A stretch of DNA of 64,000 bases from Podarcis pityusensis. Taxonomy: Eukaryota. This document shows positions 1-64,000 of the stretch, in pieces. The stretch lies in NCBI GenBank assembly GCA_964106645.2, contig OZ067040.1. One strand, 5' to 3'. How positions within the stretch are numbered: position 1 is the stretch's first letter; each line of letters opens with the position of its first letter. Both the position numbers and the translations under genes were made by a program. The notes under the pieces were generated by a model. It was not told the origin of the DNA. It saw only the letters and a list, made by a program, of their open reading frames with translations, and did no database searches.

Positions 1-622
1 AACTTCGGGGTTGTGGTGAGGATCAATTGAAAAGTCATAAATCATTTTGCATCGATAGAAGTGTCACTGTAATTGAACAATACTCCTGCTAAATAAGATG
101 AACATTATTTTATTTTCAACTAAATAGCTGTTAGGCTAGGGAGATCATAGCTTAAGTTAATGAACATCCAGTTACGTTAGATTAATTGGTCTTAAATTGG
201 TTCAGTGCTACAGTAGCTCCCTGTATCAGGCTTAAATGTTCTTAAATCCTATAACTTTCTCTGCACTTTGTATTGGAGCTTCATTTAGACTCTTACCGGC
301 AGGCTCCAAGAAAACTTCATCTCATAAATTAAGATAAGAGTTAATGGGCTGAAGTTGGTCCTTCAAAACAACGTAGCACAGTATCAATTTGTTGCTCAGA
401 ACAAATCATGGCAGGCGCTAAGCATCTTGGATCTACTGATGCTGCAGGGCTTTGTCATTCATCAATGTCTGATCATTCATCACTGCCACATCCCAAATAT
501 GCAGTAAGACCTGGTTGCTCTTGCCTAGATGTCAACAATCTCATGGTTATAAGCAAACATTCAAGAGAACTATTTCAGCACAAGGTCTGAATTGTATTTC
601 CATCTCTGATGTTGCAATGGGC

Positions 623-1199
623 CAGTGGCGTAGCGTGGGGGGTGCCAGGGGGGCCGGCCGCACCGGGCGCAACATGGGCGGGGGGCGCGCTCGCACTAGC
701 AGCTCTCTGCCCCTACTAAAATCCACGGGTTAGGGAGCCTGCGCTCGCTCGGCTTGGCGAGGAGGTGGCGGAAGGGGGAGAGCGAAGGCTTCTGCCGCGG
801 GCAAAAAAAGGAGAGGAAGCCGGGTGGGCGGGCGGGCGGGCTGGCTGGCGGGGGTCTGGCTGCGCCTGCTGCTGCCGGTGCAGGGCAAGGCAAGCAGAGC
901 GAGGAGGAGAGAGAGGGGAAGGGGGGGGAAGCAGCTAGGAAACGCTGCGGTGTGGAGGAGGAATCAATTAAGGAGAGAAAGCGAAAAGCCTTGGAGAAAG
1001 GGAAAAAGGAAAGAAAAGAGGCAGCTCCAGGAGAGCGCGGGGGAAAGAGAAGCCTCGCTGCTGCTGCTGCTTGGGAGAGTAAATTACTGTACTTGCCTTG
1101 CCCCGGGTTAGGGGGCGCAAATTATTTGCCTTGCCCCGGGTTAGGGGGCGCAAATTACTTGCCTTGCCCCAGGTGCTGATAACCCACGCTACGCCGCTG
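623..1199. mobile_element. Non-autonomous hAT DNA transposon (MITE), GC-rich interior
   Basis: 17-bp TIRs CAGTGGCGTAGCGTGGG (623-639) / CCCACGCTACGCCGCTG (1183-1199), one mismatch; perfect 8-bp TSD CAATGGGC at 615-622 and 1200-1207. Confidence 0.92.
1093..1170. repeat. 33-bp tandem repeat (about 2.4 copies) in the hAT subterminal region
   Basis: Unit TTGCCTTGCCCCGGGTTAGGGGGCGCAAATTA(T/C); explains the repeated YLPCPGLGGAN in ORF 754-1179. Confidence 0.9.
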
Positions 1200-2659
1200 C
1201 AATGGGCTTCTTCATTTGGAAGGAAAACTGGCATGGCTGCTAGTTTGAAAACTCTGCTAGGCTGTCACCAAATGTCATCTAAAATATAAATTTTAGGCGT
1301 TTCTATTCAGAATTTCTGATGAATTTCAAAGGAAACCAATAGTGTTGATAAGAACAATGACATTTCTCCATGTGTCTTTGTGTGTCTTCCTACGGAAAAA
1401 TGTGCAGCTGGCTTAAAGAAGAAGATACCTAAAGCATACAATTGCATTTCCTCCGTTTCTCTTTTTTGTTGGAATTCTGCAACATACCTAGAGCAGGCAG
1501 ATTCCACTGAGGTCAGCTCAATATTCGATGGGTCCTGGACCAGCTCAGTTCTTCCCCATCCTTGGAATGCCTTCTTTTGGAGCTTTCTGGGGGGGGGGGG
1601 GACACACCCAGTTCCACCTACTCACATGATCTGTACACAGAAGAGGAAGTTCTGGTGTCACTCTGCAGGTGAAGATTAGGAGAGATAGGGAGGGCTGGGT
1701 GGGTGGGGAGGCGGTGGTTGGGTTGCTCTGAAACTTCTGGGTAAACATGCAGAAAACTGTAGCTGTTCTTAGCTAGGCATAGCTAAATCCCATTCCAGTG
1801 TTTTCACCTGCGTTTTCCAATGAGATACTTTGAAAATAGAAATCTAATCAACTCATAAACTATGAAACATTTTTAAAAATAATAGCTAGATTGAGCTTTG
1901 CAAGAATATTTCAAGACAGCATGCATATCACCAAAACTTGCTTCTCCCAGCTTCTTTGGTTTATTAGAGAAAAGAAATGAAATTATATAATATATAAAAG
2001 TAAAATTCAGGAAACAATGGCTGTAAGAAATTTATTTTGTTCTCTAGGGAATTTGTTTGTTGTTCTTTGGAACTGATTACTGTATATCCCAGCTCTAAGC
2101 ATGTCTTCATTTAGGTTATACTTTCAATAGCTGCACTCTATTTCAAAATCATTCAATGGAAAAATGTAGCCTAAACCTACATTCATAGGAAATATTTTTG
2201 TCTCTTTATTTCTAAAATATGGCATAACCTGAAAGCATCTCTCATGACACAGAAGAGATTTGAACAAATAAGGACATTTTTTATACAATGGTCAGCTACT
2301 TTTCAAGTTAAAGTATTTCTGCAAAAACATTTCCCAGAAAAAATAAATAAGAAGTGCTCCAAGGATTTGCTCACACCACCACAATATATATGTGTCTTTT
2401 TCTTCCTTCTGAGTGCCGTATTGTCCTTGGGAACAGAGAGCTAATTCTTTTTTTATCCAGGTGTTTAAAGGCTCATTGCTTTTGGAAGAAAGAGGCAATG
2501 CAGCCTGGTAAGCAAGAGAAAAATCACTGCACCATATGTCACGCGGTGGATCTAATATAGCCAACTCAAAAGTGAACCAAGTAAATCACAGCTGGAAGCA
2601 GAGCAGTGGTGGAATAAAGTACAAGGCTGAAGTAAGCAAAGGTTTTGTCTTTATAATGC

Positions 2660-2880
2660 TATTTATTTATTGTTATATTTATATCCCACCGTTCTTGCAA
2701 AAAGCTGAAGGAGTTCTATATGATTCTCATTCTCCACATTTTATCCTCAAAAGAACCCTGTGAAGTAGGTTAGGTTGAGAGATGGCAACTGGCCCAAGGT
2801 CAACTAGTGAGCTTCATAGATGAATGCAGGCTTCAATTCAGCTCTCTCAGGCCTTAGTCCAACACTCAAACACATTGACT
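2660..2880 (-). mobile_element. Old MIR/Squam3-like tRNA-CORE SINE
   Basis: Antisense core TTTTATCCTCAAAAGAACCCTGTGAAGTAGGTTAGG...TGGCCCAAGGTCAACTAGTGAGCTTCAT with (TTTA)-like tail at the left end. Confidence 0.65.
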
Positions 2881-3324
2881 TAGGAACAAAGTACATATGA
2901 CACTATGTCCCTTCCTTCCTTCCTTCCATAAATTATTCCGTACCACCAGATCATAGAACATCAGGATGGTGTACAATATTAAAACATAAACACTATTTAA
3001 GAAACCAAACAGCGTGGGGCCATCTACACCAAATGCCCAACTTCTTGCTGAGGCCCTCTGTAACATAGGAGGACAACTAGCAGCTATTTTCTGGATGACC
3101 TCAGTCGTCAAGCTGGAATATGAGGGCTCCTAAGAGCAAATTGTTCGGAGCTTTGCATATCAGCACAAGAACCTTGAAGCTGGCCTGGTAGCATATGGGA
3201 AGCTAGTGCAGATGTTTTAGCGGGGGTGTCATATGCTCTTGGCCATCTGCCCCCATCGGATGTGAGGGCGAAATGGATGTTAAAGGAGGAGAAAATACCG
3301 ATACCAATTGCTGGGAATCACAAA

Positions 3325-3457
3325 TTGGGAGGTTGCTGTTGCTCTCTGCTCCTGCTTTTGGGCTTCCCAAAGGCATCTGGGTGGCCTTTGTGAGCACAAG
3401 ATGCTGGACCAGATGACTGTTGGCAGGATCCAGCAGGCTCTTCTCAAGTTCTTATGA
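3325..3457 (+). mobile_element. Degraded LINE 3' end (CR1/L3-type, TTCTTATG tail)
   Basis: GATGCTGGACCAGATG...GATCCAGCAGGCTCTTCTCAAGTTCTTATG; related copies near 60477-60600 (-) and 62700-62788 (+). Confidence 0.55.
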
Positions 3458-3504
3458 GGAGGTATGTATGCCTTTCACTGTAAGTTTTACAATATGTTAT
3501 GATC

Positions 3505-3642
3505 TTGTTGGTAGAGCATGAGCCTCTGAATCTCAGGCTCATGGATTTGAGCCCTACATTGGGAAAAGATTCCTGCATTGCAGAAGGTTGGACTAGATGA
3601 CCCCTGTGGTCCCTTCCAACTCTACAATTATACAATTCTATG
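3505..3642 (+). mobile_element. SINE with tRNA-Lys(CTT)-derived head and CR1-type tail
   Basis: GTTGGTAGAGCATGAGCCTCTGAATCTCAGGCTCATGGATTTGAGCCCTACATTGGG aligns by eye to vertebrate tRNA-Lys(CTT); tail TTGGACTAGATGACCCC...CCTTCCAACTCTACAATT...ATTCTATG matches the CR1 3' end. Confidence 0.8.
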
Positions 3643-6276
3643 TATATGCTCAATTTGAGCAACCATTCTCTCTCTCTCTTTTCAGGAGAAGGTGATCTGG
3701 GCATGTAAGTGCACAGGTGTATGTATATCTTTGTTTCACATGGCAACTGTGCACTATGAAAGGGGGTCTGCTCCTTCATTGCACAACCTTGGCTTCCCCG
3801 TTGACATGTGAACTGGCCCAAGTATGCCATTTGAGTTGTGGATCATATATATCTGGTATGTGCAAGAAATGCATAGTTATTCTGTGTTTCCTGAGTGAAC
3901 TTGAGTTGAGGGAGCAGCCCTTCCTGAGACAGATGGAACTGCAGTAGTGCTTGAAATATATCCTGCAGAGGTGATAAGTCAGCTGAAGGCAGAAGGGAAA
4001 GCTCGTGCCAGAATCTTTATGGATCATAAATATCTGAGGAAATATGCTTTCTTTTAAACCAGCACAGGTAAATGTCAAACCATTAACCCTCAGAGCTATA
4101 ATCTCCCAATGAAACAAAGAACAGGATAAATTAATTCTAAATTATCATGTTTGAATTATATTTACCGTATGCATTTGGTGCATTGCAGTGAAAAAATAGA
4201 ACCTCCATTGGTTTATTTTCAAGTGATTGAAATCAAAGGGAATGAAAATTCTGAGGAAGAATAGAAAGTTTTTCTGGCCTTTCAAGGACTCTTGTGTGTA
4301 TGAAGGCAGGACATTTTAAGGCAGACTTCAGGCTAGTGGAATCTACTTTTAATTTTCACTAGAATCCCTAGTGCAGCATTTTACTATTCCCCATGGGAAT
4401 GAATGGCAACCAGTCATCTATAAGAGGAAGTTAAAGAGAAGCTTTTGGAAAACTAACATGACAATCTAAACCAAGCCAGGCATTGCTGAGGCACTGGAGC
4501 ACCTGCAGCCAGGTCACACATGCTGCACATAATTGGCTTCTGGGTCAAGAGGAAGTGCCTGGAGATGGTACTTCCTGTAGAAGTGAGTGGGAGGAGGAAG
4601 TGAGTGGGGTGGGAATATCTTTCACAATGTAAAGAATTGTGGTTTACAAGAGAAAAACACGTAGATTCGTGACATCCCTAACGAACAAAACTTTGTTCGT
4701 TAATTGGCAGCAGGGAAGAATCCTTTCATAGTTTAAAGGGTCAGGAGATAAACTGGACCTTTTTCTCAAATGGCCAGGTTCAGATGCAGTCTATGTCTTA
4801 CACTGCTTTCAATCAAATGCACATGGAGAGCACAGGAGAAAGTGTCTGTTTGTCTAACCAAATGTCATTGGTTTTTCAGCTGTGTTGCCTGCCTTCCAAA
4901 CTCTTACCTCTGATTGATTGACTGCCAAAGAGAGAAAAACATGATCGCTTGATGCTAATAATTAAGCACTAGAAACTCACTTATACTCCCCGTCACCACA
5001 ACAAATGTGCCTGGTAAAATTAATGCTTCAGTCAGACTAATGACACTGGAGACAATCCCTTTGGAATTAATGTCGTGTCAACTTTTGAGCAGTTACTTGG
5101 CAAAAAATTCACCATCTACCACTGTTGTAAATGTTGGGATACTGCCAGGGAGATAAAGTCCATCATGGCCCCCAAGCCGTCTGCCGGACGATCCATCGAT
5201 CTCCCGTAGGCACGCAGTATCAGCAATTAGCGACGTGAGTTTCTAGAAAATATCTTGCCACATTCCAGAGCTCATGCACACTCTATCAGCAGATAATGCA
5301 CAGCAAAAGTCGCACTAAGGAGAGCATTATTTACAAGTTTTATTCAGCGTTGATCAGAACACAGAAAAACATGACTGCCTGCTTTAGTGTCTACGACACA
5401 CAGAGAGAAACGAAAGCAACAGAAAACATAAACATCCTGTGAACAGGAAATACGCAGACTCTGTGACTCACAGCCTGCTCCCTTTTAAGGTGGAACGGAA
5501 ATATCCTAACAGTAAATATACTGAAGTGAAATGACTGAAAGGTGAAATCACTGCTTTTTTGGCACCACCTCATGGTAGTACCTCAGTGTTCTGGGTACTG
5601 TGGTTCACAGCAGGTCAGCAAAGTCTTGATGGAAATGATGTGTAAAGCTTAACCTTTAATAATTTTCAGTGTAGCTCTGAGTGAGAGGGTGAGGCACACT
5701 GGCCAGTTGGAGTCTCTCCATTATCGAACCCTGGAACTTCCAATAACTGAGTGGAGAGAATTAGTGATTTGCCTAATACTCTCTAACCAGATGGAATCTG
5801 AAGTTTGGCTATTCGGGGTCCAATCCTACACTAAAATTCCCTTTGAATTCGGGCCAAACTTTTATCATTCACAATAAGAGAGGACTGATGACATAGCAAT
5901 GCTTGCCAGCCTATACAGGAGAGGCAATTTCTGGAACCGAAACTCTCATATTTTGGAAGTTGAGGTGGAAGCAGATATTATGAAAAACACATGGGGCTGC
6001 TGCTGAAGACACTCACCACTCTTGCAATGAGGGTTAATTCTGTAATGAAATGGATGTGTTTCCGTAACTCCACCCATGCGGCAAGACCTGGAAACAGCAG
6101 GCAGCACTCTTGAGAAGCTGCTGGCATCACAGCACCTCAACAGGCTCACCACTGGGACCTCCATAAACAAAATCCTACTAGCCCAGACAGCAACCATCTT
6201 TGTTTCCAATAATGCTATGGCTGCCAACAGAAATGGCTCCATCGGGCCTCATTTCCATTCAGCTGTCATCTGGAAG

Positions 6277-6546
6277 CAGTGCTGGATTTACGTATAAGCT
6301 AAACAAGCTATAGCTTAGGGCCCCACTCTCTTGGGGCCCCCCAAAAAATTAAAGAAAAAACAACAACTGGATGTACATTTCCAAAATATAAGATAAAAAA
6401 TAATAAAAAACCTACATACAGCAACAGTGTTTTGTGTTGTGTAGGCTCCTATGATGTAAGCAATGGGCCTGCCTGCTAGCCTGCTCCCAAAAATATCCCA
6501 TTACCCTCAGCAGGTTAGGGCCTCATGAAACCTAAATCCGGCCCTG
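6277..6546. mobile_element. Non-autonomous hAT MITE (same family as 17062-17388)
   Basis: TIRs CAGTGCTGGATTTA / TAAATCCGGCCCTG; perfect 8-bp TSD TCTGGAAG (6269-6276, 6547-6554). Confidence 0.9.
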
Positions 6547-8144
6547 TCTGGAAGCAACCATTCCAGCAGCAGGAGAGCTGAGAAACAGTGCTCACTCCAT
6601 CAGCTCTGCTGTGAAAGATCAGCTCCGTCGGGCCTTGTGGGCAGCCATTCTATCAAACTGCCTCTGTGGGACAGAGAGGAGGCAGAGCTCAGTCTTATCT
6701 GCTTTGCTGCAGGCCCAGCTCCACCAGGCACCTGCTGCCTCTGAACTGTGACAGCTGGTAAATACAGAAATAACTGTTTAGAAATTGATGCCTGAGTTTT
6801 GATCTCCCTCTTCTCTCCTTCTTGGGGCTCCACAGCCAAACGGTCAGGGATGGTGTGAATTATAGTCCAGCAACATTTGAAGCCATGATCCTAGCCAGTT
6901 GTGAAACCCAAGATTGCTTATGTTGCATAAACTGGTAAAATGCAGATGTGTTAATTTATTTATTTTGTTTTATTATTTATTTTATTTGTATACCCCCCCT
7001 TCATCCGAAGATCACAGTGCAGTTCACACCATCAAAATGCAAAATGAGAACACAAAATACAGAATAAAATCAAGAAGAACAAAAAAACCCCAAATAACCT
7101 CCTTCCTCAAAGATATTTTAAAGGTCATAAATAGCCAAACGCTATTTTAAGATTTTATTTATTAAATAAATTAATAAAGTGAATGACTTGGGCTTTCTGT
7201 TTTCTTGCACTCAAATTGGAAGTTCCCACTCAGTGCGCAGAGGAAGAACTTGGGCATTCCCTTCTCTAGTCAACGCATGTGGAATATGCACACTTTGCAA
7301 CAGGGCAGTGCGCAAGACATGTCTTTTACCTGTCAAGACTATATGAAAAGTTGCTCTCTGTTGTGCATCACCTCTGGCGGTTCTCTTGAGATCTCACAAG
7401 ATCCCTCGATAGTTTGGCGAAATCTTGCTAGAAGCAGCTGCTGCAGCCACAACATCAGGAGAGGGTCTTCTCAGTTGTGGTGGTCCATATCTGGAATGCC
7501 CTCTTTAGGGAAGACCACTTGACACCAACTTTGATGTCTTCTAACTGCCTGGCAAACACTTTTTAAAAATTGCCTAAACATTCTTGTTTGTTGTACACAG
7601 CTTGCTTAAACTTGAATTTTGCTACCCGCTTAGATTTTATTGATTTGCCTAGTTTCTGCTTTTTCCTGTTTCAATACTGTATTTTAATAACATTGTTTCG
7701 TTATTCAATATCAGCACGGCTCTGGAAGCCTAATGCTGAATAGCAGCCTATAAGCTCATGAAATAAACAGGTTACCCCAAATGTTGTTAATTGGTGTTAG
7801 TTTCTACTTTGGTTTGCAGGGGCCGAAAATGCTAGCAGTCCACAGCATTTGACATTGCAAGAGAAACCACAGCGTTCATGAATGAGGATAATTGGAACCC
7901 CGTGGTGTTTGGCTTTGAAGTCTGCTCTCTGGAAAATGTGTTTGTCCCCTTTGAGGGGTTTTGCGGCAGGAACTTGGAAGCGCCATGCACACACGTTGCA
8001 ACCACCTTCTTACAAATCGTTTGTGACACTGAAATGCTTTGTAGGTTTGTTTGTTTTTTTGCAGAAGTTTTGAAAGGGCAGCCTTTATGAGATGAGTTTC
8101 CTTTGGAAGACAGATTGTGCCTTTGTTCATATATTTTCCGAGGG

Positions 8145-8435
8145 CTCATCCATCCCCCATCGTTCAGCCTGGACACAACTCCAGCTCTGAATGCCTTCTG
8201 GTGGTTCCCTCCCTGTGAGAAGTGGGGTTACAGAGAACCATGCAGAGGGCCTTCTTGGTAGTAGCGCCCTCCCATCAGATGTCAAGGAAATAAACAACTA
8301 TCTGACTCTTAGAAGACATCTGAAAGCAACCCTGTTTAGGGAAGTTTTTAATGTTTGATCTTTTATCATGTTTTTAGTATTCTGTTGTGAGCCGCCCAGA
8401 GTAGCTGGGGAAACCCAGCCAGATGGACAGGGTAT
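8145..8435 (+). mobile_element. L2-clade LINE 3' end
   Basis: GCAGAGGGCCTTCTTGGTAGTAGCGCCCTCCC...GACATCTGAAAGCAACCCTGTTTAGGGAAGTTTTT...GTGAGCCGCCCAGAGTAGCTGGGGAAACCCAGCCAGATGG, followed by a simple-repeat tail; homologous to 28293-28430. Confidence 0.7.
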
Positions 8436-8518
8436 GTATGCATGCATGCATGTATGTATGTATCAATAACAACAACAATAATAATAACGATGATGATGAT
8501 GATGATGATGATAATAAT
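8432..8518. repeat. Compound microsatellite (ATGT/ATGC)-(AAC)-(AAT)-(GAT) at the L2 tail
   Basis: Read directly from sequence. Confidence 0.9.
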
Positions 8519-11500
8519 CTGTTTGTCCCATGATTTCTAGGCATGAGTCCAAGAGGTTTTACTTTTGTCCCACCAGTTTCTCCGAAGTAACCTACGGTTT
8601 GCTGCTGAACTGGAACAAATGTCAACTGGGTTTTCTGCGGCTTGATGTTTGTTCTGATCAAGCAGTCAACAGCGGGTTTTCCTGGGGAAACCAGTGTGAG
8701 AAAAGAAAAGAAAAACTTTTGGAACAAAGGGAAGTGTGACTGAGCCCTGTGTCAATGGGCATCTTCCATTTTGTTGTGAATGAGTGATATCACATGACAT
8801 GGTGTGGCTGCTGCATACTTACATGCAGCCCCTCCCTTTTTTGAGGAGGAACATAATCAGACAATGTATCAGACATAATGGGAGAGGAGAGAGGGTGTGG
8901 TTTGGGAACAACTTGCGCAGCCTCTATGAGGCCCTGTAAACCTCTCATCTGGGAGTCAAACTACATGATACATTAAATATATTATTGCATGCATTCCAGT
9001 CTCTGAGTGGTATGATAATGTTTAGCTTATTTTTTAGCTGCTGTTTTGCTAATAATGTCATTTGAATGGCAAGTGGCATAGAAATATAATAAATCAAATA
9101 TTATGCTAAGTTGCTATGGCGGTGGAGAGGGTCTTTTTAGCTGTGGCCCCATGCATATGGAATACTCTCTCTGTAGTCAGGTCTGCCGGGAGCTATCATG
9201 AACATCATTTCAGTGCTTTTGTGAACTGTTCTATTTATTCACTAGCTGGTTTTTTTGCTGCAGAGGTTTTCTGCTGTTGGTGGGTCTCTTTTATGGTTTT
9301 TGTAATTTTAAAAAATAATGTAGTGTTGTCCATTTTTAGGCTACAATCTTTTGTAAGTTGCTTACAGATTATTATTTTTTATTAAGTGGCCAACAAGTTA
9401 ATAATGAGACCAACATCAAGCCCCATCAGCCTTACAAACCATCAAGTGAACAACATTTTTGAAAAAGACATGATGTGGGAGATCTGTAGAAAGAAGACTT
9501 TAAAGGAGCCATGGAAACTTCTGCTTTAGTTTTGAACAGAAACACTTCATTGATGTAGTGTTTTTCTGCTCTAAGTGTAAGCCAGGCCCAAGCCACTGTT
9601 AACCTCAGAAAGGGGGAATTATGCAGGCCATCCATGGGTGTTCTAAAATCTGAGCACAGATCTCTCACATCATGTCTGCTTCAACTTATTGAGTGTGCAT
9701 AAAACCTCCCCCACCCAAAAGTGTTATATCACCATTTTCATTTTTGCTCACTCTCTTTTGATATCATCAAAATAGAGCAGTCCACAGTTTCCTGTGTTGT
9801 TATCCCATGTTTTTTCTGACCTGATTCATGGCTGCATCCTGCCTAGCACTGACAGGTGAAGCACTATTTTCTCAGGTGGGTTACTTAGTGGTTATTATTA
9901 GCCTGATAATTGCTCCATGAATTGCCTCAATGTCTGTTTCTGTTCCCACAGGGGAGCTATCAGGGTTTTTAATTGTTTCCTTGTATTATTATTATTTTAT
10001 GAGTGACCTAGTGCTAGTTTTCTATTTAGAAAGACTAAAAAATGTGAGCAATGGAGAGTAATTCCCCAGCTGTCATCAAAACAGGAAGTGAAAAAATGGG
10101 TCCAGCCTGCGAGTCATAAAAGTTGCACTGAACTTGCTAGGAAGTTTTGCTGAATGGGAATTGTGAGTAAACATAATAGAAATATCTATTATGGGGAAGA
10201 ACACTGGTGGCCAATATAGAGCTATATTAAAATGCTTGGGGAACTGTCATTTTACTTTTGCTCCTAGATAATTGCAGAAAAACCAATATAAGCGGACTCT
10301 AGTGTAAAAGCAACCCTAGTCATGCAAGTCTGGAAAAGAAAAGTGGGGAGGGGGGAGGAAATCAAGCAATAATGAAATGGAGCACAGACTGGCAATGAAT
10401 TATTGTTCTATCAAACTTGGAACAACACGCCATATGTCTAAAAACCAAGTAATGTGCAGAATCCACTAGGCACCCATAAACCATCACAATGCATGATGCT
10501 GGAAACCTCTACTGCTTCTTGAACTTGCCTCGCCCCATTTATTTTAGTGTGGCATGACTGGGCTCAATGTCTCCAGAGTTTCTGTGGGTTATTTAATACA
10601 AGAAATGATTTCCTTATTTACTGCTTGATAAATATGCCCTTGAATGCCTGGATTCTAGCTAATATTCTCCAGAATGATTTCAAAAGGTGGCTTTTGGGGA
10701 ATAAAAAAAAAATAGAGGCTATTTATTTTATTTTAAAGAGGTAATGGAGCTGCATTCCATCACTTCTACAGAAGCAGCTGTACCCAGCATACAGATTCAG
10801 TAATGGAGGCAGCTGTGTCCATTCAGAACTCCCCCACAGAGCATGTGGGCATTGAAGTTTCATAGTTCCTATAAGAACTGAACTCCAAAACTCCCACAAG
10901 CGTAGGTCACTACAACTAAACTTCTGAAATTCCACTTGTAAGTGTGCCTGCAAATTCCATCCACTTCTGCCAAAATAAACATTTAGAGATGTTTCTTTAA
11001 AATACAAGCAAGCAAATGAACTTTAAAGGTGTCCAGGACAAAAACTTCTGGACCTATTTGCTTGTTATCTGGCAAGCTTTATACCCTCTTGAGGGGCTGA
11101 TATCTATCAAATATATATCCAATATCTATCTGACATCTATCTGTATCTGTGTTCTGCTTTCCCAGTTGTGAATTGGGAGGAAGGAGATAAAACTAAGTGG
11201 ACTAAGAGTCACTTTGAGCCAAACTGCACAGCCTATAAATACCTTGGACATAGGCAGGCTGCTTCCTCAGTTACGGTCCAAACTGAATCATGCAGTCAGT
11301 GTATGTTCCCCCTGGACCTTCTCACTGGGAAGCATGAAAGACACTGCAAGCTAAACCATACAATTGTAACCAGAAGGTCTTGCTGATTTAAAGAGTGGAC
11401 ACCTTTATAAAATGATACATATTCTAGCCAAATTTTGCCCAGTGCCCATATGCTACCATCTACACCTAAAAACACACTGGAAATGCTCTCTTCAAACCCT

Positions 11501-12230
11501 CTAGTCACAGGTGGGTTAAGAGAAGCACAGTAATTTGACAAATTGATCCAAGAAGCAAGAGACTGAAAATCAATAGTCCAAGGCATATAAAAACAAATCC
11601 CTGTTAAACCCCCCCCCCACCTGCTGGTCAGCTTTTGGGAATGTATCAAGCCCATTGCAATGTATCTATAGTCCTTGGTTTGAAGCCTGTGAAGAAATTA
11701 CTTAGTGAATCACCCTCTGCAATTTTGCCGTCGCATTTTCAAAAAGGGCAAATGCTCCGGTTTCCTTGGGCTCCTTTGCCACAGTTTCTCCGATGACTGG
11801 TTGATTATTTTTCTCTCAGAGGGAGACTCTCCAGAAAGTGGCATTGGGCACAGGCATTTAGTGACTGCACTAATTTTGTCCAATTTAAAGGAAAAGTTAG
11901 CAATGCTATGTCATTAACAGCTGCCTGGATTATTCTGTCACCTTGGCACAGACGCACCACCACTACTGACCAATTCAAACTCATATTGAGATACAGGCTA
12001 AGTTGGGGACCAAACGGAGCAAAATAGCTCAAAGTCTTGTGATTCATGCAGGAATTTTACATTACTCACCAACAGGCCAAACACTGAAAATGACATGGAA
12101 CTGGCTAGTCACAGTCCCACCCTCCTGTTAAGCAATCCTAAGCAAATTGAAAACAACTGGCTTGGTGTTTACTACTCTGTATAGGACTAGACTGAATTTG
12201 CTTTTATGGGCCTTATACCAAGTCAGACCA

Positions 12231-12413
12231 GCTATAGCTCATTGGCACAGCACTGTCTTTGCTTGCAGGAGGTCCAAGTTCAATCCCTGGCATCTCCAGG
12301 TGGGACTGAGAATGTCCCCAGTCTAAAACCTTGCAGAGCTGCTGCCAGTCAGTGTTGACAACACTGAGCTCAATGGACCAATGGTCTGGCTTGGTATAAG
12401 CCAGCTTCCTGTG
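12231..12413 (+). mobile_element. tRNA-headed (Ala-like) squamate SINE, Squam2/ACASINE2-like, embedded in an antisense copy of the same family
   Basis: Head CTATAGCTCATTGGCACAGCAC...GTTCAATCCCTGGCATCTCCA; body CTGCTGCCAGTCAGTGTTGACAACACTGAGCTCAATGGACCAATGGTCTGGCTTGGTATAAGCCAGCTTCCT; antisense pieces at 12210-12230 and 12414-12480. Confidence 0.7.
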
Positions 12414-15120
12414 CCCATCTAGCTGAGTACTCTGTGTGCTGATTGGTCGTGGCTCTCTTGGGTTCCAGACAGGAGCCTTTCTCTGTGCTAGGGTGCCTTC
12501 TCTATGGTTCTAGTAAAAGTATTGCCTGATTGTGGATTTTGGCATTTTGTTTATGAACCAGCACAGCTTCCTGTGCTTTTTGTGCATCCTGGGTTATATT
12601 CAGTTTGATGCTACTTTTTTCTTATTTCAGCAGTATCCATTATTCTGCAGCTATGAATCCATGCTGCTCTTCCCAAATCACCAAGGAAAAGGGACAGAGC
12701 TTTTACTAGGAGAAAAAACTGCCTATGTAGACTAACTGTTCACATAATTAGCTTAATATCAGAATCACCAGCCCAGCTAAGGTTTTCATTAATTAATCAC
12801 TTCTTCAAAATGAAATAAATGCGGTATTTCATGCCCGCAGCACGCCTTCACTGTTTCATTCTTTGCTGGCTTTTCATTTTTAAAAACCAAATTTCAGCTC
12901 TATGACTGAGTAGTAAATACAATAGTTAATTAGATGGTGGGCCTCAAGCATCACATTTGGCTGAATCCAAGGCACGTATTGATCTCGGTATGAGGCTCTT
13001 GTAAACAAAGCTGTTGAAGCGCTCTGAAGTGTTTACATGATGAACATTGCATAACAAGATTACCCTTCTGAAATTACAAAAATCTAAATCTGCATGAAAT
13101 AAAAATAAGTGACTGGAGTACCACTTACTCAGCCATAGACATATGCAGACAGTATATAACTAATCAATGCACTAGACCTGACTCAAGCTTAGAAATAATT
13201 CTCCCTTTAATGAAAATATGGCCAGAAAAATATTGAAGACGTGTCTATATGAACTTTCAAGTTTTCTATAATAAGCAGGGCTTCACTTATGGCTGTGCTG
13301 TGCGGGAAGCTTAGCTTTCATGATCTGCGGTGCTATCACAGCAAGACTTTGGGGCAGAAATTCTTGGTCCCACTCAGGAAAATAAACAGGAGGGACCCCA
13401 AATGCAGCAGTCTGGCTCCCCACATTTTGAAACAAATACACATTTCCATCTAAAAACCCTGAAGCCCAGAGTATAACATTACCTAACAGAACCACTGTTT
13501 GTGGTAGCCTTCTGGCTACTGGTCTTTTGGAAGGCTACCCAGAGAGGTGAAGGAGGGATGAATTGGCCCAAACTGGGGATGGGTAGAAGATGGGGCTTTG
13601 AAGTTTCATTAAGGTTTCTCCCCTTCTCCAAATAATTCCAGCCCTTGGGCTTTTTCTGTTCTTCTCTTCTCTATTGAAAGAAGAAATATTCCAGAGGTTC
13701 TCTCTCAGTTTCTGTAAGCTGATGGTAGAGATTCATGAGTTCTGGAGCTGGCAAATGTGGGAGATACAGAACCCACAGATCTGAGTGGTCCCTGTGAATA
13801 CAGGATGTTGAATGAGCTGGGCCATTTTGCCTGATCAAGCCAGTTCTTCTTCCACTCTCATGAGCACATTGCTAACACTTCTCTGCCTAGAACCCTCACA
13901 AGATTGCTTTACCCAGCTGCTCCCAGCTGCTTGGCTCATGTTCTTGACTTTGAATGAACTCAGAATTCTGTCAGGCGGTTTTCTTACCTCAGCCACTGAC
14001 AGTAGATTAAGGAGAATGATGGTGAAAAAGAGCACTATAGCCGGCTGGTATGTACCCAGCAAATTGAATTTACCTCAATTTTCCAAGCCAGGCACCCGGT
14101 TACTGTATCTTGGAGGTAAACTACAGACTATAGTTTGGAAACTGCCAACCAAGAAGGCACGGGTAATGTCAGTAAAGATGATCAAATGTGGCTAATGACC
14201 CTAATGCAGGCAATTGAAGCCTGCTGTGCTTTGGGCAGTCTTGCACTCCCAACAGCCAGTTAATTAAATGCCAACCCAGCCACTTAACTTTCAAATAACT
14301 GAAAATGCAGTTAAGTTCAGTACTGGGATCTCACGACCTTGTTAACAAACAACTTTGTTTCGGCAACACTTGGAAACTTGAGGGGAGAGACAAGCAAAGG
14401 CTTATATCACATAGTTCTTCACTTCAAAGTCAGCTTGGAAACCAAAGTGCAGGGAGGAAAATATGAGGTTCCCAGGGACTTTAGATCCAGCACCTAGCAT
14501 AGTGTCTGACCCAGGGGTGCTCTCTCTTTTATTTAAAATATGCAGACACCCTTCTAAGCTATTTCTGTCAATTAAGCCAGGCTGGCTATTTGACAAATAT
14601 TGCCCTGCATAAGAATACCTTTTATGTATCAAACTCTTGGTTCAATTGGTGAAATGGCACCCAGAAGATCACATGTAATATTTAGAGTTCAGAACACAAT
14701 CTTAGTCTCCTAGCTTTAATCAACACATTTATTTACTAAAAATATAAGATTGATCAATCATATGTAAAAAAATATAATTTAACAATTTAATAATCAAATA
14801 CGTTGAATTTCAGAGTGAGACATGCTACGTGATTACCTGACCCGAGAAGCAAGCCTTGAGTCTCTCTTAGAAGCAAACTCAGCTGATATCAAAAAGGCAA
14901 GCTTTTACACCCCATCTTTCGTTTGAAGAGAAAAATGTATGGGGCATATCTAAGGATGATTATAGCTTCCCAATCATCAGAGGGAAATATCTACTTCAGA
15001 GGAAGTGAAACTATCAATTTTACAGTGCATAAAGCCAAAATGACATAGTCAAAACACACTGGGCTCAATGGGAGGTGATATAGCCAAAGTCTTTTTTTCC
15101 TTTCTGCCCCCTTTTTATTT

Positions 15121-15868
15121 CATAGAATCATAGAATCATAGAGTTGGAAGAGACCACAAGGGCCATCGAGTCCAACCCCCTGCCAAGCAGGAAACACCAC
15201 CAGAGCACTCCTGACATATGGTTGTCAAGCCTCTGCTTAAAGACCTCCAAAGAAGGAGACTCCACCACACTCCTTGGCAGCAAATTCCACTGTCGAACAG
15301 CTCTTACTGTCAGGAAGTTCTTCCTAATGTTTAGGTGGAATCTTCTTTCTTGTAGTTTGGATCCATTGCTCCGTGTCCGCTTCTCTGGAGCAGCAGAAAA
15401 CAACCTTTCTCCCTCCTCTATGTGACATCCTTTTATATATTTGAACATGGCTATCATATCACCCCTTAACCTCCTCTTCTCCAGGCTAAACATGCCCAGC
15501 TCCCTTAGCCGTTCCTCATAAGGCATCGTTTCCAGGCCTTTGACCATTTTGGTTGCCCTCCTCTGGACACTTTCCAGTTTGTCAGTGTCCTTCTTGAACT
15601 GTGGTGCCCAGAACTGGACACAGTACTCCAGGTGAGGTCTGACCAGAGCAGAATACAGTGGCACTATTACTTCCCTTGATCTAGATGCTATACTCCTATT
15701 GATGCAGCCCAGAATTGCATTGGCTTTTTTAGCTGCCGCGTCACATTGTTGGCTCATGTCAAGTTTGTGGTCAACCAAGACTCCTAGATCCTTTTCACAT
15801 GTACTGCTCTCAAGCCAGGTGTCACCCATCTTGTATTTGTGCCTCTCATTTCTTTCTTTGCCAAGTGC
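15121..15868 (-). mobile_element. Young 5'-truncated CR1 LINE (ORF2 reverse transcriptase C-terminal region, uninterrupted)
   Basis: Translation [18 protein letters not shown]...[24 protein letters not shown]...[11 protein letters not shown] is diagnostic of CR1 ORF2; (ATTCTATG)n 3' tail at 15121-15142. Confidence 0.96.
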
Positions 15869-17061
15869 ATAAAGCTGAATGTGCACAAGTTTAAATGCAC
15901 ACGAGTTGTGAGTTACGAGTTGTGTGTAACTCTATCAAGTTTTAAGGTTGCACAAAAGAAGTACTTTGAGTTACAGGTTGTAAAAAGAAAAATGGCAAAC
16001 TAAAATAAGCAGGTGTTTAATCATCCTTTACTTTTCTATAAACCCAGTTGTTTGAAGTGGTCCTGAGCATACCAAGACTCGGAACTCAAAGATGTGAATT
16101 TCATTAAATCATGTTGTTCCTAAGGATATGGTTTTCCATTAGGTCACAGTGTTCCTTTCTGGTTAGTTAGATTTCAATTGCCAATTACTCTTTAAACATT
16201 ATTCATGGTCCACATGGCCTGTTTTCCAGCTTTGTGGAACTTGAGCCAACAGGAGAACATCTTAACTCTGATCTGAGACAAGCAGGGTTTTGTTTTTGTT
16301 TTAAATCATTAAATCTTCCAGATCATCTCTATTTTCAGCTCAAATTCAATCACATACCAGCAAATTCAGGTCACATAGGTAGATTTGACTGGGAGGTCTT
16401 GCAAAGAAACCAGCTTTTCCAACAGATCACACTTTCCTTTTTGTGATGATGAAAGTGGCAGGGAAAGCGTGGCTTGTATTGACCCAATGCCATCAAGCCC
16501 TCTCTGCAAGCAAATCAGGATGAATGCTCATTCAGTAGCCAATAACATCTAATCTCTCGGCAAAGAAATCAGGATGGCTGAACTGGTCACCTGAAAGCGC
16601 TCTTTCAGTTGTTATTGTTTTAACTGTTACATGTCTCATGGGTGACAAGAATGCCCTTACCTTCCACATTTTAAATATTCACTTCTGACTCCCTATACTT
16701 CCTGTGAGGTAAGTTGGGAGGTCATAAGATGCTGCAAACTTCCCTCTTTGCCAGCAAAGAGTGACACCTCCCCAATGTAGTGGAGGAAGTTCTGTTGCTG
16801 TTATTGTGCTCTCAGCAGTGGGATGGGTGGGTGGGAGGGAAATGGGGGGGGGGTGACTAGGAGGGGGGAGTTGAGGAAGGCTGCTGATTCACCTTCAAAA
16901 TGGGTCCAATGCTACACCAGCCTTGGAGATGCGGTAGTAAATTTTCTCCAGTCAGTCAATGGAAAGGGGGAAAGGTTAAATTGGGGGGAAATTCCACCCT
17001 CTTCTAGTATGGCCAGAGCAAGCTGGCAGACTTTAGAAAATGTCAATTCCTCTGCTATGAG

Positions 17062-17388
17062 CAGTGCCGGATTTACGTATAAACTAACCAAGCTATAGCT
17101 TAGGGCCCCACTCTCTTGGGCCGGGCCCCAAAAAATTGTAAAGGGGAAAAAAAACTGGATGCACATTTCCAAAATATAAGATAAAAAACAACTAAAATAA
17201 AACCTACATACAGCAACAGTGTTCTGTGTTGTGTAGGCTCCTATGATGCAAGTAATGGGCCCCACGTATAGCATATATTCAGCACAAAAAACAGCGACAA
17301 ATTGTTGTTGACAAAGGACAGCTGGACATATAAAGGGCCCTATTACCTTCAGTAGTTTAGGGCCTCATCCAACCTAAATGTGGCTCTG
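17062..17388. mobile_element. Non-autonomous hAT MITE (same family as 6277-6546)
   Basis: TIRs CAGTGCCGGATTTA / TAAATGTGGCTCTG; 8-bp TSD GCTATGAG / ACTATGAG; first ~200 bp closely similar to the 6277 copy. Confidence 0.88.
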
Positions 17389-20300
17389 ACTATGAGATAT
17401 CATCACCACTTTAGGATTGCTTGGCAATTTTTTGTGGCATCATCTACTGCTTCAGGCCCCTTCAGTTGTGGCACCCCTTTGGTGAAATTGTCTCCTCAAT
17501 ATGCCTGCTGCCTCCATTTTGATCCTTTACGAATCAAATGTAGACCTATTTTTGCTGGATTATGCAGCTTGTGCTGTTTTTTAAGCAGGAAATTGAATTG
17601 ATTAATGTTTAATGTTTTAATTAAGTTTTAATTATTTTTAGTTGCTTGCACTCTGTGTGAATCCCCGGAGGACATTGTTGATTGGGTGGTCAACAAAATA
17701 TTCTAAATAAGCCTAGTCATTTCCTTATAGGCAGTTCATTTACGTTTAATGAGAAAAATTAAACCACATTCCCAAGCATCAGACATTTTGAGGTTTCCTG
17801 AATCTTGAACCCAAAGCAACACAAAGTTATCTGTTTTTCTTCACACAAAAAAGTAACAACATATATTTTAGACATAAAAAGACTTATTTCCTGAAAGATA
17901 TATATTTTCAAAGTTTGTGCCATCCCTTAAAAAGTAATACTTTTGTCTCAATATTTTCTCAGTTGGAGATATTTATATATTCATATATAAATCAAACACA
18001 CACTCTCACACAACTTCTTTAAATAATGTGAAGAAATAAAGCAGGTATTAGATGCTAATTATCATCCATAGTATAAATAGATGTGGGAGCATACAGTGGC
18101 TGCTCTCATTTATTCTTATAATCACTCTGAATGGTGACAGGGGGAAGGGGACCCAACAAGAATATTGCAGATATCTGGCTGTTTCTCAAAGAACTTGAGT
18201 ATAACTCTGTTTTTACAATGGAAAATGCTAGTATGGTTTTGAGGTGTTCCAGGGAAGAAGCAGCACAAAGCACGAGGCATGTGGGAATAATTTGGTCTGG
18301 TTCTTGTCTGCCTGGCCTTGTGAGACTTCAGGGTGGAAGAACATAAACAGAATGATTGTTGGAGAGATATCTAAATATGAGAGAGCATTCAATATGCATC
18401 TCAGTGCATTGGTTGGATGCATTTATAAAGACTTTTTAAAACATCATGGTATGTCAGCTGTAGCCAGTTAAATCAGGGATTATTGCCCTAAGGTCTTGAT
18501 GCTGTCTTCCACAGGGAATTTGAAATTGCAATGATTATTAGTATCATCATTATTTATTAAATTTCTATACCGCCCTTCACCTAGGGATCTCAGGGCAATT
18601 TAAAATATAAAAACACAAAAATATATAATACTTTTTTTAAAAAAAGCAATAACACCCCCAACAGAATGTGAAATATATTAGGCTTATGGTGGAGAGTGAA
18701 AACAATTTTGGGGGGTGGGAGGTCCAGTGGATGTGTGCCTCATGTTCAGGATCTGACTGATCACCATTCTGGGGGTGGAGGAGGAAAACAATTTCTTCTC
18801 ATAATTTCTCTCTCTTCCCTGGGAAGAGAGAGAAGACAGTTCCCAGGATTCTTTGGGGGAAGCCATGACTGTTTATAGTGGTATGATACTGCTTTAAATG
18901 TATGGTATGGCCTAAAGAAACTAGAACACTGTGGTTTTGCGTGTGTCAAGTGAACTGCATATGTGGGGCATGTCTCGGAGGGTGATTATTCATCCTTGCA
19001 TCAGTAGTGGACTAGATCAGACAGGCTTGCACAATTTGCAGCCCACCAAGTCGATTATAGCTTACCAGCCATGCTTGGAATGGGAAAAATTGGGGCACTT
19101 GGCACATTACATGAATGGAGGCTGTATTTAATGGGGCATGACATGCAGCCTGGAATCGATGGTTTTTGATCCTTTCCATCTCTATTATCCTATTGTGCTG
19201 GTGCTTGTAGACAGACAAGGGAGTTGCCATGGTATCATCTTCAGCGCTGCTTGGGCATTCATCCCAATAACAAAGGGAGAAGACTCAGCAGTGAGGCTAT
19301 TCAAACTCCAGACAGGAAATTCAGTGTTGCTGGATGTTGTTTTGATGCTAGTTCCTCCCCAGTGTAATGCGTGGAATATCCTGTTATGCTGTAATTTATA
19401 TTTCCACATAATAACAGCAATCTGCCTAGAATTTGCAGTTAAAAGGATAAATTCATCGCAACTAGGCCTATCTCTTTGAAGTCAATACAAGTAGAGGAGT
19501 ATTTGTATCATCTGCCATTTTCCTTCTTCCTATCTGCTTAGCTAAAGGCACGGTTTCCACTTTCCATAATATGTTTACTTCATATCAGACATGGCCTATC
19601 ATTTAAACATGTGGGATAACTTTCATGTGGCTGGAGAGATTAAGTGTTTGATCCAAATTTAGTGGCACAGAGCTCAGCCCAAATCACATTACTTTCTGAG
19701 TGAGATGAACCAAACTGCCAAAATAGAGGTGAATGAAAAGTGTAAAAAGTCTGAGAATGTCTCAACCATAATACGCTGAGTGCAAAATAAACCTGAGCAG
19801 CATTTCGAGACTTGCTTTGTGTGAAGGGAATCCTGGCGCTGTCAAAAAGCATCAGCATCATGGGGACATGGTGCTGAAAATACACATCAAATAAAAAAAT
19901 TCCCAACATTTGGGTTGGAAGCATCTGCTGACCTAGGGGTGGAAAGCTGGTGGTCCTACATATGTTGCTGGACTATAGCTTCCCTCATACTTGACCACTG
20001 GCCATGCTGGTTGGGGCTTATGGAATTGGAGTCCATCCTCCCTGTTTTAAAGGAGGAATACATTATTTTTGAACCTGGAGGTTCCACTTTGCTATGATTG
20101 CTGTCAATCAACTGATCCTGCATAAATGCACCTAATTCCTTCTTTAAAGTTGTGTGCATCCCATGTGAGATACTCTTGTCGGTCTTTCCTATGTCTACAC
20201 AGAAGTGGCAAGTGGGGAGGGGTGGTTCCAGGGAACGGAATCTCCTGGCTGCTGTAATGGAGGCGAATTTTCCCTGGCGGCAGATGACAGAACCACGAGA

Positions 20301-22953
20301 CCGATGTAAAATACTCAAACAAGAGTTTTATTATGACTATACAAACAACAAACACAAAGCATGTGGGTGTTCTCTTTCTGCAGGCAGTTGCAAACTGCAA
20401 CTTCTCTCTTTATACACATCACCAGCTCTGCCTAATTAGCCAAGAAAACCCACACCCAGAACATGTCCTTAAAGTTATCTGCACTCTTTCCCTGTTTTGT
20501 GACGAGTGATACCTAACATGCTGCAGAGTGGGACCGTTAGTTGCTGAGGTTAGTGTGGCTGTAAGGTTGGGGGAATGTGGGTGTGCTGGCATAAGTGCAG
20601 GATTTGCTCTCTTGGTGTGCCTGAACTGCGCTACTCCCAGACTGTCTCCATACACCACTGCCTGGAGACAAGGGGGTCTCTAGCACCTCACCCCACCAGT
20701 GACCAGCCACTCCTGTGCCCACCATGATAAATCCAAATAAAGTGTGTGTCAACGCAAAGAGCAGGTTCACCAAAATAAAGTGTACCGGGTGCCTTCCTTC
20801 TGCCACATCAACAGCTGCCTCGTGCAGTGTTCTTCATTATAATGTCTAAGCTGTCCTTCATCCGGAAAGGGTTTCAGGGCGGCATACACAAATCAACAAG
20901 GCAATGGCATTAAAAGGGGTGTGTCCGTTCAAACAGCTTAGAATATCACCATCAAAAGTGCTTGTGCAAATAAATAGGTGATAACCTGGCACTGAAAAGG
21001 ATACAGTGTTGGTGCCAAGCGTGCCTCCTTCAAGAGGGTATTCCACAGTCAGGGACACTACAGAGAGAAAGTAGAAAAGTACTTTCTCTTTTCTATCTAA
21101 TGATGGAACATGGGGAAGGGCCTCCTTCGATTTTTGTTCTGGTACTCTGAAACAAATATGAGAGTGAGAGTAGGATTGAATGGGCAGCTGCCAGCCACAA
21201 TTCCAGCATCAAAGGGGGTATGACAAGGTTGTTTATTAGCTCCCTTTTTATTTAATATGCGCACAGGTCTCACTGTCTGAACACAATGCATTGGGTGAGC
21301 GTTCACATAACAAGCCAACAATTTCTGTTGGTTCCTATTGGAAAATTTCTAATGCACTCCTGCACATGGAATTTTGACCCCAAAATGATAGAAAAACCCA
21401 GGGAAACCCTCTGAGACCATGCAAAAAGCTATTAAGGAAGGGGAAAAAATGCTGTTTTGTCTCTCCCCTCCCCCCATCTTACCATGGCTTCTGGCGAAAC
21501 GGCACCCTTTTAGGAGGCAGCAGGAAAACTCAATGTTGTGCGCAAATTGACTCTGCTGTGTCACAGCCCACAATTTTTCACAGCACTCTATACACTTGGC
21601 ATATACACTCTACACTTCTGAGCTTTAGTTCACAAAGCTCAGGGAAGAAACAGCTGACTGTCAAGAGAACTCACTTAGCCTGCGGTTCCCTCCAGTCATT
21701 AGATAGCTTAATAGGTTTGACCAACTTGCCTTGATGGACACTAAATGGCTCTGCCACTCCCATTGGCCTCACTCATATTGATAATCAATTGCTTTCTTGC
21801 TTTTTTGTCGTGTGTCAAGTTTAGTCCTGATTTGTTTGACAAGCTCATTGAGTCCTGCTTTCAATTTTCTCTGATTTATTTATTTTCCCTTTTCCCTGCT
21901 TGGACTCCCGAGAGACTCTTTGGGGGGTAGCCGTGTGATTTAAATGTAAGATGTGAATGTGCCCATGGTTGGCTGGCTAGTATTCTCGACAAGATCAGAC
22001 TTTGGGCAGATCTAGCAGGGTTCTTATTATTATAGCATGACCTGCTGAAAATGCACATTGTTCTCTCTCCCACTTTATTCTTTCAGCAAAGCACAAACCA
22101 AGACAAAGCAGGTCACTCCCGCCCATTTCCAAAACTCAGCAAGGAGATTATATTTCCAGAAATGGATTCCTCTGCTTGATGTGCATTGCATTACTGCTGA
22201 TTTTTCTGAAACTGTTATGTACTTCCATATGCCCCAGGCATTAAAAATGTCAAGGATTATAAAATTAAGTCTAATCTCAGTTGCCTATTCACCTTCTTTA
22301 GCCATAAGAATGTTCCCAGAGATACTTTACTGCATTTTTGTTCTACTTTGCATATATTTCTTATGTGCATTCCATGAACCTCCTTTTCAAATAGGCCCAT
22401 GAGCCCATTTTTTTATGCAGGCATTACTATTTTATCTTCCAGAAAATGCCATCCTTCCATATTGGCCCCGGACAAGCAATAATAGTTTCCTCCAGCTTTC
22501 CAATTCCAATTTGACCTAAGACAATGTTAATGTCACAACATTGTTCCTGTTCTGGCAATTAACTTGAGAAATGTGCTGCTCTAGTACTAAACCAGGAATA
22601 TAATTAATAAATGTGATCTATGACATTTCATTTTTAAGTCTGGGATTGAAGAGAGGGTTCTCGTTTTTTATGAACACTCATAAATTGAAAGTTGACGAAG
22701 TTTCCTATAAGTCAGGCTGATTTCCAAAGTGTGAGTGTTTGTGTGTGAGAGTACGGTTGACTTGCTGACTGATTTGTGAGACTCAGAATGATGAACCTTA
22801 AATATTTCCCTTTTTTAATACTTGAAAAATTCTGTGTTTGTCAGCTGCTTGCTGGTGGGCACCTGGCTCATAACCACCACACAGATAGCTGCAGTTTGTG
22901 CATCTCAGTGCAAGTGGTATAAAAGCAAAACCCTTATTTCATTACATGTGCAA

Positions 22954-22997
22954 ATCCATCCATCCATCCATCCATCCATCCATCCATCCATCCATCC
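22954..22997. repeat. (ATCC)n microsatellite
   Basis: About 11 perfect units. Confidence 0.95.
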
Positions 22998-23150
22998 CTT
23001 ACAGACTCCAGAGATTAGCTGACCACAAGTAAGGAGACAGCATGAACAGGATTTTCTTGCTCATACAATGCCTTAAGAGGTCGTGAATCTCAGAAACGGT
23101 TAGATTAGAACTAGGAGATGTTATTCACATGCCCTAGGGCAGAGATAAAT

Positions 23151-24787
23151 TAAATTAAATAAGCAGGGAGACAATATACAGCCTTGTCATACTCCTTTCC
23201 CAATTTTGAACCAATCAGTTGTTCCATATCCAGTTCTAACTGTAGCTTCTTGTCCCGCAAGATTTCTCAGGAGACAGATGAGGTGATCAGGCACTACCAT
23301 TTCTTTAAGAACTTGCCATAGTTTGCTGTGGTCGACACAGTCAAAGGCTTTTGCATAGTCAATGAAGCAGAAGTAGATGTCTTTCTGGAACTCTCTAGCT
23401 TTCTCCATAATCCAGTGCATGCTTGCAATTTGGTCTCTGGTTCCTCTGCCCCTTCGAAATCCAGCTTGCACTTCTGAGAGTTCTCAGTCCACATACTGCT
23501 TAAGCCTGCCTTGTAGAATTTTAAGCATAACCTTGCTAGTGTGTGAAATGAGTGCAATTGTGCGGTAGTTGGAGCATTCTTTGGCACTGCCCTTCTTTGG
23601 GATTGGGATGTAGACTGATCTCCAATCCTCTGGCCACTGCTGACTTTTCCAAACTTGCTGGCATATTGAGTGTAGCACCTTGACAGCATCATCTTTTAAA
23701 ATTTTAAGTAGTTCAGCTGGAATATCATCACTTCCACTGGCCTTGTTATTAGCAGTGCTTTCTAAGGCCCATTTGACTTCACTCTCCAGGATGTTTGGCT
23801 CAAGGTCAGCAACCACACTACCTGGGGTGTACGAGACATCCAATTCTTTCTGGTATAATTCCTCTGTGTACTCTTGCCACCTCTTCTTGATGTCTTCTGC
23901 TTCTGTTAGGTCCTTATCACTTTTGTCCTTTACTATGGTAATCTTTGTACAAAATGTTCCTTTCATATCTCCAATTTTCTTGAACAGATCTCTGGTTTTC
24001 CCCATTCTATTGTTTCCCTCTATTTCTTTGCATTGTTCGTTTAAGAAGGCCTTCTTGTCTCTCCTTGCTATTTTTTGGAAATCTGCATTCAATTTCCTGT
24101 ATCTTTCATTATCTCCCTCACATTTTGCTTCCCTTCTCTCCCCCGCTATTTGTAAGGCCTCGTTGGACAGCCACTTTGCTTTCTTGCATTTCCTTTTCAT
24201 TGGGATGCTTTTCGTTGCTGCCTCCTGTATAATGTTATGAGCCTCCACCCACAGTTCTTCAGGCACTCTGTCCACCAAATCTAAATCCTTGAACCTGTTC
24301 CTCACTTCCACAATTCATAAGGGATTTGATTTAGATTGTATCTTACTGGCCCAGTGGTTTTTCCTACTTTCTTCAGTTTAAGCTTGAATTTTGCTATAAG
24401 AAGCTGATGATCTGAGCCACAGTCAGCTCCAGGTCTTGTTTTTGCTGACTGTATAGAGCTTCTCCATCTTTGGCTGCAGAGAATATAATCAATCTGATTT
24501 CGATGCTGCCCATCTGGTGACGTCCATATGTAGAGTTGTCTCTTGTGTTGTTGGAAAAGAGTGTTTGTGATGACCAGCTTGTTCTCTTGGCAGAACTCTA
24601 TTAGCCTTTGCCCTGCTTTGTTTTGAACTCCAAGGCCAAACTTGCCAGTTTATCTCTTGACTCCCTACTTTAGCATTCCAATCCCCTATAATGAGAAGAA
24701 CATCCTTCTTTGGTGTCATTTCTATAAGGTGTTGTAAGTCTTCATAGAATTGGTCAATTTCAGTTTCTTCAGCACCAGTAGTTGGTG
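23151..24787 (-). mobile_element. RTE-BovB LINE, inverted internal segment (endonuclease through RT), frameshifted
   Basis: Peptides APTTGAEETEIDQFYEDLQ...IIGDWNAKVG (EN), NYRTIALISH, QAGFRRGRGTRDQI, FIDYAKAFDCVDH, WFKIGKGV (RT); several frameshifts and stops; no 3' tail on this strand. Confidence 0.95.
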
Positions 24788-25059
24788 GAAGGACAGATCC
24801 TGAAGCTGAGGCTCCAGTACTTTTGGTCACCTCATGAGAAGAGAAGACTCCCTGGAGAAGACCCTGATGTTGGGAAAGATTGAGGGCACAAGGAGAAGGG
24901 GACGGCAGAGGACAAGATGGTTGGACAGTGTTCTCAAAGCTACCAACACGAGTTTGAACAAACTGCGGGAGGCAGTGGAAGACAGAAGTGCCTGGTGTGC
25001 TCTGGTCCATGGGGTCACGAAGAGTCGGATACGACTAAACGACTAAACAACAACAACAA
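24786..25059 (+). mobile_element. RTE-BovB LINE 3' end (sense segment of the same insertion)
   Basis: MRREDSLEKTLMLGKIEGTRRRGRQRTRWLD...VHGVTKSRIRLND*, terminal GAGTCGGATACGACT hairpin and (CAA)n tail. Confidence 0.95.
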
Positions 25060-27997
25060 ATTCTACCATAATCACTTCCTATGCCAGGGTGTGACCCAAA
25101 TTCTAGCAAAATATTATTTGCACTTTTGACTGAAATCCTACACACACTTACTAGGGACCATAGGAGCCAACTCCCAGAAGCCGAAGTCCCTTCGCTGCCC
25201 CCAATAAAATATTTGAGGCCCCCCCCAGCTGATGGGCATTGCCATTCAAATGGTGTGTGTGCACCATGTCATGTGGGGTGGAGCTTACTGCCCCCCGGGT
25301 AATATTTTATTCAAGCACCCCTGCTAGCCCCATTAGACACAATAGAACATATTCCTGAGTAAGCTATGTTTGCATAGGATTGTACAGTGTAAAACCCATC
25401 ACTCATTTCTGTTTTTTCAACAGACTGGGGTTTTCTCATGATAAAATTATGTGCTTTGATATCAGGGGTAGTATTTGTGTGTCTGTGGCAAGGAGAACAG
25501 TGCCCCACTGGACCATTAGCAATAATCCAAGGAGAACTCAAAATAAGGCTCCATTATAATGCTGTCATCCTTCTCTCAAGCACTTTTTCAGACTGTTATT
25601 TCAAACTTAGTTGAAAAAGGGAAAGAATGTGTTTTGTTTTGTTTAAAAAATAAATGCTCCAAAGTATTTCTCCTATTTCTGCCCCCGAAGCATCTCGTTT
25701 GAAACACGCACAATCCTTCCTTCATTTCAGACAGAACATTTTGGAACAATTAGGCTAAAGAATTCAGCTCTTTGGTACATGCAGTACAAAACAATTAATG
25801 AAAATAGGATAAAGGCAGAGTTCAGAGGTGCAAAAAAGTTTTACAATTCTGGTACAATGTTGATTTTTAATGGTCACCTTATAAGTGGCAGAGATGGAAG
25901 ATTCATGGTTTTGCTATATTCAGGATTTAGTATTAAAATAGTATAAAACTGGTTTATTAAAAGTCATAGCATACTGTTAAAACTTTCTTTAAAATGCTGC
26001 CAGTTAGCTACTGCAGTAGGTTTATGGCATTGGTTTGGTTGTAGAAAGATTGAGACTAGCATACCAAAAGATCACATCGCCCCTTATATACACAGCCTAG
26101 CACTGTGCTCTATGTATTCCCATTCTAAACTCTCACATTTTCAAAAAAAGGAAAAATATAAAAAGATTTACGATATGCCTCCCCCCCTTTATAGAAGACT
26201 TCGCCACAATCTTAATGGCAAGTCCTGCATGAATTGATTGGTTCGCCTCTGAAAATTAGTATTAGTATTGCAGTCTTTACTTAAACCTCATTTAAGATTT
26301 TTCTTCAGGACTCCAGGGTAAAACTGTTCATCTCGCCTTACCTGTAATTTTCTTAAATCTACGTATTTATAATAAGATTTATGCCCTCATACGTTAACTC
26401 TGCATTTTTTAAAAAAAAGCATTTCCCCTTGATCACATTTCATTTCAATGTGATTTCTCACATGGCATGGAATATGCAAAATACTGAAGTAGTACTGTAT
26501 CTCCTCAGTTCCTTTCCCCACAATGAATATTGCATCAAATATTTCTTATCTCGGCAGTCTTTCTGGTGTGACTTACTACCAAAGCATTTAAGATCTCCAT
26601 CCTGATACTGTCATCTGCTCACTTTGCTTTTTATAGTATAAGGTCTCCTTTCTCCTGTAAATATAACTACTCTTCTTGTGCTCTGTAACTCTTGTACCTT
26701 CAATTTTGGATGTGAATTGTTGTGATTCTGTTGGATTATTTTGTATTATGCATTATGTACCGTAAAAGGGAAAGTTTCTATGAAAATTCAACTATTAAAA
26801 AAAGGATTGGGTGGTTCAATGGATTATTCCTATGTGGAATATGCTGACTTTCAAATGAGCTCATTTTGAAGCATAGCTGTATCCTATTGCAATTTCTGAA
26901 ATGTGCCGCACCCTTTCAACTGACTTCCAGTTGCCAAGAGAAGGAAAGCATAAAATAGCTTCAAGAAGGTGAGTCCTTGGGCTCTATAAAACTGACATTC
27001 ACTTGATTCTAGGTTCCCCCTTGATAAGTTCATTTTTTAAAAAAAACAATCTTTCTTTACGACACATTACAATTGCTGCCTTTCCCCCCCAGAGAATCCA
27101 TACCTCCTCTCTACCTCTAGTTACAGGTAGACATGACTGAGCTGACCTGATCAGATTTCAGACTTGCTGGAATTAGTTCTTAGCTCAGAAACAAAACAAA
27201 AATGCATTGGAATATATTTTAGGACAAGAAATGTTTATACTGAGGTAAAATATTGATTTAAATACACATTTGGTGATAAAATATTGTTATATACAACCCC
27301 TAGCTGACACCAGTGTTACATGCCACCCCATATGTACAACCTAAGCCTACAAGGGAGGGGCTCACAACATCAACAGCCCAAGAGGTTCTGAACTTAAGCA
27401 GACCCCAACGATTGCTCTCAAATGTTGCTCTCTGACTCTCTTTCTCCAGTCTGCTGCTTACTAACTCCGTTGCATGATGCCTAACTCCTCACTAACCTAA
27501 GCTCTGGCCTTTTCTAACACAGGGAAAGGCCACAGTCCTTTGTTGTGTCCTAATGGCCCATGCCCAGACTATTACCTCAAAGGAAATTAGTCTGACTCAA
27601 TTGACACTTACCACATGTTGATTCCCTAGGATTTAAAAGTGTCTAATACAGTTTAGGAAGTTTGCTTAGCTTAATTAGCTTTTCACACATGCTAATTTCC
27701 AGCATCACACACACACACACACCTTAAAACACATTGGGTCTAGCACACAAGCCTTAGTTAAATTCTAACACTAGCTTGATTCAGGAATTTATGGGAGTCT
27801 AGCACCCACAAACTAATAAAAATATGTATCTAAATATTAATCTTGTGATAAAAGGTTTATTTAAATATGGATTTTTGAATGGATTAAAATAATTGCAGAT
27901 TATGGACTGGATGAAATGGATTTATGAATGAGCACATGAAAAATGGATATGGACCAGAAAGGCTGTTCTGTCCATCCCTAGTGGCAGACACCCAATA

Positions 27998-28223
27998 CAG
28001 TGGTACCTCGGGTTAAGTACTTAATGCGTTCCAGAGGTCCGTTCTTAACCTGAAACTGTACTTAACCTGAAGCACCACTTTAGCTAATGGGGCCTCCCGC
28101 TGCCACCGCACCGCCGGAGCACGATTTCTGTTTTCATCCTGAAGCAAAGTTCTTAACCCGAGGTAATATTTCTGGGTTAGCAGAGTCTGTAACCTGAAGC
28201 GTATGTAACACAAGGTACCACTG
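27998..28223. mobile_element. Tc1/mariner-superfamily (pogo/Tigger-like) MITE
   Basis: TIRs CAGTGGTACCTCGGGTTA / TAACACAAGGTACCACTG; TA on both sides; internal TTAACCTGAAG repeats. Confidence 0.92.
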
Positions 28224-28292
28224 TAATTGTATCAAAACACCCCACCAAGCATTCCATTGAATGGGTATTCTGATGATTGTGAGTTATACAGC

Positions 28293-28430
28293 CTGAAGGA
28301 GCGTCTCCACCCCCATCATTCAGCCCGGACACTGAGGTCCAGTGCCAAGGGCCTTCTGGTGGTTCCCTCACTGCAAGAAGTGAGGTTACAGGGAACCAGG
28401 CAGAGGGTCTTCTTGATTGTGGTGCCCGCG
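28293..28430 (+). mobile_element. L2 LINE fragment without its 3' tail
   Basis: LKERLHPHHSARTLRSSAKGLLVVP...GTRQRVF, L2 ORF2 C-terminal-like; homologous to 8145-8270. Confidence 0.7.
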
Positions 28431-29382
28431 GATATCCCTTGACTCATATGCCATTTGTTTGTTTGTTTTTGTGTGGGGTAACTAGGAGTTCTGGGAAATG
28501 TTACATCTCCATAGGAGTAGGGAAGAGGATATATTTGATCTCATGCCATTCTCATTCATCACAGCCATGCAATACTCTTGATCTTAAGACGTATGAAAAT
28601 CCAATGTTAGAAAATAAATTTGTTTTCACTTTCTTCTTCCTTCTCCAAAGAAAGAATACTATTTATTTTGAAATATGGACAATCATCACATCTTATTTAG
28701 ATGAACCTATTTACTGGCAAGATGAGTATATAGTGCTATGTTTCTTCTACCAAGTGATTTGGTCAACAAACATAATTACAGCTCAGCAGGCCCTAGTAGA
28801 TACCATTAGCACGTTAATAAAGAATCCAGTAACTACCTCTCAGAAAATCTGAGCGTTGCCTCTCTCCCAGTTTCAAAGCAACAGAGAACTACTCTTAATA
28901 GAATTCTTCTCCCTTGATGCTCTGTTGACAATACATTTATCATACGCAGTTAGCTGCTAGCCTAGCATGTGTGAATAATAGGGATGAAATTTTCTGAAAA
29001 TCTTATCTACACACACGCTTATTTATTTATTTATTTATTTATTTTTAAAGTCCCAAATCACTATTTAGTCTCAGTGAGAAGGGACCCCCCCATCAGCTAA
29101 AATAAAAACAATAATCACACATTATATGTGTTGTCCTATGTATAATATTCTACACATAAACATTCCTAGTTTCCTCCAAGCCTACATAAACAGATACATA
29201 TGACAATACATATAACTGTATAAAATACACTATTAATATACTTATAAAATTATGCTGCAGAAGAATGGTATAACATGTGGCTTGCCCTTTCTTAAAGTAT
29301 TATATGTATATTTTTTGCACATAATTTTTCATATGATTAGGCCGTTTCTCAGAAACCTGGTAATCCCTGGAAGTTAGAATTA

Positions 29383-29551
29383 CCGTATTTTTCGCTCTAT
29401 AACACGCACCCGACCATAACACGCACGTAGTTTTTAGAGGAGGAAAATCCGTAGGCATGCCACCCGTAGGCATTCCCCCCATAACACGCACAGACATTTC
29501 CCCTTACTTTTTAGGAGGAAAAAAGTGAGTGTTATGGTGCAAAAAATACGG
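29383..29551. mobile_element. Short Tc2-like (CCGTA-TIR) MITE
   Basis: TIRs CCGTATTTTTCGCTCTATAACACGCAC / GTGAGTGTTATGGTGCAAAAAATACGG; TA on the left, AA on the right; 3' part resembles 48128-48185. Confidence 0.85.
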
Positions 29552-29592
29552 AATATTGACATTTGATAGTAAAAGAAAACAGAAAAATCTAG

Positions 29593-29710
29593 GCCAGGGG
29601 TGAGAATGTGGGCCTCCTAGATATGGGCTGGACTCCAACCCCCATCATCCCTGACCTTGCTGGCTGGGGCTGATGGGAGCTGAAGCCCAATGACATCTGG
29701 AAGGCTGATC
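29593..29710. mobile_element. Degraded palindromic hAT MITE (MER5-like)
   Basis: CCTAGATATGGGCTGGACTCCAACCCCCATCA...TGATGGGAGCTGAAGCCCAATGACATCTGG inverted arms; similar relics near 50210-50300 and 56490-56580. Confidence 0.55.
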
Positions 29711-32700
29711 TAGGCTATCTGTGTATTTGCTGGGGAGGATTTCCCCTTTCAGAAAATGGAAAAAGGAACCAACCCCAGCCGCAGAGGTGCATAAACTGGT
29801 TGTGGCCAAGAAAGAAAAACTAGTTGAGAATGTGAAGCTAGAAGGCATTTTTGCAAGAAATCATAAAATAATGTAGGGTTCTTAACTGCCTTAACTATTT
29901 TTATAAAGTTAATGAACCATCTGGTTTTAGATTGAACTTAAAAAATTGCATGTTACTAGAACAGAAAGTTTAATCATCATCATCACCTTCATCATCTTTA
30001 TCTCTATTGAACATGATGGGACTTGCTTACAAATAAACAGGCACTGACATGCACTGTAGGCCATGATTCAGTATTCTGCACAATAGTACTTTTGATCATC
30101 CAGTCACTATTTCTCCCTGTCATTGCTTGGACAGGCCTGAACACACCACAGTACCTCTTATAGAAAGCCTACATGAGCCTCCTATATACAGATCCAGCCA
30201 GCCCACTCCTCCTTAGGACATTGGGCAATGTCTATTCATGCTCTCTGGATAAGGAGGATCCATTTGAATTTGGTGAACAGCATAATTTCTTTCCATGCCC
30301 CAGTTTATGCCCCATTCAGGGCAAGGGCACTATTAGTATGAGAAGGAGCCATGCCATTTGTCCAGGAACTATGTGGCTCTTCCTTAAAACCATTTTCCAT
30401 CTCTTATTTTCAGGGAAGGGAACAATCCCTGTCTAGGCTGTAGACCTGAAAATAGTTATCTCAATTCTTAACACCAGAAATCTAGGCAGTTCTACAACAG
30501 TAGTGCTCCAATATGAGTTACTTTGATTTTTCCCATATGCTAATTATGAAGGAGGGGGGCACCCAAAATCTTTGACTATGCGATCAGTCACTGCATAAAA
30601 ACTTCCCCAGGCAATGTAGTAAGGAACAGACACATTTTAATAACTTCATGTTGATTACTCTCTTTCCAGAACAGAACTTTATGGCTCTAATTCTTGATGC
30701 TCTTTTATAGTGCATTATTTTTAATGAGCAGCCAGATTATGTAACTTGCCACAAAGCCATACACATGAATATTTATTGCTATTAATTGCATCTGCCAATG
30801 ATTTAGATCCTGTCCAGTGCTGTTTAATTGGAACACACAGAGATTACATGATCACTTCAAAGCTGCACTCTTCATTAGCAAGTGAGCTAACCTAAACATG
30901 GAGGGGTCATGAACTGCTTGGCCTTATTGGTGCATTGTATATGCTATTATTAATACTATTAGAAAAGTATCTTTATTTTTTTCAAACATATCCTGATTAC
31001 TGCTCTGCTAATTACTTTCGTAACCTGAATCTAACAGAATGTGCTTTAATTTTAAGGCACACAATAATGAAAGATCTGTTCCTTGATGCAGATGGTATGT
31101 GATTTTTTAAAAAATGTTGGGACAAGGATCTTACATGCTTTCAGTTACTGAATTTAGGCCGCACTCCTCACCATGTCTACTCATAGGGAAGACCCATTGA
31201 ATTCAACGGATGTTACTTCAAGGTAGGTGGAGTTAGGATTGTGTCGGTCACTCCAATCTAGCAAGAGAGATCTGCATGTCAGCAGGTGTCAGGGCACATC
31301 ATGATGCCCATCTGAATGTCATTGAGCTTGACTAAGCATATGGGCAGAACAGTCCAAGCCTCTGATCCACTGTGCTGGAGGCCGTTAAGATGAGGCAGAG
31401 GTATCTCTCTGACCAGTCCTGCCTGGGTCCACCAATGATCAGTTTCCCAATGCAGCTATTCAAACAGCAGGCAGGAGTTACCACTGGCGGTAGTTGGAAG
31501 TCCCCAAAAGGGGGATCCCGAGGTCATCCTGCTGCTGTCACATGATTGCAACAGGCCTCTCTGAATCACCAGCCTAGAAGCTGGCATGGCAAAGAGGTAT
31601 TTCTCCTGCTCCCCTTTCTGCCTTGGCCAGCATGAGACGTGGGGCTATGGATGCGATTTCTTCTATGCCACTCCATTAAGTCTTGCTGCAGGAGACTAAA
31701 TGTATGGATTACAGAAGAGCAGAAGAATAAAAAAGCCGAGGTTTCCTAACAGAAATGTAAAGTGAGGAGGGAAGGTGAGGGAGATGCTCATGCCAGGCAA
31801 ATAAACATTTTGACTTAGATATCGTTTGTAAATAAGAGCTCATGCTTCAGACAGCTGTTTTCCTCTTCCCTCCCAATCCATTTTCCTTTTGTGCCATGGG
31901 TTTTCATATTGTAAGCCTGAGGGCAGGGACTGTCTTGTTTCTGATCTTTCTCAGCTGCTCTGGGAGCCTTTGTCAGCTGAAAACAAACAAATGAATTAAA
32001 TGAGCATGCCCTGCCTCAAAGATTCTGAGCAGCTGTTTTAAGAATCAAAGCAGTGCAAGAAGAAAATCAGGAGAAAAGCTTACTCCAAATCAGTGGAGGA
32101 AAGGGAACGCACAGCTGTCAGTTTTTATTACTCCTGAGGACAGGTAGGTACACTGAGGAATGTAGATATTGGTATAGTCTTGATCTATGGATGACAGAGG
32201 CTGGCAATGCATAATCTTTGACAAAGGAGCATTAACTTTTGGACTCACTGTTCTCATTTGATAGATCAGCCTGTAACACTCCTGTGGACTATAATAAAGC
32301 AGCACAGAATGAAGAAGATGCAATAGCAGAAATGGCAGGAGATGACCTTTGTATCTTCTTATCAGCTATGTGAAGTAATGGGATAGTTTCTAAAGATTCT
32401 ATTGTGGCTTCAAGGTTCTGCTGAATGCCTAATTTCAATATGTGAAGCTCATAATCAAAGAACCCACTTATGCCATTTCCCTTCTTCCAGCCTTCATAAA
32501 GCCGCATTATCAGTATGGAACAAAGTAATAATGGTACTCGAAGAAAATTTCAGATAATGCTATTTTAACTGCAAATTAAAGCAAAGCTGTGGTAGCTGAG
32601 AATAATTTGCTGGGAAATGGTGAGTATTATCTGCATGGGATTTACCTCCAGAAGTTTTCTCTTCTGTTGCAGAGGAGAGCAGGGCAGAATGAGGAGGAAT

Positions 32701-33769
32701 TTTCAAGGTATAATTTGTTCATCTCTTTCAAGATGATGGGAAATAACTGAGCTATGTTACTCTTGTTAATAACTTCTGCTGTTAAATTGCATGCTAGTAG
32801 TCCCTTATTTCCTGGAAGTATTTAAGTGGGAGGTGGATGGCCATCTGTCAGGGATGCTGTAGCTGTGTTTAGCATTGCAGATCCGCCACTGAGTCCAGGG
32901 GTTAGACCAGATCAGGCCTGGGGAACCACTAGCCAAACATGGGCCACCAGTAGTTCAAAGTTGTCCCGTGAGGCTGTTTCCCCCAAACCACACCCATATA
33001 TGATGATAGGTGTGGGCAGCGCTTTTCTTCTAGAAAAACAACGTACTGAAGTTGTTACAGAAAGTGTCACACTTTTAACTAGAGCTTTTCTGCCTCCAGA
33101 AAAACAAAAGCACTGGATGTGTGACAGGTAGAGATGGGGCTTCCAATGCACCACTGGAATCCTTAAAGTGCACATCTGATTGCGCATTGGCAAGGGAAAG
33201 CAGTCTTTGGCTGTAAGTGAGTTTCTCCCTGCTGGGTAATAAAGTCAATGGCCTTAGGCACTTTCAAACCCCTTGTAGGGTTCTTTGCAACCCTAGGTCT
33301 CCAGCTTTGAGATTTCAAAGCGCCCAATCCCTTGGCATCATTGTGATGCCATATGATTGATGAGTGGGCATCCCTGCCCACCTGTCAAGTTTGGTCCATG
33401 AGGCCAAGATCTGATAAGAATGTGGAGTCAAAAGGTTTCTTCAAGCCCATTAATGATTCTCCAACCCTACAATTCTGTACACAGAGGAGATTAGGATTGA
33501 AGTGATAGTCAATTTTCTGTAAATAGTCTGTTTTCTCAAATTCTGTCCTCCACCAGAAGGTTAAGGCCAGGGGGCTTCCTTTGCTGCTCTCTAGCATTTG
33601 CCACCCGAGAAAGTCATCTCATTCCACCTAATGCTGGTACCAACCCTGTCTTTAAGTGACCTGGCTGCAAACCATTCACTGGGGTGGGGAGAGTTTGCCA
33701 AAGAATGAAAATGCAAAGGATAAATTATTTGCTTGCTTAATGTTGGCAAAAAAATGCCGTACACCTAAT

Positions 33770-34125
33770 AATACTTCCACTCAACTTCGTGTTCACAAAC
33801 CTAATGGATTTGGCAATTGTACAGAAGTTTTACTTCATGCAAATAATGGTAGCACAAAGGCATCTGAGTTCTTGGGGAAACTTTATTCCTATTTTATTGT
33901 TCTTTTATCAGATGGGGCATAAATTAGGTCTCTGTCTTTTAATCTTCTGCTTTTTCTTTGCCATTTATTTCATTTTTGAGGGGAAAAGAAAATAGCAGGC
34001 TTCTCCGATTTTCCTTCAATCTTTTCCTCATATGATTTCCAAGAATTTATTCACTATGCCTATAATTTTTTTGTACAACTGTCAAATCCATTAGGTTTGC
34101 TTACAAGTAGTTTAGTAGGAGTAGG
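33770..34125. repeat. Old inverted-repeat element (probable decayed palindromic MITE)
   Basis: CAAACCTAATGGATTTGGCAATTGTACA (33796-33823) is the reverse complement, with 2 mismatches, of 34072-34099; weaker similarity extends about 25 bp outward. Confidence 0.7.
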
Positions 34126-34418
34126 CCCCCCCCCCCCCCATTATGGAAGTATTCTCTAAGTCTTGCATGGCAAGTGTAGTAGCAAATTTTTCAGGCTCTT
34201 TACAACAGGAATAATGTGCCTCTCTCTTCCATATCCATCCTTTATTTTTCAAGCAATTTTCCTGTAATTTCATATAGCATTCTCATCTTGTTTCTTTTTG
34301 TCATTGTGAGATATATCTCATAGTAAAATGTGTTAAGAAAACAATATTTTTTTTCTTTTCTATAGGGCACTTCTCCGAATATAAAGTTTATAGGGTCTCT
34401 TTGTCTTTGTCATTTTGT

Positions 34419-34773
34419 GGGACATGGGTGGCGCTGTGGGTTAAACCACAGAGCCTAGGACTTGCCGATCAGAAGGTCAGCGGTTCGAATCCCCGCGACG
34501 GGGTGAGCTCCCGTTGCTTGGTCCCTGCTCCTGCCAAACTAGCAGTTCGAAAGCACATCAAAGTGCAAGGAGATAAATAGGTACCGCTCCAGTGGGAAGG
34601 TAAACGGCGTTTCCGTGTGCTGCTCTGGTTCGCCAGAAGCGGCGTAGTCATGCTGGCCACATGACCCGGAAGCTATACGCCGGCTCCCTCGGCCAATAAA
34701 GCGAGATGAGTGCCGCAACCCCAGAGTCGGTCACGACTGGACCTAATGGTCAGGGGTCCCTTTACCTTTACCT
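34419..34773 (+). mobile_element. Sauria SINE (Squam1), full length
   Basis: A box GGTGGCGCTGTGGG, B box GGTTCGAATCC, BovB-like GAGTCGGTCACGACT, (ACCTTT)n tail; probable TSD TTTGTCATT. Confidence 0.95.
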
Positions 34774-34814
34774 TTTGTCATTATTTAACAAACATTCTTG
34801 TGGCTTGCAAAGTA

Positions 34815-35040
34815 CAGTGGTACCTTGGGTTAAGAAGTTAATTCATTCCAGAGGTCTGTTCTTAACCTGAAACTGTTCTTAACCTGAGGTACCACTTTAG
34901 CTAATGGGGCCTCCCACTACCACCACGCCGCCGCTGCCTGATTTCTGTTCTCATCCTGAAGCAAAGTTCTTAACCCGAGGTACTATTTCTGGATTAGCTG
35001 AGTCTCTAACCTGAAGCGTCTGTAACCCGAGGTACCACTG
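34815..35040. mobile_element. Tc1/mariner-superfamily (pogo/Tigger-like) MITE
   Basis: TIRs CAGTGGTACCTTGGGTTA / TAACCCGAGGTACCACTG; TA TSD; same family and orientation as 27998. Confidence 0.92.
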
Positions 35041-36550
35041 TATCATATTAAATTATTTTACCGGTTCTAATGGGATATTATGCAAATAGAAAATCAACAG
35101 CATAAAAATATACTTTTTTGGGAGAAATGAAGCAGTATCTTTCATGGATCTTTTTTGCTGCTCCATTAAACTGTATCTGTTTACCTGTGAAATTCAAAAA
35201 CAAGAAGTATTGTATGTCATGCATAATGCCATTTAGTTGAGCCTGAAGGGACTGTCTTTCTCTGTAAAATTTATCTTCCTGTTATGTCTTTTCAAGTGTC
35301 TGTCTTAAAAGGCTGATGGGAGAATTTTCAATGTATCTTTGATGACTAAGAAGTATATATTACAATTGAAAGTTTATATCCAGTTGCCTCTCTTCATAAG
35401 CTAGAATAGTATAGGTTCTACTGGGTAGGATCCAGCAGAACTTGAACAGGCATCAGCACATGCCCTCCGCAATCTACTCTGGAGTTTGATGGACCCTTCC
35501 AAGCAGATTTTTGGGGTACACCTTCGGGCTGCAGGAGAGGAAAGGAAATGGAAACCAAAAGTCACATTACAGAAGGAGATGTCCATTGTGCAAGCGGGCA
35601 GACTTCACTGGACACACACTTTCTCTGAGATAATGTTCACTCACATCCACAGCCACCGATAAAAGCATTTGGTGATCTCCAGTGTTAGTAATACTCAAGA
35701 GTTAAGTTCATTGACTCCAGTAGGTTTGCTCAGACTTGGATATCATCCTGTAAATATACAGGAAAGAGAGAGACCAGCCTTTGGCTAGTGGTAGCCAAGG
35801 CTCATTAGGCAGAATGAGCAGGAGGGTCTCCAAGTGCAATGGGGCTGACTGACCACATTTTGAAGTAATACACATCACCATCTGAAGAGCCCCATCCATA
35901 AGACCATTCAGTTTAGAGTTTAAAATCAGCTAACCACACCATACAAACATGAATGGAAACAGAAGCAGGTGCTAAATTTTGTTTTGTGCAGGGAGCTCTC
36001 CTTCCTCTCTGTTTCAACACATTATAAATTGGAGTTTGGGAGCAAAAGCTGGTAACTGCCTGCCCACCCCTATAGTAAGTAGGTGGATACATTGTGCCTT
36101 CACCCCTGCTTAGTTCTTTCTTTTTTTAAAAAAGGATCTCTCCCAGCTGTTTTTCCCTCTCTCTCTTTGAAATTGCCTTATATACCAGAGTTGGCCAATC
36201 AATACTCTGTACAATCCTGTTCTGAGAAATTGTATTGCAGAATAACAGAAGGGCTGACCAGTCAGTGCTGGGCAACTCTAACTTCTATTCAAACAGGAGG
36301 ATGTCCACATGCCCAGAATCTTCAAAAGAAAGCTGAGCAGATGTGCAGATGTTACAATGATGGCGATGACACTTTGATAGAGGTCACTGATGAACTCATG
36401 TTCATGATCTGTGCACAGCTTTTCACACTGAGGTGGAATATACACATTGATAAAAACTGTTCTGAAAACGTTTTTTTAAAAAAAGCGTTTTTAAAAATAT
36501 ATGGAATTTCCCTTAAGGCTCACTGTCACCATCTAGTGTCACATTGTATA

Positions 36551-36910
36551 AAGGTAAAGGGACCCCTGACCATTAGGTCCAGTCACGGACGACTCTGGGG
36601 TTGTGGCACTCTTCTCGCTCTGTAGGCCGAGGGAGCCGGCGTTTGTCTGCAGACAGCTTCTGGGTCATATGGCCAGAATGACTAAGCCGCTTCTGGCGAA
36701 CCAGAGCAGGGCATGGAAACACTGTTTACCTTCCCACCGGAGCGGTACGTATTTATCTACTTGCACTTTGATGTGCTTTAGAACTTATAGGTTGCCAGGA
36801 GCAGGGACCAAGCAACGGGAGCTCACCCTGTTGCAGGGATTCGAACTGCCGAAGTTCTGATCGGCAAGTCCTAGGCTCTATGGTTTAACCCACAGCGCCA
36901 CCCGTGTGCC
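36551..36910 (-). mobile_element. Sauria SINE (Squam1), full length
   Basis: Reverse-complement homologue of 34419-34773; perfect 13-bp TSD GTCACATTGTATA (36538-36550, 36911-36923). Confidence 0.96.
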
Positions 36911-36947
36911 GTCACATTGTATATCACACTTAAAACACACTTTAAAC

Positions 36948-37082
36948 CAAGCATGGCCAAACTTGGCCCTCCAGATGTTTTGGGACTACAATTCCCATCA
37001 TTCCTGACCACTGGTCCTGTTGGCTAAGGATGATTGGAGTTGTAGTCCCAAAACATCTGGAGACCAAGTTTGGCCATGCCTG
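36948..37082. mobile_element. Palindromic hAT (Charlie/MER5-like) MITE
   Basis: Arms GCATGGCCAAACTTGG..CCAGATGTTTTGGGACTACAA / TTGTAGTCCCAAAACATCTGG..CCAAGTTTGGCCATGC; 8-bp TSD CTTTAAAC / CTTTAAAT. Confidence 0.9.
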
Positions 37083-37721
37083 CTTTAAATGTTTTATTTG
37101 CAGCTGTATAGCTGAGTCCTAGTGTCTGGTGGGGTGACAGCAAAGTTGGGGTTGCATGGGCACACTGGTGGGATTGGCTCACTGGTGCACCCCTGACCTT
37201 GCCACCACCCTGCCCTGCGCCACCCTGGTAAGTGGTAGTGATGCTGCTGCCAGGGCGTTGATTCTGCAATGCTGGCCATTCCCATCCCTTCATGCTGAAG
37301 TTGAGAGAATAAGCAAAGCAGCTTGTAATTCCTTTAGTTGGGAAGAGTCCGAATTCCGAAACGTTCATCACTTCAACCACATATAATATGATACTCTGAC
37401 ACTAGATGATTGCAATCAGTGTTGTTATGACCCAAACCCTCTGCCAAGTCCAAGTGTTCTCTTCTAATTGCAGTCCTCTGTTGCTTGTACTCGCCGTGGC
37501 TGTGAGTTGAATTAAACGTGATGAACTAAATTAAACCTGTGATAGGTTGTACATTTTAGTTTTATGACCAGCACTATTTTCTTGTGTAGTATTTCTGGTA
37601 GCCATTGATCTGGAACTGCCAGAGAAAGGTCCACCATGAAGATCAAGTGCAAATATTGTTCATCTTTAATCTTTGTCCATAAATATAAAAAGGTGGTGAA
37701 GTGAAAGCTACTTCCATTTGT

Positions 37722-37847
37722 CACAGAATCAGAGAGTTAGAAGGGATAATCTAGTCCAATGCCCTGCAATGCAGGAATATGCAGCTGTCCCTTACAGGGA
37801 TCGAACCTACAACCTTAGCATTGTCAGCACCACACTCTAGCCAACTG
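37722..37847 (-). mobile_element. SINE with tRNA-Ile-derived head and CR1-type tail
   Basis: Minus strand CAGTTGGCTAGAGTGTGGTGCTGACAATGCTAAGGTTGTAGGTTCGATCCCTGTAAGGG aligns by eye to tRNA-Ile with CpG decay; tail ATTCCTGCATTGCAG..TTGGACTAGAT..CCCTTCTAACTCT. Confidence 0.75.
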
Positions 37848-38505
37848 TTGCAATTAATACACTGGGAACCCAATCCACTTGAAGATATGCCAGTTCATAT
37901 GAATGATTCCTCTGCTAAAACTGATGAAAGTAGTAGAATGTTTAGAATTTAAAGTTTTAAAGCATGAGGTAAAAATCTGTAGTACAATGTGGAGGTAGTG
38001 AACCGAAAATCCAGGCAGTGATTGACTGAATCATGTAATAGAAGTCTGAGACGGGTACAACAGTCATTGACATTGGCTGAGAAGCTCAAATCTTTAGGGG
38101 GTAAAACATTATTAGAATACAAAGTCAGAGGAACATGAAGAAGTTGAGGTATAAGAAGGTGCTTGTTGTCTAACCCAACAAAAAGTTTAAAAATCTGAGG
38201 CATTTCCATGCAGCTCCTTCTTCAGGTCAAGTCCTAGACTGGCTTTAAGGCCTGCTGTCACTTCAGTGATGTAATTAAACTCAACACACACAGACACACT
38301 GACAAACACACATTTGTGTTGCCTCTGGAAGACATTTGACCCACCTGTGGCTCTTTTCAATGGCTCTGCTTGATTTCCTTCCAATGAGTCCGCTTGATTT
38401 TGCCGAAAGAAGGAAGCATGACAAGAGAGGGCAGATGTGAGACAAGCAGCAGAATGACTGTCTGCATAGTGATGACCTCTGACAGAGGAATCCAATGATC
38501 TAGAT

Positions 38506-38956
38506 CAGGGATGTCCAACAGGTCGATTGTGATGTACTGGTAGATCCCCGTGAGGTTTTGGTAGATCGCGGTTGATCTCTGGCTCCCTTTCCTTAGTGTT
38601 GCTAAAACTGACTCCTGCCATGCCCCCTCTCCCCTCCCTCCATTGCTGTATGATCTCTGGAAGGGAAGACAGAGCTTTCTCTGTGCTGCAGTTTTGATCC
38701 ATAGCGATCTTCTTGTGAGTGTCTTTACCCCTCTGTCCTTTGCCTTTAACCCCCAAAATGGAACTCCCCCCAAAAGCATTTTTAACCTCCCTTTAAAAAG
38801 CTCAACAACTTTGAGTTGCCCCCCCAAATGGGCCTTTCCTCCTACCTAAAAAAAGGTGAAGAACTTTGAGCTGAACCCAGAAAAACCAGGGGTAGATCAC
38901 TGCCAGTTTTTATTTCTGAAAGTAGATCGCAGTCTCTTGAGAGTTGGCCATCCCTG
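38506..38956. mobile_element. Non-autonomous hAT-Charlie element
   Basis: TIRs CAGGGATGTCCAAC / GTTGGCCATCCCTG; perfect TSD ATCTAGAT (38498-38505, 38957-38964) fits the NTCTAGAN Charlie target; subterminal GTAGATC repeats. Confidence 0.9.
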
Positions 38957-39040
38957 ATCTAGATTATGCCTGCTGGATAGTAATTGGATCACCTCTACAC
39001 TAGGAGGCACAGTTATGCTTGGGGAAGGGGAATTTACAGT

Positions 39041-39663
39041 AGGTAGCTGCCTTATCAGACCATTGTTCCACCTAGTTCAGGGGTCTGCAACCTTTAAGAC
39101 AAAAAGAGCCACTTGGACCCGTTTCCGAAGAAAAAAAACCTGGGAGCCGCAAAACTCGTCATTATAAAAATAACTTTTTTGTCACTTTACTCCTCCTCAT
39201 AGAAATAAACATTAAATTAACAAGTTACCTTTTTGTGTGTGTGTGTTCTTCACTCCCCTTCAAAACAGTGACCAGCGTACATGCCCCCTTTCAATGCAGT
39301 GACCAGCGTACATGCCCCTTACAATGTAGCGGGCGGGCGGGCGGGAAGGTGACGTCGGGACGGTGCGTGACTAATGCACTCACTGCCCCCATGCGATGTC
39401 ACAGCCAGTACAGTGCCCGCCACAGTGGGGAGTGTCGGGGCGCACAATGCGCCTCCTCCCCTCATTAGTATCCATCCCGGAGCCGCGGCAAAGGTGTAAA
39501 AGAGCCACATGCGGCTCCGGAGCCGCGGGTTGCAGACCCCTGACCTAGTTCAGTACTGTTTACACTGATGGGCAGCAGCTCCTCAGCCTTACCTGGAGGT
39601 GAAGAGCATTGACCCTGAAACTTCAGCATGCAAGGCAGATTCTCCATCACTGAGCTGTGGCTC
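39041..39663 (-). mobile_element. Old tRNA-headed SINE (Squam2/ACASINE2-like) split by a hAT insertion
   Basis: AGCTGCCTTATCAGACCATTGTTCCACCTAGTT resumes after 39542 as CAGTACTGTTTACACTGATGGGCAGCAGCTC...GCATGCAAGGCAG...CACTGAGCT; homologous to 45861-46055. Confidence 0.65.
39078..39542. mobile_element. Young non-autonomous hAT-Charlie element
   Basis: Perfect 15-bp TIRs CAGGGGTCTGCAACC / GGTTGCAGACCCCTG; perfect TSD ACCTAGTT (39070-39077, 39543-39550); CpG-rich; internal ~30-bp tandem duplication at 39267-39325. Confidence 0.93.
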
Positions 39664-40920
39664 TTACATCAGTAGGATGGCTAGCAGTAAAAGGTGGAAA
39701 AGGAACATACCCTCCTTTATCTATTTGCCTTCTCCCTACGATCCTTAGGATTGAAAGAGGGGAAGGGTATCTAGGATGTTTGTAGGATTCCCCCTGCCTG
39801 TTGTGGGTGATGCATACAAAGGGGTGCCCTGTGCATATTTCAGGCTGTAGGTTCCTAACCTAATGGCTGTGAATGTGCTTACCAGTGGCTTTCTCAGTGC
39901 ATCATGCTTAGAACTCTCCTGCTCCAGGTATCTGGAGACTCAGTCAGCATTTGTGGTTGGGTGATTTGATCACATTAAGAAATGGGCAGGGAGGAAATCG
40001 CCCACAAAGTGCAGAAGCTTTGTGTCCCTTGCATATAGATTGTGAAAGCTGCTCTTGTGTCTATTTTGAAGGAGGCCTGCTGGTGCGAAGCGACATGCTT
40101 TCTTGTCCTTGGTTCCCCAAATCTCAGTTTAGTGTACCTTCTTTGACCAAATGGAGATCTTTTGTCAATAATCTAAGGAAATTCTCAAAATGGCAACAAA
40201 GCCATTTTTCTTGAAAACAGGGACATCTGATGGCTAGTGTTAACTTTTACATGGCAGTCATTAGCGCAGTAGATCAAGAGAGCTGGCCTGTAAATTATCT
40301 CCTTTCAGTTTGCTAATTTTCAAAATTTTAATGATTTTTTAATCTAGCTTTCCACTTGTCCCCACTTTATCCATCATCATTGTCAGCTGTAGGTTTCATT
40401 CTTCTTTTCCTCCTACCATGTGTTCTATTTCCCTACTTTATGTGTCTTATAATTTCTCTTTTTATTAAAAAAACCCCTCTTGCATGTATATATCCACATA
40501 TACACGCTTGATCTTCTGACCATTTTAATCTTTTTACACTTTCTGTCTTTTACATCTCTCCTCTCCTCCTTGCCCCCAGTCATTCTTTTCTGAAATACCT
40601 TAAATTCAGCAATCTTTTTTCTGGCGTTGTGTATGCATTTTCCATTGCTACAAATTGCTACACATTTTTAAATGGAAAACTAGATAGAAACTATAAAAGT
40701 TTCCACAGCTGCAACTTTTCCACTTCTGGTTTTTATTGCAACAGTGTTTTTTAACTTGAGCTATCCTGTTTCATAACACTCATCTCAATTAAGCTGCCCA
40801 AATTAATGAAAAAATATATAAAAGACCCACAGCCCAAAATCTAATTGACAACGCTGAAGTATCTGTTACCCAGACTTAAAATTGTGTGTTCTGCCCACAA
40901 GTCAATGGTACACTGTAGTT

Positions 40921-41055
40921 CAGAAAATTAATTGCACACTCCAAAAAATAACTGCCCAATTCAAAGATTAATTGCACAATCCAAAATTACTTGAATGGCC
41001 CAGAGATTAATTACACAGCCTGATGTTAGCTGCAAAACCAAAAGATGAATGGCTA
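40921..41055. repeat. Degenerate 20-bp minisatellite
   Basis: Units CAGAAAATTAATTGCACACT / CCAAAAAATAACTGCCCAAT / TCAAAGATTAATTGCACAAT / CCAAAATTACTTGAATGGC / CCAGAGATTAATTACACAGC. Confidence 0.65.
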
Positions 41056-41376
41056 TATATTACATTGCTCTGATTAAGCTTTTAAAAATGGATGGTCACT
41101 GAAACAGACTGATGAGTCTCCCAAATGATCCTTTTCCAAAGCGTTCTAAATTGAGAACACTTACCTTAATTTTGATTTTATTATCTTCCTTGCAGTGAAT
41201 TGGGGTCGGGGTGGGGATAAGAAAAGTTTGATTTCAAAATGCATTCAGTCCACACATGCCTTATTTCTGCTATTTCTTTGGTACTGTGCTTTTGCTGGTT
41301 TTCCTGGATAATCTCAAGGCTCACCTTGAAGAGTAACCCTAGCTGCACACTTTAGTGATTGTGCTTCTGTTGTAAC

Positions 41377-41665
41377 TGGGTTTGCCATATTTCAAACAGT
41401 GAAGGTCTGGACAGAAAAGTTGTTGAGTTTTTTTTTAAATATTATTTAGTTCTGCTTAAAGTTGTTGAGCTTTCTGGGCAAAAAAAAAAAAAAACATGCT
41501 GGTTTTGAATTATTTTTATGGAAAATCAGCAAAAGCAGCACTGCCAACATGGGCTGCCATACATTCAAATTTTCCGGGGACATTTCGACGGTTTTCACCC
41601 AGACACTGCTGCCGACTGCAGTATTCCGGATATGTCCGGGAAATCCCAGACATATAGCAACCCTA
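41377..41665. mobile_element. hAT-Blackjack-like MITE
   Basis: Termini TGGGTTTGCCATAT / ATATAGCAACCCTA (TAGGGTTGCCA-type TIR); subterminal CCGGA/GGACA motifs; TSD degraded (GTTGTAAC / GTTGACCC). Confidence 0.7.
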
Positions 41666-43108
41666 GTTGACCCTGAAGTACTTCTCCTAGCTTGCCCTCT
41701 AATATCAAAACCAGAAAATGTGGATGTCCACAGCTGTTTGTATGCCATGTGAATGTTGGGCAGCTTCAAACAAATGCAGTTATTGAGTTCTGAAGCCAAG
41801 TCTGCATGTCATCAGCAAAGGTTCATCTTTGATCTCCAAACATGGCCCACAGGGTTCTGTCTTTGTTGCTGTAATGCCCCAGGATTTCAGTGTTTTGGTT
41901 TCACTTCTATCACACCTGATTCTTGCCCTCTGTTATAAAAAGGCATGAATAAGGGACTGCAGAATAAGGACTTTAAATATGAGTGTGTTTGCTCTCAGTG
42001 TTGTGATGACTGTAATTATTATACCATTTGCATCTTTGAGACTGCATGGTTTTTTCTCTTCATCTGCAAACAAATGGGAAATGCATTTTCCGAATGTATG
42101 ATCTGTAGCTGGAATTAGAAACCATTGCCATAACCTATTTGGACTCTGGTTCTAGCAAGAGTGTTCTTGATAAGCAGATCATTAATCAAATGTCTCTTTT
42201 CTGCTATTGAAGGCAACTCATTAATTCAAAGTAAGCAGAAGAAGAGCATTTACATGAAGCTCCTTTCCCGTTTTTTAATTACACCAAGCCTGCATGTTAG
42301 ATTCAGTAGATGAAAAATGAAAGTATGCCTTTATTTTAATCATGATTTTAATAATTTTGTTTTCAAAGGCAGGACGATAAATAGAGTTGCCGACACATAG
42401 TGCTCCAGGTTTTTATTTCCACTTAATTGCAAAACTCCATTTCCTTCCTTGGGTATATCTTGGCCAAATCCTGCCATTCTAATTTAGAACTACTTGGGCC
42501 ACAATGCAAATAAGCTCTTGCTGGTGCAGAAAGAAGTCACATCAACATGCACAGGCTACGATGACGTGCCTTTACCACCAGAATATAACTGAATCCTTGA
42601 AGCAAATATATTTTGGCAGAGTTCACAAACTGGACTGCTAGACTGCTTTTCAGATGTGAAAGGTAGGCTTTTGCATCAGGGAAATAACTAGAAAACAGTT
42701 ATTTGGAGCTGTCCTCCATCCAGGCTAAGGTTTTACAGAACTGACTTCTTCATGGGTCAAAAAACTCAATAGTGAAAATAGCAAATGTCACACAGCAGAG
42801 TAGTATATTCTTAAGTAGCTAGGGCTCCATGTACTTTAAAGGCCACTCTATCTTTTGTTCCATTGTGATTTAAGAGCAAGCAAGGATGTCTCTTTGCTTA
42901 CAACAGCTGCATTCCAAATTAAAAAAACAGAGTGGTGTTTTGTATAGCTGCTCCACAATTTTGAAACTCATTTCCCATGAGGTACCGGTACTTAAAAGTC
43001 TGAACCTGAGAATTTTTGTGGTGGGGTGGGGGAGAGGATGGATGACATCAAACTAGACCAAATATTTTGACTCAGTTTCTCTCACCCCTGCAAAATATGG
43101 ATGGAGAG

Positions 43109-43188
43109 AACAAGGAGAAGGGATGCTGAAAACCAAAATATTTTGCAGGTTAAGGGTTGGGAGAAAAATATATTTAAAATGGACCAGA
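43109..43188 (+). repeat. Left arm of an ~80-bp inverted duplication (partner 44206-44283)
   Basis: AACAAGGAGAAGGGATGCTGAAAACCAAAATATTTTGCAGGTTAAGGGTTGGGAGAAAAATAT..AAAATGGACCAGA. Confidence 0.9.
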
Positions 43189-43737
43189 CTTTGGCTCTCT
43201 TGCTTGAATACTAGATTACACTATATTTTTGTTTGTGGCTTTGCATTTCAAGCATAGTACAATCCAAAAGTCACAGATGAGAAACTGCATCTAAATTCAA
43301 TGTGACAATGACAGTAATCTGCTGAAATCTCTTTCCACATAAGACCTAAAGAAACAAACAGGAATTGTAAACAATGCTTTGGCATTTTGCACAGAATCAC
43401 AAGCTAGTAAGAAGTTTTGAACAGTAAACAAAGACCAGCTATTTTCCATGAGTGAAACATTTTAAAACTAATTTAGTACTATTCTTGTTTCCAAATAGAA
43501 TTGAATGGAACTTAAATCAATCCTCTCATCTTTCTCTTTCCAGTTTTCCTCTAGAAGAGTCAGGGCAGATGGTCCACAACCACCCAATAAAATCCCGATA
43601 TGACACAAAAGGGACATACAAAACTGTTGTAAAAGTGCTGCAATATCTGTTTAGAATAGCACTGAGCTGAAAATGCAGTTCAATTTGCAGCAGCCCTGTT
43701 TGCAGGCTCAAAAAATGGGGCAGATATTTTGGCAATA

Positions 43738-43990
43738 CAGTGGTACCTCGGTTTATGAACAGTCCTGTTTCCGAACTATTCAGTTCTCCGCAACTATTCA
43801 GGACTCCGCAAAAACGGAAGTAGTGTCCCCGTTTGCGAACTTTACCTTGGTCTAAGAATGGAAGCCGAACGGTGGTAGGGCACTGGTGGCGGAAGCCCTC
43901 ATTAGGGAAAGCGCATCTCAGTTTAAGAACAGTTTCGGTTTAAGAATGGACTTCTGGAATGGATTAAGTTCATAAACCGAGGTACCACTG
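43738..43990. mobile_element. Tc1/mariner-superfamily (pogo/Tigger-like) MITE, second subfamily
   Basis: TIRs CAGTGGTACCTCGGTTTATGAAC / GTTCATAAACCGAGGTACCACTG (perfect 23 bp); TA TSD. Confidence 0.92.
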
Positions 43991-44205
43991 TATTAGTTTT
44001 GAAAAATCAGTGAGTGCTTACTATGATGGTATGAGCAGCATTTTAATTAGATTTTTTCTTTTTACAAACATTTGAAGTTGATGCACTGCCATTTTTCTCA
44101 ACGCTTCTGTTTAAATGACAGCATGTCAACCCACAACATCATTTCAGAGGCATTGCTGGGGAGCAAGAGAGTGTGATCCCATCATTTATGATTGCAACCC
44201 TCACC

Positions 44206-44283
44206 TCTGGTCCATTTTTAATATTTTTCTCCCAACCCTTAACCTGCAAAATATTTTTGTTTTCAGCATCCCTTCTCCTTGTT
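44206..44283 (-). repeat. Right arm of the ~80-bp inverted duplication (partner 43109-43188)
   Basis: Reverse complement of 43109-43188 with about 2 substitutions and a 2-bp indel. Confidence 0.9.
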
Positions 44284-45860
44284 GCCAAGTCACAAGATCA
44301 AGCCTCTTTCCCTCTTACACCCACATACTCTACAGAGGTATAATTATTAGGAGTAGATACTCTAATAGCTAGATGACCAGTCTAGGAGTTCTGAGTGATA
44401 GAGGAGGAAGTGGGGTGGTAGTTGTGGCATCAGATACATTGTGCTGCAGAGTTCTTGCCCCTTCCATCATACCAAAAGTCATTGTTTTCTGCACCAACTT
44501 TTCTACTCTTTCCCCCAGCTACAATGGATTATTTGTTCAAGCCTTCTTCTTTCACATCCTTTGTTATCTTAGGATGCCAACACATCCTCATAGACTTATT
44601 AGTCTGGTAACACTGGTATGGAGTATGTGTTAAATGTAGAGTTTTCATCCAGACTGAGGTCACACCCAGAAGGTCCTGGTGGGCTGCTGTTCCTTGTACT
44701 TCGGAGAAGACGACGTATCCTAGGCTTTGAAGTGTGTCTTTATCTAGCTTTGTTTTGCAGTGTTGAAATAGTTTTGTGACAAAGCTATTTTACTTGTTGC
44801 TTCTTTCAGGGTAAGCAGAGTGTTCTTTTCTAATCTGAACATCATTCCCACCATTTACAATTGGTTTATTTCATACCAAGGTCATTAATGACTGATACAA
44901 TTTGGGGCTGGTATAGTAGAAATGTGAAGGCAGCTTATAAATAAAAGAGAAACAGTTTGTGCTTAGAAACTTAACTGGAGGCGTGATGACCTCTTGAGCA
45001 CGTTGCATTACTTGACCTAGAAGGAACATGAGTGAATGCAGCATAAAAACACACCTATTAAAAGTGCAAGAGTACCAATTTTCAGGGGACAGAAGCGGCT
45101 TATTTGGCTTTGAACAAATTCACTGGGTCCAATCTGACCATGTGTGCTGGCCAGCTGCATGCTGGGGAGGAGGAACCTCCCTGCATGTCCTGTCCTGACC
45201 CTGATAAGAAGCATATGGGACAAGATGTCAAGGCAGGCCAGTAACTGCAGCACCCTGGAGAGCTCCAAGTGAGCAACTTGCTTCAATTAAGTCTAGAATT
45301 GGACTGAAATGAAATTCCTCCAGGGCCAGATCATCTCTCCCAGCCCCTTCCATGAAGGGGGGAAAGTTTTAAAGGGGCAGGCCTGTCTTGGAGCCCAGCT
45401 CTCCTCCTTTCTTTGGACCATTCTCTCCAGGCTTGTATCCTATGCTGATGCGCTGATATGAGAATGTGCAGTGGGGAAATGGTTGCTTTGGGGGCAAGGA
45501 GGTTCAGGCTCTGAGGACAGACATTCTGGAGGTCCTGATTCATGCTCAAGGGCCCCCGAAGCAAATGGGCTCAGGCTCAACACTAGTGGCTAAAATTGTG
45601 GAAACCTTTAGGAAAACATTGTTGCAATTATTGTGGCCATCCTGTATCTCTGCACATGCACGCACAGAGCTTTTCTGGATCAGGTGAGATATCTTTAAAC
45701 CCACTATCCCAGATGTGATGATGGAGTTCACTGAGAACAAACAGGAATAAGTTAGTCTGTTTCAGTTGGGATGACAGCTAGAGTACCCAGGGAGATATGC
45801 AAAGCTGAACATATATACATTGTAAGGTTTAAGCTATAAATTATAGATCCTCACAAAAGT

Positions 45861-46055
45861 AAGGAACATAAAAAGCTATCTTACAGCGAGTCAGATCACT
45901 GCTCCATCTATCTCCGTATTGTCCACACTGACTAGTAATAACTCTCCACAGAGTTTTAGACAGTGGGCATCCCTTTTGTTGTCTGGAGGTACCAGCAATA
46001 GACCCTGGGACCTTCTGCATGCAAAGCAGGTCTGCCACTGAGCTACAGGGTCCCC
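45861..46055 (-). mobile_element. tRNA-headed (Ala-like) squamate SINE, Squam2/ACASINE2-like
   Basis: Minus-strand head TGTAGCTCAGTGGCAGACCTGCTTTGCATGCAGAAGGTCCCAGGGTC; tail ...GCTTTTTATGTTCCTT; homologous to 12231-12413. Confidence 0.75.
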
Positions 46056-47490
46056 CGCCCCAAGGCTTGAATGATAACACAACACTAATGTTTTTGTGAG
46101 AAGTAAGATGGATTGATTGTATCCAGCTGTGAGCCTTTTGGAAGGAGATGGTGGAATCTAAATAAAACATGGAGTTACATTTGATTAGTGGCTGTTCACA
46201 ATTAGTGACCCAATTTGGATTTTAACAGCTTTTTCAGCTAGATAAAGTCATTCCTCAGATCTTCTCGCTGACAAGTCTTTTACATAATATTGTGCAACTC
46301 CCCCTCCTATTTTTTCTCTTCTATTCTTACGTTGACAACTCTCATTTCCCCTCTACATAGCATTTACAAGTTCTTGTTATTCTTCTTGTGGAGCTGTCAC
46401 CAGTTCACAATTACTTTTCATTCCAGAGTTTTCTGGCTGTATCTGATTAACCTTTAGTAAACACAGTAAAAATACAGGTACATTCGTCAGCCAACTTTGG
46501 TCTCTAGTAGATGCAAGCAACAAATTATTTCACCCTTTTGCTATTACTGGCTTTTGACAGGTGCTGTAATCTGTTTATTCTTTATGTACAGCCACCATGT
46601 AGGACAAAATTCATAGAATCATAGAGTTGGAAGAGACCTCAAGGCAGTTATCAAATTATCCTCACCTGTCTCTTGATCTGGATGCTTAAGCTTTTATCTC
46701 CCACACTCATTTTGGTACCCAACTGAGTCATCAAATCTTTAGCAAGATAAGGTGAAATGGGATGATTTCCTCTTTTTTCTTGAATGAGAGATACATGACA
46801 AAGAAACAGGCTCACTTGGAAGCAAAATAGAATCCCTGGCACATCATTGCCCTCAAGCCATGCATCACATCTCTGTCACCAGATACAAGAAATTGCCCTG
46901 AGGCTTTTCATATTCTCTAGGAGGCAAGCTCAAAAAGCCAGAGGTGGAAGGAGAATATCAGGAGTATGACTCAAGACATAGTTTGATTCTACCTTCTGGA
47001 GATGTTTTGTGAAAAAATGCTGCCAGTCTCTTTTTCATTTCTTTATTATGAGCATACATAGATACAGTGCTTCTTTTCTGTAGGTGTTCAAGGATACTTG
47101 GTACCAGAATCTTTTTTCTAAAAGAAAAGCACTGCATAGATGGTACAAAAAACTGCTTGCAATTTCCATTTCTCTCCAATTTTTTTATAAATAACTAACC
47201 AATCCATCCCAAACTGATGGTAAACAAGCACTAATGGGGCATTTTACAACCCCACAGAGTAAACTTCTACAGGTTTATATATCCATAGCTATTCCCTGCT
47301 TCTCCTCTTTCTAATTTGAGAGAGGGTTTGCTAAAACTCAGTTCAGAATTTGTTCTTACAGCCAGGGCATGTGAAGTAACAAAAACTATTTTTACTTAAT
47401 GTATTTATATCCCACCTTTCTCCCAGGTTGGAATTCAAAGATGCTTAAATTTAATAATACATTATTTGGAAATAAAACAAAAACAACCTA

Positions 47491-48185
47491 CCGTATTTTT
47501 CGTTCCATAGGATGCACCTAGTTTTTTTTGGGGGGGGGAATAAAGGGGGAAAAAAATTCCCTTTATTTCCCCCCCAAAACCAGGTCAGGGAAACCGAACC
47601 AGGTCGTGGAACAGCGGGATGGCGGCGCTGCGCCTCCCTGCTGTCCCCCGAGCTTGTGGGGCTGGCCGATGTCTGCCCGGCATGCGGGGCGCTCTGCTTC
47701 AACGTGCCCTGCCCGCCGGGCGGCAGGCTGCTATCCGCCGTGTGGGGAGCCCTGCGGGGAACTCCTGCAGGGCTCCCCACGCTGCGGATGTCTGCCCAGC
47801 GCGAGGGGCGCTCTGCTTCAGGGCGCCCTTCGCGCCGGGCAGCAGGCTGCTATCCGCAGCCTAGACTACCCTGCGGGAACTCCTGCAGGGCTGCCTAGGC
47901 TGCGGATGTGTTCCCGAAGCGCCGGGCACTCTGCTTTCAGCGCGCCCAGCACTCCGGGAAGCAGGCTGCTATCCGCAGCCTAGACAGCCCTGCAGGAACT
48001 CCCGCAGGGCTGCCTAGGCTGCGGGTGTCTTCCTGAAGCCTGGAGAGCGAGAGGGGTTGGTGCGCACAGACCCCTCTCGCTCTCCAAGCTTCAGCTAAAG
48101 CCTGCATTCGCCCCCTAGGACACACCCATATTTCCCCTTCATTTTTGGAGGGGAAAAAGTGCGTCTTATAGGGCGAAAAATACGG
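47491..48185. mobile_element. Tc2-like (CCGTA-TIR) non-autonomous DNA transposon carrying a GC-rich hairpin array
   Basis: ~27-bp TIRs CCGTATTTTTCGTTCCATAGGATGCAC / GTGCGTCTTATAGGGCGAAAAATACGG; TA on both sides. Confidence 0.92.
47669..48030. repeat. Three 119-bp tandem units, each made of two hairpins
   Basis: Anchor GCAGGCTGCTATCCGC at 47723, 47842 and 47961 (spacing 119, 119). Confidence 0.9.
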
Positions 48186-50770
48186 TAGTTAAAAACATTT
48201 TATGTGCAGGTTAAAATGTAAATGATCTACATGCGAGAGATGCTCAGTTTGAACTGTGGCTCTGTGGATTAGCTGCAGACGTTGTTTTGAAAGAGACACT
48301 GCCAATGATATGAGAATATGGACTACAATTTAAAAAACCCAGTGAATAATCCTTTTGTGTGCTTTCTCTTATTACCAAATGTGTGTCTGCTTTTTTCAAA
48401 AAAAATATCCTGTTTAACAGAAGCAAAATATCTCTGTGTTTCCGTCTTTATTTTCTAGAAAGAAAACAAGAAAATATTGGCAAAGTTATGCAAAACCTAT
48501 TCCAGTTGATGCATCTGGTGTTGTAGCATTCAGCTCTGAACAAGCAGCTTAGCTGCAAGCCCTAAATCCTCTAGGAACGGGATTTTTTTGTTGGCTAATT
48601 TTGCAAATACAGTGACTGGCCTTCTGTTATAATCAGGATCTTTTGTTCTTCTTGACATGCCATATAATGCTGTATCTCTCTTCTTATTAGTAAAGTGGAC
48701 ATGCAAAACACCAAAACAGAGGAAGGAACAGGAATAGAGGACATCCATACAGATAGGAGAGACCCTTGAGAAATGATTTTTAAAACCCTACTCCATGCCT
48801 TGCAGTCTGAAAGACCACAGACTAAACCAGATATACACCTGGCTGCTAGTGAGCCCATCGGCAATGCATTGCTTTCAAATGGAATGCAAATCTTCAAATG
48901 GAAGTGCATCATTCCATTGTTCTTGGAACTGTAGTTTATCCCTTAGAGCTGAAATGCCCAGCACCCTTAACAAACTGTAGTTCCCAGGGTTACTTGGGGG
49001 CGGGGAAGCTGTGAGCTTTCAACATGCATTAAATGAATTTAAAATGTATGTTGTGGATGTGACCTGTGTGCATTCCACTGAAAGCAATGCAGCCTGACTA
49101 GAAAGCATCCCCAGTCATATGAGGTTTTGGTTAGGCAGATCTGCTGTAGGCTTGCGATTCATTCCTGATCCAGCAAGTAACATGTGAGCCAACCATACGT
49201 CTATTGGAAACCCACAAGCAGCACCTGAGAGCAACAATATTCTCTCCTCCTGAGCTTTCCAGAACTGGTAAGATCTCCACTCTTTAGTACTACTTTAGTG
49301 CTAGTTCCATAAATCATTTTAAGGGCTAAGGTACAGACAAGTTCTCATTAAGGGAAAACTGTATCCATTATCGCTACCACCCCCTGGAATATTTTTTTCT
49401 GTCGTTAGATTTGGTAAAAGCATTCTGGGCAATAAACTACTGTTACGGTTTATGTCATGAGGCCAGGTGGGTAGAGCATTTTGTGGGCTTTTGTGTGCGC
49501 GCTTTTAAATCGTAATTTTAAAATATTAGAGGTATTTTGGTTTCAACAGCAGCACAGCTTGATTGGTTGCTAAGGGGCCTCCTCATTTTTATACACTTTT
49601 ACACTTGCAGTAAAAATCCATGCCAGAGACAGAAGACGCATCTTACCTTTGCTATTATGTGATCAGCAGCCCCAAGCACCACAAAATTGCAGGTCTACTT
49701 GTACACGGCTTTCAATCTGTTAAAAGTATTTTGCTTTCTTTATTTGTAACAACCATGCTTTAGCTTTATGTGCTAGATTTTTTAAAACAAATAAATAAAA
49801 GGAAGGAAGGAAGGGTGTGAAGAGAACTATGTGAGGTTGCACACTGCTCTAAGAATCAACAGGTTCACTAGTTCCTGTTTTCTGCCTCTGTCTGTTCCTG
49901 TTAACAGCCTTTTTAGAATGACAAGTACAGAGCAGCGCAGTGGCAATGGAGGAGAAGCATGGTAGGGTCATTGTAATTAATTCCCTGCCCAGTGTTTACA
50001 TCCGTTCATAGTCCCAGGCATAGGATGTTTGCTCTGGCTTGGAGCTTTGGTAATTCTGCCCTAAGCTGTTTGAGCAAGGGGAGAGCACATATTTGTTCAG
50101 TTTTATTTCTATATTGGCTACAGACTACAACAAAAATGCAAAAATATCATACATAAAATGATTGACAGCAGAATAAATATCTAACAGATTATAACAGTGG
50201 CCAGCCTTCTCTAACCTTGGGTTCCCAGATGTGGGCTAGACTCCAAATCCCATCATCCTTATTGCCCATGCTGGTTGGGGATGATAGGGCTGGTAATCAA
50301 GATAGCACCCACTTGCACATTAACAAAGAAGATGCTAATCTATCTGCAGAGATGCACATTTGGAGAGAGTTACAATGATTTAAATAGAAGTCTGATATGT
50401 AGACAAGAGTGTGATCAAGTGACCTGTGTGCCTACTCAGTCTGCTGTCTAGGTGCTAAGTGTACATAGGCAACATCATGGATACTGACCTCTGTATTTGT
50501 TTATTTATTTATTTGTTTATTAAATTTGTATACTGCCCTATTCCCGTAGATCTCAGGGCAGATCACAGCATAAACACTGACCCATTGCATCTTCTATGTT
50601 TATTTATTTATCTTTTATGTTTATTCAATATTTAGCTAGATTTTATAATGCTGAATGCCTTTGGTGCATTTTAGTTTGGACAAAATTGTCCAGACATTTA
50701 AAACTGTTTTTTTAAAAAAAAGCTTACCATCGATTTTCTTGAATGTTTCAAATAGCTGTTTTAAACTGTT

Positions 50771-50796
50771 GATAAATGATAGATATATGGTAGATG

Positions 50797-50834
<38 letters not shown>
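50771..50834. repeat. (GATA)n microsatellite
   Basis: Perfect run 50797-50834 with a degenerate left flank. Confidence 0.95.
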
Positions 50835-51519
50835 GTAAACTGCTTTGAGACTTCATTAAAATCAGGTATATAGAGCTTGCAAAATAACAAACAAAGAAAT
50901 ACAGCCATTCCCCCCTCCCTATAAAATTGTGATAGTTATTTAAAGCTGCTCCCCGGGCACAGCTGGAAAAGCTTGAAATAAAAGAATATAAAGTCCCCAT
51001 AGCGCTCTTCAGATAGAGCCGTTTCAAGCTGAATCCACAGGGGCATATGGAGAGTTTGACCTGTTAATTGTTAGCAATGTGACAACAGCATGACCAAACA
51101 AGTATTTTTCTTCCTCTCATAGTTAGTAATCAAAACCTAAGCCTTTTAGCGCTGTGCCAAAAGCTTTTCTCTTCTTTTTTTCTTTTTTTGGTGGTGTGTG
51201 TCATTCTATACTCATTAATTAAAAAAATGAATTGCATTTGAAAATTATCATAGGAGAGAAATTAGTTTGCTCAAATTCTTACGGGTAGGGTGCAGGGTTT
51301 TGGTGCATTTCCCTTACATTTGAGATGGCTACAGGGTGTTTGTGAGTCTGCTTTCTGCAACCCTCCTGGGTGACAGACTTCCCCCCACAAATCATTATGG
51401 CCTCAGCTGAGATTTCCTGTAAGGATTTAAGATTGTCAACTGCATGCCTACGAGCTATTCGCTTTTCTATATGCTTTCTTGCTTTTGAAGTAATCCATGT
51501 GGATTTTTAAAATATAGTA

Positions 51520-51771
51520 GAGCCAGTGTGGTGTAGTGGTTGAGAGCGGTAGTCTTGTAATCTGGGGAACCGGGTTCGCGTCTCCGCTCCTCCACATGCA
51601 GCTGCTGGGTGACCTTGGGCCAGTCACACTTCCTTGAAGTCTCTCAGCCCCACTCACCTCACAGAGTGTTTGTTGTGGGGGAGGAAGGGAAAGGAGAATG
51701 TTAGCCGCTTTGAGACTCCTTAAAGGGAGTGAAAGGCGGGATATCAAATCCAAACTCTTCTTCTCTTCTTC
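51520..51771 (+). mobile_element. Young Squam3-type tRNA/CORE SINE with (CTT)n tail
   Basis: A box TGGTGTAGTGG, B-box-like GGTTCGCGTCT, core GCTGGGTGACCTTGGGCCAGTCAC, CTT-repeat tail; short TSD TAGTA. Confidence 0.88.
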
Positions 51772-54700
51772 TAGTAATAAAAAGAACTTCCTTTAAAAGC
51801 AAGATCAGTGAGCACACCAATCTCCAGAGCCCTGTAGCCAGCCAGCCTGGCTTCCTGTGATTCAATTAAAGCTTGAGGGAAGACATCATGGATAACTCCT
51901 CCCATGGGTTTTCTCAGATCAGGAAGCACAGGCAGCTGGGGAGGCTGCAAAGTGCTGGAGAAATGGTTAATGGAAAAGAAAGCACACACATCAAAACACC
52001 TTAACCACCACACAGTCATGAGGTAAACTCAACCCCACACCCACCAAAGATATAAATAAATTCTAAAGTGCCTCAAGAATAAGGCAGAAAGATGGAAGCC
52101 ACTTTCACTGGTCAAGAAAACTTTGGAGAAATTGGAGGACAGGTTTCAGCACAACACAAATTCACATTTAGACCCAGAGGAGTAGTTTTTCATTTCTTGA
52201 AGATAAGTACCTTCAAAATTCTCCAAATTGAATGAATGCCAGTTATTTTAGCTTTTTTTAACTGCTGCTATGCCACCAATGGTGGTGATTGCCTCAGGTT
52301 TTGAAGGAAGTTTGAACAAAATAATTTGGTTACCCATTGCATTTTATAACACCTACCATGATCAATGACAGGGAACTCTCACAAGTTAGATTATTCCATC
52401 TCCAGTCCGAATTGATGCTGAATTGTTGCAGAAACACTTTATGTGTGATGCATTTCCAATCTGAAAATGAAATGTTGCATTGCTTTTCACTTTATGTGGG
52501 GAAGTAATGGAAGTATTCCTCTTTCAATAACACCAATCAGCAATTTGCAGAGGAACCCTAGAAAAGGTAATGTTGGTTGATTCCCCCTTTCCCCCATAGC
52601 CCCCTGTGCTCCCCCCATCTGCTCCAGAGAGTTCCAGAGCCCTTCGGAAGTTCATGCAAGGATCTTCAGGAGAAAGGGGGAAATTGCAGCAATTGTTTCT
52701 CCCCCCTGTCTATTCATGGAAGTCTTTGCTGCAGCAAAGAGCTTCTATGAGCTGAGGGTCACCAATGGGTACAGCCCATGGTTCCAATTACTTTAATACT
52801 GGGCTTCAGGGAGTGGCTGCAATGGATCTATACACATAGCCACTCTTACAGTATTTGCTGCCTCACGACAGTGAGAAGCTGAGATCAGTTAATTATTTTT
52901 GTCTGCATGAGCTTTACTTTTAAAAGTTAATGTGGTTTGTTCTGCCTCTGCTGTGCAATGAGAGAAATTTGCAGACATTGTAAAGGCAAATCCTAGAAAA
53001 CCAATTATACACATTAGGATTATTGCTATCCTGCTGCTGACTTACGCTCCCCGACAAATAATGCACTGTATTATTTATCAACTGTTGTGTAAGCGCTTGA
53101 TGGAATAATTGATTTCAATACAATCATGAGAGCTGTTCTTAGATTCGATGTACTTACACTGTCATGCCTGAATTTGGCAGGGGGAGAACTCTAGTTTGCA
53201 ATATTCAGTATCTTCTACTAAATAATGGTTGGTTTTCAATTAATGAGTCCCATCAGTGGAAGCCCTGGGCAAGGGCATAGAATCTGAATATAGGGTCTGT
53301 GGAGACCTTTTGAATTACCTAACCCCCCAGCCCAGGGCTCTTATCCACACCAAACAATTTTTTCTGAATTCCCCCAAAGACCCTATCAAAAGAAATAGAA
53401 AAAATGTAGATACAGTACTCGGGTTGTGGTGGGCAAAGAGGTTGAAACCTATTTATCCATCTCAGCACCTTAGTAAGGATGCCGATTGGCTCTCCCTATT
53501 CGTCAGATCAATCATTTGATGAGTGGATCAGCTGAGGGTGGCTGTTTGACTGTGTATTTTGTATGTGCCTGTGTGCAAAACTGTGGGGTGGCCATTCCCA
53601 CCAATGGCATGCAGCCCCATAGAGCTGGCCAAGGATGAATGTAGCCCTTAGGCCTAAAAAAAAGCGCCTCTGCTCTAGTTACTTGGTTTAGAAGCATGCT
53701 TCATGGCCTTTATCTCAGTTTGATGTGACCACTATTTGCCTAGCTTCAGATATCACTGGCAGAGTGTCAGCAGATTAATGTGGAAGACATTTTCACATCT
53801 AGCTGACCACATTTCTGATAACATTTGACGAACAACTTGCATTGGCTGTAGATGCAGGTTTGTTGATCCATGACAAAAGCCAGCTCCAATAATCTTTCAC
53901 TAATGCATGACCATATAATAATTTTGTCTCTTCACTGCCATTCCATGATTTGACTTGGCTGGTGTTGACTTACTTCTCTTAAACATTTCATGGTAGAACT
54001 CAATATGGCAGGGGGAAAGCATTCATCTCTATATAATGAGTTACTTTTTCAAAGAACCCTGAACTTTCAGAATACTCTAAAACTATGTGTTGGAAAAACA
54101 TTATTCGGTGTAATTTCTGACATCTCCCACAAGTACGGAATCAACAATGATGAACAGTCAAAATAAATGAGTTTGGCATTCACCAGAGTGACAATCAGCG
54201 TGTAGGCTGGTTGCAATAAATTGGAAGGAATCTGAAGAAAACCAAAATGTATACATGGGCTTATTTGTCTGATGAGTTAAACCAAGTCCTGGAATTTGAT
54301 TGTCTTTGTATCTATTTTTTATTAAGTTGCCCTTTCTGCTGTCTGCCAGTCTGCCATTTAATTTGAAGGGATAACTCAAGCTATACAATTTGATTATTAT
54401 TATTATTTTAAGAGTCAGGATAAACATCTCACTGGAGCAGGTTATTTGTGTTGACAGAATGCAGGGACCACAACTAGATTGGGCCTGTTGATGTTGTGGG
54501 GTGAAAGCTATTGAAAGCTAGACCCCAGATTTGCTCCTCATGTTTTGTTTTGTTTTCTGGCACCATTTGTAAAAGTCTCAATTCATTATTTTCTTCATCT
54601 ATTTAATTTGTGTATTGCTTCCCTGACAAAAGTCCTGAAGCTAGTGACAAAAATACAAATATAAAACAAGCATGCAACATAGAAAATGAATGAGTTCTAA

Positions 54701-57652
54701 CAACAGTATGCTGAAAGGTCACCCACAAAAACAGATCACAAAACTCCTCCCACCCAACAGTGAGATGAATCAACTGCAGCCAGAGACATCATAAAAGACA
54801 GTGGCCCATATTAGTGCCCCAATGTCTGGGAGAATAATAATAAAAGGAAAAAAAGATCTTTACCTGATGCTGGAAAGAGGACAATGATCTGAGGAGCTTT
54901 CCTGAGGAGAGTGTTCCACAACTAGGGGTTTACCACAGAAAGGGCCTGTTTTCCCCTTGTTATCCTCCACACCTCTCTGCCATTGGGTCTTGGTACATCC
55001 ATACAGGGAACTGAGGTTAGTTGATAAGATATAAAAACAACTGCTGCGTTTCTCTGCTGTGGCAACTCCAAAGGCTGACAGTGTATTGTCTCATGAAGTT
55101 GTAGGCAGAACCATCCTTTGTCTGATGCAACCGGATGTATGTTTTACCCAATCAACTTTATTTATCAAATTCATTAAACCTTTTATTGGCATCACGTACA
55201 ACATCAAAAACAAATCAATACAGAATTACCACTTCCCCGGTGGCACAAAACATTTGCTAAAAGAAGGGAGACAGAGCAGTCTATCGTCACATCTCTTGGT
55301 CTCCAGGGAGATCAGACATCTGCAGTGTATTTCCAAAAAACCAAATAGAGATATTTAGCCACTAACTTGGTGAGCTCCTGATCAACTTTATTTTAGCATG
55401 ATCCAACATGGGTTGTCTTGCAATATGGATATATATTGAACCCATTAATAAAATACAGAGCCACGTATATGCCTGATTTGAGGAGAGTGGGAAAAAGTTT
55501 CATCCTTAAGACATGTGGTCACGTGCAGGGGCGCCATCTCCCCCTCAGGATTGTGGATGCCCACAGCCATAACACAAATGTGTGACATCACATGCACATG
55601 CCTGCACGTAGTGCAATGTCGCATTGTGTTATTGGAGGGGGCCTCCTCTTCCTCCTCCGCCTCCTCCTCCATAGCCAGCAAGGTGCCCTTTTCCACAGGG
55701 CGTTTGCCATTGCTCATTGACCTTGTGGGTGCCCAGCCCCCACAATTATATTATTGTGGGTGATCAAGCACCCATGGCCCCCTGGAGTTGGCTCCTATGG
55801 TCATGTGACATCATATGGCCTCATGAGATCATATGACTGAAATTACAGAGAAAGCAAAAAATTAAAATTAAAATCTGCCACTGGATTTGGGAACTTTTTG
55901 ATTCAGTGTCTGACTATACATGACCTGAGATTACATCCAGTTCCATTACCTTTTCTAGAACTTGTCAATCCCTTTAATGCTATGGTTTAAGCTTCTTCTA
56001 TCTCTCTTTAAGATATGACTCTGACCAGGTAAGAAGAACTTTCTGGAGGGGAATAAATGGGTACCTGAAGAGGCACGTATTTTCTGTCTCTTAAATGGAG
56101 GTGACTAGTGCCAGCTTCAGGGTATTAGAGAGTGAGGTAAACACACTGAGCCTCTTTAAGCTGTAAGAAAACGGAAGGAAATAAACTTGTTTATTCAGCC
56201 CAGTGTGTTTTAGTCCAATTCCTTCTTCAGGGGCACTCTGTAATGGCAAATTTTAATCCTATTCTCTTCATGCTGTTGCTTATTTGATGAAAATGTCCCT
56301 GGGGAAGAACGTAGTTTGAAATGCCCTTGGCTCCTAAGCATTCCTTTCTCTCCCCTGCACTTTGTGTTTTCAGGAAAACATATGAAGAAAAATAGCCAAT
56401 ATGGTGCCCTCTCCCAACAAAAATTATACTTTGAGGAAAGACATCTGTAACCTTTTATGGAAGGTCTAGGTACGGGTCTGGACCCATGGCCTTGCAGTTG
56501 CTTCTGTACTACAGTTCCCATCACCCCTTACCATTGGCTATGCTGGCTGGGGCTGATGGGAGTTGAAGTTCAACAACCACATTTGCTATCCTTGCTTGTT
56601 AACAACCAATTGCTCTTGTGAACATGGTGGTCTCCACCCACCCTTTCATTGTCTTTATTGCCTTCCCACTTTTGCTTTCTTCTTCCTGTTAACCTGCAAG
56701 GCAACTGGATATTTCAGGGCAAAGTATAGGAAGAACTGCTAATCCATCAATTCGATTGCTATGACTACTCATTGATTCTAAGACTATTCAGTCATCGGCA
56801 GTGTAGATATTGTAAGGAGCACATGCTGAAGAAATATCAGATGTATCCTTTTCTTTAGCATGAGAGATCTATGTAGCAGAAAAATCTAAACAACAGAGAT
56901 TTATTAGGCTGTCACTGCTAATGGCAGACTGTCGGGCTGGGAAAGAAATTAGGGGGTGGTGGCTGAATAAAAGGAAGTCTTCTAAGAATGGAAGATAAAT
57001 GAATTTGTGAGAAAAGCTTCTTGCTTCACTAGACCATACACAAATCAGCTCTGTGACCTGGCAACTTTCTTTTAGATTTGTTCTTTTCAAATCAAAAGAA
57101 CTGGCATCTGACTCAGTACCTGGTGATTCTGCGACAAGTAGGTGCTGCATTTCATCTTAAACCCTGCCAATGATAGATGAGCTATCTTATTTAAAGCATC
57201 AAATGCTCATGGCAATAGCAACCAGACAGCTTGTCATTGCAGGGCATTTCCAGACAGTTGTTTTCCAGACAATAAATGCAATTGAACTTGTAACTCACGT
57301 GTTGCAGAGGAGAAGAGAGTTGCCACAGGCTTTGAACTGCATACTCAAATTACTTGGCCTGGCTTCTTACTCTTTGTACCACCAGCATATTGCAACCTGC
57401 TGAAGGTGTTTGCTGGAGGAGCTGCTAGCCTGTTTTCTGTATCACTGCAGCGCCATCACTGCCAATGGACAGAAGTGGCGTTGCAGCTACCAATGTCTTC
57501 TAAGCTCAAATGGTGCAAGGAGCCACTAAAGCTGCTGACTCTGGTATGGCTTCTCAGTCCGAGAGGTGTTGCCTTGACAGGAGAATTTTAATTGTTGTAA
57601 GAAAGGTTGTCATCAACCCTAATGTGTCAGCCATTTTATTGTTTTATAAATA

Positions 57653-57923
57653 CCGTATTTTTCTGTGTATAAGACGATGTTTTTTACTTTAAAAGTTAAG
57701 GCAAAAATTGTGGGTCATCTTATACGGATAGTGAATGCAGAGTGGGGTGAGCGGGCGATTGTTGAGTGTGTGGGTGATTGTTGGTATCCATATTGGGTGG
57801 GCGGCCAACTGTTGGCGACGGCTGTGGTGAATACACCCCCCCCCCCAATATATTGATTTCTTAATTTTGGGTCCAGAAAAATAGTCTTATATATGGGGGT
57901 GTCTTATACACAGAAAAATAAGG
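57653..57923. mobile_element. Tc2-like (CCGTA-TIR) MITE
   Basis: TIRs CCGTATTTTTCTGTGTATAAGAC / GTCTTATACACAGAAAAATAAGG; TA TSD. Confidence 0.88.
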
Positions 57924-58399
57924 TATACACTGCTATGCAGAGTTTATATGCATTTGTGCACACATTCCTTTGGCTGGAGAACTGCGTTGCAAAATTTGGA
58001 GGGCTGCAAATTTCAATAGATTACTGGTTTTGATGCACATAGTGTCTTGGAATCTACAAACTATGTAAGTTTCCCCTTAGGTTGAAACTGAATCAAATTT
58101 CTCATTTTCCTACATTGAGCAAATGTAATAGTACTCTTGTGTCCTTGGGAATACCAACAAAGAGAGAGCTTACTTGGTTACTTGGTTCCCAAACAATGTT
58201 GTTTTACACTTGTTATTAACAAGTCAATTCTCAATGGTTTTTCACTCAAAGCAAGAAGAAAAACATGTTTTCACTCCTCCAATGTGCAGAAATCAAGTTG
58301 CCCCTGACAGATTCCAATGACATCTGTCAAAGGAACACAAGAAGAGATTCAGCTCAATTGGAAGAAAACAGAGTGCTAAGTGTCGGGTATCTATAAATA

Positions 58400-58641
58400 C
58401 AGTGGTACCTCGGGTTACATACGCTTCAGGTTACATACGCTTCAGGTTACAGACTCTGTTAACCCAGAAATAGTGCTTCAGGTTAAGAATTTTGCTTCAG
58501 GATAAGAACAGAAATCGTGCTCCGGCGGCGCGGCGGCAGCAGGAGGCCCCATTAGCTAAAACGGTGCTTCAGGTTAAGAACAGTTTCAGGTTAAGAACAG
58601 ACCTCCAGAACGAATTAAGTACTTAACCCAAGGTACCACTG
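58400..58641. mobile_element. Tc1/mariner-superfamily (pogo/Tigger-like) MITE, opposite orientation to 27998 and 34815
   Basis: TIRs CAGTGGTACCTCGGGTTA / TAACCCAAGGTACCACTG; TA TSD; tandem GGTTACATACGCTTCA x2. Confidence 0.93.
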
Positions 58642-58825
58642 TAGTGCAAAACAAGTGAGACCTGCAGCAAAATTCACTTCAGCCAGCCAGCCATGCCCTT
58701 TCCCCAGGATACTCCATTTCCCTCTAGTTTCTGCTCCCAGCCCCACAAGACACTCAGCATTCTTGGCCACTGTCTGGGGGCCTTCTTTGGGGTCCCTGCC
58801 TTGAGGGGGCCCATCATATATGTGG

Positions 58826-59016
58826 GGTCAGTGTGGTGAAGTTAGAATGCTGGATGGAGAGTTTGGAAATGCAAGTTCTAGTCCTGCTCAGCCATGAAAC
58901 TTACTGGGTTACTTTGGACCAGTCGCTCACTCCTAGTCAAAGCAACCTCACAGGATTCTAGTGAGGATAAAGTGGGGAGGAAGAGAAGATTCATGTAAGC
59001 CATCTTGGGTTCCTGG
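58826..59016 (+). mobile_element. Old MIR/Squam3-like SINE
   Basis: CAGTGTGGTG...CTCAGCCATGAAACTTACTGGGTTACTTTGGACCAGTC...ACCTCACAGGATTCTAGTGAGGATAAAGTGG. Confidence 0.7.
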
Positions 59017-59096
59017 AATATAAATAAATATAAATATAAATATAAATATAAATATAAATATAAATATAAATATAAATATAAATATAAATATAAATA
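59017..59096. repeat. (TAAATA)n hexamer microsatellite at the SINE tail
   Basis: About 12 units read directly. Confidence 0.95.
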
Positions 59097-61029
59097 ATTT
59101 TTAAAGCCTGACTATAGTAGGGCTGGGGTGGTACTATTAGCCCTGCCTGTGGCTGTGACTGTGTTCCTCACGCTGCCATAACAAAAGGACATTTGTTTGT
59201 TTTCTGATTTCTTCCATTAGCTTCAGGACCATCACACTGTTGGGATTCTGAAAGAAGAGAGTTGGCATCAATGCAACAATGTCAGTGCTGATGTGCTTCT
59301 CTCCATGTTTGATGCCCAGGGTAATTGCCCCCTGTGTGCCCCCTTACAAAGGGAATGCAGCCCTGGATTCCCCACCCCTGATTTAACTCATGTGAGGTGC
59401 ATTAAGTCCAGCATAAAATGCCCATTTCATGAATGAACACCAACACAACTTGGGACCCACTACACAGAATGCAGCTCAGATGTCAAAGTCCCATTTTTCC
59501 CCAGTCCCAGGTAAGCAGCAAAGCCAGGAGATGTATGTTAAGCTCCTGGCAGGCTGCCACACATGGCTGGCAGTGGATCACAATCTGTGAAAGCCAGAAT
59601 TTATGTAGCTAACTTTTACTTTATTTTACTAACACACCAGAATGTTCTTCTCTACCCTTAGAACATTCCACTCATTTGAAGATAGTCAGCTGAGATCTAT
59701 AATGATAAATTAAGACAGCTTTTATAGCTGTTTAACTATTCCATTTTTATGTCCTTATGCATATGAAAATAACTTGCTACAGACATTTTCAAGTTAATGC
59801 CTTTATTCCTTCCACTTTTCTGTTTCTGTATAAATGTGGAGGCTCATCTTTGTTCTCACAGGACGTTTCATTTCCCTCTCTTCTGCTGCAAAGAACAGCG
59901 AACTGCCTTTTCAGTGCACTTCTTACGTATTTTCATTCCTTGCTTTTCAATCTAAGAATCATTAACTATATATCTGAGAACTATTGTATGCCACTGCCAA
60001 TGTCATAGGCATAATAATTATTGCTTTGTGGTAACATTCACTGTGGGGTGTTGCAAAGATTTTTACTCTTTTCTCCCATCCTGAAATAATAGAGATCCGA
60101 TGAAAAGCATTTCCAACCAGTAAGTAAGATAATCACAATAGTTATCTCTTAAACTGTGTTGGTAGGAAGAGTCTTCATTAACATTAACATTAACATGTAT
60201 CTTACCGGGAGGCACCTCTGATCACAAAGGTCATCTCACTACAGAAAAGGCAATCCAAGTGTAGAGACAGAATTCTCTGAGTGGATTGGCCTTCTGATTT
60301 ACCATGAAGAAAAAAATAAATAAAAGTATTATTCAGATGCAGAGGTACATAGACAGCATGCCTACTCAGTACAAATCAACAATCATATATTTAGAGAACT
60401 CATGTTTCCAGGTGCTCCCTCTGCTCCCTTTTCTGGCACCCTCAGAGCTAAGAACACTGGCCATGCAAATAACAAAAAGAACCAAAAAGGAGCCCTGCTG
60501 GATCAGACCAAAAGCCTCATACAGCATCCTCTGTTCTCAGAGCCCAACCAGGTGTTTCTGAGAAGCTTCTGAGAAGCAGGACAGCAGCACAACCGGCATT
60601 CAGAAGGATGCACCTATGTACCTGGAGGTAGGATAGCCAAAAAGCCATTGTGATTAGTAGCCATTAATGACTTTCATTTCCAGGAATTTGTACCAACTAA
60701 ATTGGCAACCATCACTTGATCTTTTATAGTGTAAGCTTTGATGGACTACCAAAAACCCGTTGCTGAAGAAATTCTGTCTTCAGCCCCTTCTGTTAGATTT
60801 GTTTCTAGCCTCCAGCCATCAGATCAAGAAGGCTAAATGGGAAGTGATAGAAGTAGATGATATAGATCCATTACAATCTGGCTTCTTTACAAGATTCTAG
60901 ATGGGATTCTAGTTATAACCTATACTAGGTGAAAAACACAGGGAGCATCAGCTTTTGGATTCTTCTGGATCAGTCAGTGTCTTTTATTTGACAATGGTAT
61001 AATTTTGGATAGATTTTCTGGATTAGGGA

Positions 61030-61232
61030 GGGGCACTGATTTGCAGTAGTTCCACCTTCTTTGCCTACCATCCCAAATAGTTCCAGATGGTGATGCTGGG
61101 GGATTGTTGTCCTTCCCCTTGGGAATAATTCCGTGGAGTCCCACAGGGTTCCGGCTTCACTTCTATGCTTTTTAATGTCTATGTAAAACCACTGGAAAAG
61201 CTCATCTAGGGATCTGAGTGCGGGAGCACCAG
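61030..61232 (+). pseudogene. L2-clade reverse transcriptase relic
   Basis: From 61135 translates GVPQGSGFTSMLFNVYVKPLEKLI*, a degraded GVPQGSxLxPxLFNxY RT motif, with in-frame stops. Confidence 0.75.
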
Positions 61233-61349
61233 TATTAAGGAGAACGTGTAAGTGGGGTCCACAGCTGTATTGAGTAGTTCCTCCCCTTGCTGTCCACATG
61301 TACAGTGCAAATGTCTGAAGGGAGGGAGGGAGTCTTTGTTGGTATAGGA

Positions 61350-61485
61350 CAGGCTTCCTTAAACTCGGCCCTCCAGATGTTTTGAAACTACAATTCCCAT
61401 CATCCCTGACCACTGGTCCTGCTAGCTAGGGATCATGGGAATTGTAGGCCAAAAACATCTGGAGGGCCAAGGTTGAGGAAGCCCG
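61350..61485. mobile_element. Palindromic hAT (Charlie/MER5-like) MITE
   Basis: Arms GGCTTCCTTAAACTCGGCCCTCCAGATGTTTT / AAAACATCTGGAGGGCCAAGGTTGAGGAAGCC; approximate TSD GTATAGGA / GTATAGAC; interior shared with 36948-37082. Confidence 0.85.
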
Positions 61486-62873
61486 GTATAGACTCTAGAC
61501 CTCATAGAATCTTATATGTATGAAGACCCACTTCCTTCATATGTTTGTACTATGAGTTTACTGTGGTGATATAACCTCAGATGCCCCTACTGCCATCCAG
61601 GCAAGACGACCTTGTCTTCTACTGGAAGTAGAAAGGGTTGTGTGTGTGTGAGAGAGAGTGTGTGTTTTGTAGTGGCCCCTGCTTTCCGAAACAACTTCCA
61701 CAGGGAGCTCTGTCAGGCCCAGTCCACTCAGATTTTCAGGAGGTCAATACACATTCAGGCCTTCTGAGATCTGGAAGATATGGCTTTATGCCATGGCTAC
61801 TGTTGTTTTTTGTCAGTGTTTTAGTACATTGTGTTCTTGTATTTTTAATTGGCCTGCCCATAGCTGATAACACCAGCTAGAAGAAAGATGTTTTTCTTTA
61901 GAGGCAGATGAAGCACAGTTTTTCAGCTCTGCCTGTTTTCGGCATGCAAGATACCGATGAGTGTGTGTGTGTGTGTGCTTGCGCTGCAGTAAGACAGGAG
62001 GGAATTGAGGACTGAGCTGTTTGTAGACTATTAAGGGTTAGACGACTGATTTGAGAAATTAGGGCTAACACAAGTCTGTGTCCCTAGTGCCTAATGGATC
62101 CGAGAACAGTGGGCATCATGAGCTCAATAAATCATGCCAGAGAAGCATTACTGCTTTAAAATGAAATTAAAACCACAGTGAATATGGGGAACATAGTGGG
62201 TTTTATAATACTGAATTTAAAATGAAAACACTTCTTATTGCATCTTGCATAATCTTGCTACACAGCTGAGTTCAGAAGCTACATTAAATAAGAATACTGG
62301 CATAAGGACTGAAAAAATACAGCTTCAAAGGCTTAACTTAAGGATGAAGAGGCCTGTCTGGCTTTGTTTCAGCATCGGTTGAAAACCTGGCTACTCAGGG
62401 TTCATCCTCTTCTCTTTGGTGTGAGATTTTTTCCGTTTGTTCACTGACTTCTCGACATGGGTCTGAGAGGCTCTTCTTTTGTCCCTCCTCTTTCACAGAG
62501 AAAACCCATGGTTTACAGCAGCATTGGAATGTTCTGATTCAGCAGTAAACTATGAGTTTTCTTTGGAAAAGTGGTGGGACAAAAGGAGAACCTCTAGGAT
62601 CCATGCTGATAAGTCATGGGACAAACAGAAGAAATCTCAGACCAAACAGAAGTGTGGCATGGACATGTCCTTGCTGAGGCTTTGGGGCACTGTAAATATT
62701 GTAACTCATCCTCACTTGTGGATTGGCATCAGTGCCAAACTAGATAGGCCTTGGGTTTGATTCTGCAGGGCTCTTCTTATGTTTTTATCATGGCCACAAT
62801 CCAAACCATGAAAAAGCTTCAATTTGCACCTGAAACATCAGAGAAGTGGGACCTGTGCTGCAGTAGTGGTTGG

Positions 62874-63281
62874 TGTCAGGGAACTGCCATCGGAAGGAAG
62901 GGAGGTGGAAGGGCTCACACAGGTTGGGAGAGACTCAGCAGCTGAAGAGGGAACCAGTAGGGGGAGAAGAGCTGAGCTGAGGGAAAGTGAGCAGGAGGGA
63001 TGGCTCCGAGACACTTCCAGCGAAAACAGTGGGGAGGTTTCAGGACCTCCTGTAGGGACACCCACTCCTCGCCGGAAACTGTCACGCAGAGAGTCCAGAA
63101 GACGTGTTTCCGTTAAGGAGCTTTTATGTTGGAAACGATTCCGAAAGCAACCACTGTCGGAATCTGCAAGCGACTGACAGAGCCATGTTTAAGGGGCTCC
63201 GTTACAGACAGAGGTTTGCAAACTTGACCAAACTCTGAGGGACTTGGATTTTACGCACAAGCAGCTCATCGTCCCATCACA
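62874..63281 (+). mobile_element. 5' LTR (~408 bp) of a Ty3/Gypsy (Tf1/sushi-like) retrotransposon
   Basis: Starts TGTCAGGGA and ends TCCCATCACA (TG...CA, imperfect terminal IR); abrupt shift to CpG-rich sequence at 62874; followed by PBS and gag. The 3' LTR lies outside the window, so boundaries are inferred. Confidence 0.8.
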
Positions 63282-63283
63282 GC

Positions 63284-63294
63284 ATTCCGACAGT
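63284..63294 (+). promoter_or_regulatory. Self-priming primer-binding site (non-tRNA)
   Basis: ATTCCGACAGT is the exact reverse complement of ACTGTCGGAAT at 63153-63163 in the LTR; no TGG tRNA-type PBS after the LTR. Confidence 0.75.
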
Positions 63295-63326
63295 CTCTGT
63301 GAGCAGTTTGTGCAGGAGAAGGCATC

Positions 63327-64000
63327 ATGAGCAACCCAGCCGGAACCGGAGAAGCAGGAGCTGGAGCGGGTCCAAGCCTGGAGGAAAGGTACCGGGCGTT
63401 GGAGGTCCAGCTAGCACTGCAGGCGGCGAGGCTCGAGGAGAGGAGGGCTCAAGATGCAGAGAAGGGGAAAACCACCCCGCTCGCCAGAAAGTTGCCAGGA
63501 TTGGTGCAGAAGTTTGGGGGGGAGGCCAAGGACTATCATGCCTTTAGGACAGAGATGCAATATGCCCTTAATCTGCAGTTTGATGACTTTCCCGACGAGG
63601 AATCGCGGGTGGCTTTTGTGATTGGGCATCTCGAAAAGGGGGCGAAAGACTGGGTGAGGCCCCTGATGGCAACAAACAATGACATCCTGAAGGATACGAG
63701 GAAGTTTTTTCGTGCAATGGATTTGATGTTTTCCAGCGATATTGAGCAGGGAGTGGTACGCAGACAGTTAATGGCGTGCAAACAGGGGAGCCGATCTGTG
63801 CGTGAGTACTGGACTGAGTTTACCATGTTGATCCATAAATTGGGGTGGGATCTATCGGCGGAACCCATTCAAATGCTCTTTGAAGAAGGGCTTGCTTCGG
63901 TGGTAAAGGATGAACTTTCCCGGGCGCCCAGGGCGGAGTCTATGGACCAGCTGACCAAATCAGCGCTGACCATAGGAGCGCGCCAAGAGGCGAGAGCCTT
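63327..64000 (+). CDS. gag: Ty3/Gypsy retrotransposon Gag (capsid; sushi/PEG10/RTL-like), open to the window edge
   Basis: Manual translation, 224 codons with no stop: MSNPAGTG...KFGGEAKDYHAFRTEMQYALNLQFDDFPDEESRVAFVIGHLEKGAKDWVRP...KQGSRSVREYWTEF...LFEEGLASVVKDEL; has the QGxxSVxEY major-homology-like and FxxGL motifs; ATG in a good context (ATCATGA). Confidence 0.92.
   Translation, partial: MSNPAGTGEAGAGAGPSLEERYRALEVQLALQAARLEERRAQDAEKGKTTPLARKLPGLVQKFGGEAKDYHAFRTEMQYALNLQFDDFPDEESRVAFVIGHLEKGAKDWVRPLMATNNDILKDTRKFFRAMDLMFSSDIEQGVVRRQLMACKQGSRSVREYWTEFTMLIHKLGWDLSAEPIQMLFEEGLASVVKDELSRAPRAESMDQLTKSALTIGARQEARA

What the first reader, a model, noticed from the sequence alone, without database searches (positions are those of the whole stretch)
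62874..63313. Self-priming (tRNA-independent) Gypsy retrotransposon with the whole priming structure readable in the LTR and leader
Seen: there is no TGG-type tRNA PBS after the LTR end (63281). Instead ATTCCGACAGT (63284-63294) is the perfect 11-nt reverse complement of ACTGTCGGAAT (63153-63163). That 11-mer begins in an initiator-like CCACT about 30 bp downstream of a TATA-like TTTTAT (63122-63127). U5 GCACAAGCAGCTCA (63255-63268) can also pair with leader TGAGCAGTTTGTGC (63300-63313), with 12/14 Watson-Crick pairs plus one G-U, bracketing the PBS. Established: fission yeast Tf1 primes reverse transcription by annealing the first 11 nt of its own mRNA to the PBS within a U5-leader stem, and vertebrate sushi-group elements are predicted to do the same. 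Inference: this is a young, possibly active lizard member (gag is open and CpGs are intact) whose transcript starts at or near 63153. The mechanism is known, but I cannot tell whether this family has been described.
Basis: partly seen in the sequence, partly recalled or inferred. Interest (0 to 1): 0.75.

Follow-up and report, generated by a model that had tools for sequence, protein, structure and literature searches.

The report
Self-priming wall-lizard retrotransposon, long integrase tail
This is the left end of a very abundant lizard jumping gene that probably starts copying itself from its own RNA end, a trick already known from yeast; the less ordinary part is that the same DNA also codes for a long protein tail, which carries motifs resembling those that host proteins use to dock on active genes.

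Summary
Contigs of four public runs fix the LTR at 62874-63281. After a 2-nt spacer comes an 11-nt PBS complementary to 63153-63163 (21 of 20,000 shuffles), and no TGG. A 12-14 bp U5-leader stem encloses it; the window's G-U is G-C in most relatives. Family Pol proteins (Podarcis gene models) read PR-RT-RH-IN-chromodomain, so this is a lacertid chromovirus with the Tf1/sushi layout. Self-priming is known, and this scan already noted it twice in moss DNA. Not shown: the start site, primer-PBS covariation, a firm third 'pretzel' duplex, current activity. Subfamilies differ inside the primer, which makes covariation directly testable. Upstream, the integrase tail has two helix-acidic linker-[F/L/M]xGF motifs like LEDGF/HRP2-binding motifs, each at least one letter off the published consensus, and the chromodomain lacks its third cage aromatic. 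Binding is untested. Verdict: known mechanism, new variant, with one bold lead.

The parts
62874..63281 (+). 5' LTR, 408 bp, TGT...ACA
   Evidence: loose ends and depth step; sequence
62869..62873 (+). left flank; would be one copy of the target-site duplication (length and identity unverified, right end outside the window)
   Evidence: inference
62875..63177 (+). stop-free frame of 100 codons plus stop; equals the C-terminal 100 residues of the family's Pol, read from the 3' LTR
   Evidence: 14 of 26 proteins match residues 1-100 at 62-96% identity
63122..63127 (+). TATA-like TTTTAT, 26-31 nt before the primer
   Evidence: same spacing in distant relatives
63137..63147 (+). U3 arm complementary to 63154-63164 (8 perfect pairs, 10 of 11 in all); can hide the primer copy in RNAs that contain U3; probably a by-product
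63153..63163 (+). predicted self-primer, the first 11 nt of the RNA; also codons of the Pol tail (within P-L-S-E-S)
63239..63275 (+). weak candidate for the third duplex: 63239-63243 with 63271-63275 (5 bp; 4 bp with the common 63271 variant)
   Evidence: variant
63255..63268 (+). U5 arm of the U5-leader stem
63284..63294 (+). primer-binding site, 2 nt behind the LTR end, not of tRNA 3'-end type
63300..63313 (+). leader arm of the U5-leader stem
   Evidence: 63307 is C in 99.6% of X1 depth
63327..64000 (+). gag, first 224 codons, open at the window end (full length about 337 aa with a CCHC knuckle in relatives)

Best explanation
The window ends in the 5' part of a recently spread, high-copy lacertid chromovirus (Ty3/Gypsy, Tf1/sushi type). 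Shown: LTR limits, PBS position, 11-bp complement, U5-leader stem, family domain order, Pol frame through U3. Inferred by analogy with Tf1: RNA polymerase II starts at or next to A63153, about 30 nt behind the TATA-like box; the free 5' end threads into the 31-nt loop of the U5-leader stem and pairs with the PBS (the two helices cross, so the primer must be at or near a free end); RNase H cuts after base 11 and the fragment primes minus-strand DNA with no tRNA. In the 3' LTR the same DNA is translated as the last 100 residues of integrase, so the primer is under two constraints, pairing and coding, and R must reach at least the stop at 63177.
For: Complement beyond chance. Primer-PBS pair probability 0.95 for an RNA starting at 63153; duplex energies -16.0 and -18.3 kcal/mol. 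LTR ends. 63307 is C in 99.6% of X1 depth and in most depth of the other three runs, which turns the G-U into G-C; a Podarcis lilfordi gene model that reads through the leader keeps the PBS codons and has Ala at that codon. Family Pol has RVT_1, RNase H, rve, SH3_Tf2-1 and Chromo; P0168 joins this gag start and this LTR tail in one model. Gag relatives include RTL1 and fish and frog proteins with chromodomains; the best PDB hit is PEG10. Distant relatives show the same layout with other sequences: fish-like L003 (10-nt PBS, 2-nt spacer, TATA about 30 nt up, U5-leader stem) and two recurring PBS types in 6 and 5 of 80 loci. Half-tRNA priming was found only in Copia lineages in a plant survey (PMC6317226). 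In 63000-63174, 6 of 7 shown variants are synonymous in the Pol frame against about 29% expected.
Against: No start-site data. Covariation is not shown: a G>T variant at 63156 inside the primer (13%, 40%, 63% of depth in X7, X14, X15) has no partner row at 63291 among the 40 rows shown (79 hidden), and 9 of 14 complete Pol ends carry Asp for Glu, a change at 63162, whose PBS partner I could not see. 63301 G>A (97% of X7, 100% of X14) breaks an outer stem pair with no compensation shown. The third Tf1 duplex is weak. The TATA and initiator are non-canonical and the LTR has none of 12 poly(A) hexamers tried. The loose scan also hit 8 of 80 reversed control loci, so only its recurring hits count. 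The synonymous test used a region chosen after seeing the data; in 62875-62999 only 2 of 11 shown variants are synonymous. The RT tree leaves the family unresolved and has no named Tf1 or sushi row.
Confidence: 0.85

Rival explanations
1. The PBS is primed by a host RNA (internal tRNA fragment or other small RNA), and the LTR complement is a relic or is kept only by Pol coding.
For: The primer 11-mer lies in a conserved reading frame, so its conservation has a second cause. Primer variants have no visible PBS partner. Host tRNAs could not be compared: none in the window, no genome held.
Against: No TGG; perfect 11/11 complement at the expected distance from a TATA-like box; the same layout with different sequences in relatives; coding would not keep the PBS, which is non-coding; half-tRNA priming reported only for Copia.
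Confidence: 0.05
2. Self-priming is right, and the U3 arm (63137-63147) is a selected switch: it folds over the primer copy in the 3' LTR and in upstream-started RNAs, so only correctly started 5' ends can prime.
For: 8 perfect pairs, seen in 86 of 20,000 shuffles for the 57 nt upstream and 101 of 5,000 for all U3 (test made after seeing it). Hairpin probability 0.97 in a 3'-LTR-like RNA; primer-PBS drops to 0.15 for an RNA starting at 63130. The 63156 variant makes the hairpin a perfect 11 bp.
Against: Primer-PBS returns to 0.58 and 0.88 for starts at 63100 and 62874. The arm encodes R-F-R of the Pol tail; 9 of 14 Pol ends have Asp, which breaks one pair, and an X7 loose end behind 63143 breaks another. 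0 of 15 candidate relatives have an arm of 8 nt or more.
Confidence: 0.15
3. The true start lies some bases upstream or downstream of 63153 and the primer has another length, or the stems flanking the PBS differ from those proposed.
For: Weak promoter motifs; other 6-bp helices next to the PBS exist (63177-63182 or 63277-63282 with the leader); relatives have 9-12 nt complements.
Against: The duplex ends sharply at 63153; those alternative helices are weakened or broken by common variants at 63179, 63297 and 63301, while the core of the U5-leader stem shows only the improving change.
Confidence: 0.1

Closest known systems
Tf1/Tf2 of Schizosaccharomyces pombe (founding self-priming chromovirus)
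   Same: 11-nt complement between the predicted RNA 5' end and a PBS just behind the LTR, a flanking LTR-leader duplex, chromodomain integrase (passages of PMC7175516 and PMC10085805).
   Different: Tf1 has one ORF and no CCHC in Gag; this family has a separate Gag with CCHC. Tf1's third duplex has only a weak counterpart here. Priming is proven for Tf1, only inferred here.
Vertebrate Tf1/sushi group (sushi-ichi of Takifugu, GyDB V-clade; Butler et al. 2001, cited through, not read)
   Same: Gag related to PEG10/RTL1, SH3_Tf2-1 plus chromodomain, TGT...ACA LTR, predicted self-priming; fish-like locus L003 has the same layout. Full-length chromoviruses are reported from squamate genomes (PMC3670739).
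   Different: RT-RH identity is only 47-50% and the family sits on a long stem. Pol continues 225 residues past the chromodomain anchor, against 14-176 (mostly 44-47) in 40 anchor matches from 80 loci. The third cage aromatic is Glu in 21 of 21 family proteins, Tyr in the fish and frog ones.
Plant CRM group A centromeric chromoviruses
   Same: [quoted passage not shown]
   Different: CRM elements use tRNA-Met and carry a CR motif in place of a chromodomain; no overlap of coding sequence with a self-primer.
TND-interacting / IBD-binding motifs of MLL1, JPO2, IWS1 (LEDGF and HRP2 partners)
   Same: Helix, acidic Ser/Thr-bearing linker, FxGF, two in tandem as in JPO2 (PMC9987994); consensus D/ExExFxGF (PMC8022399).
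   Different: Known examples are host proteins; lentiviral integrases use the same tether. Neither lizard motif fits the strict consensus: the first has L or M for the first F, the second D, G or S for the second E. No PDB sequence hit for the tail. Binding untested.

Membership tests
Ty3/Gypsy (Metaviridae) | LTR, gag, then pol in the order PR-RT-RH-IN | tested here: met
   LTR and gag in the window; order in family Pol proteins, tied to this LTR by the shared tail; best PDB hit Ty3 Gag-Pol
Chromovirus | chromodomain at the integrase C-terminus | tested here: met
   PF00385 above cut-off in 3 of 3 proteins scanned; outside the window itself
Chromovirus, type I chromodomain | all three cage aromatics | tested here: not met
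   third site Glu in 21 of 21 family proteins with the domain; first site Tyr in 12 of 21; definition from PMC3059260
Tf1/sushi group | PBS not of tRNA type and complementary to an LTR segment behind a TATA-like box | tested here: met
Tf1/sushi group | the complementary segment is the true 5' end of the RNA | not testable with these tools
   only contigs were offered; they cannot show RNA starts
Tf1/sushi group | duplex between the leader behind the PBS and the LTR | tested here: met
   12 WC + 1 G-U, G-C in most relatives
Tf1/sushi group | third duplex between the sequence before the PBS and the LTR ('pretzel') | tested here: inconclusive
   best candidate 5 bp, 4 bp with the common 63271 variant
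Tf1/sushi group | primer and PBS change together across subfamilies | tested here: inconclusive
   primer variants seen; PBS partners not among 40 rows shown, 79 hidden
Tf1/sushi group | monophyly with Tf1 and sushi-ichi in an RT-IN tree | tested here: inconclusive
   quick RT-RH tree of 87 rows: family unresolved beside a fish-like clade and the rest; no named reference, no outgroup
Tf1/sushi group | RNase H cleavage after the primer | not testable with these tools
   bench test
TND-interacting motif (LEDGF/HRP2 type) | short hydrophobic helix before the linker | tested here: inconclusive
   single-sequence model of P0171 (mean pLDDT 54) puts a helix at 111-118 before the second motif, none before the first
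TND-interacting motif (LEDGF/HRP2 type) | acidic linker with Ser/Thr kinase sites | tested here: met
   both motifs in 19 of 26 family proteins, all those that include this stretch
TND-interacting motif (LEDGF/HRP2 type) | strict D/ExExFxGF consensus | tested here: not met
   first motif has L/M-E-G-F; second has F-x-G-F but D, G or S at the second E
TND-interacting motif (LEDGF/HRP2 type) | binds a TND | not testable with these tools

The most novel reading that the evidence does not exclude
This lizard chromovirus has lost the methyl-lysine cage of its chromodomain and instead tethers its integration complex to LEDGF/HRP2 (or another TFIIS-N-terminal-domain factor) through two kinase-tunable host-type motifs in a new integrase tail, steering insertions into transcribed genes by motif mimicry; the rest of that tail is encoded by U3 and by the self-primer itself.
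Probability: 0.25. Interest if true: 0.75.

Novelty: new variant of a known kind. Interest (0 to 1): 0.42.

Why it matters
Self-priming has been proven in fission yeast and only predicted for vertebrate elements. A high-copy lizard family with subfamilies that differ inside the primer allows a direct covariation test from public genomes, and it belongs to the lineage behind PEG10 and RTL1. The primer doubling as coding sequence is an unusual constraint. If the tail motifs bind LEDGF or HRP2, a retrotransposon would have reached the lentiviral tether by copying the host's short motif. As first reported, the finding is an expected member of a known group.

Tried and rejected
No whole genome was held, so no 3' LTR, target-site duplication, LTR-LTR age or host tRNA set. 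No second copy in the window. No close DNA relatives in viral contigs, metagenome contigs or prokaryote genomes; distant ones came (80 loci). No RNA holder on record was listed; X15 is RNA only by guess and holds LTR-flank junctions, so it was not used for expression. Depth is no copy number and was used only for the boundaries. X1's flank contig stops at 62874 and no X1 contig shows the window's letter at 63135, 63416 or 63423; whether X1 carries this insertion was left open. The 100-codon LTR frame is not significant by length alone (23% of shuffles); it is accepted on homology. The R hairpin 63165-63220 of the single-sequence fold is broken by common variants and was dropped. Rfam gave only a chance hit; ARAGORN found no tRNA. 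The ESM Atlas gave nothing above 0.80 for the tail and the PDB sequence search nothing. A Pfam scan of 94 of the 107 longest frames found no host gene, only two LINE pieces. No complex prediction was run, since no TND sequence was at hand. Three primary papers were not held. Literature searches that found no description of this family, of self-priming in reptiles or of such motifs in a retrotransposon: (listings only; open-licence library; Repbase, Dfam and subscription journals not searchable, supplements not read), so 'undescribed' is not established.

Full report
Observation. 63284-63294 is the exact reverse complement of 63153-63163, there is no TGG behind the LTR, and the U5 and leader arms pair with 12 Watson-Crick pairs, one G-U and one mismatch. 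An 11-nt or longer complement at this position arose in 21 of 20,000 shuffles of the LTR and in 48 of 8,858 comparable stretches of the window. The promoter motifs are weak: TTTTAT is not canonical, the initiator fits 6 of 7 recalled positions, and none of 12 poly(A) hexamers occurs in the LTR.

Limits and age. No genome was held, so I laid contigs of four public runs, of 23 listed, on 62760-63480. Loose ends fall before 62874 and behind 63281, and summed depth rises from tens to 1e4-4e5 at 62874 in the three large runs. The LTR is therefore 408 bp and the family is highly repeated; related sequence was listed in ten coded organisms. In X14 and X7 a flank contig runs 85 and 30 letters past 62874 without following the LTR, so the site looks empty there. 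In the closest run, 596 of 833 contigs are 99% alike or better, but the window differs from that run's majority letter at 10 of the 40 places shown (79 hidden). CpG is less depleted than in the flank (0.62 against 0.24). This fits a recent spread of the family; nothing can be said about present activity of this copy.

Identity. The 224 codons of gag match Retrotrans_gag and Ty3_capsid and four 337-339 aa proteins at 84-92%. A Podarcis lilfordi gene model holds the gag start and a protease piece. Searching with that piece gave Podarcis muralis Pol models with protease, RT, RNase H, integrase, SH3_Tf2-1 and chromodomain; 26 proteins were listed in their clusters. Wider Gag relatives include RTL1 and fish and frog proteins with chromodomains, and PEG10 is the best solved structure. 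This is a lacertid chromovirus. A quick RT-RH tree places it on a long stem, unresolved against a fish-like clade, and lacks named references.

Priming. Tf1 pairs its first 11 bases with the PBS and RNase H cuts between bases 11 and 12 (PMC7175516, passages). The structure has three duplexes and self-priming is called a common feature of the Tf1/sushi group, vertebrates included (PMC10085805, PMC6317226, PMC4600332, passages). The primary papers were not read. Here an RNA starting at 63153 forms the primer-PBS helix with probability 0.95; the U5-leader helix crosses it, so the folding program cannot show both, but their duplex energies are -16.0 and -18.3 kcal/mol. Crossing helices require the primer to be at or near a free end, which fits a start at 63153 (inference). 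The stem's G-U is G-C in 99.6% of X1 depth, and no other change in its 12-bp core is among the rows shown; an outer pair is broken in X7 and X14. The third duplex is at best 5 bp. Among 80 distant loci, 15 had long direct repeats; of 7 analysed, 4 had an 8-12 nt self-complement behind the LTR end and 3, with truncated or uncertain LTRs, had 7 or fewer. A looser scan hit 15 of 80 loci but also 8 of 80 reversed controls; its credible hits are two PBS types recurring in 6 and 5 loci and the fish-like L003, all with a TATA-like box about 30 nt before the primer. So the layout is general to the group. Earlier notes of this scan report it in two moss genomes (not checked).

What was missed. The LTR holds a stop-free frame, 62875-63177. 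It is the end of Pol: 14 of 26 family proteins match all 100 residues at 62-96% identity and stop at the same place, 4 more match part, 8 do not reach it. The frame covers U3, the TATA-like box and the primer. In 63000-63174, 6 of 7 shown variants are synonymous against 29% expected (p about 0.003, region chosen afterwards); in the first third only 2 of 11. Coding into the 3' LTR has a precedent in plant CRM group A (PMC3059260, passages), which use tRNA. Subfamilies differ inside the primer: 9 of 14 complete ends have Asp for Glu (63162) and a synonymous change at 63156 is common in three runs. Self-priming predicts matching PBS changes. I could not see them, and this is the best open test.

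U3 arm. 63137-63147 can fold onto 63154-63164 and would hide the primer in RNAs that contain U3 (probability 0.97 in a 3'-LTR-like RNA; 86 of 20,000 shuffles). One common variant perfects it, two others break it, and 0 of 15 candidate relatives have an equal arm. I rate it a likely by-product of coding.

Integrase tail. Between chromodomain and LTR lie about 90 acidic residues with two conserved motifs: a short aromatic and basic stretch ending in Phe, a Ser/Thr- and Asp/Glu-rich linker, then L/M-E-G-F or F-x-G-F. Both occur in all 19 of 26 proteins that include the stretch, and 45 of 91 columns are invariant in 15 distinct tails while the spacer between motifs varies. This is the anatomy of TND-interacting motifs, whose FxGF part is needed for LEDGF and HRP2 (PMC9987994, section 6 and passages). 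Neither motif meets the strict D/ExExFxGF consensus (PMC8022399, passages), a low-confidence model shows a helix before only the second, and searches of the PDB and the ESM Atlas gave nothing. The chromodomain lacks the third cage aromatic in 21 of 21 proteins, which leaves room for another tether. Searches listed no paper on such motifs in a retrotransposon. This is a lead at about 1 in 4, and it rests on relatives, not on the window.

Verdict. Real feature, known mechanism, inferred rather than shown for this family (confidence 0.85). Full-length chromoviruses in squamates are already reported (PMC3670739, passages); whether this family has a name could not be checked. The coding primer and the long tail make it a variant worth noting. 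Interest 0.42.

Noticed in passing
P0159-P0184 (family Pol, after the chromodomain; outside the window): Two conserved helix-acidic linker-[F/L/M]xGF motifs, spacing 34 or 42 residues. With a pattern written after seeing them: two hits in 7e-5 of shuffles of the tail, 1 hit in 158 other proteins, 0 in about 1 million residues of six-frame loci.
   Followed up: partly
window 63069-63177: The U3-encoded tail ends in a basic, well conserved stretch (proline-directed and basic kinase-like sites, nuclear-signal-like; labels recalled) that is far more conserved than the first third of U3.
   Followed up: partly
P0008 / P0157 / P0158 (Zootoca vivipara gene models): A TRIM-type RING-B-box protein fused to a complete related Gag. 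It may be a real capsid-decoy fusion or a gene-model artefact.
   Followed up: no
window 63260-63309: Depth falls across the LTR end about 4-fold in X1, 6-fold in X7 and 25-fold in X14, more than the 2-fold expected from full-length copies alone, suggesting many solo LTRs (depth is a rough measure).
   Followed up: no
window 62409-62652: Inverted repeat with 121-nt arms, 78% complementary, 220 nt left of the LTR; part of it recurs at 8518-8617. Looks like a MITE-type element.
   Followed up: no
window 15128-15931 (-) and 23190-25034 (-): LINE fragments; the second gives weak endonuclease and RVT_1 hits. CR1 and RTE/BovB labels are recalled, not from a call.
   Followed up: no
window 500-1200 and 47500-48000: CpG-rich, GC-rich islands; no host gene was identified among the frames scanned.
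   Followed up: partly
P0002-P0005 ends and P0160/P0161 starts: Gag ends and the Pol frame begins in what looks like an overlap in another frame, as expected for a -1 frameshift (reported for non-yeast Tf1/sushi elements); no DNA was available to check.
   Followed up: no
UniRef entries: Most of these element copies (21 of 26 listed... all but one of the 24 named) are annotated as the host gene 'Gypsy retrotransposon integrase-like protein 1', a misleading name.
   Followed up: no
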